Translations under genes and position numbers: made by a program
DNA from: Calcarisporiella thermophila CBS 279.70
Taxonomy: Eukaryota > Fungi > Calcarisporiellomycota
Assembly (NCBI RefSeq): GCF_041956535.1
Contig: NW_027192198.1
Coordinates: forward strand, 164,551-228,550
Reading direction: 5' to 3'
DNA length: 64,000 nt
The notes under the pieces: generated by a model
Told to the model about the DNA's origin: nothing
Database searches by the model: none
What the model saw: only the letters and a program-made list of their open reading frames with translations
In this document: positions 1-64,000 of the stretch, piece after piece
Position numbering within the stretch: the stretch's first letter is position 1
Layout: every line of letters begins with the position of its first letter

Positions 1-56
1 CGTGTCTATAAATAGCCGCCTCGATAATGAAAAGCACGGCATTAGGGCGATGGGAG

Positions 57-79
57 GAGAGAGAGAGAGAGAGAGAGAG
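57..79. repeat. (GA)n microsatellite
   Basis: Perfect GA dinucleotide run read directly from the sequence. Confidence 0.9.
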
Positions 80-1260
80 CGCGCGTGTGTGAAGGAGAGC
101 TCAGCGGGCTGCTCCCTCCGGCAACCAAAGAGGCCTGGTATCGTTGATGGACGGCTGGTTTGCAGAGGGGGTGGCTTAGCGTCGCCATGTCTTACAGACT
201 GGAAACAAAGTGAAGAGCCTCTTGCGAAGAGTCCCCACCCCCCAAGGCCCAAGTAACACGCGAGAGCAGAGATTAGCGCGAAAGGGGGAAGTCCGGCGGT
301 GGAGGAGGCCAGCCTTCAATGCCGCCACACATCTCCCAGATCATGGCCGGTCGCCAATGCTCCACAATAGGAGGGGTGGGCGGGGCCAGCATGAGATGCC
401 GAGCATTTTCCAACTCTTTTGGGGGATGGCAGAAGCATCACATGGGACTGCGAATCGCTTCATGCTCTGTAATCTGTCTTGTCAATCCACCATCTATATT
501 GAGGTGAGCAGCAGGACAGAGGGCATGAAACTGCAGTTCCCTCGCACTTGAATTTCCTGGGAGAGGAAGCCCCGTCAGCCGACATGAAAAGCAGTCACAT
601 GAGAGCCTCCATTGGGCCTGGCCTATTCGCCACCGAATGATTCTTGTGACTAGGGGGGCTTTTTAACAGACTCTAAATGCAATTTCATTATTACTAATGG
701 AAGAAAAAAAATATGAAAAAATGAAAAAAAAAAATGAAATGAATGGGGAAAAAAGCAGAGGGAATTGAAAAGGAGAGAAGGGATATCCCAAGGAAATCGA
801 GTTTGTGCAGTGAATCGATTTTTGTCCGGTTTATCTAGAAGGATATCAGACACTAGCAATGCACAGCCAACACTACAGAGAAGTCCAGTGGCAATGGATA
901 TGGTATAAGACATCCTTTCCCTTCTGGGAGATGCCACGCGATGAAGACCCCATAGGGTAGGATGACTCTGTTCTGGGTCGGCTTCTATTCAACCCTCTCT
1001 CTCTTACTTCAGCAGCCCCACTTTCACACATTTCATGGCGGCCGCCCTCATAACTCTCCTTCTATCCCTCTCCTCCTCAACCATCGAAGCGAAATGGGTG
1101 ATGATTGTCTTGCTTCTTTTCTGTTATCAGGATGCTTGACTCGGTGGAAATCATACATTATATTAACAGGTAGCCAAGTGGATGGCAATACATGGAATGG
1201 TACACTCAACAAGGATCAGTATTCTACAAGAGAATAGGAACTTCCACGGGGAGCATTTCA

Positions 1261-2203
1261 CTAGCCTCCTAACCGGTAACCCCTTCCCCACGTGCTCCAT
1301 ACCCACCCACCTCTACCCCCGGATTCCCCCGGGAAAAGCCGCTGCAAAATGGGAGGCGTCCTCAGAGGCCGCCTTCCTCGGTGTCTTCGGGGGTATTCCA
1401 CCTCCAGCCAATTGTAGATATATGCACTAGCAAATCCGGCCATTAGGTCGAGAGGGATGGCGCCCGAAATAAGGAATTGGATGGCGATATCTAGCCCTGG
1501 AAGGTATTTTGCCTAGTCCATGTTAAAGAAAATTAGAGGGCAGTTAGGAAGGGAGGGGTCTACCGAATGGGGCATGGTGTCGCACTACCTTGAAGTCAAC
1601 CCCCATGAGGGAAATGTAGGTCGAAGGATTGCGGAGCGACCACAAGGCCATGGCCGACATGACCAGGGATCGGGTAAGGATTGGTAGATCGAATACGTAT
1701 GCAGCAGCCTAATGAGATTTCCGAGCAATGTTAACATTATGTTAAGAATGTAAAAAAAGGGGCTGGTGCACTGCAACTAAATACCCAATGAATAGAAGAA
1801 GTGATCATATAGAAATAGATGTAGTCAGCAGATCTCCCATTAAATGTACGCAACTCCAGTTCCGACGAGAATTTATAGAAGCGGTAGAGGAGAGCGATGA
1901 AGCCCCACCCAAGGCGGTGCACCACCAACGAGGTGCCCAATCTCCATACCTAACCATGGGAAACATGAAGGGCCATGCAAGTCAACCTATTTTTGTACGT
2001 AATAGGAAAAATACCTCCATCTTTGAAAAAACACGATAAAAATCCAGGTGCCAATGTCGCGCCATTTTCCGCGGTCCAAGGTGCGCCCCGAAACTCGTGA
2101 CGCATATGGCAGTGAAGACGAACCGCGTTACGGGCGGTGTGGACTTCCAGAGCCGAATGATGTCTGATTCCGATGTTGGAATGCGATTTTGCGATCGGTT
2201 CAT
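1261..2203 (-). CDS. Derlin (Der1-like ERAD rhomboid pseudoprotease), 4 exons
   Basis: Spliced translation: MNRSQ...WKSTPPVTRFVF; VWRLGTSLV...YKFSSELELRTFNGRSADYIYF; FK/AKYLPG...LMAGFASAYIY; C-terminal SHP-box-like WGRGYRLGG. GT-AG introns join the ORF fragments. Confidence 0.85.
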
Positions 2204-2381
2204 TGGATATGCCGCAATTACAGGAAGAGGTGGGCCAAAAAAAAAAGTTTCGTTCTCTTGGAAAAAAAAAGGAGAGTAGGATTTGGAAAATGGAGGGTGA
2301 AAATGTGACGGCTTTCCGGTACTGTTATTTTTTATTTTATACTCGCTGGTGAACATCGCGTTCGATTTCATAGATCCCATC

Positions 2382-3007
2382 ATGTCGAATGTTCGCATGG
2401 TAAACCTAGCATCCACATTCATTTCTAATCTCTTCGTGGATTTCTTATCCTGATGTTCTATTCCACTAAAGCTTAAAGAGGACGAGGAGGTCGAGGTTGA
2501 GGTGTCGTGGGAGGACCAGAAAAATATCAACACGTTCAGCAAGCTGAATGCGAAAATAGATGACCTCGAGGATGAATACCAGAAGAAAAAGGTTCGATCA
2601 GGTGATGGATGAATGGTGTGCCCACTCTAACTAAATGCGACTATTGCACTCGATTATAGCAAGAGAAGGAATATCTTGACGATCTCTCCACCGAGCTCGA
2701 GTTGGCCGACGAGGACGAGCCTGTAAAGTAAGTTTCCCTTCCACTTTTCGCGTATTCGCACCGACATCCGCTCTATAGGCATCCTCTTATTATTATGATT
2801 CCGCCGGATAGATACCGCGTGGGTGACGCATTTGTCCATCTCTCCCTTTCGCAAGCCCAGGAGCGCATCGAGCAAGAGCAGGCTTCGCTGGACCAACAAA
2901 TAGAGGCTCTGGGTCGCGAAATCGAGAATGTTCGAGGACGTATGACGGAGCTGAAGACAGTATTATACGGAAAATTCAAGAATGCAATTAATTTGGAGAA
3001 GGATTGA
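2382..3007 (+). CDS. GIM3: Prefoldin subunit 4, 4 exons
   Basis: MSNVRM/LKEDEEVEVEVSWEDQKNINTFSKLN...KEYLDDLSTELELADEDEPVK/YRVGDAFVHL...LKTVLYGKFKNAINLEKD matches the PFDN4 signature. Confidence 0.92.
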
Positions 3008-4576
3008 GGGGTGTCGTGGTGCATTTTGGTTTTTCCTTCCTCTCCCCTCCCCCCCCACTTCATCCCCCTTCTCCTTCACTCCTCCATCCACTACCAATCT
3101 TCTCGTTAACATTAATAAATGATGAACTCGAAAAAGAACCTCTTTTTTATTAGCCACCCTGTGCTACTGACACATGTTGTTTGTCCAATTCATCCAACCA
3201 TTTAGCTTACCTGAGATATGAAATGGACATTTAGGGCAATGGATTGAACGCAGTGTATCTGGAGGTTGAGTCGCCCATTCTTGGCTGACCTTTCCTCTTA
3301 GGCACCCATTCTATTAGCGTAATTACTTTAAGATGGAAAATCCATATTAGCTAAAGGGTGAGAGCGACAAGCGGACGAACCGAAGGTCGCCTTCTCTCCC
3401 CTACTCATGGGGACGGAGAGGGGGGCCAGGCTCTCATTAAGGTCTTGGCTTGCATTCATTTCTTTTTATTACTCCCCTTTCATAAGCCTTCGGTGGATTG
3501 TTAAGCGCGAGAACAGTATCCAACCTCTGCAAAATCTATTCAGCGACGGAAAGATTTCCTTCCAATTTCAATGAATTTCACGAGTTTCTTTATTTGTTAT
3601 CATGAGCTAACTCGGATGCATCCATTTTCTTAAAGAATTGTACTTCTTTCCATAATGAGGGACAGTGCAGAAAACTGCCTTGTCCATTTTCACATTCCGA
3701 TCATACTAGGGAGGCGACCAGATTTGAAGAGGAGAGGCAAAGGAGAGGAGAGGGGATGATAAAGAAATAATCGCTCGATTTCATGCATACATTTTTTTAA
3801 TTTGCATAGCTGGCGGAAAGAGAATACAAAAAAGGGGCTATAAGGGTGGGGCTATTATTAATATTAATAATTTCAGTGGGCTGAGATTGCGTTTGCAAAT
3901 AACCTCAGATTGTTAACATCATATTAAACGATCTGTACCAATGGGTGACGTAGGCATTCGACTTTGATTCCAAGGGGGATGCATTTCTCTTTTTCTTATT
4001 TTTTTTCAGCTTTCTGTTGGATCTTGTTTTAGAATTAGAACATTAAGTAAAGGTGAGTTGAGATGAGTGTTAGTGATGAGATAACATCATGTGCGGATAT
4101 GGATGCGATTGTTCTGATGGGTGCATGAGGATGAATTCTTCCACTCGTTTTATTTACTTTTCATCATTTCGATCCGTGCCTTCCATTCATTAATTTTCAT
4201 TCTTATTTCTAAAGGATCTTCCTTGGAAACGCTTCCCTACCGCGAGAAAGGCGACCCCGTCTGGCACACAAACCCAATCTACCACCGTTTTTATCTTATT
4301 TTTTTCTCTCTTCTTCGTCGACTTGAGCTTTGATCATCGATTTCTCCTCCACGAGAACTGCTGAAAGGGAAAGAGAAAAAAATATCAAATAGGGGACGAC
4401 AAAGAAAAGGGTGAGTATATGTTCTCATCGGCCACCTGGGCGGATGCCACGTACTCATCATGGTCTTCTTTCGCTAGCCTCACTTACTATTTGGTACAGA
4501 GAACCACAATCTATGAACCATAAACCGCCAGTAACTTATCGACACCCTAGGTCAAGACAAGGCATTGCGCTTCCCC

Positions 4577-4804
4577 ATGGCAGAAAAAGACAACCTATTT
4601 AATAGCTTCACACTGCATCACCCGCTCCACAACCATCTCCTCTACACCTCCCCCAACCGACCCCATTCCCCTCAACAACCTCCCCTACGCACCCAATCTC
4701 CCTCCGCGCACCCCTCATCCCCCGGCTTCCACAATCTCTTAGCCTACCCTGCTGGATCGCTGTCCCGCTTTCCGGTACAGTTGAGCCTTTCGCAAAAGCT
4801 TCAG

Positions 4805-4862
<58 letters not shown>

Positions 4863-6903
4863 CCCAGCAGCCCCAGCAGCAGCCCCCCCTCACCAACGCG
4901 TTTAATCAGTTCACGCACCAACTTCTGAACCAGCAATCGTCGCAGCAGTCGGTTACCAATGTGCTCGCATCGCCCGTGAATGTGTCGCAATCCATTAATT
5001 CGACGACCACACTGCCCTCCTCGCTTGCCGCGTCCCAGCACTACCAGCAGCAGCTCAACTACGCCCAGATCTCGCGTCAGTCCTCCTCGCCTCACCACCA
5101 TGCCCGTGCTGCCGCCGCTCTGGCCCGCTCCACGGCCAACCTCAACCAAGGCGTGACCATCACAGATCCCAAGAGTCGAGCACCCGTTCAGAACGGCAAA
5201 AAGGAGGACGACACAAGCGGCCGCACCGACGTGTTCCAGCAATGGACAGTGCTGGATTTGGGAGGCGTGGGCCTGCGCAGCATCAGCGCAGAATTGTTCC
5301 GCTACGAGTTCCTGACCACCCTCTACCTCGGCCACAACCACATCACCTACCTTCCCACGGAGATCTCGCGATTGCGCCACCTTGTGCACCTCGATATTAG
5401 CAGCAACCAGCTCACCTCGATCCCCCCTGAGCTCGGCTTGTTGACCAACCTGCGCGAGCTCTTCTTGTTCGACAATGCGCTCGTGCAGCTGCCGATGGAG
5501 CTTGGGACCCTTTACCAGCTGAAGACCTTGGGGCTGGAGGGAAACCCTCTGAGTGACCCGGTGAAGACATTGCTGGCCAAGGATGGCACCCAAGCGGTCA
5601 TCGGCTATTTGCGAGACGCCTGTCCCGGTAAGTTGCCATTTCATCACCCCTGACCTGATGTCGGCCCTGCTCACCCCTCCCCCCCCCCCCGTCTGTTTCG
5701 CTTATTTGATAGTGCCCCTGCCGCCTCCGGAACGTGAATGGATCTCTTTCAACGAAAACGACATCAACTCCTCCAACTCCAAGGGTAATGGTTTTATTTT
5801 TTTTTTGCGTGCCATGGTTCATGCGAGCTGCTTAAACAAGAGGCTTACCTTTAAACCACCTTTGTATAGATGGGTTTAGCGTTCTCGATTACAATATTTT
5901 GTGCGAAAAGTATGCGACTTCTCAGATGTACGCCTACACCCCATCCTGGGCGCTCGGATGGGACTACCGCAAGGAGCTTATCATGCAAGAGATCCTCTCC
6001 TATAGCGCGGATATTCTTTGTCTGCAGGAGGTAGAAACCTCGCAGTATGAGGAGTTTTTCCAGAAGCAGCTTCTTTCCAACGGCTACGAAGGCGTGTTCC
6101 TCCCCAAGACCCGCGCGAAGACCATGGCGGAGCAGGAGCGTAGGGGCGTGGATGGCTGCGCAACCTTCTACAAGGCCTCCAAGTTCAACCTCATTGACAA
6201 GCACCTGATCGAGTTCAACCAAATCGCCCTCAAGCGGCCGGATTTCCGGAAAACGGACGAGTTCTTCAACCGGCTGATGACCAAGGACAACATTGCCGTG
6301 CTCACGCTGCTCGAGAACCGGGACACGGGGACACAGTTGGTGGTCGCGAACGCCCACATCCACTGGGATCCGACGTTCGCGGATGTGAAGCTCGTGCAGG
6401 TGGCAATGTTGGTCGAGGAGCTCGAGCGCGTCCGCAAGCTTTGGCGCGCCGAGGCCTCCATCATCTGCGGTGACTTCAACTCCACCCCGGACTCGGGCGT
6501 CTACGAGTTTTTGTCGCGTGGGCTGGTCAAACAGGACCACATCGATTTCGGGGGGTATGCGTGGGGCAGCTACACGGAGGACGGGCTCTCGCACACCATG
6601 GCTCTTCGGTCAGCCTATACTCCCGAGGACGAGCTCCCGTTCACCAATTTCTCGCCGGGATTCACGGGCGTGATCGACTACATCTGGTACACAACGAAAC
6701 ACTTGAGCCGGACCGGCATCCTTGGCCCCGTGGATCGCGACTATTTATCACGAGTGGTGGGGTTCCCCAACGCCCATTTCCCCTCGGATCATATATGTCT
6801 GCTGGCACAGTTCAAGGTTAGGGGAAATTCGACAGGCAACACCGGATCCGGAGGCAATGGTGGGAATTTTGACTTTGGGAAAGGAGAGAGAGAAGATCGT
6901 TGA
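4577..6903 (+). CDS. CCR4: CCR4-NOT deadenylase subunit Ccr4 (polyQ N-terminus, LRR, EEP nuclease), 3 exons
   Basis: SPHHHAR motif, leucine-rich repeats, ADILCLQEVE, HIHWDP, ICGDFNS, IDYIWY, FPSDH. Confidence 0.96.
4802..4882 (+). repeat. CAG/CAA polyglutamine tract (Q20 then PQQPQQQ) in CCR4
   Basis: Mixed CAG/CAA codons read directly. Confidence 0.95.
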
Positions 6904-7480
6904 GATTGTTTCCCCCTTTTTTTTTATTCTTTCTTTTTTTTTTGAATGGCTCCTATTTTCGCTTCTTATTATATATATATATTTTCTGCGTGGGGAGTTT
7001 ATGGATGGGATCGTGTAGTTTTTTATGGATTTTTATGTATTTTTTTTCCCCTTTTCTTCTGTACTGTCATTCTTTTTTTTCCTTTTTCTTTTTTTTTCTT
7101 TTCCTTTTTAATTTTGTTTGTAGTAAGTGAGAGTTTGGTTTTCTTCTTGATTATTATTATATAAATTGGTTTTTCTCCCTTTTTTTCCTACGCAATCTTC
7201 CATTTTCTCTTCTTTTTCTTTTCTTTTCTTTTCTTTTTTTCCTCCTCCTCCTTCTCTTTACAACACTTTTTTTTCCTTGTGTTTTCCATTAAATTTATGT
7301 GTCTATAACTGCTGCCACTTATTTACTGTATTCACAATGAATACATTGAGAAGAGGGCTCTGTTTTATCTTATCATTGGTAAGCCACCCTCCTCTAAATT
7401 CTAAGCAAAATGAAATACACGTCTCTCACTCAAACCCTGAAAACTTTATCCACTGCTATAGACAAATTTACATTGGAGAA

Positions 7481-8592
7481 ATGGATCTCTACAATGAACT
7501 TCCCGATCGCCTGCTCTTTGCAGTCCCAAAAAAAGGACGTTTATACGAACGCTGCCTTGCCCTTCTTGAGGGCGCAGACATCCAATTTCACCGCAAGAAT
7601 CGGCTTGATATTGCGCTAGTAACCAATCTTCCCCTCGCGCTAGTGTTTCTTCCTGCGGCCGACATCCCTGCATTTGTTGCATCGGGCAATGTCGAGCTTG
7701 GCATCACCGGCCAAGACATGGTGGCCGAATCGCAATTGGAAGGAAAGGTCCAAGTGGTGTGTGAGTTAGGCTTTGGGAAATGTCGACTGTGTGTACAGAC
7801 CCCCACCAAGGGTGCGGTGCGGACAGTGGAGGATTTGGTTGGGAAGCGGGTCGTCACTAGTTTCGAAAACTTGGCCAAAAACTTCTTCGACAAATTAGAG
7901 AAGGCGCAAGGGGGCGCTGGCGGGAAAACTGAGATAACCTATGTAAGCGGAAGTGTGGAGGCCGCTTGTGCTCTGGGGTTAGCGGATGGAATTGGTAAGA
8001 GTGATCCAGATTTCCTCCCGCTAGCTGTTTATTAATGCCTTGCCCTCTCTATTTTCTGCCCTCCCTTCCTTCCCTCCCTCTTTTCCTATCGTTTGCTCAC
8101 TGTTTATAATTTGCTGCTGACAGTTGATTTGGTTGGTAAGTAACTCAAGCGCCTGACTGCTATATGATTCCCTGCTAACCAGCTTCTCTTTATTTTTTTT
8201 TTTTTTGGCTTGTTGTAGAATCCGGAGAAACAATGAAGGCGGCCGGACTCACTGATGTCGCAACCCTTCTCACCTCCCAAGCCGTACTTATCCAGCGCCA
8301 CTCTCCTAAGCATCCCGAGCTCGTCAATAAAATCGCCTCCCGTATCCGGGGTGTCATTGCTGCCTCACGCTATGTTTATTGCGACTATAATATCGAGCGT
8401 AAGAATCTGGAAAGGGCGGTCAAACTTACACCAGGCAGACAGGCTCCCACGATCAGCTCATTAGAGGAGGAGGGATGGGTTGCCGTCAGCTCTATGGTAT
8501 TGAAGGATGATATCGCCCAGGTAATGGATGGGTTAGAGGGGATTGGCGCTCGGGATATCCTCGTCTTTAACATCAGCAATTGCCGGGTGTGA
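7481..8592 (+). CDS. HIS1: ATP phosphoribosyltransferase; exons 7481-7994, 8124-8135, 8219-8592
   Basis: DRLLFAVPKKGRL, LPAADIP, LGITGQD, GSVEAACALGLADGI/VDLV/ESGETMKAAGL and the C-terminal regulatory domain. Confidence 0.96.
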
Positions 8593-8869
8593 AGTTACTT
8601 GTTCCTCCACTCCCTCGGCGCTTTCTTCCCCTCCACCCCTCCCTCTCTCTCCTACCCCACTGAGGAGAAAAAAATAAATTAGATGTTTCTTGAATTTTTT
8701 TTTCCCTCTTTTATCTTGTTAGATAAATAAAAATACCATAAGCGATAGATAATTACAAAGACGATCGCAATTACAATGGCAAAGTTACAAAAAACAGCAC
8801 ATCAGCGCGTATCGACAGTGTAGACATATTAATTCAGGCATAGACCCAAGACGTTCCAGAGATACAGGG

Positions 8870-10607
8870 TTAGATCAAAAATGGATGCGCCTCCGTGTTG
8901 AAAACCCATTTGTCGAGAGGGATTACATCGTGGGGAGAGAATAGTAGGTAGAAGTACTTCAGTGTTTCGGCAAAGAAGAAGCTTTCCTGGTTGTTATTCT
9001 GCTCGGGATTCTCCTTGGTCACATCTTGGAGCCCAGAGAAGCCATTTTCATTGCGGCAGCATTTGTTGAGTGCCTGGAAGAGTTTCCAGCCAATCTCTTG
9101 GTAGCTGGGATCTCCCGTCAAGCGGTAGAAGTAGAAGAGACTCTCCACCGTCTCCGGGCGCAAGAGGTAACCAGGGGAATCCTGCCAAAAGCCCCACCTT
9201 GCCGCCCTCTCGATGACCGTTGCATCTATGGGCTGAGGTTGGGAGGGAAGTAGGTAGTTCCAGCTCTCCGGGGCAATGCCGCTGGGCATCGCCTCCCAAA
9301 CATGCACGCACCCGTGGACAAGGTCGGTGGCCATTTGTGCCAGCGAAGGGTCTGAGAGCAAACGTGAGCCAAGAAGGAGGGTTCCAGGAAGGAAACAGGA
9401 CTAAGATTAAGAGAGAAAAAGGCAAACATGGTGGAGTTGAGCTCCCTGCTTTGGTAAGAAATAATTGAAAGAATTTTCCCAAGTTACCAGTTCATCCATG
9501 TGGCCACTGATCTTATCGCCATTGATCACGGCCAGGAAGGTGTTGTTCTCTTTGGTTCTAACAAGCAAGTGGTTGCGAACACTTTCTACACTGCGCATAA
9601 ACATAGTACGGTATTGGGGAACTGTCCCCTTGGTATAGTAATACATCTTGAGGAGGTATTCATAAAAAGAGTCACCGCCGCCGCCCACTGTAATAAATGC
9701 TACAGAGAGAAAAAGATACCAGGTTAAAAGCGCACGATTAGCCCCCTCGTTGAAAGCGCCAGGGGGCGAAGAAAAAAAAAAAGCAAAGCGATGATACCCG
9801 TTTCGAAGTTTCCGTTGTCTGGATTAATGTAGATGGGATATAGGCCAGGATAGGGGGTCTTCAACTTGTCAAGGTAATCTATCACGCGCTGGGCCTTCTG
9901 ATAATAGGTTTGATTTCCCGTTCGCCTGCTTAAATGGCCGAACTCCAGCAACAGGGTCCCCATATCGGCCAAGACACTCGCGCCATTGCGCAGGCCGCTT
10001 CGGACAGGGTTCTCGGTCTTGAAATTCACATTCATGTACGGGATCCCGGTAGGGGAATCGAATGCGGGCATGAGGAGATTCGTGAGATCTTGAGCTTTTT
10101 GCAAAAAGAGCTCATCCCCCGAGAGGTCGTGAGCGGAAAGCAAACCTCCCACGTAGCGAATAGTCGTTTCAAAGACGTTGACGACCGGTGGGGATGCGCT
10201 CTTCCAGTCGATGTCGGCGACGAACTCGCGGGCTTCTTCGTATTCGTCGCGGAGCTCCATGATCAACAGCGTGTCCAGAGCGTCGACAATGGTGGCTGTG
10301 CATCATACAAAGTCAACAGAGAGGGGGATACCCCTTTATTGATGGAGAAAAATGGTTTACCTCCCCACCCGTTCCGTGTATTCGACGCCGTGTTGGATAC
10401 CGTTTGCAGCTCATCGTTCCCCCATGCGCCAGTGCGGTAGCCATGCCATGCGTGGAGAAACGCCTCTTTAACCTGTGCTCTTCGCTCCGCGTTGATATTT
10501 GTGTATGGGGGATTAGCTGTCTCAAACGCAAGGCTCGGCATCCTCTTGAGAGGTGAGGCGGACACCAGCGCCAGGGCGGTTATTGAGGCAACCCAAGAAA
10601 TCTTCAT
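8870..10607 (-). CDS. Glycoside hydrolase family 47 alpha-1,2-mannosidase with signal peptide, multi-exon
   Basis: Hydrophobic leader MKISWVASITALALVSA; AFLHAWHGY, FETTIRYVGGLLSA, DSFYEYLLK, LRPETVESLFY, ESFFFAETLKY, FNTEAHP. Confidence 0.93.
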
Positions 10608-11769
10608 TCAAAACAAGACCGCTTTTTGTCGGTAGCTCTATGAAAGGTATAGCGGGGAAAAAATATAAAGAAATGAAACAAAAAGATGCCATCCCCTCTT
10701 CCATGCCCTCAGGGATTTTAAACATCCCATCCTTTTGACAATAAAGAAGTATCCCGTGGATGGGTCATCGGCAGGACTAGTCCATGTATAGTGCGGCAAT
10801 AGGTTTAAGTTCCACGTTTTTTGCTGCGGCAGGGATCACAACCTGCATGTACTGCTCATGCGATGCGTGACTTCTCATTAATGTGCATGATGACGTAGAT
10901 CCCTAGATGCATATCGCCCCATTTTCACGGTGCTTCAGACTGTTTCATTTTCACCTCCGGCGCGAGAGGGAGGAACTCCTGATATATTGGCATGCCCTTT
11001 CGATGGCCAGAGGTATTGTCGCACTCTCAGGACAACGCAATAAATCGTCACGACAAATGGTTCGGGTTTTATACGAATTAGCTTAAACTTCCCGTACGAC
11101 GACTCTGTTTTTGTGCGGAAGATTGGGCGGAAATGGGCGGGGAGAGGGGGGAAATGGCCCAGGGGGGCTGCCGTGCTTCTGCCCTACGTCTTGGACTTCA
11201 ATCAAAGAGATGAGCCTGAGAATCTAGGGACGAGACGGGGCTCTGCTTTTTGGCCATGTCTGGATTATCGGCCAAAATTTAATACCTGAGCCTTAGCCAA
11301 TTCGCCCATTTTATTGAGATTTCCTCGCGAGTTGCATATCCAATTCTAATGCGGGCCAATCAGAATGCCGTTGATTTATTTCCTTCTATTTTTTCCATAC
11401 ATTTTCCTCACACACTCTTACTCTTCTCGTTTTTCTTTATCCTCCCACCATCCTCTCCTTTCTGCCAATCCTCCCATTCTCCTCTTCTTGACATTAGCCA
11501 AGCATAGTAGCAGGACTACGCCTCACACTGCCTTCCCTTCCTTTTTGCCCTCTTCATTCCTTCTTTCTAGCGGTTCTTTTTTTTTATTAATCTGGTTTTT
11601 GTGATTGCCATTATTAATATCCCACTCCATCCCCCGGCTTCCTCTATTGAAATTGTCCCATAAAACACTATTCAAACTGGCGCCACCACCAGCATACGAT
11701 TTCGAGAATGTGTTCTCCACTCCCATCCTGGAGAGACATTCAAGTCATCATCTACACAATAAGCAGCAG

Positions 11770-12897
11770 ATGAGCGTCAAAATACCGCCCTTTCTACAGC
11801 CGTTACCAACACCACCCCCCGAGTCACCCTCACTACCCATCTCACACGAAGATCCATACCTACTTTCCACACAGACACCACGCCGTGTTTCTCGATTTTC
11901 CTCACTCCGCCCCTACAGTGCCTACATCTGGCTTGCCCTCTATTTCTTCCTTAATTTAGCACTCACATTATACAACAAGGCCGTGATGAAGACATTCAAC
12001 TTTGGATTCCCGTGGACTCTGACGGGAATCCACACGGCCTGCAGCACCATTGGCGCGTATATGTGCTACAAGATGGACTATTTTCGGCCCGCCAAGCTGG
12101 GCGAACGCGAGAGCATGGTGATGCTGCTCTTTTCTTTTCTTTATACCATCAATATTGCCATCAGCAATGTCTCTCTGAACCTGGTCAGCGTCCCGTTTCA
12201 CCAGGTAGTTCGCGCAATGACGCCGCTTTTCACGATCATCCTGTCTGTGTTCTTCTTGCGAAAAAAATACCCCAATGAGATCTATCTGTCGCTGGTGCCG
12301 ATTGTCGCGGGCGTGGCTTTCGCTACATTTGGCGAGTACAACTACACGCTCACCGGTTTCGTGCTCACTGTGCTGGGCACGGTGCTAGCAGCCCTGAAGA
12401 CCGTGGCGACAAACCGGATCCAGGTCGGCCGGCTGAAGCTTGACCCCCTCGATTTACTTCTGAGGATGTCCCCGCTCGCTTTCGTGCAGACCATGGCATA
12501 CGCCTATGTGACGGGCGAAATCGAGGATCTACGGACATTCGCTGCGACGGAGATGACTTGGCCACTTGCGTTCGCACTGCTCGCCAACGGCGCAATGGCC
12601 TTCTTCCTCAACGTGGTATCGTTCACTGCAAACAAAAAGACAAGTGCGCTCACCATGACCGTTGCTGGCAACGTCAAGCAAGTGCTCACCATCCTGTTAG
12701 CCGTCAGCATCTTTGCCGACAACATCTCCTGGCTGAATGGGCTGGGGATTGCACTGACCCTTTTCGGCGGTGCATGGTATACAAGTCTGGAGTTGAAAGA
12801 GAAGCAAAAGCTACATGGTCCAAAAGATCTATTGGGGAGCTCTAATAAGCAGCAAGATAGTGAGCATTCTAATCTGACTATTAAAACCATCCACTAG
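11770..12897 (+). CDS. Triose-phosphate/nucleotide-sugar transporter family (DMT) protein, intronless
   Basis: About 10 hydrophobic segments; LTLYNKAV, FPWTLTGIH, NVSLNLVSVPFHQVVRAMTP, TSALTMTVAGNVKQ. Start set at the first ATG (MSVKIPP). Confidence 0.88.
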   Translation: MSVKIPPFLQPLPTPPPESPSLPISHEDPYLLSTQTPRRVSRFSSLRPYSAYIWLALYFFLNLALTLYNKAVMKTFNFGFPWTLTGIHTACSTIGAYMCYKMDYFRPAKLGERESMVMLLFSFLYTINIAISNVSLNLVSVPFHQVVRAMTPLFTIILSVFFLRKKYPNEIYLSLVPIVAGVAFATFGEYNYTLTGFVLTVLGTVLAALKTVATNRIQVGRLKLDPLDLLLRMSPLAFVQTMAYAYVTGEIEDLRTFAATEMTWPLAFALLANGAMAFFLNVVSFTANKKTSALTMTVAGNVKQVLTILLAVSIFADNISWLNGLGIALTLFGGAWYTSLELKEKQKLHGPKDLLGSSNKQQDSEHSNLTIKTIH

Positions 12898-13182
12898 TCC
12901 CCCTCCCTCTCTCTCTTGCTTTATATCTATATATATTTTTAGTAGTATACGGTAATCACTCTGCTCTCTACTGTTTAAGTTAATTCTATTATAATTCCGA
13001 TGCTTCTCTTTCCACCTCCCGCCTTCACTCCCACCACCCCTCCCCTCCATCTTTTACTTTTCTTTTCTTCTCGTGGCTTTTTTCTTTATTTATTCTTAAA
13101 ATATACTATTTACCAATGAATTGTGTGAGAAATAAGAGAACATGTGCACAAGATTGCTTCTATCATAATACAAAGGGCAAAA

Positions 13183-13862
13183 TTAATACGAGCTGGCAGC
13201 CTCCAACTCCCGCATTCGTCTCTCAAAGTCCTGTTCGAATTCGGCCCGTTTCCGTATAATATCTTGAATGAATTGTTGCCTTTTCTTTGTAACATCAGGG
13301 CCTTGTGCCGAATTCTGGTTGAAAAATGAAAATTAGAACAAGCCCTTATCAAATTACAGAACATAAATCAAAAGAGCACCTGCTTAAGCTTTTTGATTGT
13401 GGAAGAGAGTTCCGAAAAAGCATCGTAGGCTCTTTGCGCTATTAAATTCGGTATAGAATCGCTGAGAAAACGTTAAATAGCGACGATTTAAAATGTTCAA
13501 TTTACTGGAGCTTTGTACGCGCTCTATTCGACGAAGTTTTTCCTCTACTCTAGCGTATTTGTCTGGCAATTCTGTGATGATTCTTTCTAAACTGTCGAGA
13601 TTTCTTCCGGCATAATCTCGCTACATAAAGTTGAGTCAGTCCAAGGTGAAGAGCTCTAGGTCGATTGCCGGTTTAGCCTTACGTCAAACTCCTTTGTGAA
13701 CGATCGAATTTCATTTCCGAGATTTGCGGATGGGGAGCCAAGAAGGATTTGACAGAGATGATTGGCATCTATAGCAACCGACCGTCTGTAGGAATGATTT
13801 GGGGGTAACAACTAGAATTAATATATGTCGACCTTACCGTCTACTATGGTCTTTTCTGTCAT
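13183..13862 (-). CDS. BLOC-1 subunit 5 (Muted)-like coiled-coil protein, 138 aa; exons 13838-13862, 13683-13768, 13506-13620, 13380-13438, 13183-13314
   Basis: Manual splicing gives MTEKTIVDDANHLCQILLGSPSANLGNEIRSFTKEFDRDYAGRNLDSLERIITELPDKYARVEEKLRRIERVQSSTQRAYDAFSELSSTIKKLKQNSAQGPDVTKKRQQFIQDIIRKRAEFEQDFERRMRELEAASSY. Exon phases are consistent. Resembles the Muted ExRxFxKEF(E/D) and KRAExExE motifs as I recall them. Confidence 0.65.
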
Positions 13863-13951
13863 ACTATTGTATAAAAGGCAATTTCATACTCTACACAAGA
13901 GCACGCATGACAATCCAGTGCTAGAGGCGCAGCAATTTCTCTTATCAGGAG

Positions 13952-13957
13952 ACGCGT
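13952..13957. promoter_or_regulatory. MCB-like element (ACGCGT) in a divergent promoter
   Basis: ACGCGT between the divergent Muted-like and CLASP_N genes; related GCGCGT at about 13989 and a second ACGCGT at 14152-14157. Confidence 0.35.
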
Positions 13958-14088
13958 TCTATCCCTTTTTATTTTTCTGAAACGAGCAGCGCGTAACAAA
14001 TTATTTATAATTTGCCTTTTAAAACATAAAAATACATCCTCATTGAATCTTTGGAACGAATAAAAAAGTGCACTGAGTTGGAAGTGAT

Positions 14089-15916
14089 ATGCCTCTAAAA
14101 GACAATACGGTAACCTTTCTTTATTATATCATACAACTGATACCAGTATTAACGCGTATATTTCCAACTGATTAATTAGATTTATTCTGCACGAGAACTT
14201 GATGTACAGATCAACTCTATATACGCTACTCTTCAGCAGAAGGAGACAGAGGATACTTGGCAACAATTTGACGAATGTTTGCGCTACCTGACTGAAGTGA
14301 CGCGTAATGGTGCTTGGAAGTTCGGGAATTATCTTGACGGGATTAGAATGCTTCGGATTCCGCTACAAAATTGCGTATGTAGTGTTATCTTCCGCCGTGG
14401 ATCATGTCCTGGTTATCATACTAAGTTTTGTTCTTCGTTCTTTTTTTTTAGATAATATCTGAACGGACTCGTCTCTCGGGCTCCGCTCTTGAATATCTCG
14501 AGGTTGTTAGCGCTTCTCTTGGACCTGCAGTAGAGTCCATTGCCATACAGCTTTTGCCGTCTCTCATCAGACTATGCAGTCGTACTAATAAGGTGTTTAT
14601 TGTTCGAACACAGCACTGTATTAATTCTCTCCTGGCCTATTCTCGATTGACGCATGCATTACCCCGTTTCGGAGAGATGCTGTCCAGCCAGAACAAAATT
14701 ACCAGGGCGTGTGGGATTGAGTTCATTGTGAATTGGATTCGAACACACGACGCAAAAGAGTTAAGAGAGATCGGAGGAGCGGCTGGCCTAGAGACGATGC
14801 TTGCAGATGGGATGCAGGATTCGGCAAAAGAGGTGAGGGACATTGCGCGAAAGGGTCTGGAAATATATTGCCGCAAGTTGCCAGAGAGGGAAGAAAGGTA
14901 AGAAGAAACATAGATATCTCTTTTTGTCGAGGCTATTAGACTAAAAGATGATTATACTTTCTCTTAGCATTCTGAATGCGCTACCTGCCCAAATCAAGAA
15001 ATATCTAGTAAAAAAACCATCCTCCAACCCGCAACCCTCCAAAGCTGACGAAAAACCTTGGCTAGCACACAAGACCCGCCTCGCTGCGCAGTCACGTAGT
15101 GCCAACAAGGAAACTTTGAAGAAAGAAGATGCGATGCTGGATAGTGCCATGGGGACAAAAGAGCAAATTGCCGAGGGCAAGCACAAAATCAAAGACAAAG
15201 GCGATGTGGTTGCTTCTGCAGAAATACGCACGCCGCTTGTTAGCAAGGCACTAAACACTAACGCAGAGGCCATTAAAACCGCCCCTGCAAAACGCGTCCT
15301 AGTGAACCCCACCCCCACAGACGAGAAATCACACAAAGTCATGTATTCTCCTTCGAAGACGGTGCGCGTCGGAAAGAGGCGCGTGTCTTTGCCGAAAAGA
15401 GTCCTGGTGAAACCTCTGCTGATGCCTGAAGGTGGAAAGACGGGTGCAGGCGAAAACAAAGTGCCCCCGCCCTCTCGGCCTATTGGAGGACTCTCGAAAA
15501 GTTCGACTGGAGCTGTGAGGCTGAAGAAGGTGGCGACCAAACCTGCTCTTACCTCGAGTGGTGGCTCACGGACGAATAGTGCCGCAAGTAGTAGCAGTAG
15601 TTTGAACACCCTAGGAAGCTCCACCAAAACGTTAACCTCTTCCAAGGGTGCTGCACTGGCAGCAAAGCAGCCAAGGGCGCCTAGAGCCCTTGATGCGCCA
15701 ACAAAATCGTCCGCTGCTAGATCCCTGGCTGTGGCGGCAAAAAAGCAGACAAAGGCCAGCAATACTCTGAGGCCTGGAGCAGACAAGCTGAAGGAAAAGG
15801 TGAGGCAAGCAGAGAAAGCCAAAGCGGGTGAAGGCAGCGAGAATAAAAAGGTAGCTGTTGCAAAAGAAGGAGCGGTGACTGCAGCAGCACCGATAGCCAT
15901 TGGGGTAAGTGAATAG
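14089..15916 (+). CDS. CLASP N-terminal (TOG-like) domain protein with a basic low-complexity tail, Stu1-like, 4 exons
   Basis: IYSARELD...KETEDTWQQFDE...SERTRLSGSAL...LLPSLIRLCSRTNKVF...DSAKEVRDIAR, followed by a K/S/A/P-rich tail. Confidence 0.8.
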
Positions 15917-16442
15917 TTTCCCTTCGATTGTGCCTTTGCATTTTGTGCTTTTATTATTCTCTTTCTTCTATTAATTTTTTACTCTTCCAAGTTGTGAATA
16001 GTAGATTTTTATTTTTATTTTTATTTTTTTTCTTCCTTTATATCTCTACCATTTCTTTTGTAACATTTGTTTGTTTTTTTTTCGACTCTTTATAATTGCG
16101 CTTTTTGTTCGAGATAATAAATGTTTTCTAATAAATGCTCCAGTTGGCATCCCCTTCTCGTGACATGAACTTAACTTTCAACTGACCGGGATGCATTTCG
16201 GCTCCAAGTGCGTATGCATATATATATGTATAAGAACTTCTAGGTGTTTATTTTAAAAGTAGGGAAGAATAAAATACTTGGTAGAAGAGAAAGGATTAAA
16301 AAAGAATTAAAAGGAAAAACAAAGCCAGAGTACATAGCCAGTATCTACTATCACCCTTCAGAACAAAAATAAGTATGAACATAATATGGCATTTGGATAG
16401 AAATCTAAGTGTATGTATGAGAATGGGATGGAAAAAAATAAT

Positions 16443-19400
16443 TTAATCCACTAATTTGCTCTGGGAGGTTGCCAGACGAACCAAGAGGGCCTTGCGCTCC
16501 TCCGCTGGCATCATCTCCACTAGCTTGGTGAAGCCTTCCACAATGCCTTGGCGGCTCGATTCCGAGAGCATAAGCACCGAGCGGGCAACGAAGTCGGCAC
16601 GCAGGCGTGCGATGCGGGTCTCGATCACGTTTCGGCCATTCTCCGAATCCAACCATGTCCAAACAGCCTTGTCATCGTTGTCCCAGTCTTTTCCGCCCTC
16701 GGCCTGCTGGTACCAGCCGGAAAGGAGGCGGGTCTGTTGCTCGCGGGTGAGATGTTCGTCCGCCTCGGCCATCTTGGAGAGGACACGTTCCTCCGCAAGG
16801 CGTCTTCGCAGGCGCCAGTAGAAGAAGGTGCGAGCCTCAGACCATTCGACAACCCGACGCACACAGCCTTTGGCCTTCATTCGCCCGGCGGTGTCGTGTA
16901 GGTCGGCGAATTGCAAGGCGAGTTGCGAGTACACGGGCATGAGCTCCTGCTCGCGGGCTTCCAGCTTGGCCTGCAGCTCAGAGCGGTCATCTGAGCTGAT
17001 GTTTGGATCCTCCAGCTGGCGTTTCAGGCTGCGGTAGGTGTCGTCAAGACGCTCCATGGTGGCAAGCAGTTGTGGCCGACGATACTTAATCTCCACGATT
17101 CCCTCTGGCTCGAGGACACCGGCCCGCGCTCGGGGCTCCGCATACATCTCCATCATGTCCTTGTTAATGGTCGGGTCCACCACCACCCAAGCTCCGCCAC
17201 GCAGTTCACCATTGGGAGGCAGATACACAAATACCGGGCGGCGATAGCGCGCAAGCGCGTCGACAATGTACGATCCGTACTTAAGCACTTCGTTGAACAT
17301 GTCCCGCTGGCCGCCGGAGAAACCACGCCAGTTAGCAAAGATGAACAGCGGGAGCTGTTCTCCGCGGTCAAAGTCCTTGATGGCCTGTGCGGTCTTGTAA
17401 GCCGAGTTCGGGAACCACACCTGACCCGCCTCCATCATGATCTGTTGCTGCGAGTCGGAGTTGGCTGGGTCGGCGGGGATAATATGTTCGACAGTGCGGG
17501 TTTCAACCGCAATCACACCAACTGGAATGCCGCCAAGCCGTGCCCGACCCACAACAACAGTTCGTGCCCATCCGGAGAGGGCCTCAGTGAAGGAGCCGCG
17601 ATCAAAAAAGCCGCTCAACCAGGCATCTTCTTCCTGTTTGCCAGCGATGAACCAGCGGGGGTCGTAGTTGCCCTTGGGCGGGACGTAGTCAATGGTTCTC
17701 TCAACGGGGTCCATCATAGTTGGGCAAACGGGAAGCGGAGCACCCACGCATTCCGGCACATACGAGAGCCAGTTGACAATCTTTCCGATGCCGTCCAGAT
17801 CGTCTTCCGCAGTAATGTGCGAGACACCGTTCTTGTACATGATTTGCGTGCCACCGAGTTGCAGGTTGGAGGTGTATACCTCCCGTCCCAGCACCTTGTT
17901 GAGAGCGGGCGCGCCCGTGAGGATGATGGGCTGGCCTTCATTCTGGATCGTTCGTTGACCAAGACGGACCAGGTAGGCACCGATACCCACCGAGCGGCAG
18001 GAGACAAGCGTCACCGTGAAGATGTCATCATAGGCCCGGCTCGTTTCACCAGCAATCATACCAGAACCGCGCAAGTTCTCCACTCCCAGCCCCTCTTTGG
18101 CGCCGATGATGTCGGTGATACGGAATCTAGCCTCGCCCTCGTCCTCAATCTCCTCCGCAATCACGCTCTGCTTGTTCTTCTGCTGCTGCTGAAGTTGCTT
18201 ATATGCCTCTGGAGTAAGGTACAGGTAACGGAAGCCCTTGGCAGGGTGCTCCCGGTCGATCCAAGCGACCCGGAAAAGTGATAGGACCTCGTCCGCAAGG
18301 CCAATGCGAGCTCCGGAGTTGGCAGAGAGATACACACGCGGAATGCCAAGCTTGCGGGCTAACTCCGAGGCACAGTAGAAGACTTGATCCTCTGCAGGGC
18401 CGAAAGAACCAATCTGGTAGGTGATGTCGTTTGCGATCACAATCACTCGCCTGCCTTGAGGATACTCAGGGGTGCGCATGGTGAACATCCAGGCCACCAT
18501 ACCGCAGGTGTTGGTGCCCGGCGGGCGAATGACCTCGACAAGCTGGCCATTCTCATCCAGTACCAATTCCTTCGCCTCGAGCACTTCATTGGGTGGTTTA
18601 ATGCTCGAGTTAGCGCGAACCACCTGCTGCCAAGCAACACGGAGTGACTGACGGAAGAGTTCAGGGAAGTCGTAGACGAAGGTGGTTCCCATGAGATGGG
18701 CTTTATAACGACGAGGTTGGAGCCACTCCTTGGTTGGGTACGGCATGCTAATGGGCTGCAAGTGCTTCGACCCAGGAATAGGCCCAATTGTCTTGAGCAC
18801 CCAGACGCCTTTGTCGTTCTTGATCTAAATGGGGCAAAATTGGTCAATGGCATCCAAACAACTCCAGTTGTGGAAAGGAAAATTACTAACCTCTTGGTAT
18901 GTGTCCATCTTAATCACATAGCCCGCCACGTTATCGATTGTGAAGCGCAGAGGAACCGGGTAATCGAAACGCTTGCTTCGAATTGAGAATTTAATTTCTC
19001 CTCCAGTCACACGCAGCTTCCAAAGTCGCTTGCCGTGTCGATCGATGAAGCCTTGAAGAGCGTCCATCACCTGCTCAGGCTCGAGGGCAAACGTTGGGAC
19101 GAAGTTGATGAAGATGTGGTTGCAGTCCGAGTTCTTGTAGGTGGAGTTTACGATCTCCAACGTATCCAGGATATCGTTGACGAGTCGATCGCTCTCCGAA
19201 ATGAGATAATCCACAGTGCGGAGCGAGTTGCGCAATCTTCCTGGCCGCACAAGCGCCCTTACGAAGAAGCGACAATCCGCCGCATTTTCCTTTCCAACCG
19301 CATAATACACGTGGATCTGTGGGTTGTCGGTGAAGCAAGGTTTGATCTCGAAGTTGGAGAGGCGGCCCAACTCAAGCTGATACGCCATGGCGGGTTCAAG

Positions 19401-22400
19401 GTGGCGGATGGTCTGGTCCTCGGTGAAGTTGGTGCGCTCGCGGAACGTGAAGTAGTTGGGCCACTGCCCATGACGGCACATGACAAAAGTGACTCGGCGG
19501 ATGTTGCGCTCGCGCAGATTGTCTTTCTGGCTCTGCACGAATTCATGCAGGCGTTGCTTCCACGTCTCACTATCGAAAGGCGCATCCTCTAGGCGCAATG
19601 CAATATTCAGCACGTTGTTCATGCGATCACCTTCGACATCATCAATCGAGTCCGTGGGAAGATGGGCATCGGTGGAGCGCTCAAACACCTCCAGGATACG
19701 ATCGAAATTAGCCTTCACCTCATCAAGATTGACGCACGACATCATTGCACCCGTGCGTGTGGGCATCATACTTGTCGCTTGATTGAGGAAGTAGCTAAAG
19801 TCGGAGACGGAGGCGATCCGCTTTGGACTTACCATGCCGCCCGAGTCCGCCCCAATGAGCTCCGAACCACGAGCATTTTGGAGCAAAAACTTCCACGTAA
19901 CAATGAATGGCTGGTCATCAAGACGATAGTCAAGATCGAGCAGATCATAGACGCGATAAGCGCGCCGGGCATAAACCTCAAGGGCCGCGAGGCGGACATA
20001 ATGGTCTTCATGGTAGAAGAAGTTGGGAAGGACATCGAACACGCTGAACTGGGTGTCGATGAGATCTTTGATCGCATCGTAGCTGGGCGTGCGATGCTCC
20101 ATGCCACCACCGTAGATCTTCTCAAACACCGACTCTTTGAGGATCTGCTCCATTTGCTCATGGCGCTCCTGGTAAGAAGGTAGCTGAGTGTGGATGAGCA
20201 ACTCACGTGCTTTCAGGGCAACCTTAGCGACGGCACGACCATCGAGCTCCGCCAGCTTTTTAAGCACAGGGGTGAAGAACTTATCGAGTGCAGAACCCGA
20301 CTCGGAGGCAGGGTAGATTTGCTCAAGCAATGCGAGAACCAGCGCTGATTTGGCGGCGACACGCACATGCGAGAGCACGATGGCGACCACCTGTTCGTAA
20401 TCATCTTTGTATTGCTCACGCAATGCAAGCACGCCTGCTTCATCGCTGTTCCCTTTAAAGAGGTTTTCGACGTTGTAGTATTTCTCGAGCAACCTTGAGA
20501 ACACCATGCACTCATGGGCCTTGAGCCCGTTGGCATATCGATCCAGAACTTCGATGAGAGGCGCAAGCGATGTGCGCAGAGCGCTGCTCTCTGCAGCGCG
20601 CTCGGCCGCGAAGCGGTCGATTTCCGACTTAAGCTGGCGGGCGGGGAATTCAGCATTACGGTCCTGGTGCTCGTTGACAATTTTATGCAGCGAGGTCTCG
20701 AGTTTTGCGGGCATGCGCCCAGAAAGTGTGGAGAACACCGCGTTCACCTCGGAGTATGGCAGAGCCGAGTCGCGTAGAATCTCGGTGATTTCCCTGATCT
20801 TGGCCCCCATAACCGCTTGGTTATCGTAGCCATCGAGGATATATTCGAGGGTATGAACGCATTCGTGGAAACGATGCAAAGGTTTGTCACCACGGACGTG
20901 GGGCGGGCCCATTGGCGGGAGTTGGCTGGAGAAGGGAGCCGCCTGCTGTACACGACTTGGGTCATCCAACGTCAGAATACCAATGATATCCCCAGCGCCC
21001 AAAGTGGATCCAGGCTGCTTGATGAACTGCACGATACCGTCCTCCTGTGCGACAAGCGGCATGAACATCTTCATCACCTCAATTTCAGCGTACACCTGCC
21101 CAGCCTTGACATGGTCTCCGCTTTCGAGCAGCAGGCTGACGAGTTTGCCTGGACTTGGTGAGCGCAGCTGGGTGGGATCGTTTTCGGATTCAAGTAGACA
21201 TGTCTTTCCGTCGATCATCATACGAGTAGCCTGCACCTCCTCAAACGAATAGGTCGTGTGGCTCTTACCGTCAAGTAGCACAAGCAATCCGCCGTCCGTT
21301 AACTCGCGCACCGCAACCTGCACTTTCGATCCATTGAGGTACAAGGTGAAGATCTCGGGCGATGAGCGTGTCGCCGTGAACTTATACCGTAGACCCTCGT
21401 AGATGAAATCGATTGCAAATACGGTGCGTAGCACATCCTTGGATGGCACCTGACCACGCTCCAAATAGCGTTTATACTCTCGAAGCGATTCCCGAGCTAA
21501 TGTGTGGGCCTTGGTAACAGCACCACAGATAACTGCCAACATAGAATCGGGTCGCTCGGCAGTCACTTTGTGAGAGATCAGGGTGTCCAACCAGCCGGTG
21601 TTTACAGTGTTCTGCTCGAAATCCTGGGTCTCGAGCAACTTGATAAGATACTCTACCGTGGTACGGAAATCACCACGGATTGAGAGTTCTTTCAGGGCAA
21701 CCACCATGTTCTTGCGCGACTGCTGGCGGTTTTCCCCGTATGCGAAGATGTGTCCAAACTGGGAATCTGCAAACTCATGCAACCCACCCGCGGCAGACAC
21801 GGAGAAGTAACCCCACACATTCGTATTAGAGCGGAAGTTAAGCTCTTGCATCATACCACTGCTCGGTTTAAAGCCGGCGTCAGGATTTTCAGCGGTAATA
21901 CGCACAGCAATGACATGGCCCTTGGGGGTTGGTTTGCGCTGTGCTTGGAACGATTCTTCGCGCGAGAAGTCAAAGTCGATCTCGGAGGCTGCATTGGGGG
22001 CCATACCATAGAGTACACGGATGTCACGGATGCGATGAAGCGGCAATCCCATTGCAATTTGGAGCTGCGCTGCTGGCAAGTTGACGCCTGTGACCATTTC
22101 CGTGGTAGGGTGTTCGACCTGCAAACGCGGGTTTAACTCCAAGAAGTAGAAGCGGTCTTCCTGGTGATTATAGAGATACTCGACTGTTCCCGCGCTTACA
22201 TAGCCCACGAGCTTGGCCAACCGCACTGCTGCACGCTCCATTGCCTCGAATGTATCGGGCCGCGCGACAGTGACCGGTGCCTCTTCAATGATTTTTTGGT
22301 GCCGCCGCTGAACGGAACAGTCACGCCCGAAGAGAGAGATGGCGTTTCCATATTGATCTGCGAGAACTTGCACCTCGAGATGGCGTGCATTACCGGCAAG

Positions 22401-23360
22401 TTTCATGATGAAGACGGGAGATCCAGGCACCTCTCCCACCACCTGTAGAAATGCGCGTTTGAAGGAGGGCTCGTCCTCGACTTTGCGGATACCCTTACCA
22501 CCTCCACCCTCGGAGGCCTTGATCATGACTGGAAACCCAATTTGAAGGGCACGCTCGAGGCCTTCCTCCGGTGTTGTGACGCACGCTTTCTGGTAGACAT
22601 CATCCGACACGGTCACGAAGCCCTGTTCATTAAGGCTCGTTTGCGTAATTCCGTCGCCACTCCAAGCGATAGTTGGGACCTCGGCGGACTGTGCCACAAT
22701 AGTGGACGAGATCTTGTCACCAAGGGAACGCATGGCAGAACCTGGTGGGCCGATAAATACAGGCTTGTTTTTGCTTTGTGCAAGCGTTTCCGGTAGTCGA
22801 GGATTCTCTGAAGCATGACCCCTTTTAGGTTAGAGAAAAAAAAAACAGGTTATAAAAGACTCTTCTCTAATAACACATCGACGATGTAAATATCCAACAA
22901 AAATAATTAAATGACTAACCATCCAGCCCAGACGGCATGGGCCCCTGTTCGCTCGGCAATATCGACAATGAGTTCCACGTTGGCATAGTTGTTGTTGTTG
23001 GAACCGCCCGGGACCTCCACGTATTGGTCGGCCATGCGAATATACTCAGCATTTACCTTGAGATCTTCGGGGGTGGCCATAACAGTGAACTCAATGGCTC
23101 GTTCATCACCAAAGGTTTCGTATGCCCATTTTCGAATAGAGCGAATTTCCTTGACAGCGGCGATACCGTTATTCGCAATGAGAATCTTGGTTATGACTGT
23201 GTGCCCTCCATGCTTCTCGACGAAGTCGCGTACCTGACTCGGAGGAGCAACTGCGAGGCTATTTCCTCCTTTTTTGAAAAACATCAAAAATAAGTATGGT
23301 TCATTTTGTAAACGAGAAGATAGATAAAAACTAGTTACCAAAAAACCTCTCTAGTGACAT
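16443..23360 (-). CDS. ACC1: Acetyl-CoA carboxylase (BC-BCCP-CT), 4 exons
   Basis: [43 protein letters not shown], biotin site EVMKM, carboxyltransferase [11 protein letters not shown]. Short first exon MSLERFF. Confidence 0.98.
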
Positions 23361-24243
23361 GGTAGTGTGAATGTTTGTAGTTTTGGTAGAAGAGACTTCA
23401 AGAGATGTTGATAAAATGATGTCGGGGTGAGAGTAGAGAAGGGTATAGAATAAGTTAACTACAGAAGCTTGTCTTCTTGTATGAAGTAAGTGTGGATGTG
23501 ATTAAAAGACACAGCAATAGGGGAACATAAGCCGGTATGGCTCTGGGATACTCTTCTGCGCGTGTGTGAAAGAAAATACGAGAAAGAGAAGATAGGGAAG
23601 AGAAAAGGCAATAGAAGAGAGGAGGAAGCAAAACACATCCAAATCCAGCATTAATAAATTTAAATAATTGAATTTATTTTGGGGACGTCGAGTCTCGAAG
23701 ATATTGTTAGTGGTTGGAGGCAAAATTGCTGGCTCGAATCGATCTGAGCGGGCTCAAAGAGTTGGGTTTCTTCGACCTTGTTTGTTGGGGACACCAAGGG
23801 ATTCGGTATCGATCGTTCATTTTCCCATTTACCTTCCTTCTTCTCATTTCCTATCATTATCGCCTTCCATTTTGCCTTCCTTTATTCCACATTTTCGCCA
23901 TCTTGCCCAGTCGCCGTCGTCTTTCTTGATTCTTGAAACGCCAGATAGGGCCAGCCCAATGATGGCCGCCCAGGGCCAGGGAATACGAGCGACTTCTCTT
24001 GCGTGAACAAGCCGATCTGATATTTCTTGACATTTCCAAGTTCAACCAGCACTTTGAAAAAATAAACCGATATTTCACTCAATCCCACGCAGCTTAAACA
24101 CTAAGAATCTTCATAATAAGAAATACCAAGAAAAAAAAAACCCTATCGTACCAATGTTTCAAGTTTATCGAAACACAGTCACAATCTAGAGGAATCTTGT
24201 TCAATCTCTACGCCTACCAAGTTATTTTCATATTCAGGCTGCC

Positions 24244-25046
24244 ATGCGGATATTCTGTATCCCGATCGCCCGAAACCACTGGGCGTTTTATTGTCATTCA
24301 ACACTTCCTGCAACATCGCGTCTCTCCCAGTGGGTTGCTTGGGCATCACGCAAATGGGACTCCCTCTCCACCTCTGAGCCGAAATCATTCAAAGGGCGTG
24401 TCTATGCTACGGGCAATAATCTCCTCGATCGCATGGAGCATGAGGAATGGTTCCTTAAGGGAGTGCCTATGAAGGAGGACTGGGTTGGTAGCACAACGCG
24501 CGTGCCTTTATTACACCCCTCGAAAATTCCCGGGAATGTTGTTAGCGATCATTTAGATGATTTGATTAAGAGGAGACTCCCATATCACAGACGATATATG
24601 ATATATTCTGCATTGTGGATTCCACTATCGGTATCATTTACGCTAGTACCATTAATTCCAAATTTCCCACTAGCATACAATTTATTCCGACTTTATTCAC
24701 ATTATAAAGGTTCATATAAAATTTTTGCAACCCTTCACCCTTGGTATATTTATTAACTTTTAACTATAATAATGTAGCTTTTAAGGGGGCACAGCACCTC
24801 CAATATCTGCGACAACACCAGCGCATAGACTTGCAGTCTGAAGTTACTGTGGATCGTTGCCTCGAATCCCTGAGTTTCGATGGCTCGACAAACAATATCA
24901 CCTATGATGTTTCGGGCGGGATACTGGAAGAGGAGCGAGTGCACGAACTTTCCAAGGCATTTGAACTGCCAGGATTAGATCATGATATAAGAAGAGCACT
25001 GCATCAAGTCAAGAATAAGTTGGAAGCAAAAGATAAAAGGCCTTAG
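24244..25046 (+). CDS. Mitochondrial K+/H+ exchange-related (Mit_KHE1 family) protein, 2 exons
   Basis: MRIFCIPI start; LLDRMEHEEWFLKGVP; HRRYMIYSALWIPLSVSFTLVPLIPNFPLAYNLFRLYSHYK/AFKGAQHL. Confidence 0.8.
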
Positions 25047-26847
25047 AAATAAATATATATATACGTGGCCACTTATAATTTTGTTCAATTAAATTATCTT
25101 CTGGTGTATTTGATTTTCGAATTTTTTTTTTTTTGCAAAAAAAAAAGAGAAGCATATTATAGACTTGCAAAACAAAAATGCAAAAGTTGCAGAAAAAAAC
25201 ATTGAGTAAGAGTGTCTAATGATTCAATTCATATTACTCTCTAATTTTTGATCCGATAAATAACTATTTTCAATTGAAATCATATAACTACGGGTATTCA
25301 AGATATTTTCTACCAAATCTTTTTTTTTATTGTTCAAACATTGTAGCAACCTATAATTATAAGGGTTTTTTAAAGAATATTTTTTGTAAAGTATCCAAAT
25401 GAGATTAATCAATAGAAATGCATTTAAGGTCGTACGCCTTCGGCCGGTTACAATCAACCACTGGCAGAAGTTACAGGACAAGAGATAGTAATAATTGAGA
25501 ATCCAGAACCAACAAGTACGAAAAGTAAGGGACAGGAACGAGAGACAGTAGTAGTGGTGAATATAGGCACAATTGTGCTGGTAGGGGATAGTGGGATTCG
25601 CTCATAAATAAAATAGGGATTCTTTAGCTATTTCTAATATTTCAAGCACGAAAGTACCTTGTTGTTTATACTACTGATTAATTGAGCTACCAATATCACC
25701 ATTGACGCTATATATTCAACAGATTAAATAGGGCAATCCTAATGAAAAAAGAGACTGAGAGATTTATTACAAAACCTATTTGCAATAGAGTGGCCGGATT
25801 TGCCCTCTAATGACATAATTTTTATAATTTTTCTACTTGCAGTTCCTGACTTGGATGATATGGAATTTTGGGCAGCTGCTACACTATAGACGGGAATCTT
25901 TTGTGTTGACATTGTCACTGGATATAATATTTCAAACAATCCGCATGAATAGGTATACCCAACTCGCGTCCTTGTTTTCCTAAATAAAATCTGTCTGCTG
26001 CCTCTACTCGTGTCACGATCAAAGGTCCAAACCACTTATCACGAAAAACTGTTTCCGGCGATGCAGTATGTATGAGTACAATATCCCCTAGCTTAAAGCT
26101 TATCTTCTTATTCGTCTATTATACCGTGCTACTATTTTTACTAATTCATTCTCAAGTTTCGAGCAGCCGTCTTTTTTGTCGCCATCAATGCTGATCTTAT
26201 TGTCTCTAAATTGTTATGACCGTCTCGGGCGGATCACCACCTAACACATCCCCATCTACGCGTGGGGCCCAAAGAGCAGGTTTTATCATCCTTGTACCAA
26301 ATAAAATCTCATAAGGGCTGTATCCCGTTGCTTCATGTCATTTTGTTCAAATTTCCATAAGTGCGAGTTGTAATTCAAAATCCTAATCTGACTTGCACCG
26401 TGTCATCTTACAGCCATAGCTTTAAGTTTTTGATTCATGAATTCTACCTTGCCATTCGCTTCTGGTTAATAAGATGGTGTATATGTAACATTAACATCTA
26501 GCCGTTTAAAAAATTGTTGCTATAATTCACCCGTGAAATTTGCACCTTGATCAGAGACGAGTCGTTTTGGATATCCCAAAAATCAAAAATGACACTTAGA
26601 TTTCCTCAAGAATAAATCTAAAATATATCTCTTGAAAATAAGATAACCAAAGTATCAGCAATGTAACAATAACAAAAATCGTCAAGGTAACCATAACGAA
26701 AATGACTCATAAAAGCTCAACTTCGGGTCATGCGTTGATTATATTAAACTTGCGCAATCTATTCCCTGATTCTTACACTCGACATTCGTTCTGATACAAA
26801 GCAGCTAGGGCATATGGCCGATGACGTTACCGCCGCTCACCTACCAA

Positions 26848-27141
26848 TCACACATGGGAACTACTCCGGTGGGCAAGCTTCCAGTTGTGGTTCACCCTCC
26901 CCGAGTGATGGTGCGGTGAGCCGCATTGCTCGTACAACTTAACAGTGAGCGCAAGGCTGTCATCTCCCATAGCATCCCTAGTCTTGCCGAACATATGTGC
27001 CCAGTAAGCCGCCCCTTCCGGGTTTGGGTGTCCAATTGTGCGGTCACCCACCCGCAGGGATGCGAGAGGATCTACCAGTGTTACATAGAATTTAGGAAAT
27101 GTGGAGAACAGGCACTCAAGTTCACGAAAGTATAAGAAAAA
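26848..27141. other. Small orphan coding-like segment, strand unresolved
   Basis: GC-balanced patch in AT-rich DNA. Minus frame is open for about 97 codons (RELECLFSTFPKFYVTLVDPLASLRVGDRTIGHPNPEGAAYWAHMFGKTRDAMG...). Plus frame 26854-27135 is open except for one TGA. Confidence 0.35.
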
Positions 27142-27360
27142 CTGTTTTTGTTAAAAATGATAATGCAAAAGACATCCTTATATAAGTACGAAGAAAGTAA
27201 GAGTAAATATGAAATGATACAATAGTAGTATTATTCAATAGCCACGTAATCTTTGCCAAAAATAAAAATAATGTATAACAAATGTAGCACTCAATTTGCT
27301 TTTTGTAAAAATAAGCATTAGATTGAAAGATTAAATCATTCCCTCGCTAATCAATCCTCA

Positions 27361-29752
27361 TTAATCTGGGGGTATGAATGCCCTGGTACATAACACCAGG
27401 CAGCTAGCACCAACACGCATTGCCGCCGCCATTTGGCTCGCACAATTGGCGCTGTCTGCCATGAGCCACACTCTCTGTCCCCGGGCGGCGGCCCTTAATG
27501 CAATGGCCACACAAGCCACCGGACATATGTCCGCCGCTACAATTTCCAGCTGGCCATCTGGACAGACGTACCATGTTGGCCAGTCCACCTCGACCACAGG
27601 GTGTGCATGAGGTTCATTAGGCGGCGTTGGGGGTGATGTTGGCTGACTGGCTGAACTCATCTCCGCAATTAGGACCTCGTGACTCACAGAGGACACCCAT
27701 CCTCCGCCCTTGTCACAACGGACTGGCAACAGCAGGGTTTCCTCTAATGTGTGCCATTGCACGAGGCACCGGGGGTTAAAAGGCTTCTTATCCCGTAGCA
27801 CTGCAGACCGTGCACTCCAACCGCTCGCGCCCCCTAATATGGGTAGGTATAGCTCATCGCCAATCTTAGCGTTATTCATAGATAGAACGATGGCACCAAT
27901 CTCCTCGCCAGGTGCTAGCCGCTGGCCAGGGGACAATTCCGTGATCAAGGCGTTCTCGTCTGGAGGAACATACCATTGGATGGCAAGCACATTCGGGCCC
28001 AATGACACGAATCGGCCCACAGGTAGATCCAATTTGCATATTCTCCCCCCGAAAGTGCGGTTAGCCTGATTTGCGCTATGTCATTGCTGACAGGATCTAG
28101 TAACGGTACAGGTTGGCCTAGTTTAGCTTCAATAGCGAAGTACTCCCATGGAGAACCCCGCAAGTTGACAACCAATCCCGTGGTGAGCACTTCGGCAGTA
28201 GATGGCTCCTTCACCTGCGCGGTTGGGTCGCCCCAGTTCCCAACGGCAAAACCATGCCTCAGCGCCTCTCTCGCAAACTCGGCCTGCCATTCTGGGCCTC
28301 TGTCCGCCTCCAACCAGATAACCACACACGCACCAATGGCCCACAAGCGGTTCTTGGCACGCTCGACTGCCCCGCCTGCCGGCAGGCTACGGAGCAAGCG
28401 TGCAGCCTGCTCGACATTCGAGGTGTGCTCCGCGCCACTGAGCAATAAACCGACGGCGTCAATAAAGTCGGCCCACTGTCCCGCCTCATTTGCACGCTCA
28501 TCAGTGGCAACCTGCAAGCCGACCATGTATGCCGATGGCAATGCCCTAGCCATCTCCGATGCATGAGTCAGGAGGTAGCTCGCGTGCATCTTGTAAACAG
28601 GGTTGGAGGCCATTAGCCACATGTCACGGCCACTCTTTCCTATGTGCTGGTATGCTCCGCGCACATGCCGCCCAGCCAATAGTGTCAGTAGCACGGACAA
28701 TCTACCGATCGGGTCGGCTGCAACGTGCCCAATGTGCCACCCCTAACCCCTATGTGCCATGCGAGGTCTTCCAGCTCCAGTATTGGAGGGGATGCTCCCG
28801 TTTCAGTGGCAGCAACTCGGGCAGCAATGTGCGTGGCTACTGGGCCCTGCATGTGTGGCCCAAGCAGCGAGGCTGCGCGGTTAACCCACGTAAGTGGAGA
28901 TAGCTCATATGGAGGATCTATGACCACCGCACAGCCATGCATCATTGCCCGACATGACGCACACCCAGAACACTCGCCTTCAGCAACGATATATGCCCGC
29001 GATCCCAGACTCCCGGCCACCTGCCGCAACAGCTCCCCCCACGCCCCAGACCGATGCGCAGTGATGAACATTGGGTCCCGTCGTCCATCGAGCCACCCCC
29101 GCAGTGCATCATGTGGTGTCTGCAACCAATGAAAGGGTAGCCTGGTGAAGCCCTCCCCGTGTAGGCACGGTGCTCCGTACACCGGTAGCATGCCACCAGC
29201 ACCCCATGATACCTCCAAATACCCCAGGTTACACTTGTAGATACCAAAAGTGGCCCAGCATGTAACGCACTTGAGGGGGGCCTCCCATACTGGATATAGG
29301 ACTGGGTTCATCTGCAGGCTACTGTAACTCCTCAACAAAGCTGACGCCTCGGGCAGTATCTGGATGGAATAGCGGTTGTGCTGGTCAAACCGCTGGCTGC
29401 CAGGAACCCAAGCTGGTCCTGATGAATCTTGCTCGTAGGCACCTTGTAGAGCGGCAAGTAAAGCATCCTCATCATAATCCTCAGTAATTTTTGTCCCAAG
29501 CGAGCCCAAGCCCGCGCCCTGCCTACGAAACTTGGCGTGTAGTGAAGAATCCTCAGCACGGGATATGACGTTTCCAATCAATGTAGGTGCACCACCCTCT
29601 GACTCCCCAGCAATGACAGTAGACCCCGTAATTTCGACGATATCTTCACAGCTGGCATGCAGCGGAGATTCTTCAAAATACTTGGCTTATGAGGACACAC
29701 TGCCACCATCCACTGTGTTATTTTCATCCCGTCGTATATAAGGTTCGAACAT
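27361..29752 (-). pseudogene. Disrupted intronless orphan gene (~797 codons): one in-frame TAA and two -1 frameshifts
   Basis: ATG at 29752, TAA at 29687-29689 in frame with ORF 28685-29581. Overlapping ORFs 27945-28700 and 27361-28032 each lie in the -1 frame, with G-runs (plus-strand C-runs 28740-28743 and 28045-28050) inside the overlaps. Confidence 0.65.
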
Positions 29753-30179
29753 GTCGATGTGTAATGGTGGGTAGGCGGGTGGTAAATGGGTGTAATAAAA
29801 ACGCCACTTATGAAGTTTGTACGGGTCCCTTCTCCGCAGTGGTGTGTGCTAGTGGTTGCTTAAACGGTGATAAAGCGATAGTAGACAGACAATTCAAGGC
29901 TCAGACCTCCCCGAGAGATTGATGGCTGTGGGATGACTGACTGACTAACTGTTTGAGGTAGCGGTTGATCAAAAGTATAGTGCGCCAAATTTTCTTCGTT
30001 GCCTGGCGAGTGCGGGTAATTGGCAAGTGACTGTTTGCACCTCTGGGGGGCAATTTTTGTCATCAAATATTTCTAGCAATTAATTAAAATCAAGGACCCG
30101 TTAATTGAAAAGTCATTGCACTATAATTCTTAATACATTCAGCAAAAAAAAAAGTGCCACGAGAATTTCATTTGAAGGG

Positions 30180-30972
30180 ATGATATCCCCATACACGCAG
30201 CTTCCAACCTCCAATAATCGGGAGCAGCACGCCACTGTTTTAGTAGCTATAATACTAGGCTACTCGTTTACTTTTTCCTAATTTTTTTTTTTTTGTCAAT
30301 GACAGATAGTTGGGCCACCCGCGAGTGGAAAGCGTACCCTCTCTAGGCAACTAATTGAGGGAATAAAAGATGCTTCATTCAACTGGTAATTAGAATACAT
30401 ATTCCTCAATATCAAAATCTAGATCTCATTACTCTCTTCCGTAGTCGAACAGCGGAAAGTCTTCCCCTTCCATCAGATGATAAACGACCGCGTTACGACT
30501 TTGTTATATTTCTACTTGACTTGACAAACAGGCAGAGTTTCGATCAGTTTCAGCGTTCACTACCCTGCCTGTCGCCAGAATTCCTGATGGGGCGATCCTG
30601 CATAGTTCTTACTAGAGGTATCTTCTATGCTTTATCACATCTATCCACCGTTTTTACATGGCATTTTCAACCATAGCCGACAAAATTACACATTACAGCT
30701 TTGACAGCAAGGATGTTAAAACCTATGTCGAACAATTTTATGACATCCCAATATTCCATACAAATCTTTCGGTAACGGGTTTGATATTTCTCTCCGTAGA
30801 TTTCTAGGCTAATCTAAGTTGCAACCGCTATTCCACTTAGAATGAAGAAGAGAGGGCTACTCTATCGGAGCAGCTATTCCGCTGCATACAGGTATCGAGC
30901 GGGTATCAGCCCTTCATAACACCAGCACGAGTGCACTCCATGATGATGGGAGACACATTTTTGGAGCAATAG
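30180..30972 (+). CDS. CENPM: Centromere protein M (CENP-M), 180 aa; exons 30180-30242, 30306-30385, 30445-30617, 30677-30771, 30841-30972
   Basis: Spliced: MISPYTQLPTSNNREQHATVLIVGPPASGKRTLSRQLIEGIKDASFNCRTAESLPLPSDDKRPRYDFVIFLLDLTNRQSFDQFQRSLPCLSPEFLMGRSCIVLTRADKITHYSFDSKDVKTYVEQFYDIPIFHTNLSNEEERATLSEQLFRCIQVSSGYQPFITPARVHSMMMGDTFLEQ. Colinear with human CENP-M motifs (ATILLVG, SLPLP...RPRIDLIVF, FFLGKVC, RATMAQRL). Absent from the ORF track. Confidence 0.88.
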
Positions 30973-31130
30973 CCAAAAATTAAAAGTCACGAATGTATTT
31001 ACATCATACCCTCGACTGTATTAAACGCGAAAAATAAAATACTGATCATTTTATAGATCTCTATATCATAATCTCCATTGTCCCCCCCATAAGTCGATCG
31101 TTTTGCGGTTGACGCATTCTTTCCATAAAC

Positions 31131-34100
31131 ATGTTCGGAAACACGTATGTATACTTAGTTTTTCTTTGATTATTTTTCCCATGTCAATTCGAGTTTCGTT
31201 AATTATCATACAATCTATTTTATAGATCCAATTCAGGAGGGTTCAACTTTGGCCAACCTCCAGCTACCACTCAAACAACTGCTGCTGGAACGCCTGCTTT
31301 CAGTTTCAGCGCAGCTACTCCTGGCACAGCCCCATCTCTGACTTTTGGGACATCCACATCCACATCAGGAGGAGCTGGGAGTGGATTTGCGTTTGGTTCT
31401 ACGCCTGCACCTGCTTCATCCACAGGTGGTTTTGCGTTTGGTTCGACGCCTGCATCTGGTACATCTACTGGTGGATTTGCCTTTGGAACGACACCATCTT
31501 CAACTACTACCACCACTGCTACTACTACCTCTACATCAGGAACAAGTGGTTTTGCTTTTGGATCTAGCACTCCTGCCCCTACTTTTGGCTCTGCACCCAC
31601 TTCATTCGGAGCTACAGGATCTACTGCTCCCACTAGCACTCCCGGACTATCCTTTGGCTCGACGCCAGCAGCCACTTCTGCCCCTTCCAGTTTGGCAACT
31701 CCGTTGTTCGGCTCTACGACCGCGCCATCAGCAGGATCTTCTGGCGGGATCTCTTTCGGCTCCACTCCAGCAACTTCAACTGGAGCATCTAGTGGATTCT
31801 CATTCGCAAAACCAGCAGCAAGTACGACACCCGCTGCAGGCGGCTTTTCTTTAACCTCCACTACCTCTGAAGCAGGCTCCTCTGCTCCCAAATTCGCCTT
31901 TGGATCCACCACTCCAGCACCAGCTACTACCGCAGCAGCACCTGCCGCGGCCACAGGCGGGTTTAATTTCGGAACACCCGCTGCAACAACAGGCGCAGCA
32001 TCTGCACCTTTGTTTGGATCAGCTGCAACCCCTGCGCCCTCCTCCACACCAGCGTTGGCAGGAGGGTTTGGTTTAAAGGCACCCGCCTCCTCAGAGGCGG
32101 CCACAACCACACCTAGCACCACCTCTGCGCCATCGTTTTCCTTTGGGTCCACTACTTCTGCTCCAGCTGCAACCACTGCACCCGCAGCCACAGCTACAAG
32201 TGGATTCTCTTTTGGAACACCGGCCGCATCTATGGGGTCAACCGAGGCCCCTAAACTTTCGTTCGGATCAACCACTACCTCTACTACCGCCGCAACCTCC
32301 TCAGCAACTCCATCTTTTTCCTTTGGTGCAAAAACAGAGACTACGGCTGCACCTGCAGCTAGCTCGACCGCTGCTACAGCGGTGACAACAGCTTCAACGC
32401 CTGGGTTCTCACTTAAACCCCCCGACACAACGACAACACCAAGCCTGTCCTTTGGGACAAAGCCTGCCACCGCCACCACTACCACTACTACTTCTACTAC
32501 CACCACTACTGCACCTACAACCAGCGCAACCACCACCGCTACGACTAGCGCTCCAGTGGTCTCGAGTGCGACCACCACAGCCGAGCCGTATGTATTCAGC
32601 TGTTTATTACACTGATCCTATTTGTTCATAATTACAACCAAACTAATCTGTTTCTGCTCTACTCTATAGTGCTAAACCAATGTAATTTCCCTAGCCTATA
32701 TGCCTCGGATGGAATACGCGAAAGACTCATTTTCTTTTAACCCTTTTAATAGTGTAAAAATTACAGATCCCCGCATGGTGGTTAAAACCTCCAAATATTC
32801 CGAGTTGCCCGAGAATGCACAGCGTTATCTAGACGAAGTTGAAAAACACATGCGAGCTCAAACGCAGATTCTTGAGTCTATCAAGTCGCGGCAGACCAAT
32901 GATCTGATTCGTAAGGTGAAAGAAGAGGTCGATGGTCTCTCACAGAAACTGGCGTCCGTCAACAACGCCCTAGAGAGGGACATCGTGGTAATCGAGAGCG
33001 TGAAGCGGCGTGCGACGGAGGAACTGCGCAACTCCGAGATGGCCAGCCGTGTTATAGACGAGCTGAAGAACCCACAGCGGAGCATGTACTCATGGGTGAA
33101 TGCTACATCTGAGTGAGTAGCTCGATTTGATTTTCTTGGATATTGCGCTTTTTCAAAAGCCTAACGAGGATGATTAATGCAATTAGCTATTTCTGGAATC
33201 TGGCCAATTCCTTCGAGACTCGAATGGACCAATATCGTCAGCTGATGGAGGTAAGAGGGGAACTTGGCAGGCTTTTTTTTAAAATAAAATTAAACATTGG
33301 AGTGATTGTGTCCGTTTCTAGGACATCGAACGGCATCTCTCTTCTCTGTTGCAAAATCCAAGATACACTCCTCAAGGTAAGCATGAATGGCTGCTGACTT
33401 TGCCCTCGTTCACTGATTGATCATATGTTGAAATGGCTGTGTTGTATAGCTGTCGCACAAATTATACGCAATCAATACGAGTCTTACCTTGCTGTCTCAT
33501 CCAAGGTACAGTCCCTCGATGAAGCCGTGAAGAAGCACCGTGAATGGTACGCTGCCTATCGTAAGAAATGGTTCGGGGACGAACGCAACCCATTCGCAAC
33601 ATTGAAGCGGGTGAAGCGGGATGGTAATATTTTGAAAATCCGGATATTCTACTGCAACGGGCTTTAAACTTACCTCCATACCAGGTCGAGTGGTGGATAC
33701 TGTCACAAGCGAGGAGGAGATGCGGTACAGTCTTGCTGCTTCTCAGCTTATCCCTTCGGCGGGGCAACAGCAACAGCAGCCTGCCACCACCACTGCTGGC
33801 TCTTCGCTTTTCGGAGCTAGCGCTAACAAACCAGCCGGCTTAAGTCTCTTTGGCTCAAAGCCTGCAACAGGAGGTGGCCTGTTCGGCGCTACTAGCCAAC
33901 CCCAGCAACCAGCCGGAGGACTATTCGGCAGTACGACAACCACATCCGCCCCTGCCACGGGTGGGCTTTTCGGCGCAACCCCAGCCACCAGCACGGCCGG
34001 TAGCCAATTGTTTGGCGCAGGAGCGGGAACAACCACAACCACCGCTGCCCCCACGACTGGCGGATTGTTCGGCGCTTCGTCAACCCCGAGCACCGGATTA

Positions 34101-34478
34101 TTCGGATCGACGACGCCTGCAACGGGAGCGGCGAGTGGCGGAGGCCTCTTTGGTGGAGCAACTACAACACCCGCACCAGCCTTTGGTGCGACCCAGTCCT
34201 CTGCCGCGCCCTCCACGGGCGGTTTGTTTGGAAGCACAACCCCAGCAGCCCCTAGCTTCGGAGCGGCTCAGACAACAGGCGCCCCCGCCTCGGGTGGGCT
34301 CTTTGGCAGCACGACCCCAGCCCCGGCTTTTGGGCAGCAGCAACAGCAACCAGCCCAACAAAGCGGAGGTTTATTCGGCAGCACGGGCGGGTTTGGGCAA
34401 CAGCCGCAACAACAGAGTGGGGGACTGTTTGGTGCATCAAGCACTCCTTCGTTTGGCGGCTTTGGGCTGAAAAAATGA
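31131..34478 (+). CDS. FG-repeat central-channel nucleoporin (Nup58/Nup49-like), multi-exon
   Basis: N-terminal FxFG repeats, central coiled coil (TSKYSELPENAQRYLDEVEKHM...YFWNLANSFETRMDQYRQ...RNPF), C-terminal GGLFG repeats. Confidence 0.85.
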
Positions 34479-34675
34479 GCTGTTTTCTCTACTTATTGCT
34501 TTATAAATTATGATGGGCTCTTTTATCTATAAATATATCTCTATATCAAGAGAATAAAAATAAAAATTACAAAAGTCTAATGAAAGATCATTCCCATTTA
34601 TTTGCAAGGAGGAGCGGCCGTTTTGGATTAAAGGAGAATACATATAAAACCGTCTAGGGGTAGAATGGCGCCCCC

Positions 34676-36723
34676 TCATGCATGCTGTACAGGACACTTT
34701 CCGACTTTCCCACTGACCGGACACGATTGTGTCGGTGCTTCGCCGTTAGTTGCCTCCATCGATGCAGCACCCGTCGTCTCGTCCTCTGTTCTATCCTCGA
34801 CTTCGAGCTCAAGCTCCCCATCCCCTAAATCAGCAAAATACTCCTCCAAAGTCCCCTCCCCTCCTTTCTCGCGCCACCTCTGCGTCAGTCGCCATTCTAG
34901 CTTCAAACTTTCGGCAAAGGAAAGTGAGGAGGCCTCTTTTATGGCATGGAATAGGAGACGTGGAAGTAGGGGCGGGAGGCCATGAAGGTGGTCGTTTATG
35001 GCACGTGCCCAAGGGGTACTGCTGGAGGCGAGGTGGGCGACGATCTCGTCGTAATTTTCCGCATTCTATTGCCAGTAGATGGAAAAGATTAAGCCGTGAA
35101 TATGGATTACATCGATATCGGCCCGTCTCGGAGCCCATTCCTTACACCAAAGTAGTCACCGATTTCCTTCCGCCAGGCATCTAACCGCGAAGGCCCAGGA
35201 TAGGCCTTCATTCCCTCTACAACGCTTCGAATCGCCTGAACAGTGTGCGGTGGGGGGCAAGCGGCAACCTCCACCAAATTCTTCCATAGTGATTCTTCTT
35301 TCGAAGCAGGTACGAACATATCAGCCAGGCCTAGGAGTAGGAGATCAGGGCCGCGTAGAATAAGGTTAGGGCTATACAACAAATATAACGCCATCCCCGG
35401 TGGACAGGACGTTGGAAGCTGGGCGAGAGAATGAAGTCCTGAAAATGGATTTGCACGGGGCTGTGAAAAGGAAGTGTAAGCATGCTCGGTGCACACCCGT
35501 AGCCGGGCCATGAACGCGAAGTAGATGGCATCGGCCCCAACGTATCCATCCACCCAGGTCACCATGGGTTTACTGCTACCCTCGCCCCATGTTCTTAGAC
35601 CCTCTACGAGCTGGTAATAGGGTTTCCACGCTGGTTCGTCGACCCCCTCCGAGAACACTCGCGTATCTCGCGTTGTGATCGGTTTTTCGGGGTCGATCTC
35701 AATATCCTCGCCTCCACAATCAGCTCTTAGTAAGAGGGAGGTAACATATGGATTATGCTTCGATATGGTCACCGCATGTGAAAGTTGTGCGACATGCTGG
35801 GCCGTCAGGGTGTTTTGTGAGGCTGGAGTGATGAGTTTGAATTGAGTCGGACCAAAGGTGGACGGAGAAGGTGCGATGATTTCAACGAGGTTAGATGCCG
35901 TTTCATGGAGGTCTTCGTTTTGCAACTGAGGGTCTGGCTTCGCTGTGGGCAAAATCCCATTGGGTTAGAAGGGCAAAACTAAGATAGTAAATCCAATCCA
36001 ATACCTTTGCTTTTGCCCTTTCCTTCCCACAGATGTGCATACGGACATTTGGGCGTGGTATCGGCGGTGCTTTCTTTTTTCCATTTCATATAGGCAGCAA
36101 TATCGAGCTTCTTCACAAATCTTAAAGATGATTTGGGTTAGCAAAAATAAAAAAAAGCTTATTGCAACAGTTTTCCCTCGCAATAGTACTTTGAGTAGTA
36201 AAACAGTTTTGCCTTGGTCATCTCTTGATCGTAGGCTTCTTTCTCAACTGCGCCTTTGCTTGTTAGCTTCTTAATGATAGTAGGCAAACCTTGTTGGAAA
36301 TTCTCGTCGTGATCAAAATCGTACTTATCAAATGCTTCGAATTCGTCGTTCAGAGAGTCCGCGGACTTAGCGTCAGACGCGGCAGTAGCAAATTTCTCCC
36401 AGAGTAGATATTTCTCGAGATTAATTGGGCCAAAACGCCTGAAAAAAATATGGAGAAAAGGTAAATTCTGCGTTAGGAGAAATCTGGACGGGAAGACATG
36501 CTTACTTTGTAAAGTAAAAGTGCTTTGCCTTCATTATCTGTGCCTGCGCAATTGGATTGTCTTGATCGAGCCGTGATGCTTCGAGTATGTGTTTGATTCC
36601 GTTTTGAAAAATTGGATCGGCATTCCAGTCATAAGAGTAGAAGCGATGAAATGCTGCGATCTCCTGAGGTGCAAATGGCAAGTTCACCCCTGAGATTTCG
36701 CTGCTTCCTTTAGGGTCGATCAT
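34676..36723 (-). CDS. Fusion protein, 589 aa: two DUF5572/PEX39-like modules, degenerate crotonase (HIBCH-like) domain, Cys-Pro motifs; exons 36506-36723, 36190-36438, 36005-36120, 35146-35942, 34676-35065
   Basis: Repeats FYSYDWNADPIFQNGI...KAKHFYFTK and FDKYDFDHDENFQQGL...KAKLFYYSK; then NTLT, RVFSEG, KPMVTWVDGYVG, RVCTE, GMALYL, LRGPDLLLLGLADMFVP, ESLKLEWRL. Exon lengths sum to 1770 nt. Confidence 0.75.
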
Positions 36724-36922
36724 GATAACCATGAGGAAAGAAAATGCGAGAAAAATGAGAAAAGCATATGAATTTAATGCCGTGGGACGGCTTCTGTGAC
36801 TGCAGAACTTCCCAGTTGCAAGAATTCGGCCGCTACTCCGCATGAACTTTGACTATAAGCGAATATTTATATCATTATAGATACCACGTATTAAAACAAG
36901 AGGAAGATCCTAAAGAAAAAAG

Positions 36923-39090
36923 ATGAGATCTTCTAAGGAACTCTCGCATCTCGCGGAGATTCGCTTGGATCCCAACACCTCTCTCAAGATTGTGTTGCGA
37001 TCGGCTGATAGCCTCTACCGTCAGGTATCGTGTCTTACCGGTCTCTCTACCCGCCCTCAATATTGATGGAGAGCTTGGCAACCTCTCCATTCATAACCTA
37101 TTACCGAATGTACTAATTTCCACTTCTAGGCTCTCATTTATAAAAAGGAGAATGATCTAGAGAATCTCTACCTTTCCTATATGAAATTTAGCAAGTAAGC
37201 GACTAATACTGCTTTCCCCGCTTCGGTCGTGATGCGTGTTTTTACGCTCTTTACTGAAATATGGCTCTTCATTGCGTAGCGTTATTTTGGGACAATTACC
37301 AAAGAACAAGGATTTCAGGAAAGAGGAATACAAGAAAACCATTTTAGATGCTAAAAGAGTAGGTCTGCGTTTTCACACTGAATATCAGCTCAATGCTCAG
37401 CCTTACCGTTTTTATAGAAATGTAAAGGGGTATTGAGCGAGCTGGAGACTATCAAACCCATACTGGACAAGGTGTATGAAGAAAAACGGCGCGAAGCAGA
37501 ACGACGCAGACGGGAAGCCATACGGCTACAGCTGGAACGCCAACAGAAGGAAGCATCACAACAGCAGAAGGAGGAACAAACGCCACCTACTCCCCCACCA
37601 AAGCAGAAGAGCGAATGGTCTCTGCAGGAGGAGTTAAAGGATTTGCAGATCGACGACGACGGTGTGAGGTACCCTATTATCTTTTATTTTCAGTATCCGA
37701 TGAAGAGAGAATATAACCTTGAATTTTTGGATAGAATTTTGCAATCGGCGAAGGAGTCTCAGGTACATACCTATAAGTTTATTTTTAGCTAGTGTTCCTG
37801 GGGTGAAAGCTGATGACTTTCTGCCGTCCTCTAACTATATAGAATTACTACCCTGAAACTCGGCGTAACATAAGTGATGGGTGAGTCACTCGTTTGCAAA
37901 CTACTGCCTGTTCATATGCCCAGATAATGTATTTACATATAATTTTCTTAGCTATACTTATTCTCCGCCTGCACAAGCCTCAACTAGCATCCCCATTGCC
38001 CGTTCGCCGCCCGATCTTCTTTCGATTAACCGCAGTATCAACGATGCAGTCTTCCAACCCATATTGCCACCGAAACCGAATGCCTATCGCGAAGAGATGC
38101 CCCCGGATCTACAAACAGCCGATCGAGTAGTACTACCTCCCCTGCCCCCGAAACCTACTGAAACAATAATAGAAGAGCCCGAACATGTTTGTGAGGGTAA
38201 TCTTGACTCAATTAAATGTATAGTGCATTGTGATGTTTACCTTGCTTGCGGACGTAGCTACCACGGAAGGTGGGGTTCCCCTAAGATCCGTCGTAGTCCC
38301 CACATCATTATTGAAGAAGTTCTTGGATATTGCTCAACCTAACACAAACAAGAACTTGGAGACTTGTGGCATTTTATCTGGCACTTTGGTAAGTCGACGG
38401 ATTGACTTCGGGATCATAGCAAATGAGACGGCCTGATCTAATTCTTGCTGACGCATTTCGGCTGGATAGAAACGCAACATTTTCACCATCAACACTCTTA
38501 TCATTCCTAAGCAAACTTCCACCTCCGACACCTGCACCACTACCAACGAGGAGGAGCTCTTTGCCTATCAAGACGAGAGAGATTTGATGACGCTTGGTTG
38601 GATCCACGTAAGTGATTTTCTTGCTTCCCCATCTTCATACGCCTCATCCATGTGGTGGAGCGGAGGCTAATCCTTGCCACTTCGACAGACTCATCCAACT
38701 CAGTCGTGCTTCATGTCCTCAGTCGATCTGCACACGCACTGTTCCTACCAGCTGATGCTGCCCGAAGCTATCGCCATCGTGTGCGCCCCGAAGCATAAGC
38801 CAGAGTAAGTGAGACCTTATCTTTGTTTCCATGCAGTTTGCTTTAGAGCGTCTGCGTGTCTAGCTATGGCATATTCCGCCTCACCGACCCCCCGGGTATG
38901 GACGTGATCATGAAGTGTACCGATGAGCGGCTCTTCCACCCGCATCCCGATGTTGCAATATATACCGTGAGTATACCTCTTGGTGCGTAGTGATGAGTAG
39001 AAAAGTTCTAACGACACTGCATGACAGGACACCTCTGGACACGTAAAGCTACTAGACATCGATTTTACCGTGATAGACCTGAGGAGTTGA
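36923..39090 (+). CDS. AMSH/STAMBP-like JAMM deubiquitinase, multi-exon
   Basis: N-terminal MIT/USP8-like helix region; [73 protein letters not shown]. Confidence 0.92.
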
Positions 39091-39408
39091 GAGCCGCCGG
39101 CGAGTGTTGATCCACAATTAAAATGGTGTAATTTTACCTCTAATTTGATTCAAGCTTCTTCTAAAATAAATGGCATCTCCCCCATCACCTCTTTCCCGCC
39201 GCTTGTCCACGGCGTGTTAGTTCCGTTTTCTTTCTGAATTTTCCCCTTTTTCCATCGTCAAGTAGGTCAAGGACAGATCCGCTCGGCCCGCTCGATTTCA
39301 GATGGAAACGCGAGGCTTTTTTTTTCCCAATTTTTTCCATTCTATGATACAAATTTAGGGCTGCTTACACTCTCCCCCTTCTCTTGTTTCCGTCATCTAA
39401 CCTACAGA

Positions 39409-41057
39409 ATGGCATCAGCAGTTTTCATCCTAGATCTGAAGGGGAAAGTGCTCATCTCGCGTAACTACCGGGGTGACATTCCACTTTCAGCCGTGGAAAA
39501 GTTCATGCCTCTTGTGATGGAGGCCGAAGAGGAGCAGGCACCTACACCCTGTTTCTCGAGTGATGGAGTCAACTATCTCTATATCAGACACAGCAATCTC
39601 TACCGTAAGTTTTGAATTTTGGAGCGATTTTCCTCGTGCTGGCGCCGCCCAGGCCAATCGGTGCGGGTCTCTCCCTGGATCCTATTAATTTTAATTTTTC
39701 CATTGGCAGTTCTCGCCGTGACAAAAAAGAACTCCAATGCTGCCACCATCATGCTCTTCCTCCACAAGCTCACCGAAGTTTTCACAGAATATTTCAAGGA
39801 ACTTGAGGAGGAGTCCATACGCGATAATTTCGTTATTGTATATGAGCTCCTCGACGAGGTGATGGACTTTGGGTACCCACAAACCACGGAAACAAAGATC
39901 CTACAGGAATACATCACACAGGAGAGCCATCGCCTCGAGGTACAGGTCCGTCCTCCCATGGCCGTGACCAATGCAGTGTCGTGGCGCTCCGAGGGTATTA
40001 AATACCGGAAGAACGAGGTGTTTTTGGATGTCATCGAGTCAGTGAATCTTTTGGTAACGTGACAAGAGAATTGCGGGGTGGGGTAGATTGGAATGATGCT
40101 AAAGGGAATTTTTTTTCGCTCAGGTCAATTCCAACGGAAATGTACTGAGAAGCGAAATCCTGGGCAATATCAAGATGCGTTGCTATCTGTCAGGGATGCC
40201 AGAGCTCCGGCTTGGGCTGAATGATAAAGTGATGTTTGAAGCGACGGGGCGAGGTGAGCTCCCCTTTCACTCTCCCTATTCTCCTCTTCCCGCCCCTGTC
40301 TTTTCTATTGACGCCGATATTTTTTCATTCTAGCGCCTTCTCGTGGCAAGGCGATCGAGATGGAGGATGTCAAATTCCATCAGTGTGTGCGCCTGTCGCG
40401 CTTCGAACACGACCGCACCATCTCATTCATCCCCCCCGATGGAGAGTTCGAACTCATGAGCTACCGGCTGAACACCGCGGTGAAGCCGCTGATCTGGGTA
40501 GAGGCGGTTGTGGAAAACTACGCGGGCTCGCGCATTGAATATATGATCAAAGCCAAGGCGCAGTTCAAGCGGCGGTCGGTGGCCAACAACGTAGAAATCA
40601 CCATCCCGGTGCCAGATGACGCAGACTCACCCAAATTCAGGGTAAGATACTTGACGTTAGGGAAGAGTAGGAAGGAGGCTGACTATGTCTTTTTTTTTGG
40701 CCGTCATTGTCGGGGGGGGGGGATTTATAGAGTAGCATTGGGTCGGTGCAGTATGTGCCGGAAAAATCCGCCTTCGTCTGGAAGATTAAGCAGTTTCAGG
40801 GCAGCAAAGAGTTCTTTATGCGGGCCCATTTCGGGCTTCCCAGCGTGAAGGGCGAGGACCTCGAGAAGAAGCCGCCGATCTCCGTCAAGTTCGAGATCCC
40901 CTACTTCACCGTCTCGGGGATCCAGGTGCGGTACCTCAAGATCGTCGAGAAGAGCGGATACCAGGCTCTGCCGTGGGTGCGATACATCACACAGAATGGA
41001 GACTACCAGATGCGGATGCCAGAATCCATCAAGACAAGTAAAATGGCTCCGATATAA
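39409..41057 (+). CDS. APM1: AP-1 clathrin adaptor mu subunit
   Basis: MASAVFILDLKGKVLISRNYRGDI, YELLDEVMDFGYPQTTE, VSWRSEGIKYRKNEVFLDV, FIPPDGEFELMSYRL, YQALPWVRYITQNGDY. Confidence 0.96.
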
Positions 41058-41585
41058 TTGGTGTGTGTAGATTGTATACTCTTTCGTTTTTTTTTTTTTT
41101 TTTACTTTCTCTCTCTCCTTCTATTTCCCACTTTCTCTTTTTTTTTTTCTCGCCTTCTCTTTCTTTGTTTGTTTCATGTTTAACTTTTCGTCCCCCTTTT
41201 TTATTCTCGTCAAACCTTAGGAATGTGAGTGTAGGTGTATGTGTTGTATTTTGGAGGAGAGGATAGAGAAGGGAATCATACTAGAGTGAGGTTGGTGTTT
41301 CCTTTTATGTTTTTAGGGAAAAAAGTTTTTAAGCAGGAATAAAGAAACATGCATCCATATTATTTTACGAGATTTAAGACAACACAAGGATAACTTAATA
41401 GGGGGGGAGGGGGTTAGGAAGATGAAGAGTATGAGTGAATATGATTAGAATTAAAACCAGATCGAACATTATCTATGATTATAAATAGCGAAGGATGAAG
41501 TATGATCAGCGGGTAAGATGGAGGCGGAGGTTAGGAGGAAGGGGGGGGGGGGGAGAGCGGGCGAGGCAGGAGCATATGTTGCGGT

Positions 41586-43317
41586 TCAGCGCACAAAGGG
41601 TAGATCCAGGGGATCCGCCCGCGCTCGGTCCAGCTTCTCCAACTTGAGCGAGGGGGAGGAGAAAGGCGGGGTGGGGAGGAGGTCCAGGTGGGGAGGAGGC
41701 AGGCGAACCCCTGGCTGGGTGGGCCGCCCCGGCGGGAGCAGAAGAAGGGGGGGAGGAAGCGAGAGGACTTGCTTGGGGGACTGAAGCGGAGGGAGCACGA
41801 TCGAGTGGGAGGAGGGTGGCGAGGGTTCAGAAGGTATGCTGCATGAATGGGTGGCGGGATGGTATGATGGATGCGGGGGAGGGTGGAGGGCGAAGGGGGA
41901 CTGCCAAGGGGGATAGGTTGGCTGCATTCCTGGGAGGGGCGAGGGTTGGCTGTGGCGCGGAGAGGAGAGCGGAGAGTGCACGAGTCCTCCCGTCACCGCC
42001 ACCTTCGGGGCGGGCGAAGAGGAGCAGCAGGGCAGCGAGAGCGGGGGCGGAGAACCGGTGAGGGGCGTCTTTGGCGAGGGGTAGCCGAACTCCAGGCGCT
42101 CATGCTTGGGCAGGGGCGGCGGGGGCAGCGATTGGGTGGCGGAGACTTTTCTTGCTCTCTCGAACCCGTCCGTCCGCGCCTCCTCTCCCTTCGACATGGA
42201 AGAGTGCTTTCTCTTCAAGCTGGCGGAGCTGGTGGAGTAGTCGCCTCCGTCCGACGAATCCGCCCGGAGGTCTCTGGAGTGGCTGGGCCGTTTCCTAAGT
42301 AGAATGGAGAGGGGCGTTGCAGCGTCAGTGCAAAGCGGAAATCGCGGGGATAGGACCAAACGACTTACTGCACTCGCTGCTCCTTGCGGAGCCGCAGCTT
42401 TACTCCCTGATCAGCGATGGAGCGTGACAAAAAGGTCGGCTCGCAAGCGCCCGGATAATCCTTGTGCGAGTACACGAAAAAGGGGTCCGAGTACACGGAG
42501 TTCAGGTGAGCCGCGGATGCACTAATAAACACGGCAAGTTAGTTGAGGGGTCCCCACGCTTGCAGATGACGGCTGCGGACGAAGGCAGCTGCCCCGTCTC
42601 ATACCTTGCAATGGAGTAGAGGCTGAATTTTAAGCGAAACCAGCCCTCGACGCGGACGGAGAGCTCTGGGAACACGAAAAATCCGGCATCTGCGGGGGCA
42701 CGCCCAATAAGTTAGAGGCCAATTCTGCCATAGAGCGTCCACGAGGCGCCTACCTGAGTTGTCGACGTCTTTCAGCCGATAGAGCGACGAGACGATGCCG
42801 CCGGTGAGTGGCGGGCAAGCGCTATTCCGGCCGCTGGTCCGATGATTCTCGCCGTCGGCGCTGACCAAGGTGGCCAGCATAAAGATGAATGGGTTTTGCA
42901 GGAATCTCCTATATGGCCGGGGGGGGGGGGGGAAGAGAAAAGGAAGCGATGAGATAGGGCGGTCGGGGGCGTGAGAAGAGAGCCGCACTTACTGAGCGTC
43001 CAGGTCTGCGCCCTCCATCTTCACCTGTATGATGGGCGGAGGCTCCACCCAGCGACGCTCTATGGTGGGATAGAAGGCAATGGTTAGGAGTTTCTGGCCG
43101 AGCAATGGAGGTTTGTGAACCATGCCGCTCACCTCTTTCTCTCGAGTTGCACACGCGCGCTTGCTTGGGCTGCTGGCGGAAAATAATGGCGAGTCTGTCT
43201 CTAGAGAGGAAAGGTTAGCAGGCGGGCCAGCTGGATGGGCACGGCGGCTACTCACACGTCTGCGCCTAGCCAGGAGAGGTCCTGGGCGTTGAGGAAGTTG
43301 TAGCCATGCTTCGACAT
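41586..43317 (-). CDS. Velvet-domain transcription regulator (VosA/VelC-like) with a proline-rich tail, multi-exon
   Basis: MSKHGYNF...[13 protein letters not shown]...[13 protein letters not shown]...FLQNPFIFM...[41 protein letters not shown]...[37 protein letters not shown]. Confidence 0.9.
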
Positions 43318-44349
43318 TGTGAGAGGGGAAGGGAAGCGTGCGGGGGGGAAGAAGGGGGGGGGGGCCGACAGTCGGGCGAATGTGGGAGAGCGGTGGGGGG
43401 AAATGCGGGGAAGCGTCGGGGGGGGGGGGGCAATGAGAGGGGGGAGGGCCGGGAGAGGAAAGGGGGAAAAAACGGAAGTCGGAGGCAGAAGACGAGGCCG
43501 GGGGAAAGAATCTTTTTATAACGGGCGACGGCAATTTCCCTTGCGAAGGAGCTGGCCACTTGGAGAAGGGCCTGCACCAAGATGAAGTTTTGTAAAAATT
43601 GCAGCGGGATGAAAGTCCGCCACAGACGAGGCCCGGCGGGTGCTCGATCATTTCGAAACGCGCATGGCCATGAGTCGCAAATTGGGCGGGCTCGAATCTC
43701 CGGCCATGCTAAACGGGTGGAAGCGGCGCGCTCCCATTAGCAGGCTCGAACCTTCTTGGGGAAAGCAGGAAAAACCAAGCTCATGCAGAGCCGAGGTGCT
43801 CCATCCCGTCGACTGAAACAGAGTCGCAATTTTACACAAGAAATAAGCGCTTCATCAGTGTGTTTGACTTTTTCTCGGGAATGGCCCGCCAATCGCCGCG
43901 CCCGGCCGGGCTCTCTGCGCGCGGGGTGATTAATTTGAGACCCAAGCGGCCCCTAATACGGCCTGCCCTTCGACGATTGCGGAGGCCCGGTTCTGGACGG
44001 CGGCTAAACAGATCCGATATCATCATGCCTGAGGATCCAGAGTGATTGTGCGGGGTGTAACTTGTGCAGCACACCCGCAGCCTGTCGCCCGCAAATGGCG
44101 AGGGCCCGTGCGCTTGTCATCTCCTCCCCCAAAGTCCACGCGGCTCGCTGGCCCGAAGGACCTGGCCGCCATGACGCGATTGGCAAGCCTCAGGCCCTCC
44201 CTGCGACGGCTCCCCTCTCATTAATGCACACGCCCGCTACTCCAGCGGCCGGCCGCCCACTGCCCGACCCGGCCAAAGCTCGATTTCACGTGCTCCCTGT
44301 GGGCCTCCGAGCGCACAGGGCGGCCGGTCTCTAAGCCCATGGCCAGTCC

Positions 44350-44760
44350 NNNNNNNNNNNNNNNNNNNNNNNNNNNNNNNNNNNNNNNNNNNNNNNNNNN
44401 NNNNNNNNNNNNNNNNNNNNNNNNNNNNNNNNNNNNNNNNNNNNNNNNNNNNNNNNNNNNNNNNNNNNNNNNNNNNNNNNNNNNNNNNNNNNNNNNNNNN
44501 NNNNNNNNNNNNNNNNNNNNNNNNNNNNNNNNNNNNNNNNNNNNNNNNNNNNNNNNNNNNNNNNNNNNNNNNNNNNNNNNNNNNNNNNNNNNNNNNNNNN
44601 NNNNNNNNNNNNNNNNNNNNNNNNNNNNNNNNNNNNNNNNNNNNNNNNNNNNNNNNNNNNNNNNNNNNNNNNNNNNNNNNNNNNNNNNNNNNNNNNNNNN
44701 NNNNNNNNNNNNNNNNNNNNNNNNNNNNNNNNNNNNNNNNNNNNNNNNNNNNNNNNNNNN
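44350..44760. other. Assembly gap (411 N)
   Basis: Run of N flanked on both sides by the identical 21-mer CTCTAAGCCCATGGCCAGTCC. Confidence 0.99.
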
Positions 44761-47617
44761 CTCTAAGCCCATGGCCAGTCCTCCCCCTCTCCCCCCCCCC
44801 CGGCTGGAGCGGCGTGGGCGAGGGGGGGGGGAGGTCGGCGGGATCAGGGCATGCGCCATCGGCCGCTAAAGCCCGGTGATGTTTGATTCAACGCTCGCCC
44901 ACGAGTGCCTTGGCCGGCGCAGAGAAGCACGGAGAGCAAGGGGAAACGGCACCGAGGTTTTTCGTGGAGGGGTCGAGGATTTCTCCTCCTCCCTGCGCGC
45001 GCAAATGAGGAGCCCGCATGCATCATTTGTGAACCGTTGCATGCAGTAAAACACCCTTGTTCCCATGCAGATGCTTGTGCCTTTGTTTGTTGGCCACCGC
45101 GCGACTGTGGCTTCAACCGGTGGAAAGAGGGCGAAAGCCGCAGGCTGCGCTGCAACCACTCACTGTCCCGCGCGCCGGAATTGGGTGGCTTGACACAAAA
45201 CCAACCTTGGGCGGAGCCCATCAGCGAATCCCCGGGCTCCTCGCCCTTTGCCCTCCGGATCAAACAAAAACGAAGGCTCGATCGCGCCTCTCTTGCCGCC
45301 AATGCCTCGTGAAATCCACGGACTTTTCAGGTGACAAAAGCCTGACACAGGCGGCTCTGCTTCGCTGGTGCTCCCGTCGAAACACACCTGGAACTGGCCC
45401 CCTGGATCGGCCGCACTATTCTACGCCTTCCGCTCTATAGTGTCCCGTGGATTCCCCTCTTGGCCCGCGCTCCAGCCCTGAGAGAGCCGGTCCCCCCCCC
45501 CCCCCCCTTCTGCAATGGGCTGGGGACCACGAGGAGCGCTGTGGGCGTGCGCTGGTGTCGCAGTCACTCCTTCGAGAGCACTGCGCACCCGATTGCTGGC
45601 GCTGCCAAGTCGAAACTTCGGCCATGCTCTAGAAAAGAAAAACGCCACGAGCTCTTCCAGCCCGATGCTTGGATACGTGTTGAACAACCCAAGGGATCGA
45701 GAAGACTACCAAATCGTATTTTTTTTTTTTCCCACTTGGTAGGGCGCAAATCTTCTGCCCGTGCTGGAGAGCCCTGCAGAGTCCTGGCTGGTTACCAAAA
45801 TTAAATTGAAGGGAAACAGGAACTGAATCCTGCCTCAAGTGGGTGTCGTACACAGACACACCTGCGCTGTTGAAGAGAGAAAACGAGAGGGTGGATCCTC
45901 TCCCGCTCTCCAAGCTTGTGTGCTCTTGGATTGACTAATATACTGGCCCTCCCTAGCTACGGGCAATGTTTCTCTCTCGCTGGTCGATCCTTGGTAATTA
46001 ATAATTAGTCATGGAATACCCTTTGATCTGCTGCTTACGAGTTCTCCCTCCCACGCCTGCCTGTCGCAAAGGGAGGTTTGACGGGGGGAACGAAGCCACG
46101 CTGCTCCACCGCTCACTAAGCAGTCCATCCATTATTCACAGAGGGGGTTATCGGTTTATTACGCACAAATAAAAACAATAAAAATGTATGGAACAAGGAA
46201 ACAAGATAAACACAAAGAAAAGCCAAGGTCTATGCTCCATCTCTAAAACGGAAGCCGTGGTTTGTTCTTCTCCTTCTCGCGGAGCAGATCCTAATGATGA
46301 AAAGTAATTAGGTGACGCAGCCATTCCGATGCCTGTGCAGAAATACATTACCTCTTTCCAGCTTTGAATCTTCTTCGGCATCTCCTCCAAGTTCTTGGCA
46401 ATTTTTGCTTTCCTGCAGGGGGGAGGGGGAGGAGAAATGAGGTGTCAATGAATGATAAAGGATCCATGAATGGTCAGGCATTAATTATGCTACCTTTCAT
46501 CGGCAGTCCGCTCAGCTTTTGTGCCCTTCGGTGGCTTACTCCGCAGCACTCCCTTCTCTTTCACAGCTGGGAGACCTATGGTGGTCGGATCTATGTCGCG
46601 GATAATGCATGCCTTGCGCAGATCGGCTTGCCTCCGCAGGCTGAGGAGAGGAGGCCTCCACCGCCCAATCCCGGTCACCTCACTAACATAGAACTGTGGC
46701 TGAAAACTTGAGGGATCCCACTGCTTCTTTGTGACGGAAGCTAGAATTCGTTGGGAGACTGCCCGTGCGCGCATTGCAATGAGAGGGGGATGAATATCTT
46801 TGAGGTTATCGCGGGACTCGGCCCTCGCGCGAAATTTTGTTTTCTATTGTGACTTTGGGCCGAATTTTGGATTCTAAGCCTCACAATCGGAGGCTTGGCT
46901 GAGAGAGCTTCTTTTTCGCTTGAATGGATGGCCATAATTAGGAGCTATGGCAGCCAAGCTGCATCGGTTCACTTTGAATGAGGTTTTCTACGTTTGGAGA
47001 AGCCTTCTTCTTCATTAAACCCAATGGGATATATTTGGGTCCATCATGATAGGTTGATGAAGGTCAATGATCGTATTAGGCTGCCATCCATATTGAAGTT
47101 GAAATCGGACTCTGCAGCTTTGCTAGTCTCCAGGCTAGAGCGTCCACAGCCCTCTTTGGCCAGCCTTCATTGGCATGAAGTACCAGTGCGGGCACTCTTT
47201 TTACCGAACCAATAGCTTTATTTTTGGCTCGGCTTCCTATAATATAGGAGTTATACTATAACTCCTTTTCCTACAAGTACAAATACGAAATAAATTGTTA
47301 TGTCGGCGAGGTGCTTTCGGCTAGCCTCCGTAGTGGTAAAACCGCCATTAGAGTGTATTGCCAAAGGTGGGTCAGCACCCCCAGAGTTGAGGTCTACTGT
47401 GCAGATATAATGGTCTTCACCTACAGTGTTTACCTGTGAGAAGGCATTTTCGGAAGAGTTTTTACAATCTGGGCCGATGAGTAAGGGCTGCGAATAAGTG
47501 GCTGCGATCTTTCCGGCAGAGTTAGAGTTCGCTTTATCCAGCGCGGTGCCAATAATTTTGCCCCTCCACTATTCTCTTACTAACTCTCAAAGCGAGAAGA
47601 ACAATCAAGAAGACACC

Positions 47618-50600
47618 ATGTCGAACACGGATGAAACCCCCAAAGACTCCAAGGCCCTTGACATCTTCAAGAAGCTTAGCACCATCCCCTCCTATACCTC
47701 TGCCTCCATCGCCGCCAGCACTAGCAAGCCGGGGATGCTCACGGTCCACCTGACGCAATCCCAACGCGACACTACGCGCAGCACAAAGCGCAATGTGGCT
47801 CGCGCCCTTTTTGCTTCGGTCGATGCCAGCGGAGAAGTCTCATGCCTTGGCCATGGACTGCCGGTGGACTTGGGAGAAGCGGGAAGGCAAAGGTTATCGC
47901 CCTCGGGCCGTTTGCTGGCGGTGTTACGGGCCGTTTCTGAGGCAGGTGCGAAGCAGAAAAAGAAGTTTGTGGAGGTATGGAGCGAGGGAATTCTCAGACG
48001 CGTCTTGGAGGTGACCGATAAACACGGAGACTTCTATTCGGATGGTAATCGAGGCATCGCCTCCCCTCCAATTCCTGGTGGAATTCTTTCTCACGCCTAT
48101 TGCATTCCATGCCTTGCTAGACACATTTGGATGCCTCAGTTGGGCCAAAGATGAGTCCAAACTTATTTATGTCGCCGAAGCAAAGCCGGAGGAGGATCCA
48201 AAGAAGGTTGGCTGATGTTCTTCTGTTCTATGGTTTATCATTTGGAAAACGGGAGCTAACCTCCCACTCTCAGAAATTCGAATATGTCCCCGACTGGGGT
48301 GAGCGCTTCTCCAAGAAGGCTTCTCCCCGCTTAGTCCTGGTCGACCTAAATACCCACGAGAAGGACCAACAAATCCTCGTTCTACCCGCCCTCCAGGGAA
48401 TTTCTCCAGGACAAGCGTTTTTCGGACCCAACGGGGAGAGCCTCCTCTTCACCGGCTATCAGATCGAGCCGAGGCGGTACGGGATTGTGTACTGTCAAAA
48501 CCGGCGGTAAGGAAGAGAGTCATACCTGTGGGCCCATCCACTTTAGCCTCACGAATAACCATTCCGTATTGCCCCTCCCCCCCTCTCTTCCTCCCCTCCT
48601 CTCGATTTAATCTTCCAGCACTGGCATCTATCAAGTCAATCTTGACGGGTCCAACCTCGTACGGCTGAATAGTGAGGAGGTCAATGGCCGCTCACCTCAA
48701 CTGAGTCCCTCCGAGAAGCATCTTGTAGGTGGCACTTCTGAAGTATCTGGGAGCAATGGACTTACCCAATTCTATGGCGGCTCTTCACCTAGGTCTATGT
48801 CTCCAACAAAATCGGCGGGCCGCACGCATCCTGCGCAACCCTTTACAAGGTGGGAGATTTCTGTTGGGGGGAGGTAGTGCGGTGGATGACCCTGACAGTA
48901 AGCTCTTTTGCCATATAGTACGAGTTTAGCAGCGGAGCGAATCAAATCGTGGTAGATCAGATCGCATCCACCAAGGAAGCGCACGAATTCCCCGGCCTTT
49001 ACATCGATCAATTGCCCACCGACTGCTTCGCCTTGAGCGCTGATAAAGCGTCAGAGTGGGTGGTTGCTCACAGTGTCTGGAGGAGTAGAAAGGTGGGTGG
49101 AACTTGACACTCTTTTTTATTATAAGAAAGAAGCTGATGCATTCGGTTTGAAACTCATTCCCCTCACTGGACAGACCCTCGTAGCCATCAATACTAGCAC
49201 CGGCAACGTAAAGGAGCTCACTTCGGGTACGCTTGCGAAAGGAAGCTATTCGCTCCTGTACGTCTCCAACGATTACTTGGTTGCGTCTTGGAGCACCCCA
49301 ACGGAGCCAAACTCATTGGTAGGTGTCTGTTTCAGAGGGCTAAGCAGCCATGCCGATTGTTTATGCTATGTTTTCTTTGCAACAGTTACTTGGCATTATC
49401 ACTCAATTGGGGAGCAACCAGATCGAAGTTTCCTGGAAAACCATCGAGCAGGTTTCTCTTGGAGATGAAGGTTAGATACCACTCCTCTCCCATGCCGAAT
49501 TTCAGCACCACTCAATGCACACTGACATCCCTTACCTCTCCCCTCCCCTTATGCCATTTTTTTTTTCGGTTACTTTTAGTGAAAGAACTCTTGAATTCTC
49601 TCACCTATTCTATGGTGCAAAATATCCCTTCACAGCCGGAGCATCTAGAGGCCATTCTTCTGGCCCCGAAGCACGTCGAGCAACCGCCCCTAATTGTGCT
49701 TCCCCATGGGGGACCGCACTCGACCGTTCTCGAGGAGTTTGCCTTGACGATTGCAGGGCTTGGAGCCCTCGGATTTGCCATCGCCAAGGTCAACTACACG
49801 GGCAGTCTCGGCTTCGGGCAGAAGTGCGTAGAGGATCTGGTGGGGAAAATCGGAGAGGTGGAGGTGCAGGAGACCCACGCGGTGGTGGAGTATCTAGTGA
49901 AGCAAGGCCGGGTGGATGGGGCCAAAGCTTGTGCCTTCGGCGGCTCGCACGGAGGGTTCACCTCGGCCCACCTCACGGCCCGTTATCCCGTAAGTTGGTC
50001 CCGGCTTCCTGCTGAGTCTTTCTTGTGAACCTCACCTGGTGGACCTTGCCTTAGGATTATTACAAGGCCTGTGTATTGCGTAACCCCGTCATCAACGTTG
50101 GAGGTAGGGGGACGAGCTCCATCCCCTTTTTCATCTGGCTGGCCCCAGGATCCTCAACTCTTTTATTTTTTTCTGTGTATTAGCCATGGTTAGCACCACG
50201 GATATCCCCGACTGGAACTTTGCCGAGCCCGGCTTCGATTTCCGACTCGAAGCGCCCACCCCCGCCGCCTCACCCGAACAGTACGCTCAGATGTACGCGT
50301 GCTCTCCCATAAAGGGGGTGGATCGTGTGCAGACCCCCACTCTCGTCATGCTTGGCGAGGGCGACAGGCGAGTTCCGCCCACCGAGGGTATTTCGTGGTA
50401 CAATGCGCTTAAAACACGTGGAGTGAAGGTTAGGTAAGTTTCTCATCTTTTCGAACGTGTGTGTAAACGTAGGGAATGGAAGTGTTGGCCGTGCTTTCAT
50501 TTTTCATTTTTCTTTTCCTCCCGTTTATCCCTTTTCTATCTCCCATTTGTTCACATTGCTTCTCTCCTCTAGGATCCTCATGTTTCCCGACACGGGCCAT

Positions 50601-50678
50601 GCCCTTGACACGGTTGATGCCGAGATGCATGGCTTTGATGCCTATGCCAATTTCTTCTTGGAGCACATAGGAAACTAG
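47618..50678 (+). CDS. APEH: Acylamino-acid-releasing enzyme (acylpeptide hydrolase, peptidase S9C), multi-exon
   Basis: HGDFYSD, DWGE, GIVYCQNR, PLIVLPHGGPHS, nucleophile GGSHGG, LRNPV, TTDIPDW, GEGDRRVP, catalytic His in GHAL. Confidence 0.9.
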
Positions 50679-50917
50679 GTGGGGGTTCAGTCGGCTGTTC
50701 GCCTTTTCGAAAATCCTGGAAGAGCAACGTGAAGAAGGGAAAAGGGCGGTGAGAGCAACGAAATGGGATCTTTAACGGGAGGAGGAGGAAGCGCCGTGTG
50801 ATTGGATTTCTCTCAGTTTGATGCAGCAAGGGGGAGGGGGGAATGAAGCATAAACCATTAAAAAATAAAAATCTGATATTTTTATAAACAAGGAAAAAAA
50901 AGAACATGGCACCCCAT

Positions 50918-51783
50918 CTACAGAGTCAATTCCTGGGTGGCAGGGAATTCAAAGTTCACGTCCTTGCCGGTGAGCTTCTTGTACACGTTGGAGAAGGTGT
51001 CGAGCTTGTACTCAAGAGAGGTGGCATCCTTCTGGTCAAGGAAACTAAAGAATAGCAGCAAAAAAAAAGAGCAAAATTAATTTCAATGGACCAGAGAGAG
51101 GGGAGGGCAGCCAGGAGATAGGGCGCCGATCGACCGATCCGAGGCCGCGGGGGGAAGGGCGCTAAACCAAAATACATACACTTTGATGATCTTCGATCCG
51201 TCAACCTTTACGCGTGTCCGCTTGCCAACAATCTCGGTGGGGTACACAAGGTCCTCCAGGATCTTTTCGTGTACGGCAGTGAGGGTGCGGGAGCGCGGGC
51301 GCTTTTGCTTCTCGCGAGTGTGACGCGAGGGCTTGGGCTGGATGCGGCGCTGGGCAACAAAGACGACATGGCGGTCAGAGAATTTCTTCTCCAATTCACG
51401 GGTCAGGCGCTGCTGAATCTTGTGGAATTGTTCCAGGAGCGGAACGGGCACGAAGATGACGATAGCCTTGCGACCACCACCGATTTCGAGCTACATTGGA
51501 GAGGAGCAGAGAGGATTAAAAAAAAGGCAAAAGGTGAGTATTACTGCTTCGAGAAGGTCGGGAAAGATTCGGCACGGAGATGGTGCGGATCCATTTTGCA
51601 TCATCCACGATGTAAATAGAAGGAGGGATAGCCTACCTCTTTGGCAGCAGTGATCTGCAGAGGGCGAAGCGGAGCCTTCAGCTCGGCAACATTGTTCTCC
51701 AGATCGTAGAGGGCCTGGGCAACGTTCAGCTCGATCTCATCGGCAGCGGCGCCAGCGGGCTTTGCGATTTTGCTTGAAGCCAT
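50918..51783 (-). CDS. RPS7: 40S ribosomal protein eS7
   Basis: [73 protein letters not shown]. Confidence 0.97.
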
Positions 51784-52872
51784 TGCTGCTAATAAACCAG
51801 TGAAAAGGCGCAATTAGCTAAATCTATTCTCCCAATCTTTCTTCTATTCCTCCTGCTTCCTTGTCAACAGCAGAATAGACAAAGATCATGGGGTCTTCAC
51901 AGGGGAATCCGTCCCATCCCATCCATCCATCCATCCATCGATAGACACTCACTTTATGTTTTTTCTTTGGGGGGGGTAGGTAGTTCGCCTTGAAGGATGG
52001 TCACGGCCGAAGAAAAAAAAGGGAGGAATCGATTAAGGGATTCCATTGAATTTTTGTCTGCAGTCCGCGTAGAATTCTAACCTAACCTAATCTTGCCAAT
52101 GAACCATTTCGTCCAAGATAGCTGGAGGCCAACCGGCCGTACATGGGAGCTCGATAACCAAAAGATCAGGGTTCATCCTATGAATTTTTGGGTAGAAATG
52201 AAGTGGAGAGAGGTAGATATGGCTCAAAGAAACAAATAGGCCAAAAAGAAGACAGGACGAGATTGCCCGAGGGGGGGGGGGTTAGAAATAGCTATGGTAG
52301 ATGCCTTTATTTCATCACTCGTACAAGAGAGTTCTGGAGACTCGACTCAGAATAGGACAAGAAAAGCTAACGTCAGATCCATATGCACCGAGAAGGGTTT
52401 ATGGCATTGATCCCTACAAGAATTGAACGGCATTTGAATGCTGACAAGGCAAGGATTTGACACTGAAACATCGCCGGGAACCCGTGCTATCACATCCAAC
52501 GAAGTGACCGCGCATTTAGCCACGACCAGTAGAGTGCACAAATGGCCTTGAAACATTGGAATTTAAGAGAAACCGAAATGATACAGTTCTTTAGTGTACC
52601 TGAGTTGCCAGGGGAAGAAAGAGGAAAAAAAAAGCAAGTGTGGAGAAAAAAGATAGTCAAAATTTACAAGGATTAATACAAAGGAGAAGGGGGAGGGGGG
52701 GAATAAGAATATAACAATGTAAGGAATGCTAGCATAGGGCGCGTATAAATCAGAGAGAGAGAAAGGGTTTGAATAGAATCATAAAAATGTACCATCCAAA
52801 TCACTTCTAAAGATAGAAAAAAAAAGCAAAAACAAGAAGTTGCAAGGGATGAATGAGGGGGGGCCCGCGGGT

Positions 52873-53737
52873 TTATCGAGCATGGGCCGTTGCGGGTAGG
52901 GGCAAAGAGTCCGGCTCTGTGCCATAGGCGGGAGGGGGTGAGCTCACTCGGTCGGACCCCTCGGCACCGTCGCCAGCGGCCCTCTGGTGGTTGGCGTAGA
53001 CAGGGGGCGGAGGCATCAGCGGGTCAACGGCCGCATACGGGGGCAAAAACTCGAAAAATGCCTCGGGCCTCGGCGGCACCTCCTCCTCGTGCACTATTAC
53101 CACGTCGATTGCATAGTGGGGCCAGGAGAAGACCACAAAGGACATCATTCCAGGCAGCCGCTTCGGGAGCCATGCCAAATTTCGAGGCGCATCCTCCAGC
53201 GTTAAATTGTGCATCATCCCGTGCCAACTCTTCTCGAATTTGCGCAGTTTGCTCTGTATGCTCGCACGCTGCAGGCACACCAGGAGAATAAAGACGACCG
53301 GCGAGAGAAAAAGAAAGACCCGGAGGTAGATGAGCTCGGAAGAATACCACGTGAAGAGGGCAAGAATGATGATGGCAATGGTCCCGCCGAAAAGTAGGAT
53401 GTAATTGACGAGGAAGGAGGGGAAATGCTGTGCAATGAATTGTCGAATTGTATGTTTGCGGGTTTCGAAGATTTCCCGCGATATCTAAAATAGGATGGAA
53501 TCGTCAATATCCATGCATTAAATACCGGCTGGCCTCGATGCTTTGACATCAGAGTTTATGCCCAAGCATCGAGGCTGAGAACAGAAGCTACGCAAGGAAT
53601 GGCTCGGTGCGATTTACCTTGTCTTGCAGTTGATACGAGTCGAATTCACCGATGAGAAAGTAGGGTTTCCTCAAGCCGTTCTTCACCAATGGAAATGTGA
53701 CGAGGGAGGTGTAGGAGAGGGATATGGATGGATACAT
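52873..53737 (-). CDS. Uncharacterised two-TM membrane protein with three C-terminal PY motifs; exons 53618-53737, 52873-53484
   Basis: Spliced frame is open: ...YQLQDK/ISREIFETRKHTIRQFIAQHFP, TM, TM, KLRKFEKSW...LPPY...PPVY...PPAY. The start codon is uncertain. Confidence 0.7.
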
Positions 53738-54354
53738 GTCGCTGTGCTTAGAAGAAGATAGAGCAGAACAAGGGAGCAGGAGGTTGGGAGGGGGAGTCAA
53801 ATGATCGAGAATGGCATCCGGTACTCAACGATGAAGACTTGTTGGTTATTTCAGCATTTCAGTGCTCATGGAAGCAAGGATGAAAAAAAAAAAAGAAAAA
53901 AGAGGGGACGTTAAGAGGGGACGTTAAGGGGGGAACAAGGCAGGATCGAAAATGATGCTTGTGCTCCAATTTCTGAAGATGGCTCAATAATCCGGTCGGG
54001 AATACCCATTGGGGAATAATAGAAAACAATTGGAGAACTATGTTGAAAAAGTAAAAATAGAAAGATATAGAGGCCAAAAAAAAAATGCAAATGAGAACAA
54101 GGAAGGAAATGAAATAAAACGCTCTAAAATATAAACAAGAAGAACGGGGGAGAGAAAGAGAAGCGGAGAGAAGGGAAAATGACACACATATTGATAATAC
54201 ATAGGAAAAAGGAAGTGAAATTGCACTGTTATGAAGAAAGAGGAGGAGAGAGGGGGGAGAGGGGAAGGGGAGAGAGGGGAGGGGAGAAGAGGAAAAAAAC
54301 AAGATAACGATAAAATCAATGGAACTCATTGTTACATTTCACTGGTGGGCATTG

Positions 54355-57300
54355 CTATTGTATCTGCAGCCATGGATGAGCCAAGACCTCATCAATGGTG
54401 GGGCGCTTCTCCACATCGCGGTTCAACATCCACTTGATTAATTCAATCGATCCCGGCGATAGGATGAAGGGAATGCGCAGTTCGCGCGCCATGATCTCGT
54501 CAATCGTATAAAATGGGTTTTCTCTAAATATGATGGTATACAGAAGGATCCCCAGGGCCCAGACGTCCTGGGGGGGTCCCGTGTATTTCTTGCCCGAGAT
54601 GACCTCCGGGGCGGCATAGTCCAGGGTGCCGCAGAAGGTGTCAAAGAGCCGGCCCTGGCGGAGGTAGGCGGCGGAGCCAAAGTCGATCAGCTGCACCCCG
54701 CCCTCCCCGTCGAGGATCACGTTTTCATCCTTGATGTCCCGGTGCACGATGCGATGGTGGTGGAGGTGCTGCACGGCCTCGCACACCTTGCGGAATATCG
54801 ACCGCACCTCCGACTCCATCAGACCGCGGCAGTTCAGCTCGATGTAGTCGAAAAGGTCCATCCCCGCACCATGCAGCTCCGACTCGATGTAGTAGTGCTC
54901 ATCGTCCTCAAAGAAGTCCACTGCATCCAATAAAAAATACGCAAAATCGTCAGGATTCTCCCACCAACTTCAGGTCGAGAGGAGGGCCGCCACACTTACC
55001 CATATTCAAAATGCTAGGGTGCGGAATGCGCCGTAGGGTGTGCAACACGTGGATCTCCAGAGGCACAATGCCGAGCACCTTGTCCTTGGTCCAGCAGTCC
55101 AGCAAAATTCTCGATTTAACCACGTATTTAAGGACGAGCTTACGCTATTTGAGATGGGGAGGGGGGGGGGGGAGGGAAGAGTAGGGAGGGGAGAGGAGAG
55201 CGCGCAACAAGACCGTTAGTCGTGCCATCCCAGCGGGAAGCAAAGGTAGCGAGCTTTACCTTGGTCGGGTCATCCTTTCGATAAGCCAGCTTGACGGTAC
55301 CATAGGCCCCCTGGCCAAGCGTATGAACGACCACGTAGTCATCGATGCTGCGCTTGCCAAGGAGAATCGAGTATTGGTAGAGCGACTCCGGGGGGGTGGT
55401 GAGGGGCGGTGGCGTGACGGGATGCACATCCGAAGGAATCGAATACTGCTTTTTCATCTTGATCTGCAACGACGGAAGGCCATCTTTGGTTGGAGATGGA
55501 GGGGCATCGCACACCTTCATGGCGGCCGATTTGACCGGCGTCATTTCCGCATCATCGACAGCATTCTCCTCTTCTCCGCTGACTTCGGCCTCATCCCGAT
55601 ACAACTTCACCTCTGGCGGAGCACATGCGGCCTGCTCGGGGACCGACGTCCTGGCCTCCGGGGGGACCTTGTGCTCGGGCATTAGGGAGACAAGGGAGCC
55701 GAACGAGGCGGTCAGCGCCAGCGCCGTGGGCTCCAAGGCGTGCGGGGTGGTCGGAGCAGACTGAGACGATCTGCGCGCAATGCTCAGCCCCCGATCGTAA
55801 GAAAGCCACAGGGCAAACAGGCGCTCTCCGCAAGACTCTACCACCCGTATCTGCAGGTCGATGTCAAAATGCGTGCCGTCCCGGTGGACCGCGGTGATCC
55901 CGTTTGTGGGCAATGCTACGGAGGACACCATGCCCAAGTTCAACGAGGCGTTCGCCGTAGGGGGGGCAGAGAGGGGTAACGGCGTCTCCGCCGGCTGTTC
56001 CAGTGCCGACTCGGGCGCAGCGCTTTGACCGGTGCGCAGCCGCGGGGTCGGCGGCAGACTGGCTCGCTTGGAAGCACGCCGACATGCGGCGCTCGACACT
56101 ATGGTGCCGTTCTCCAGGCTGGACTCGTAGGCCAGCTCCTCGATCATCTCCATAAATTGCGGCAAAAACTCCGTCACCCTCCTCCCCTCGATCATCTCCT
56201 GCGAGTGCACGCCAAACAAATACTTTGCAAACACCATGTTAGCCGACTGTATCCGCCCATCCTGCTGCGCAATCACTAGGCCAGCCATAGTGGGAATCGA
56301 AACAATCTTCAGGGAGAATTGGCCGGTCGAGCCCTCTAGAGGCTCCAGCTTGACAATGATGGGGAAAGAGACGCCGCGCTTCGACCAACTTCCAAAGAAT
56401 TTGAGGCGATTGATCTCGGCAGCGTCCAGTGTGTCCATCCCCGATCTCTGCGGAGAATCCCATTGTTGGGCGTAAAGCCCGGCAAAGGCGGGTATGAGAA
56501 TCGTGATCGACTTTCCGAGTAGCTCGTTCTCCGAGTACCCATACAAGTCCTGGAAGGGACCCGACAAGCTCCCGATAATACCCTAGAATCGGAGCAAAAA
56601 AAAAAAAGAGACAGGTGAGAAGGGCTCGGGCCGGAGGTAACGAAAAAAGAGGCAAATTGGGTTCCATCCAAGAGACATACCGAGCCCGACAATCCAACGG
56701 TGATGACCAACTCCGAAATCTCCTCAAATATCCAAATAAATATGATGGCTCCCTTGGAGTCCTTCTTGGCCTTGAGCCAAAGCGATGCGGCTGAAGTCGT
56801 TCCATCCCGTTTTGCAATGGGAATCTAAGGTGCAGGTGCAGAAGTGAGAGGGGGTGGGGAGAGAGAGTGGAATGATTAGTTCAAGCCCAGGAATCTCTTG
56901 GCAACGCAATAGGCTTCACCCCGGCAACAAGAGCAGCAGCGTAAGCCCCATTACATACCACTTTGCCACACACCAACACCGCGTCGACAGCCTCCTCTCG
57001 CACTCTGGTGCGAATCAGCCTCTCGTACTTTTCCTTTATCGAAGCCGGCAGCAGATCGAGCGCGTTCCTCCCGACGAGATGGTTCTGCTCAAACCCAAAA
57101 ATGATGCATGCGATGTCGCTTGCGGTCAAAATGACGCCCTCGGCGTCCGTGGTGATCATTCCCTGGTTATGGGGGACAAACCGCGTCGGGGAATGCAGAG
57201 AGGGCACCGCATCCAGCGAATTGGAACGGTTGACAAGGGCAAGGAAGCGCGAGGGGATCGGGCGGATGTCAGTGAAGGCCCGCTTGAGGGAGGGGGACGT

Positions 57301-58031
57301 TTTCGCTGCCCAGCACGGCGGCTCGTTCCAGCCCTGACCCTCTAGTTCACTCTCTGCCGCATCGGTGCCCTTAGGTTGCGTTGCAAGCTTGTCCCGGAAT
57401 TCTTGCCCCAGCGACGGGAAGTAAGCCAGCGCAAACTTGGGTAGGCTCCAATCCTTGATCCTCGAACGCATGAACTCCACCGAACGCGTGAGGACGCTGC
57501 GGCGCGCGGCGGCCAGCGCGGCATCCGGTGCGGCAAAGCTAAAGCTGTGCAGCGATTCAGTGGTAAAGCGCGCGAGATCAGAAGCATCCCATGCGACACG
57601 AGGCGCTAATGACGGGGAGGAATCTGGGTCGGGCTTTGCAGGCTTATCCTCTCGGATCCGCAGAAGTCCGGTAGGATAGACCTCTTCAGATTCAGATGCT
57701 TCCGCATTGTCTGCTAGGCTTACAGGTCTAGAGAAAAAAATTTTTTTAAAGTTCAGAGCTATCTTTGTTTTCCCTAGGAGGGGCAGGGAAACCAACTTAC
57801 TTTGAGGAGAAATAGTCAAATGCTTTTCCTTCGAAATGGACGTGCTTCTCATCAAGTTCTTTGACTGCTGCAGGTGCCGAAAGCATAAACATAAGACAAA
57901 CATCAGTGAAATCGAGGGCGGAATCCCCAACACCATGTGAATATATTGGCCGATCAATGGATCCCACGATCAGCCCAAGTCGATCCATGTAAATAAAAGG
58001 ATTTAAATGCATTACCTGCCACCTGTGACAT
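54355..58031 (-). CDS. PAS-domain Ser/Thr kinase (PASK/Psk-like), multi-exon
   Basis: PAS segments (QGMITTDAEGVILTASDIACIIFG; LYGYSENELLGKSITILIP; HRDGTHFDIDLQ); kinase motifs LGQGAYGTV, ILLDCW, HRDIKDEN, DFG, FCGTLDYAAPE. Confidence 0.9.
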
Positions 58032-58914
58032 TAGGGACTAGGCCTGCGGCGGATAGCAAGAGGAGAGCGAAAATGACGGAGGGAGGCGGGGAAGGGGAGC
58101 TCAAAAACGAGGATAAAGAGAGGTGAAGAACGAAAGGGGTGGGGGAGGTGCGCTAGAGATAAGAGTGCGAGACAAGGATAATGCAACAGGGAATCGATAA
58201 AGAAATCGCCGAAGGAGCTCCCGCCTCAGAAACAACAAGGGAGAAGAGAGAGCGCTTTAAAAAATATCAGGAAGAAGTACAAGCAAATAGATAAGAGGTG
58301 TACGGGGTTTACAGAGAGATTTACACCAAAGTGTGCCAGGGACGGGGAAATAACAGCTCAGTAAGAGAATAAAAGCAGTGCTGAAATCAGCCGGGTGAGC
58401 AGCTTCCGAAAACACAGACTAATGAGCTCAGGCAATGGGATGAGGATGCTGCCCACAGAGGTAAGAGGTCCCAATAATGGTCAAAGAGCAGGAAGGCAAA
58501 AAAACGAGCTCTATCCAAACTTTACTTTATGCGGGGGGACAAGATGGGACAAAGTCCAATCATATGTGTTTGTTGAGGGCAAGCAGAATTCCCTCTTTCC
58601 TTTCTTAGATGGCAGCGTCTGCGAGTTGGATGGTTCCCCCTCTTTACCTCCTCGAACACACGACCTTTGGGAAAGAAGATAAGGTAAGGATAACCACGCC
58701 TCCCATCTTGCTCGGGACGGATGGATGGAGCGATCCTAGTGTTTGGATGGGCTTCATTCGGTGGCCGCTATCTGGTGTTGCAAGATTGAAATGATGTTGG
58801 CATGGTGTGAATGGAGGATGCATTGGATGGCCGGCCCCGTCTTGTTATTCATTGGATTTTGATGCATTCTGACTGATTACTCCCTCTTTCTCTCTATCTC
58901 CATCGTTAGTCATA

Positions 58915-59428
58915 ATGGTGGCCCCCGTTGCTAAGAACACTATCGTTAAGAAGCGGACGAAGCCGTTCAAGCGGCACCAGTCTGACCGCTACAAGAGCGT
59001 CAAGGTAATTAATTCATGTCGACAACAACCATGGACACGATCCCTTCCTCTCCCCTCTCCCCTCCCGCCACGTTCTTCTTTCTGCCGCTACCGTTTTGCT
59101 GATCCTTTCTTCGTCTCTCTAGGAATCATGGCGCAAACCCAAAGGTATTGACAATCGTGTGCGCCGTCGCTTCAAGGGACAGATCCCCATGCCCTCCATC
59201 GGCTACGGATCCAACCGCAAGACCCGCCACATGCTCCCCAACGGATTCAAGAAGTTTGTTGTCTCCAACGTTAAGGAGCTTGATCTACTTTTGATGCACA
59301 ATCGCACCTTTGCCGCCGAGGTTGCCCACAACGTCAGCGCCAAGAACCGCGTTGCTATCGTCGAGCGCGCCAAGGAGTTGAACGTGAGAGTGACCAATGC
59401 TCACGCCCGTTTGAGGACTCAGGAATAA
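58915..59428 (+). CDS. RPL32: 60S ribosomal protein eL32, 2 coding exons
   Basis: [17 protein letters not shown]...[17 protein letters not shown]...[15 protein letters not shown]. Confidence 0.97.
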
Positions 59429-60064
59429 ATGATAAACTCTTGTTCTCTTGGGTTTGATCTTGTGTGTTCTTGAAATTCGCGTCATCTCTCTCTAGATAAA
59501 ATCACAACCTACATTGCTCTTCCTATACCGTATCCATGCTCAAATTCAGTTTATCTCACAAAAAATTCTCATTTCTCCCCACCGGGGGTGAATCGGCCAG
59601 CTGGCAGCTAAAGTTGATTTATTCAATGTCTGAAAACAAAAAAAAAACACAAGACCAACAATGTTATCCTACTAGGATAAAAAAGATGGCATAATTTAAA
59701 CAATAGAGCAAGGTGCTCATCAAAATAATCATCATGAAAGCAGAAAAAAAGGAGGGGAGGGGAGAGAACAAAGATTAAAGATGATCCATTATGAAGTATA
59801 AAGAGCCGAGCAACAACAGTAGAAAGAATGAAAAAATAGCACAAAGCAAAAGAGGATTAAAAGCAAACGTAGGATAAGATAAAGATAAAAGCACACATAA
59901 AAAAAAAGATCTAATATAAAAAGACAGTAAAGTGCCAATATTACAAAGTTAAAAAATAAGAGGCAAACCACACGCTGGAAAGATGAAATAGAAGAGCTCT
60001 GAAGAGTTAATTTAACTGGAAAAGGCAAAAAGAGATGATCAGCAGTTCATGGGGCTCATTCATT

Positions 60065-63000
60065 TCACTCAGGATGGGTGGAGTGGGGCCGCGTGCTGCT
60101 GCCCTGGGAAGATGCGGACGAGTTGTGCACAAGCGTTTCGGAGGGCTGCGAGGGAGAAGGGGGGGGATCGTCGGACTCGCCAATGGTAAATGGCACTGAA
60201 GAGGGAGGAGGGTGATAGTTGAAGGGAGGGCGTGGATATCGCGGGCCGTGGAATGGTGGCGGCGGCCGCGGTATAGGAGGCAAATGGTGCATTGGATACT
60301 CGACCCGCCAGGATCCCCGCCTCAAACCCCCCAAGCCATTGGGAGGGGTGCGGGCGGCGTGGGGGGGAAGGTTGGTCGAGTATCGATTCTGATACGAGAA
60401 GGACGGGTAGTGCATGTAGGGCTGGGGGGGCAGCGAGTTGGTGCGTGCAGCGGCACGCATTCGCTCCTCGTGGCGAGCTTCGACAGGCGAAAGAGGGCGC
60501 GACACGAACGGGACCAGCTCTTTCTCACTCCCCTCCTGAGCCGCCGAGAACCGAGGGCCTGCATGGCCATGGTTGGGCATGGCGTGTTGCTCCTCGGCGG
60601 CCAAAGCGGGAGGCGGCAATTCTACCTCGCTTCCGTTTCTATAGTGGTCTCCCCCCGCTGCTCCCCATGAGGCCTCCCCGAGACCCCTACGGGCAAACGC
60701 CTCTCGCATTCGCCGCTCCCGTTCAAACTCGGCCCAACGCTTCATCACGATCTGGCTGCTGTCGAACTCACCCTCCTCTTCCTCACCTCTGGCGCGCCGC
60801 TCACCCGCCACACGGCGGGTTTGCCCCCAGGTAAAGTCGTCGAAATGCCAGAACGCGTAGACAGGGAGGATGAAATTCCATAGAGGCAGCGCGAGAAGAT
60901 AAACTACAGGACAGGAATAGGATGAGTAAGGCGGGGTGTTATGAAGGGGAAGCGCTTTTTTTCTTTTTTCTTCAGTGTGTTTCCACTTACCAAGCATCCA
61001 TCCAACGTAGGACAGCTTGCGACTCGTGAGCACGATCAACACGGCGGGCAGAAAGAGGATCAATGCCAAGAGCACGAGCGGAATGATTTCCGGGTGGCCA
61101 ATGAAGAGCTCCACCAGCAGGTAGATCGTGAAGCAGATGGCGGCGGGGAGCACCAGCGTTCCAATGAGCTCCAGCGCGATAATGAACTGCATCGAGAAGC
61201 AGAAGGTGCCGCAGAGGTGCCTCACCAGCACCAGCTCCATGAGGTTGTGGACGGTCGAGTTGATCCACCGCCGGCGCTGACTCAGCAGCACGCCGAATCG
61301 GTCCGGCACCACCGTCTTGCACACCGCCTGCGGGACGAACACCAGCTTCCGCTTGGGGAAGGTGCGGAGCATCAGGGTGGAGAGGAAGCGGTCCTCGCCC
61401 AGCAGGAGCAGGTTCTTCTTGTGCAGGGTATCGACGACGTTCTCGGAGTAGTTCACGACGATGTCGGGGTTGGCCAGGATGGGGACCCAGTAGCCGTTGG
61501 GCCCCTTGGGCGCCTTGATTCGGTACATGCAGAAGCAGCCGGGCAAACAGGTCACGCCGCCAAACACGGACTCGAAGGCCTTGGACAGGTGGTGCGAGAT
61601 GTAGTACTCGAACACCTGGATCATGGTCACCCAGCTGTTGGCCTTGTTGCCGATGCGCGTCTCCCCGCACAGCCCCATGATGCTGTGGTCCCGGGTCATG
61701 GCCGCCACCATGCGTGTGACGGAGTCGGGGTACACGCGCGTGTCCGCGTCGACCATCATGAGGATCTCGTAGCGATCCGGGCTCACCCCCGTCACGCGCC
61801 AGATGGAGTTGAAGAGCTCGTACTCCAGCATGGTCAGCCGCTCGTCGAACATGGCCTTCTGCAGAAAGCTCATCAGGATCACTTGGCTGTCGCGCTTTCC
61901 GCGATTCCCCGGCTTGTGGTCGCCCGCCTCCTCCGGCGTCCCGCACTTGGCGATCAGCACGATCGGGACGCGCTTCTGCCGGGAGCGCTTGACGGTGCGG
62001 GGGTCGTACTTGTAGAACCCGGCGAAGACCTTGGCCATGTTGTGGCGTTTCGATCCGTCCGCGATAGAGACGTAGCTCTGGGGCTGCACCTCGTCGGGCT
62101 GCACAATCAAGTCCTGCATCATGCTTAGCACAATGTCCGGCGTGGGCTTCCGATTCCCCGCGCCGGTGACAAGCCCATCCGCGATCACGAGCAGCAGCTT
62201 GTGGGAGTTGGGGTAGTCGGTGGTGGCCAGGGAGTCCAGGGTCGCGCGGATACCCTGTCGCCCCTCCGAGTAGCACGTCACGAGGCAGAGGGTGTGGACG
62301 AGGGGGAAGTTGAACGGGCAGTGCTTGGCCGACGGCTGGGGCACCACGCCCTCGGCCAGCGGCAGCGGACACGGGCGCTCCACCGACTCGTTGAGGGAGG
62401 ATCGTCTCGAGTGCGCGGGGTTTGTGCGAGGGGTCGCCACGCTGCGCGCGACGCTGGACGAGTCGGGGGGGGTCGGGTTGGGGTCAAGCCATGGGGTGGC
62501 CCCGGAGTGCTGCGAATCCGTCGTCACCATGCTTCCACGCGACCCCTTCTGATGCAGCTCCCCCCCTGCCTCCCCTAGGGGTGGGGGCGGCAGCAGGGCG
62601 GACAGCCTCGAGCTGCTCCCCATCACGGTCGACGAGGGCCGAATGGCCGGAGCGGCCACGTCGATATTCTCCGTCCAGCGCTCGATCTCGGCCTCACGTT
62701 TGCGCCGCTCCGCGTAGGACATCTTTTTGAAGGTCCCGAGGCGCCACGAAAGGAACCACCCAAAGATAACCGCCAGCGTAAATTTGGAGAGGACCACGCC
62801 CAATATCACCACGAGCATCAGGTAGAGCACGATATCCGAGGCAATGCAGCCCATGGCACGCGTGTCAATGACGCCGACCCGGGTGATGTCGGCGAGACAC
62901 TCGGCCACCTGTCTCTGCTTGGCGTAGATAAAGAAGAGGGTCGCGTCCGTCCCGGCGAGCCTCCGTACCGTCTCTCTCTGCCTCAACGAGTCGAGGAAGG

Positions 63001-63833
63001 GGTCCAACCTGAAGACCTCGGTGGGGAGCCACTGCAATCTGGCGAGGTCGAGCACATCACTAACAAAGAGAGGAAGGCGGGAAGGGGATGAGTTCCAGGC
63101 CGGAGCCAGCCGTACTGCCCAGAATGGCCGGGGGGCCGGCGGGAGGCCTCCTCACTTACTTGTTATAGACGACCAAGCTCCGGTTGGCGGAATTGATATC
63201 GTCCCACGTGTAGAACACCTCTCCGTTCTCCTTGAGTTTATAGTAGGCCATCCGAGCCGCGTTGGAGGTATGGCAGCCGGTTCGGCTGGGGTTGGCCGAG
63301 GGGTTGGGGGACGTTGATCCGTCTTGGTCGAGGGCCACGCAGGGGAAATAGTTGGGGACCATGTTGTCACGCTGGTTCCAGTCGACCCCCGGCTGCACCG
63401 TGATGAGGCCGAGGCAGTGCACGTTGACCTTTTGGAAGAGAAAGGAGATGTCTTTGCCGCCCATGTTCAGGGGCGGGTAGAGCGGATTGGAGTTGGGGGC
63501 GATGTCCGGCGCAGCGGGATGTTCGAATCGGTCCAAGACGTAGGCCTTGCCGTTAATGACCACGGTGCCCTTTTGGATCTGATTCGCCGCGAAACGCAGC
63601 CCGGAATCGTGGCACGCCGTACTTGTGAAGCCGAAGGTGAAGAATCCCATCTGTGAGGTAGGGAGAGGGAGAGAAGGCGCAGGGTTAGTAGAGGATACAC
63701 CACGCACACATATTCCCCACAAAATCCACTCACAATAGCGCTCATGAGAACAATGATAGTGATCAACCCCATTTTTTCCCTCCACGCCCTCTGGGTAGCA
63801 TATGACTTTTTGCCTATACAACAAAGGGGAGGG
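60065..63833 (-). CDS. Chitin synthase class IV (Chs3-like), 5'-partial
   Basis: [70 protein letters not shown]. The N-terminus lies beyond the window, so the right coordinate is approximate. Confidence 0.95.
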
Positions 63834-64000
63834 GACCATCGGGTTAGCGGGGATGAGGATAGATAGGTTTGCAAAATTCCAATCTACCGCATGCAGAGAG
63901 AAGGAAGGATGGGGCATAGCATGTCACGAAATAGCAGAAGATGATCCAGCATGATGGGCCGTGCGGCTTCGTTGTCCGCACCGTTTTCCTGGGGGGGCGC

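Follow-up and report, generated by a model that had tools for sequence, protein, structure and literature searches.

[quoted passage not shown] The gene lies at positions 30180-30972 on the plus strand of a 64,000-nt stretch of NW_027192198.1, which is referred to below as the window; all positions within the gene are given on that strand and counted from the first letter of the window. The first-pass annotation had read the locus as five small exons encoding a fungal CENP-M of 180 aa. It had further proposed that a P-loop-like motif, a Rab-like segment and a G4-like motif mark the protein as an intermediate between small GTPases and pseudo-GTPases, which might make the inner kinetochore sensitive to nucleotides.

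Structure of the gene

The coding sequence comprises 543 nt (180 codons followed by a TAG stop) in five exons. The four introns, all of which are bounded by GT and AG, measure 63, 59, 59 and 69 nt, and their G+C content is 29-41% compared to 45.7% in the exons. If the frame is read from the start without splicing, a stop is met at codon 34. Exon 1 (30180-30242), which opens with the first in-frame ATG past an upstream stop, encodes residues 1-21 and is followed by intron 1 (30243-30305; 29% G+C), inside which an in-frame stop is located. Strand β1, the P-loop and helix α1 are all encoded by exon 2 (30306-30385), which supplies residues 22-47 and two bases of the Cys48 codon. Beyond intron 2 (30386-30444), the core of the CENP-M domain is contained in exon 3 (30445-30617), which completes the Cys48 codon with one base, encodes residues 49-105 and ends on the first base of the Ala106 codon. 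Intron 3 (30618-30676) interrupts the TRAD motif after that first base, and exon 4 (30677-30771) completes the Ala106 codon with two bases and goes on to encode residues 107-137. Residues 138-180, including the predicted C-terminal helices α5 and α6, follow intron 4 (30772-30840) in exon 5 (30841-30972), with the stop codon at 30970-30972.

In an exhaustive protein search the translation of exon 3 was 100% identical to residues 49-105 of a public 180-aa protein of Calcarisporiella thermophila (phylum Calcarisporiellomycota), XP_069252453.1 / KAL1921187.1, annotated as "uncharacterized protein VTP21DRAFT_10903" and denoted here as P0001. The in-frame translations of the five exons match residues 1-21, 22-47, 49-105, 107-137 and 138-180 of P0001 in this order, and the codons split at the exon joins restore Cys48 and Ala106, as in P0001. 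The five-exon, 180-aa reading and the fungal origin claimed by the first-pass annotation are upheld, the gene model residue for residue. The exons were searched singly rather than joined, and the full-length analyses described below were performed with P0001. The identical public gene call, the unbroken homology over the junctions and the high-confidence predicted fold together support the splice structure. A single CENP-M locus was found in the genome (28 Mb in 116 contigs).

The database record is still filed as uncharacterized despite a precomputed match to the Pfam family PF11111, an annotation gap that should be closed by naming XP_069252453.1 (VTP21DRAFT_10903) CENP-M. The next gene downstream, from 31131 onwards on the same strand, contains FG, FSFG and GFSF repeats in the open reading frames at 31692-32615 and their neighbours, and resembles FG-nucleoporins.

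Family membership and fold

A Pfam search with P0001 returned the CENP-M family (PF11111) as the best match, with a score of 116.5 bits (E 1e-33) against a curated gathering cut-off of 25 bits. The alignment covers profile positions 4-171 of 174 in a single stretch that spans all four exon junctions. Exon 3 on its own (57 aa) scores 56.2 bits to the same profile, and exon 5 alone aligns to profile positions 138-171. Exon 2 alone gives weak matches to P-loop NTPase families, under the cut-offs of those families. The other Pfam matches of P0001 are likewise below cut-offs; they fall within the N-terminal P-loop region only, and nearly every one is to a family of P-loop NTPases or kinases. Among sequences in the PDB, human CENP-M was matched over residues 12-172 with an E-value of 1.5e-18, and exon 3 was sufficient to retrieve it (E 2.7e-7).

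The structure of P0001 was modelled with AlphaFold2 from an alignment of 45 family members (mean pLDDT 91.7). A Foldseek comparison of this model with chain M of the human CCAN (7pkn_M) gave a TM-score of 0.85 and an rmsd of 1.8 Å over 170 columns, whereas Ras, Rheb and Rab structures reached 0.46-0.59. The model in the ESM Atlas has a TM-score of 0.84 to a CENP-M cluster. Five strands are present in the AlphaFold2 model (residues 17-23, 45-51, 67-73, 99-104 and 131-133). Helix α1 (30-40) passes straight into the strand equivalent to β3 (45-51), leaving out the α1-β2 loop, strand β2 and switch I. The same five-strand fold without strand β2 and switch I has been described for human CENP-M (PMC4080450). 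Profile score and predicted fold confirm that the protein encoded at 30180-30972 is CENP-M, in agreement with the first-pass annotation.

Relatives of the protein are not readily retrieved by short words. A search by 5-residue words returned only P0001 itself, and a 45-sequence profile returned the query and two others; CENP-M is too divergent for shared words, and the result has no bearing on whether relatives exist. The second-nearest cluster to P0001 in the ESM Atlas (score 0.92) is an unnamed family drawn mostly from Asgard archaea (Promethearchaeota). These are probably small-GTPase-like proteins, an assignment that we offer as a lead only. The PDB also holds a second solved 'Centromere protein M', chain J of 9okb (also 9okd, 9oke, 9okk and 9okl), a very divergent protein of 180 aa whose alignment to the family profile (40.5 bits) begins only at profile position 62; a literature search found no paper naming these entries.

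Nucleotide-binding motifs of the protein

The Walker A-like G1 motif GPPASGKRT (30312-30338; residues 24-32), part of the segment IVGPPASGKRT (residues 22-32), falls on the G1 column of the family, for which the profile consensus is "VLlvGaegvgkktLa" (GxxGxGK). Arg31 occupies the place of the Mg2+-binding Ser/Thr. For a random protein of 180 aa with the same composition, the probability of a G.{4}GK match at any position is ~1.5%. Since the motif sits on the family G1 column, it is inherited rather than a chance match.

A Rab-like β4-α3 segment, DLTNRQSF (30518-30541; residues 73-80), lies where the family consensus 'DltnreSf' aligns to 'YDVTNEDSF' of Rab3, and the G4-like TRAD (30611-30681; residues 104-107, split by intron 3) lies where the consensus 'vvtkadkp' aligns to 'GNKCDME' of the same protein. 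All three motifs pointed out by the first-pass annotation, including TRAD at the G4 position, are accordingly found on the matching family or Rab columns. The G5 (SAK) columns are occupied by a non-canonical TNLS (30760-30771).

Elements required for metal binding and catalysis are missing, as they are from the human protein. The G3 motif DxxG is replaced by TAES, and in terms of Ras the Mg2+ site is gone altogether: Ser17 and Asp57 are replaced by Arg and Thr, respectively, and Thr35 was lost along with switch I. The region of the base-stacking Phe28 has been deleted together with the switch I region. In the segment SLPLP (30458-30472; residues 53-57), where ESLPLPS of the fungal protein aligns with KSLPLPS of the human one, Leu54 corresponds to human Leu52 and is the equivalent of Gln61 of Ras. 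Leu is found at this column in 52 of 56 family representatives and has been described as an invariant feature of CENP-M (PMC4080450).

Distribution of the G1 and G4 motifs in the CENP-M family

The significance of these motifs depends on how widely they are shared. A set of 61 family representatives of 140-300 aa was assembled, 56 of which have the N-terminal region and form the denominator of the motif counts. GxxxxGK is present on the G1 column in 25/56 representatives (~45%), from Amoebozoa, Holozoa, Fungi and invertebrate Metazoa, with cnidarian, mollusc and brachiopod proteins among the last; the canonical GK[ST] is found in 3/56, and a G4 motif of the form [NTS][KRHNQ]xD in 13/56. The residue that follows GK in the 25 holders is His in ten, Arg in five, Lys in four, Thr in two, Gln in two, Ser in one and Leu in one. 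The Mg2+-binding Ser/Thr has thus been replaced in 22 of these proteins, in 19 cases by His, Arg or Lys.

Both motifs are found in the CENP-M proteins of the amoebozoans Physarum (GKRT and TKAD), Balamuthia (GKKT and TKVD) and an Acanthamoeba cluster (GKKT and TRVD), of the filasterean Capsaspora (XP_004363684.2; canonical GKST and THVD) and the choanoflagellate Stephanoeca (GKLE and TKTD). Pigoraptor has GR instead of GK along with TRVD at G4. GxxxxGK[HQ] without the G4 Asp occurs in Exaiptasia, Lingula and Mytilus, whose records bear the name "centromere protein M" or CENPM, in an unnamed protein of Solemya, in a cluster with Liolophura CENP-M and in the ichthyosporean Sphaerothecum; G4 is absent in the entire metazoan clade of the family tree. 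The chordate Branchiostoma has lost the G1 motif. Paraglomus, the sole other named fungal representative among the matches, reads GPPSVEK, with the second Gly lost, and has lost G4 as well.

A family tree computed after removal of the motif columns requires no fewer than 11 changes of state in G1 and no fewer than 7 in G4. Retention of the two motifs appears to be associated when representatives are simply counted (raw Fisher p 0.0013), but we reject this co-retention as a sign of function: in a phylogeny-aware test only 3-4 independent pairs are available and p = 1. The G1 Gly, Gly and Lys and the G4 Asp persist among proteins that are ~31% identical overall, a subgroup that was chosen by those motifs, so that the observation is circular for the motif residues themselves.

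The retention of a P-loop had already been recognised by Basilico et al. (2014), who noted its conservation in distant CENP-M proteins and proposed a stepwise decay in which the loss of hydrolysis (Gln61 to Leu) preceded that of the remaining GTP-handling features (PMC4080450). With GxxxxGK in 25/56 representatives, in the family consensus and in print since 2014, the notion that the Calcarisporiella thermophila protein is a notable intermediate between GTPase and pseudo-GTPase has to be given up; it is an ordinary member of the CENP-M family. GPPASGKRT and TRAD are most likely ancestral family characters common to many non-vertebrate lineages and not peculiar to this fungus. Because G1 is found in 25/56 and G4 in 13/56 representatives, "loss of nucleotide-binding motifs" is a description of vertebrate CENP-M and not of the whole family, and the textbook statement that "CENP-M lacks a P-loop" is one about vertebrates.

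Kinetochore partners and proposed role

Profile searches of the genome located homologues of the three partners of CENP-M, namely CENP-H (C36:38448-38759), CENP-I (C4:529974-530874) and CENP-K (C4:81627-82190), as well as the cupin domain of CENP-C (C15:393695-393972; above cut-off). CENP-L, CENP-N and a CENP-T-like histone fold are also encoded. [quoted passage not shown]

Of the set CENP-H/I/K/A/C that the first-pass annotation had suggested surveying, only a CENP-A-like H3 was not recovered: no divergent H3 was found in a six-frame, exon-by-exon search of the genome, in which a CENP-A split by introns could be missed. Six H3 loci (C1:923258-923497, C1:1389256-1391150, C13:233626-233925, C13:706843-707284, C29:20432-20850 and C29:149297-149715) have histone folds 85-100% identical to canonical H3, and the weaker histone-fold matches are to an H2A variant, H2B and NF-YB-like, TAF12-like and CENP-T-like proteins. 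For Umbelopsidales, the presence of CENP-C in the absence of CENP-A has been reported (bioRxiv 10.1101/706580).

Taken together, the data point to an ordinary structural CENP-M, a reading in which we place considerable confidence. Calcarisporiella thermophila has one CENP-M gene, and its product, which is folded like a small GTPase but lacks switch I and strand β2, most likely serves, as in humans, as a constitutive structural wedge that stabilises CENP-I in the inner kinetochore complex CENP-H/I/K/M. GTP hydrolysis and nucleotide-driven switching would have no part in this role, and the motifs would be ancestral remnants. From orthology we infer that the protein binds CENP-I and localises to kinetochores. 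Two human CENP-M residues needed for CENP-I binding, Leu94 and Leu163 (PMC4080450), align to Met96 and Ala166 in the fungal protein, which counts against the wedge role.

Does the protein bind nucleotide?

The strongest competitor of a purely structural role is that the protein is a pseudoGTPase holding GTP or GDP as a permanent structural cofactor, without Mg2+ and without hydrolysis, with Arg31 mimicking the charge of the metal. It would apply to those CENP-M proteins that keep G1 together with the guanine-specifying Asp of G4, that is, to the proteins of Physarum, Balamuthia, the Acanthamoeba cluster, Capsaspora, Stephanoeca and Calcarisporiella thermophila, and their existence speaks in its favour. 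So do the three representatives with a fully canonical GK[ST] and the recognition of exon 2 alone by P-loop NTPase profiles, below cut-offs though it is. The Pro-Pro-Ala-Ser filling of the loop should keep the phosphate-binding backbone NH groups free, by analogy with the Arf-type GLDAAGKT and the kinase-type GxPGxGK, which again favours a held nucleotide. Moreover, human CENP-M folds without the motif residues, so the fold does not demand them.

Against this stand the absence of all three residues of the Mg2+ site, the deletion of the base-stacking Phe28 region and the non-canonical G5. The numbers of state changes on the family tree imply that both G1 and G4 are often dispensable, and the raw association between them vanishes once phylogeny is considered. 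Human CENP-M itself binds neither MANT-GTP nor MANT-ATP (PMC4080450). On balance, we consider a nucleotide-holding pseudoGTPase a possible but rather doubtful alternative to the structural wedge, and the same tentative standing is given to residual, Mg2+-independent guanine-nucleotide binding by the fungal protein, as judged from its motifs.

A broader version of this proposal would make the CENP-M proteins of non-metazoan eukaryotes true guanine-nucleotide-binding subunits of the inner kinetochore, Mg2+-independent and non-hydrolysing, with the basic residue after GK in place of the metal, and the nucleotide-free state of the human protein late and derived. We regard it as unlikely; if true, a bound nucleotide would be a structural cofactor of the CCAN in most CENP-M-bearing eukaryotes. 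The persistence of the motifs at ~31% identity hints at selection on the pocket that a purely structural wedge would leave unexplained. As far as the literature searched shows, nucleotide retention in CENP-M has been assayed for the human protein only. The CENP-M of a thermophile is a handy protein for such a nucleotide-binding test, and it also suits structural work on a fungal CENP-M-containing CCAN.

Much less credible is the suggestion of the first-pass annotation that the inner kinetochore is nucleotide-sensitive, with the GTP or GDP state of CENP-M acting as a switch that regulates inner kinetochore assembly. The presence of G1-like and G4-like motifs is all that speaks for it. A switch is unlikely because no Mg2+ ligand is left and because switch I, strand β2 and the DxxG of switch II are absent. 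[quoted passage not shown] We judge such a switch to be highly improbable.

Alternative family assignments

Two other identities were considered for the protein and rejected. The first, an ordinary Ras- or Rab-type small GTPase taken for CENP-M, draws on the GTPase-like fold and on the fact that the CENP-M family profile reaches Rab3, Rab27 and Rab1 with E-values of 6.5e-6 to 1e-3 over the half containing β4, G4 and G5. It is ruled out by the Pfam scores and the structural comparison: at E<=1 the Pfam search with P0001 lists none of the Ras (PF00071), Rab, Arf and Roc families, as opposed to 116.5 bits for CENP-M, the TM-score of 0.85 to CENP-M compares with 0.6 or less to Ras and Rab, and the G2 and G3 motifs are absent. 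The profile search named by the first-pass annotation as a way to expose a Rab or Ras protein has thus returned CENP-M.

The second, equally negligible, is a relationship to RazKIN (PDB 9d8a; PMC11571804), a GTP-dependent RNA 5'-OH polynucleotide kinase that occurs in Mucorales as a stand-alone enzyme, and to its sibling 9drz, a protein of 165 aa described as "P-loop containing nucleoside triphosphate hydrolase". Residues 18-172 of P0001 align end to end with residues 6-162 of 9drz_A (E 1.4e-6, 31.4 bits), 9d8a_A is a weak match (E 0.035), and these collinear matches extend past the P-loop; however, the idea fails at the level of both family and fold, since neither kinase is among the best 60 PDB matches of the CENP-M family profile (last E 0.0017), where Rab proteins are present, and the top 50 Foldseek matches include no polynucleotide kinase. 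The genome also has separate loci for tRNA-ligase kinase domains at C1:410387-410881 and C20:539367-539558. By our estimate, the ~13 extra bits beyond the shared β1/P-loop/α1 segment are about what chance would provide over the P-loop chains of the PDB; the 9drz match would then consist of this segment plus chance, and be specific to P0001 rather than a property of the family. The tRNA-ligase kinase domain (PF08303) scores 51.1 and 41.6 bits at the former of the two loci and 25.5 bits at the latter.

Comparison with known systems

Human CENP-M (PDB 4P0T and 4WAU; chain M of the CCAN structures 7PKN, 7QOO and 7XHO) belongs to the same Pfam family as the Calcarisporiella thermophila protein and has the same fold. 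The two proteins are both 180 aa long and ~27% identical; both lack switch I and strand β2, and both contain SLPLP with Leu at the position of Gln61 of Ras. [quoted passage not shown] The main difference lies in the remnants of the nucleotide-binding site: neither the P-loop (VGTEDALL in its place) nor G4 (ATGAG) survives in the human protein, whereas the fungal one retains GxxxxGK, with Arg for Ser/Thr, and TRAD.

In this respect the fungal protein resembles the non-vertebrate CENP-M proteins that keep a P-loop, which belong to the same family, have GxxxxGK on the same column and are each 30-36% identical to it. The protists among them keep T[KRH]xD at G4, like TRAD, and Physarum has the very same GKRT. 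In CENP-M proteins of invertebrate metazoans, in contrast, GK is followed by His or Gln and the G4 Asp is missing.

Among early-diverging fungi, CENP-M has been published for Mucor circinelloides (Navarro-Mendoza 2019, as related in PMC7729030 and PMC9252888); the main text of the bioRxiv version of that study mentions neither CENP-M nor Calcarisporiella. [quoted passage not shown] Mucor is described there as being without CENP-C, whereas the genome of Calcarisporiella thermophila has the CENP-C cupin.

The nearest active relatives of CENP-M by profile are Rab1, Rab3 and Rab27 (E about 1e-5), and the 2014 crystal-structure paper found the Rab family to be nearest by fold as well (PMC4080450). 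A YDxTNxxSF-like segment and the NKxD position are common to Rab GTPases and the fungal protein. Rabs possess G1 to G5, both switches, the Mg2+ ligands and six strands, while the fungal protein is devoid of G2, G3, strand β2 and the catalytic Gln.

Human CENP-M is taken by us to be a class I pseudoGTPase, that is, one that does not bind nucleotide. Members of this class use the GTPase fold as a scaffold for protein-protein interactions, as the Calcarisporiella thermophila protein would in its proposed role as a structural wedge. If its remnant G1 and G4 do bind nucleotide, this orthologue would belong instead to the class of pseudoGTPases that bind nucleotide and are catalytically dead.
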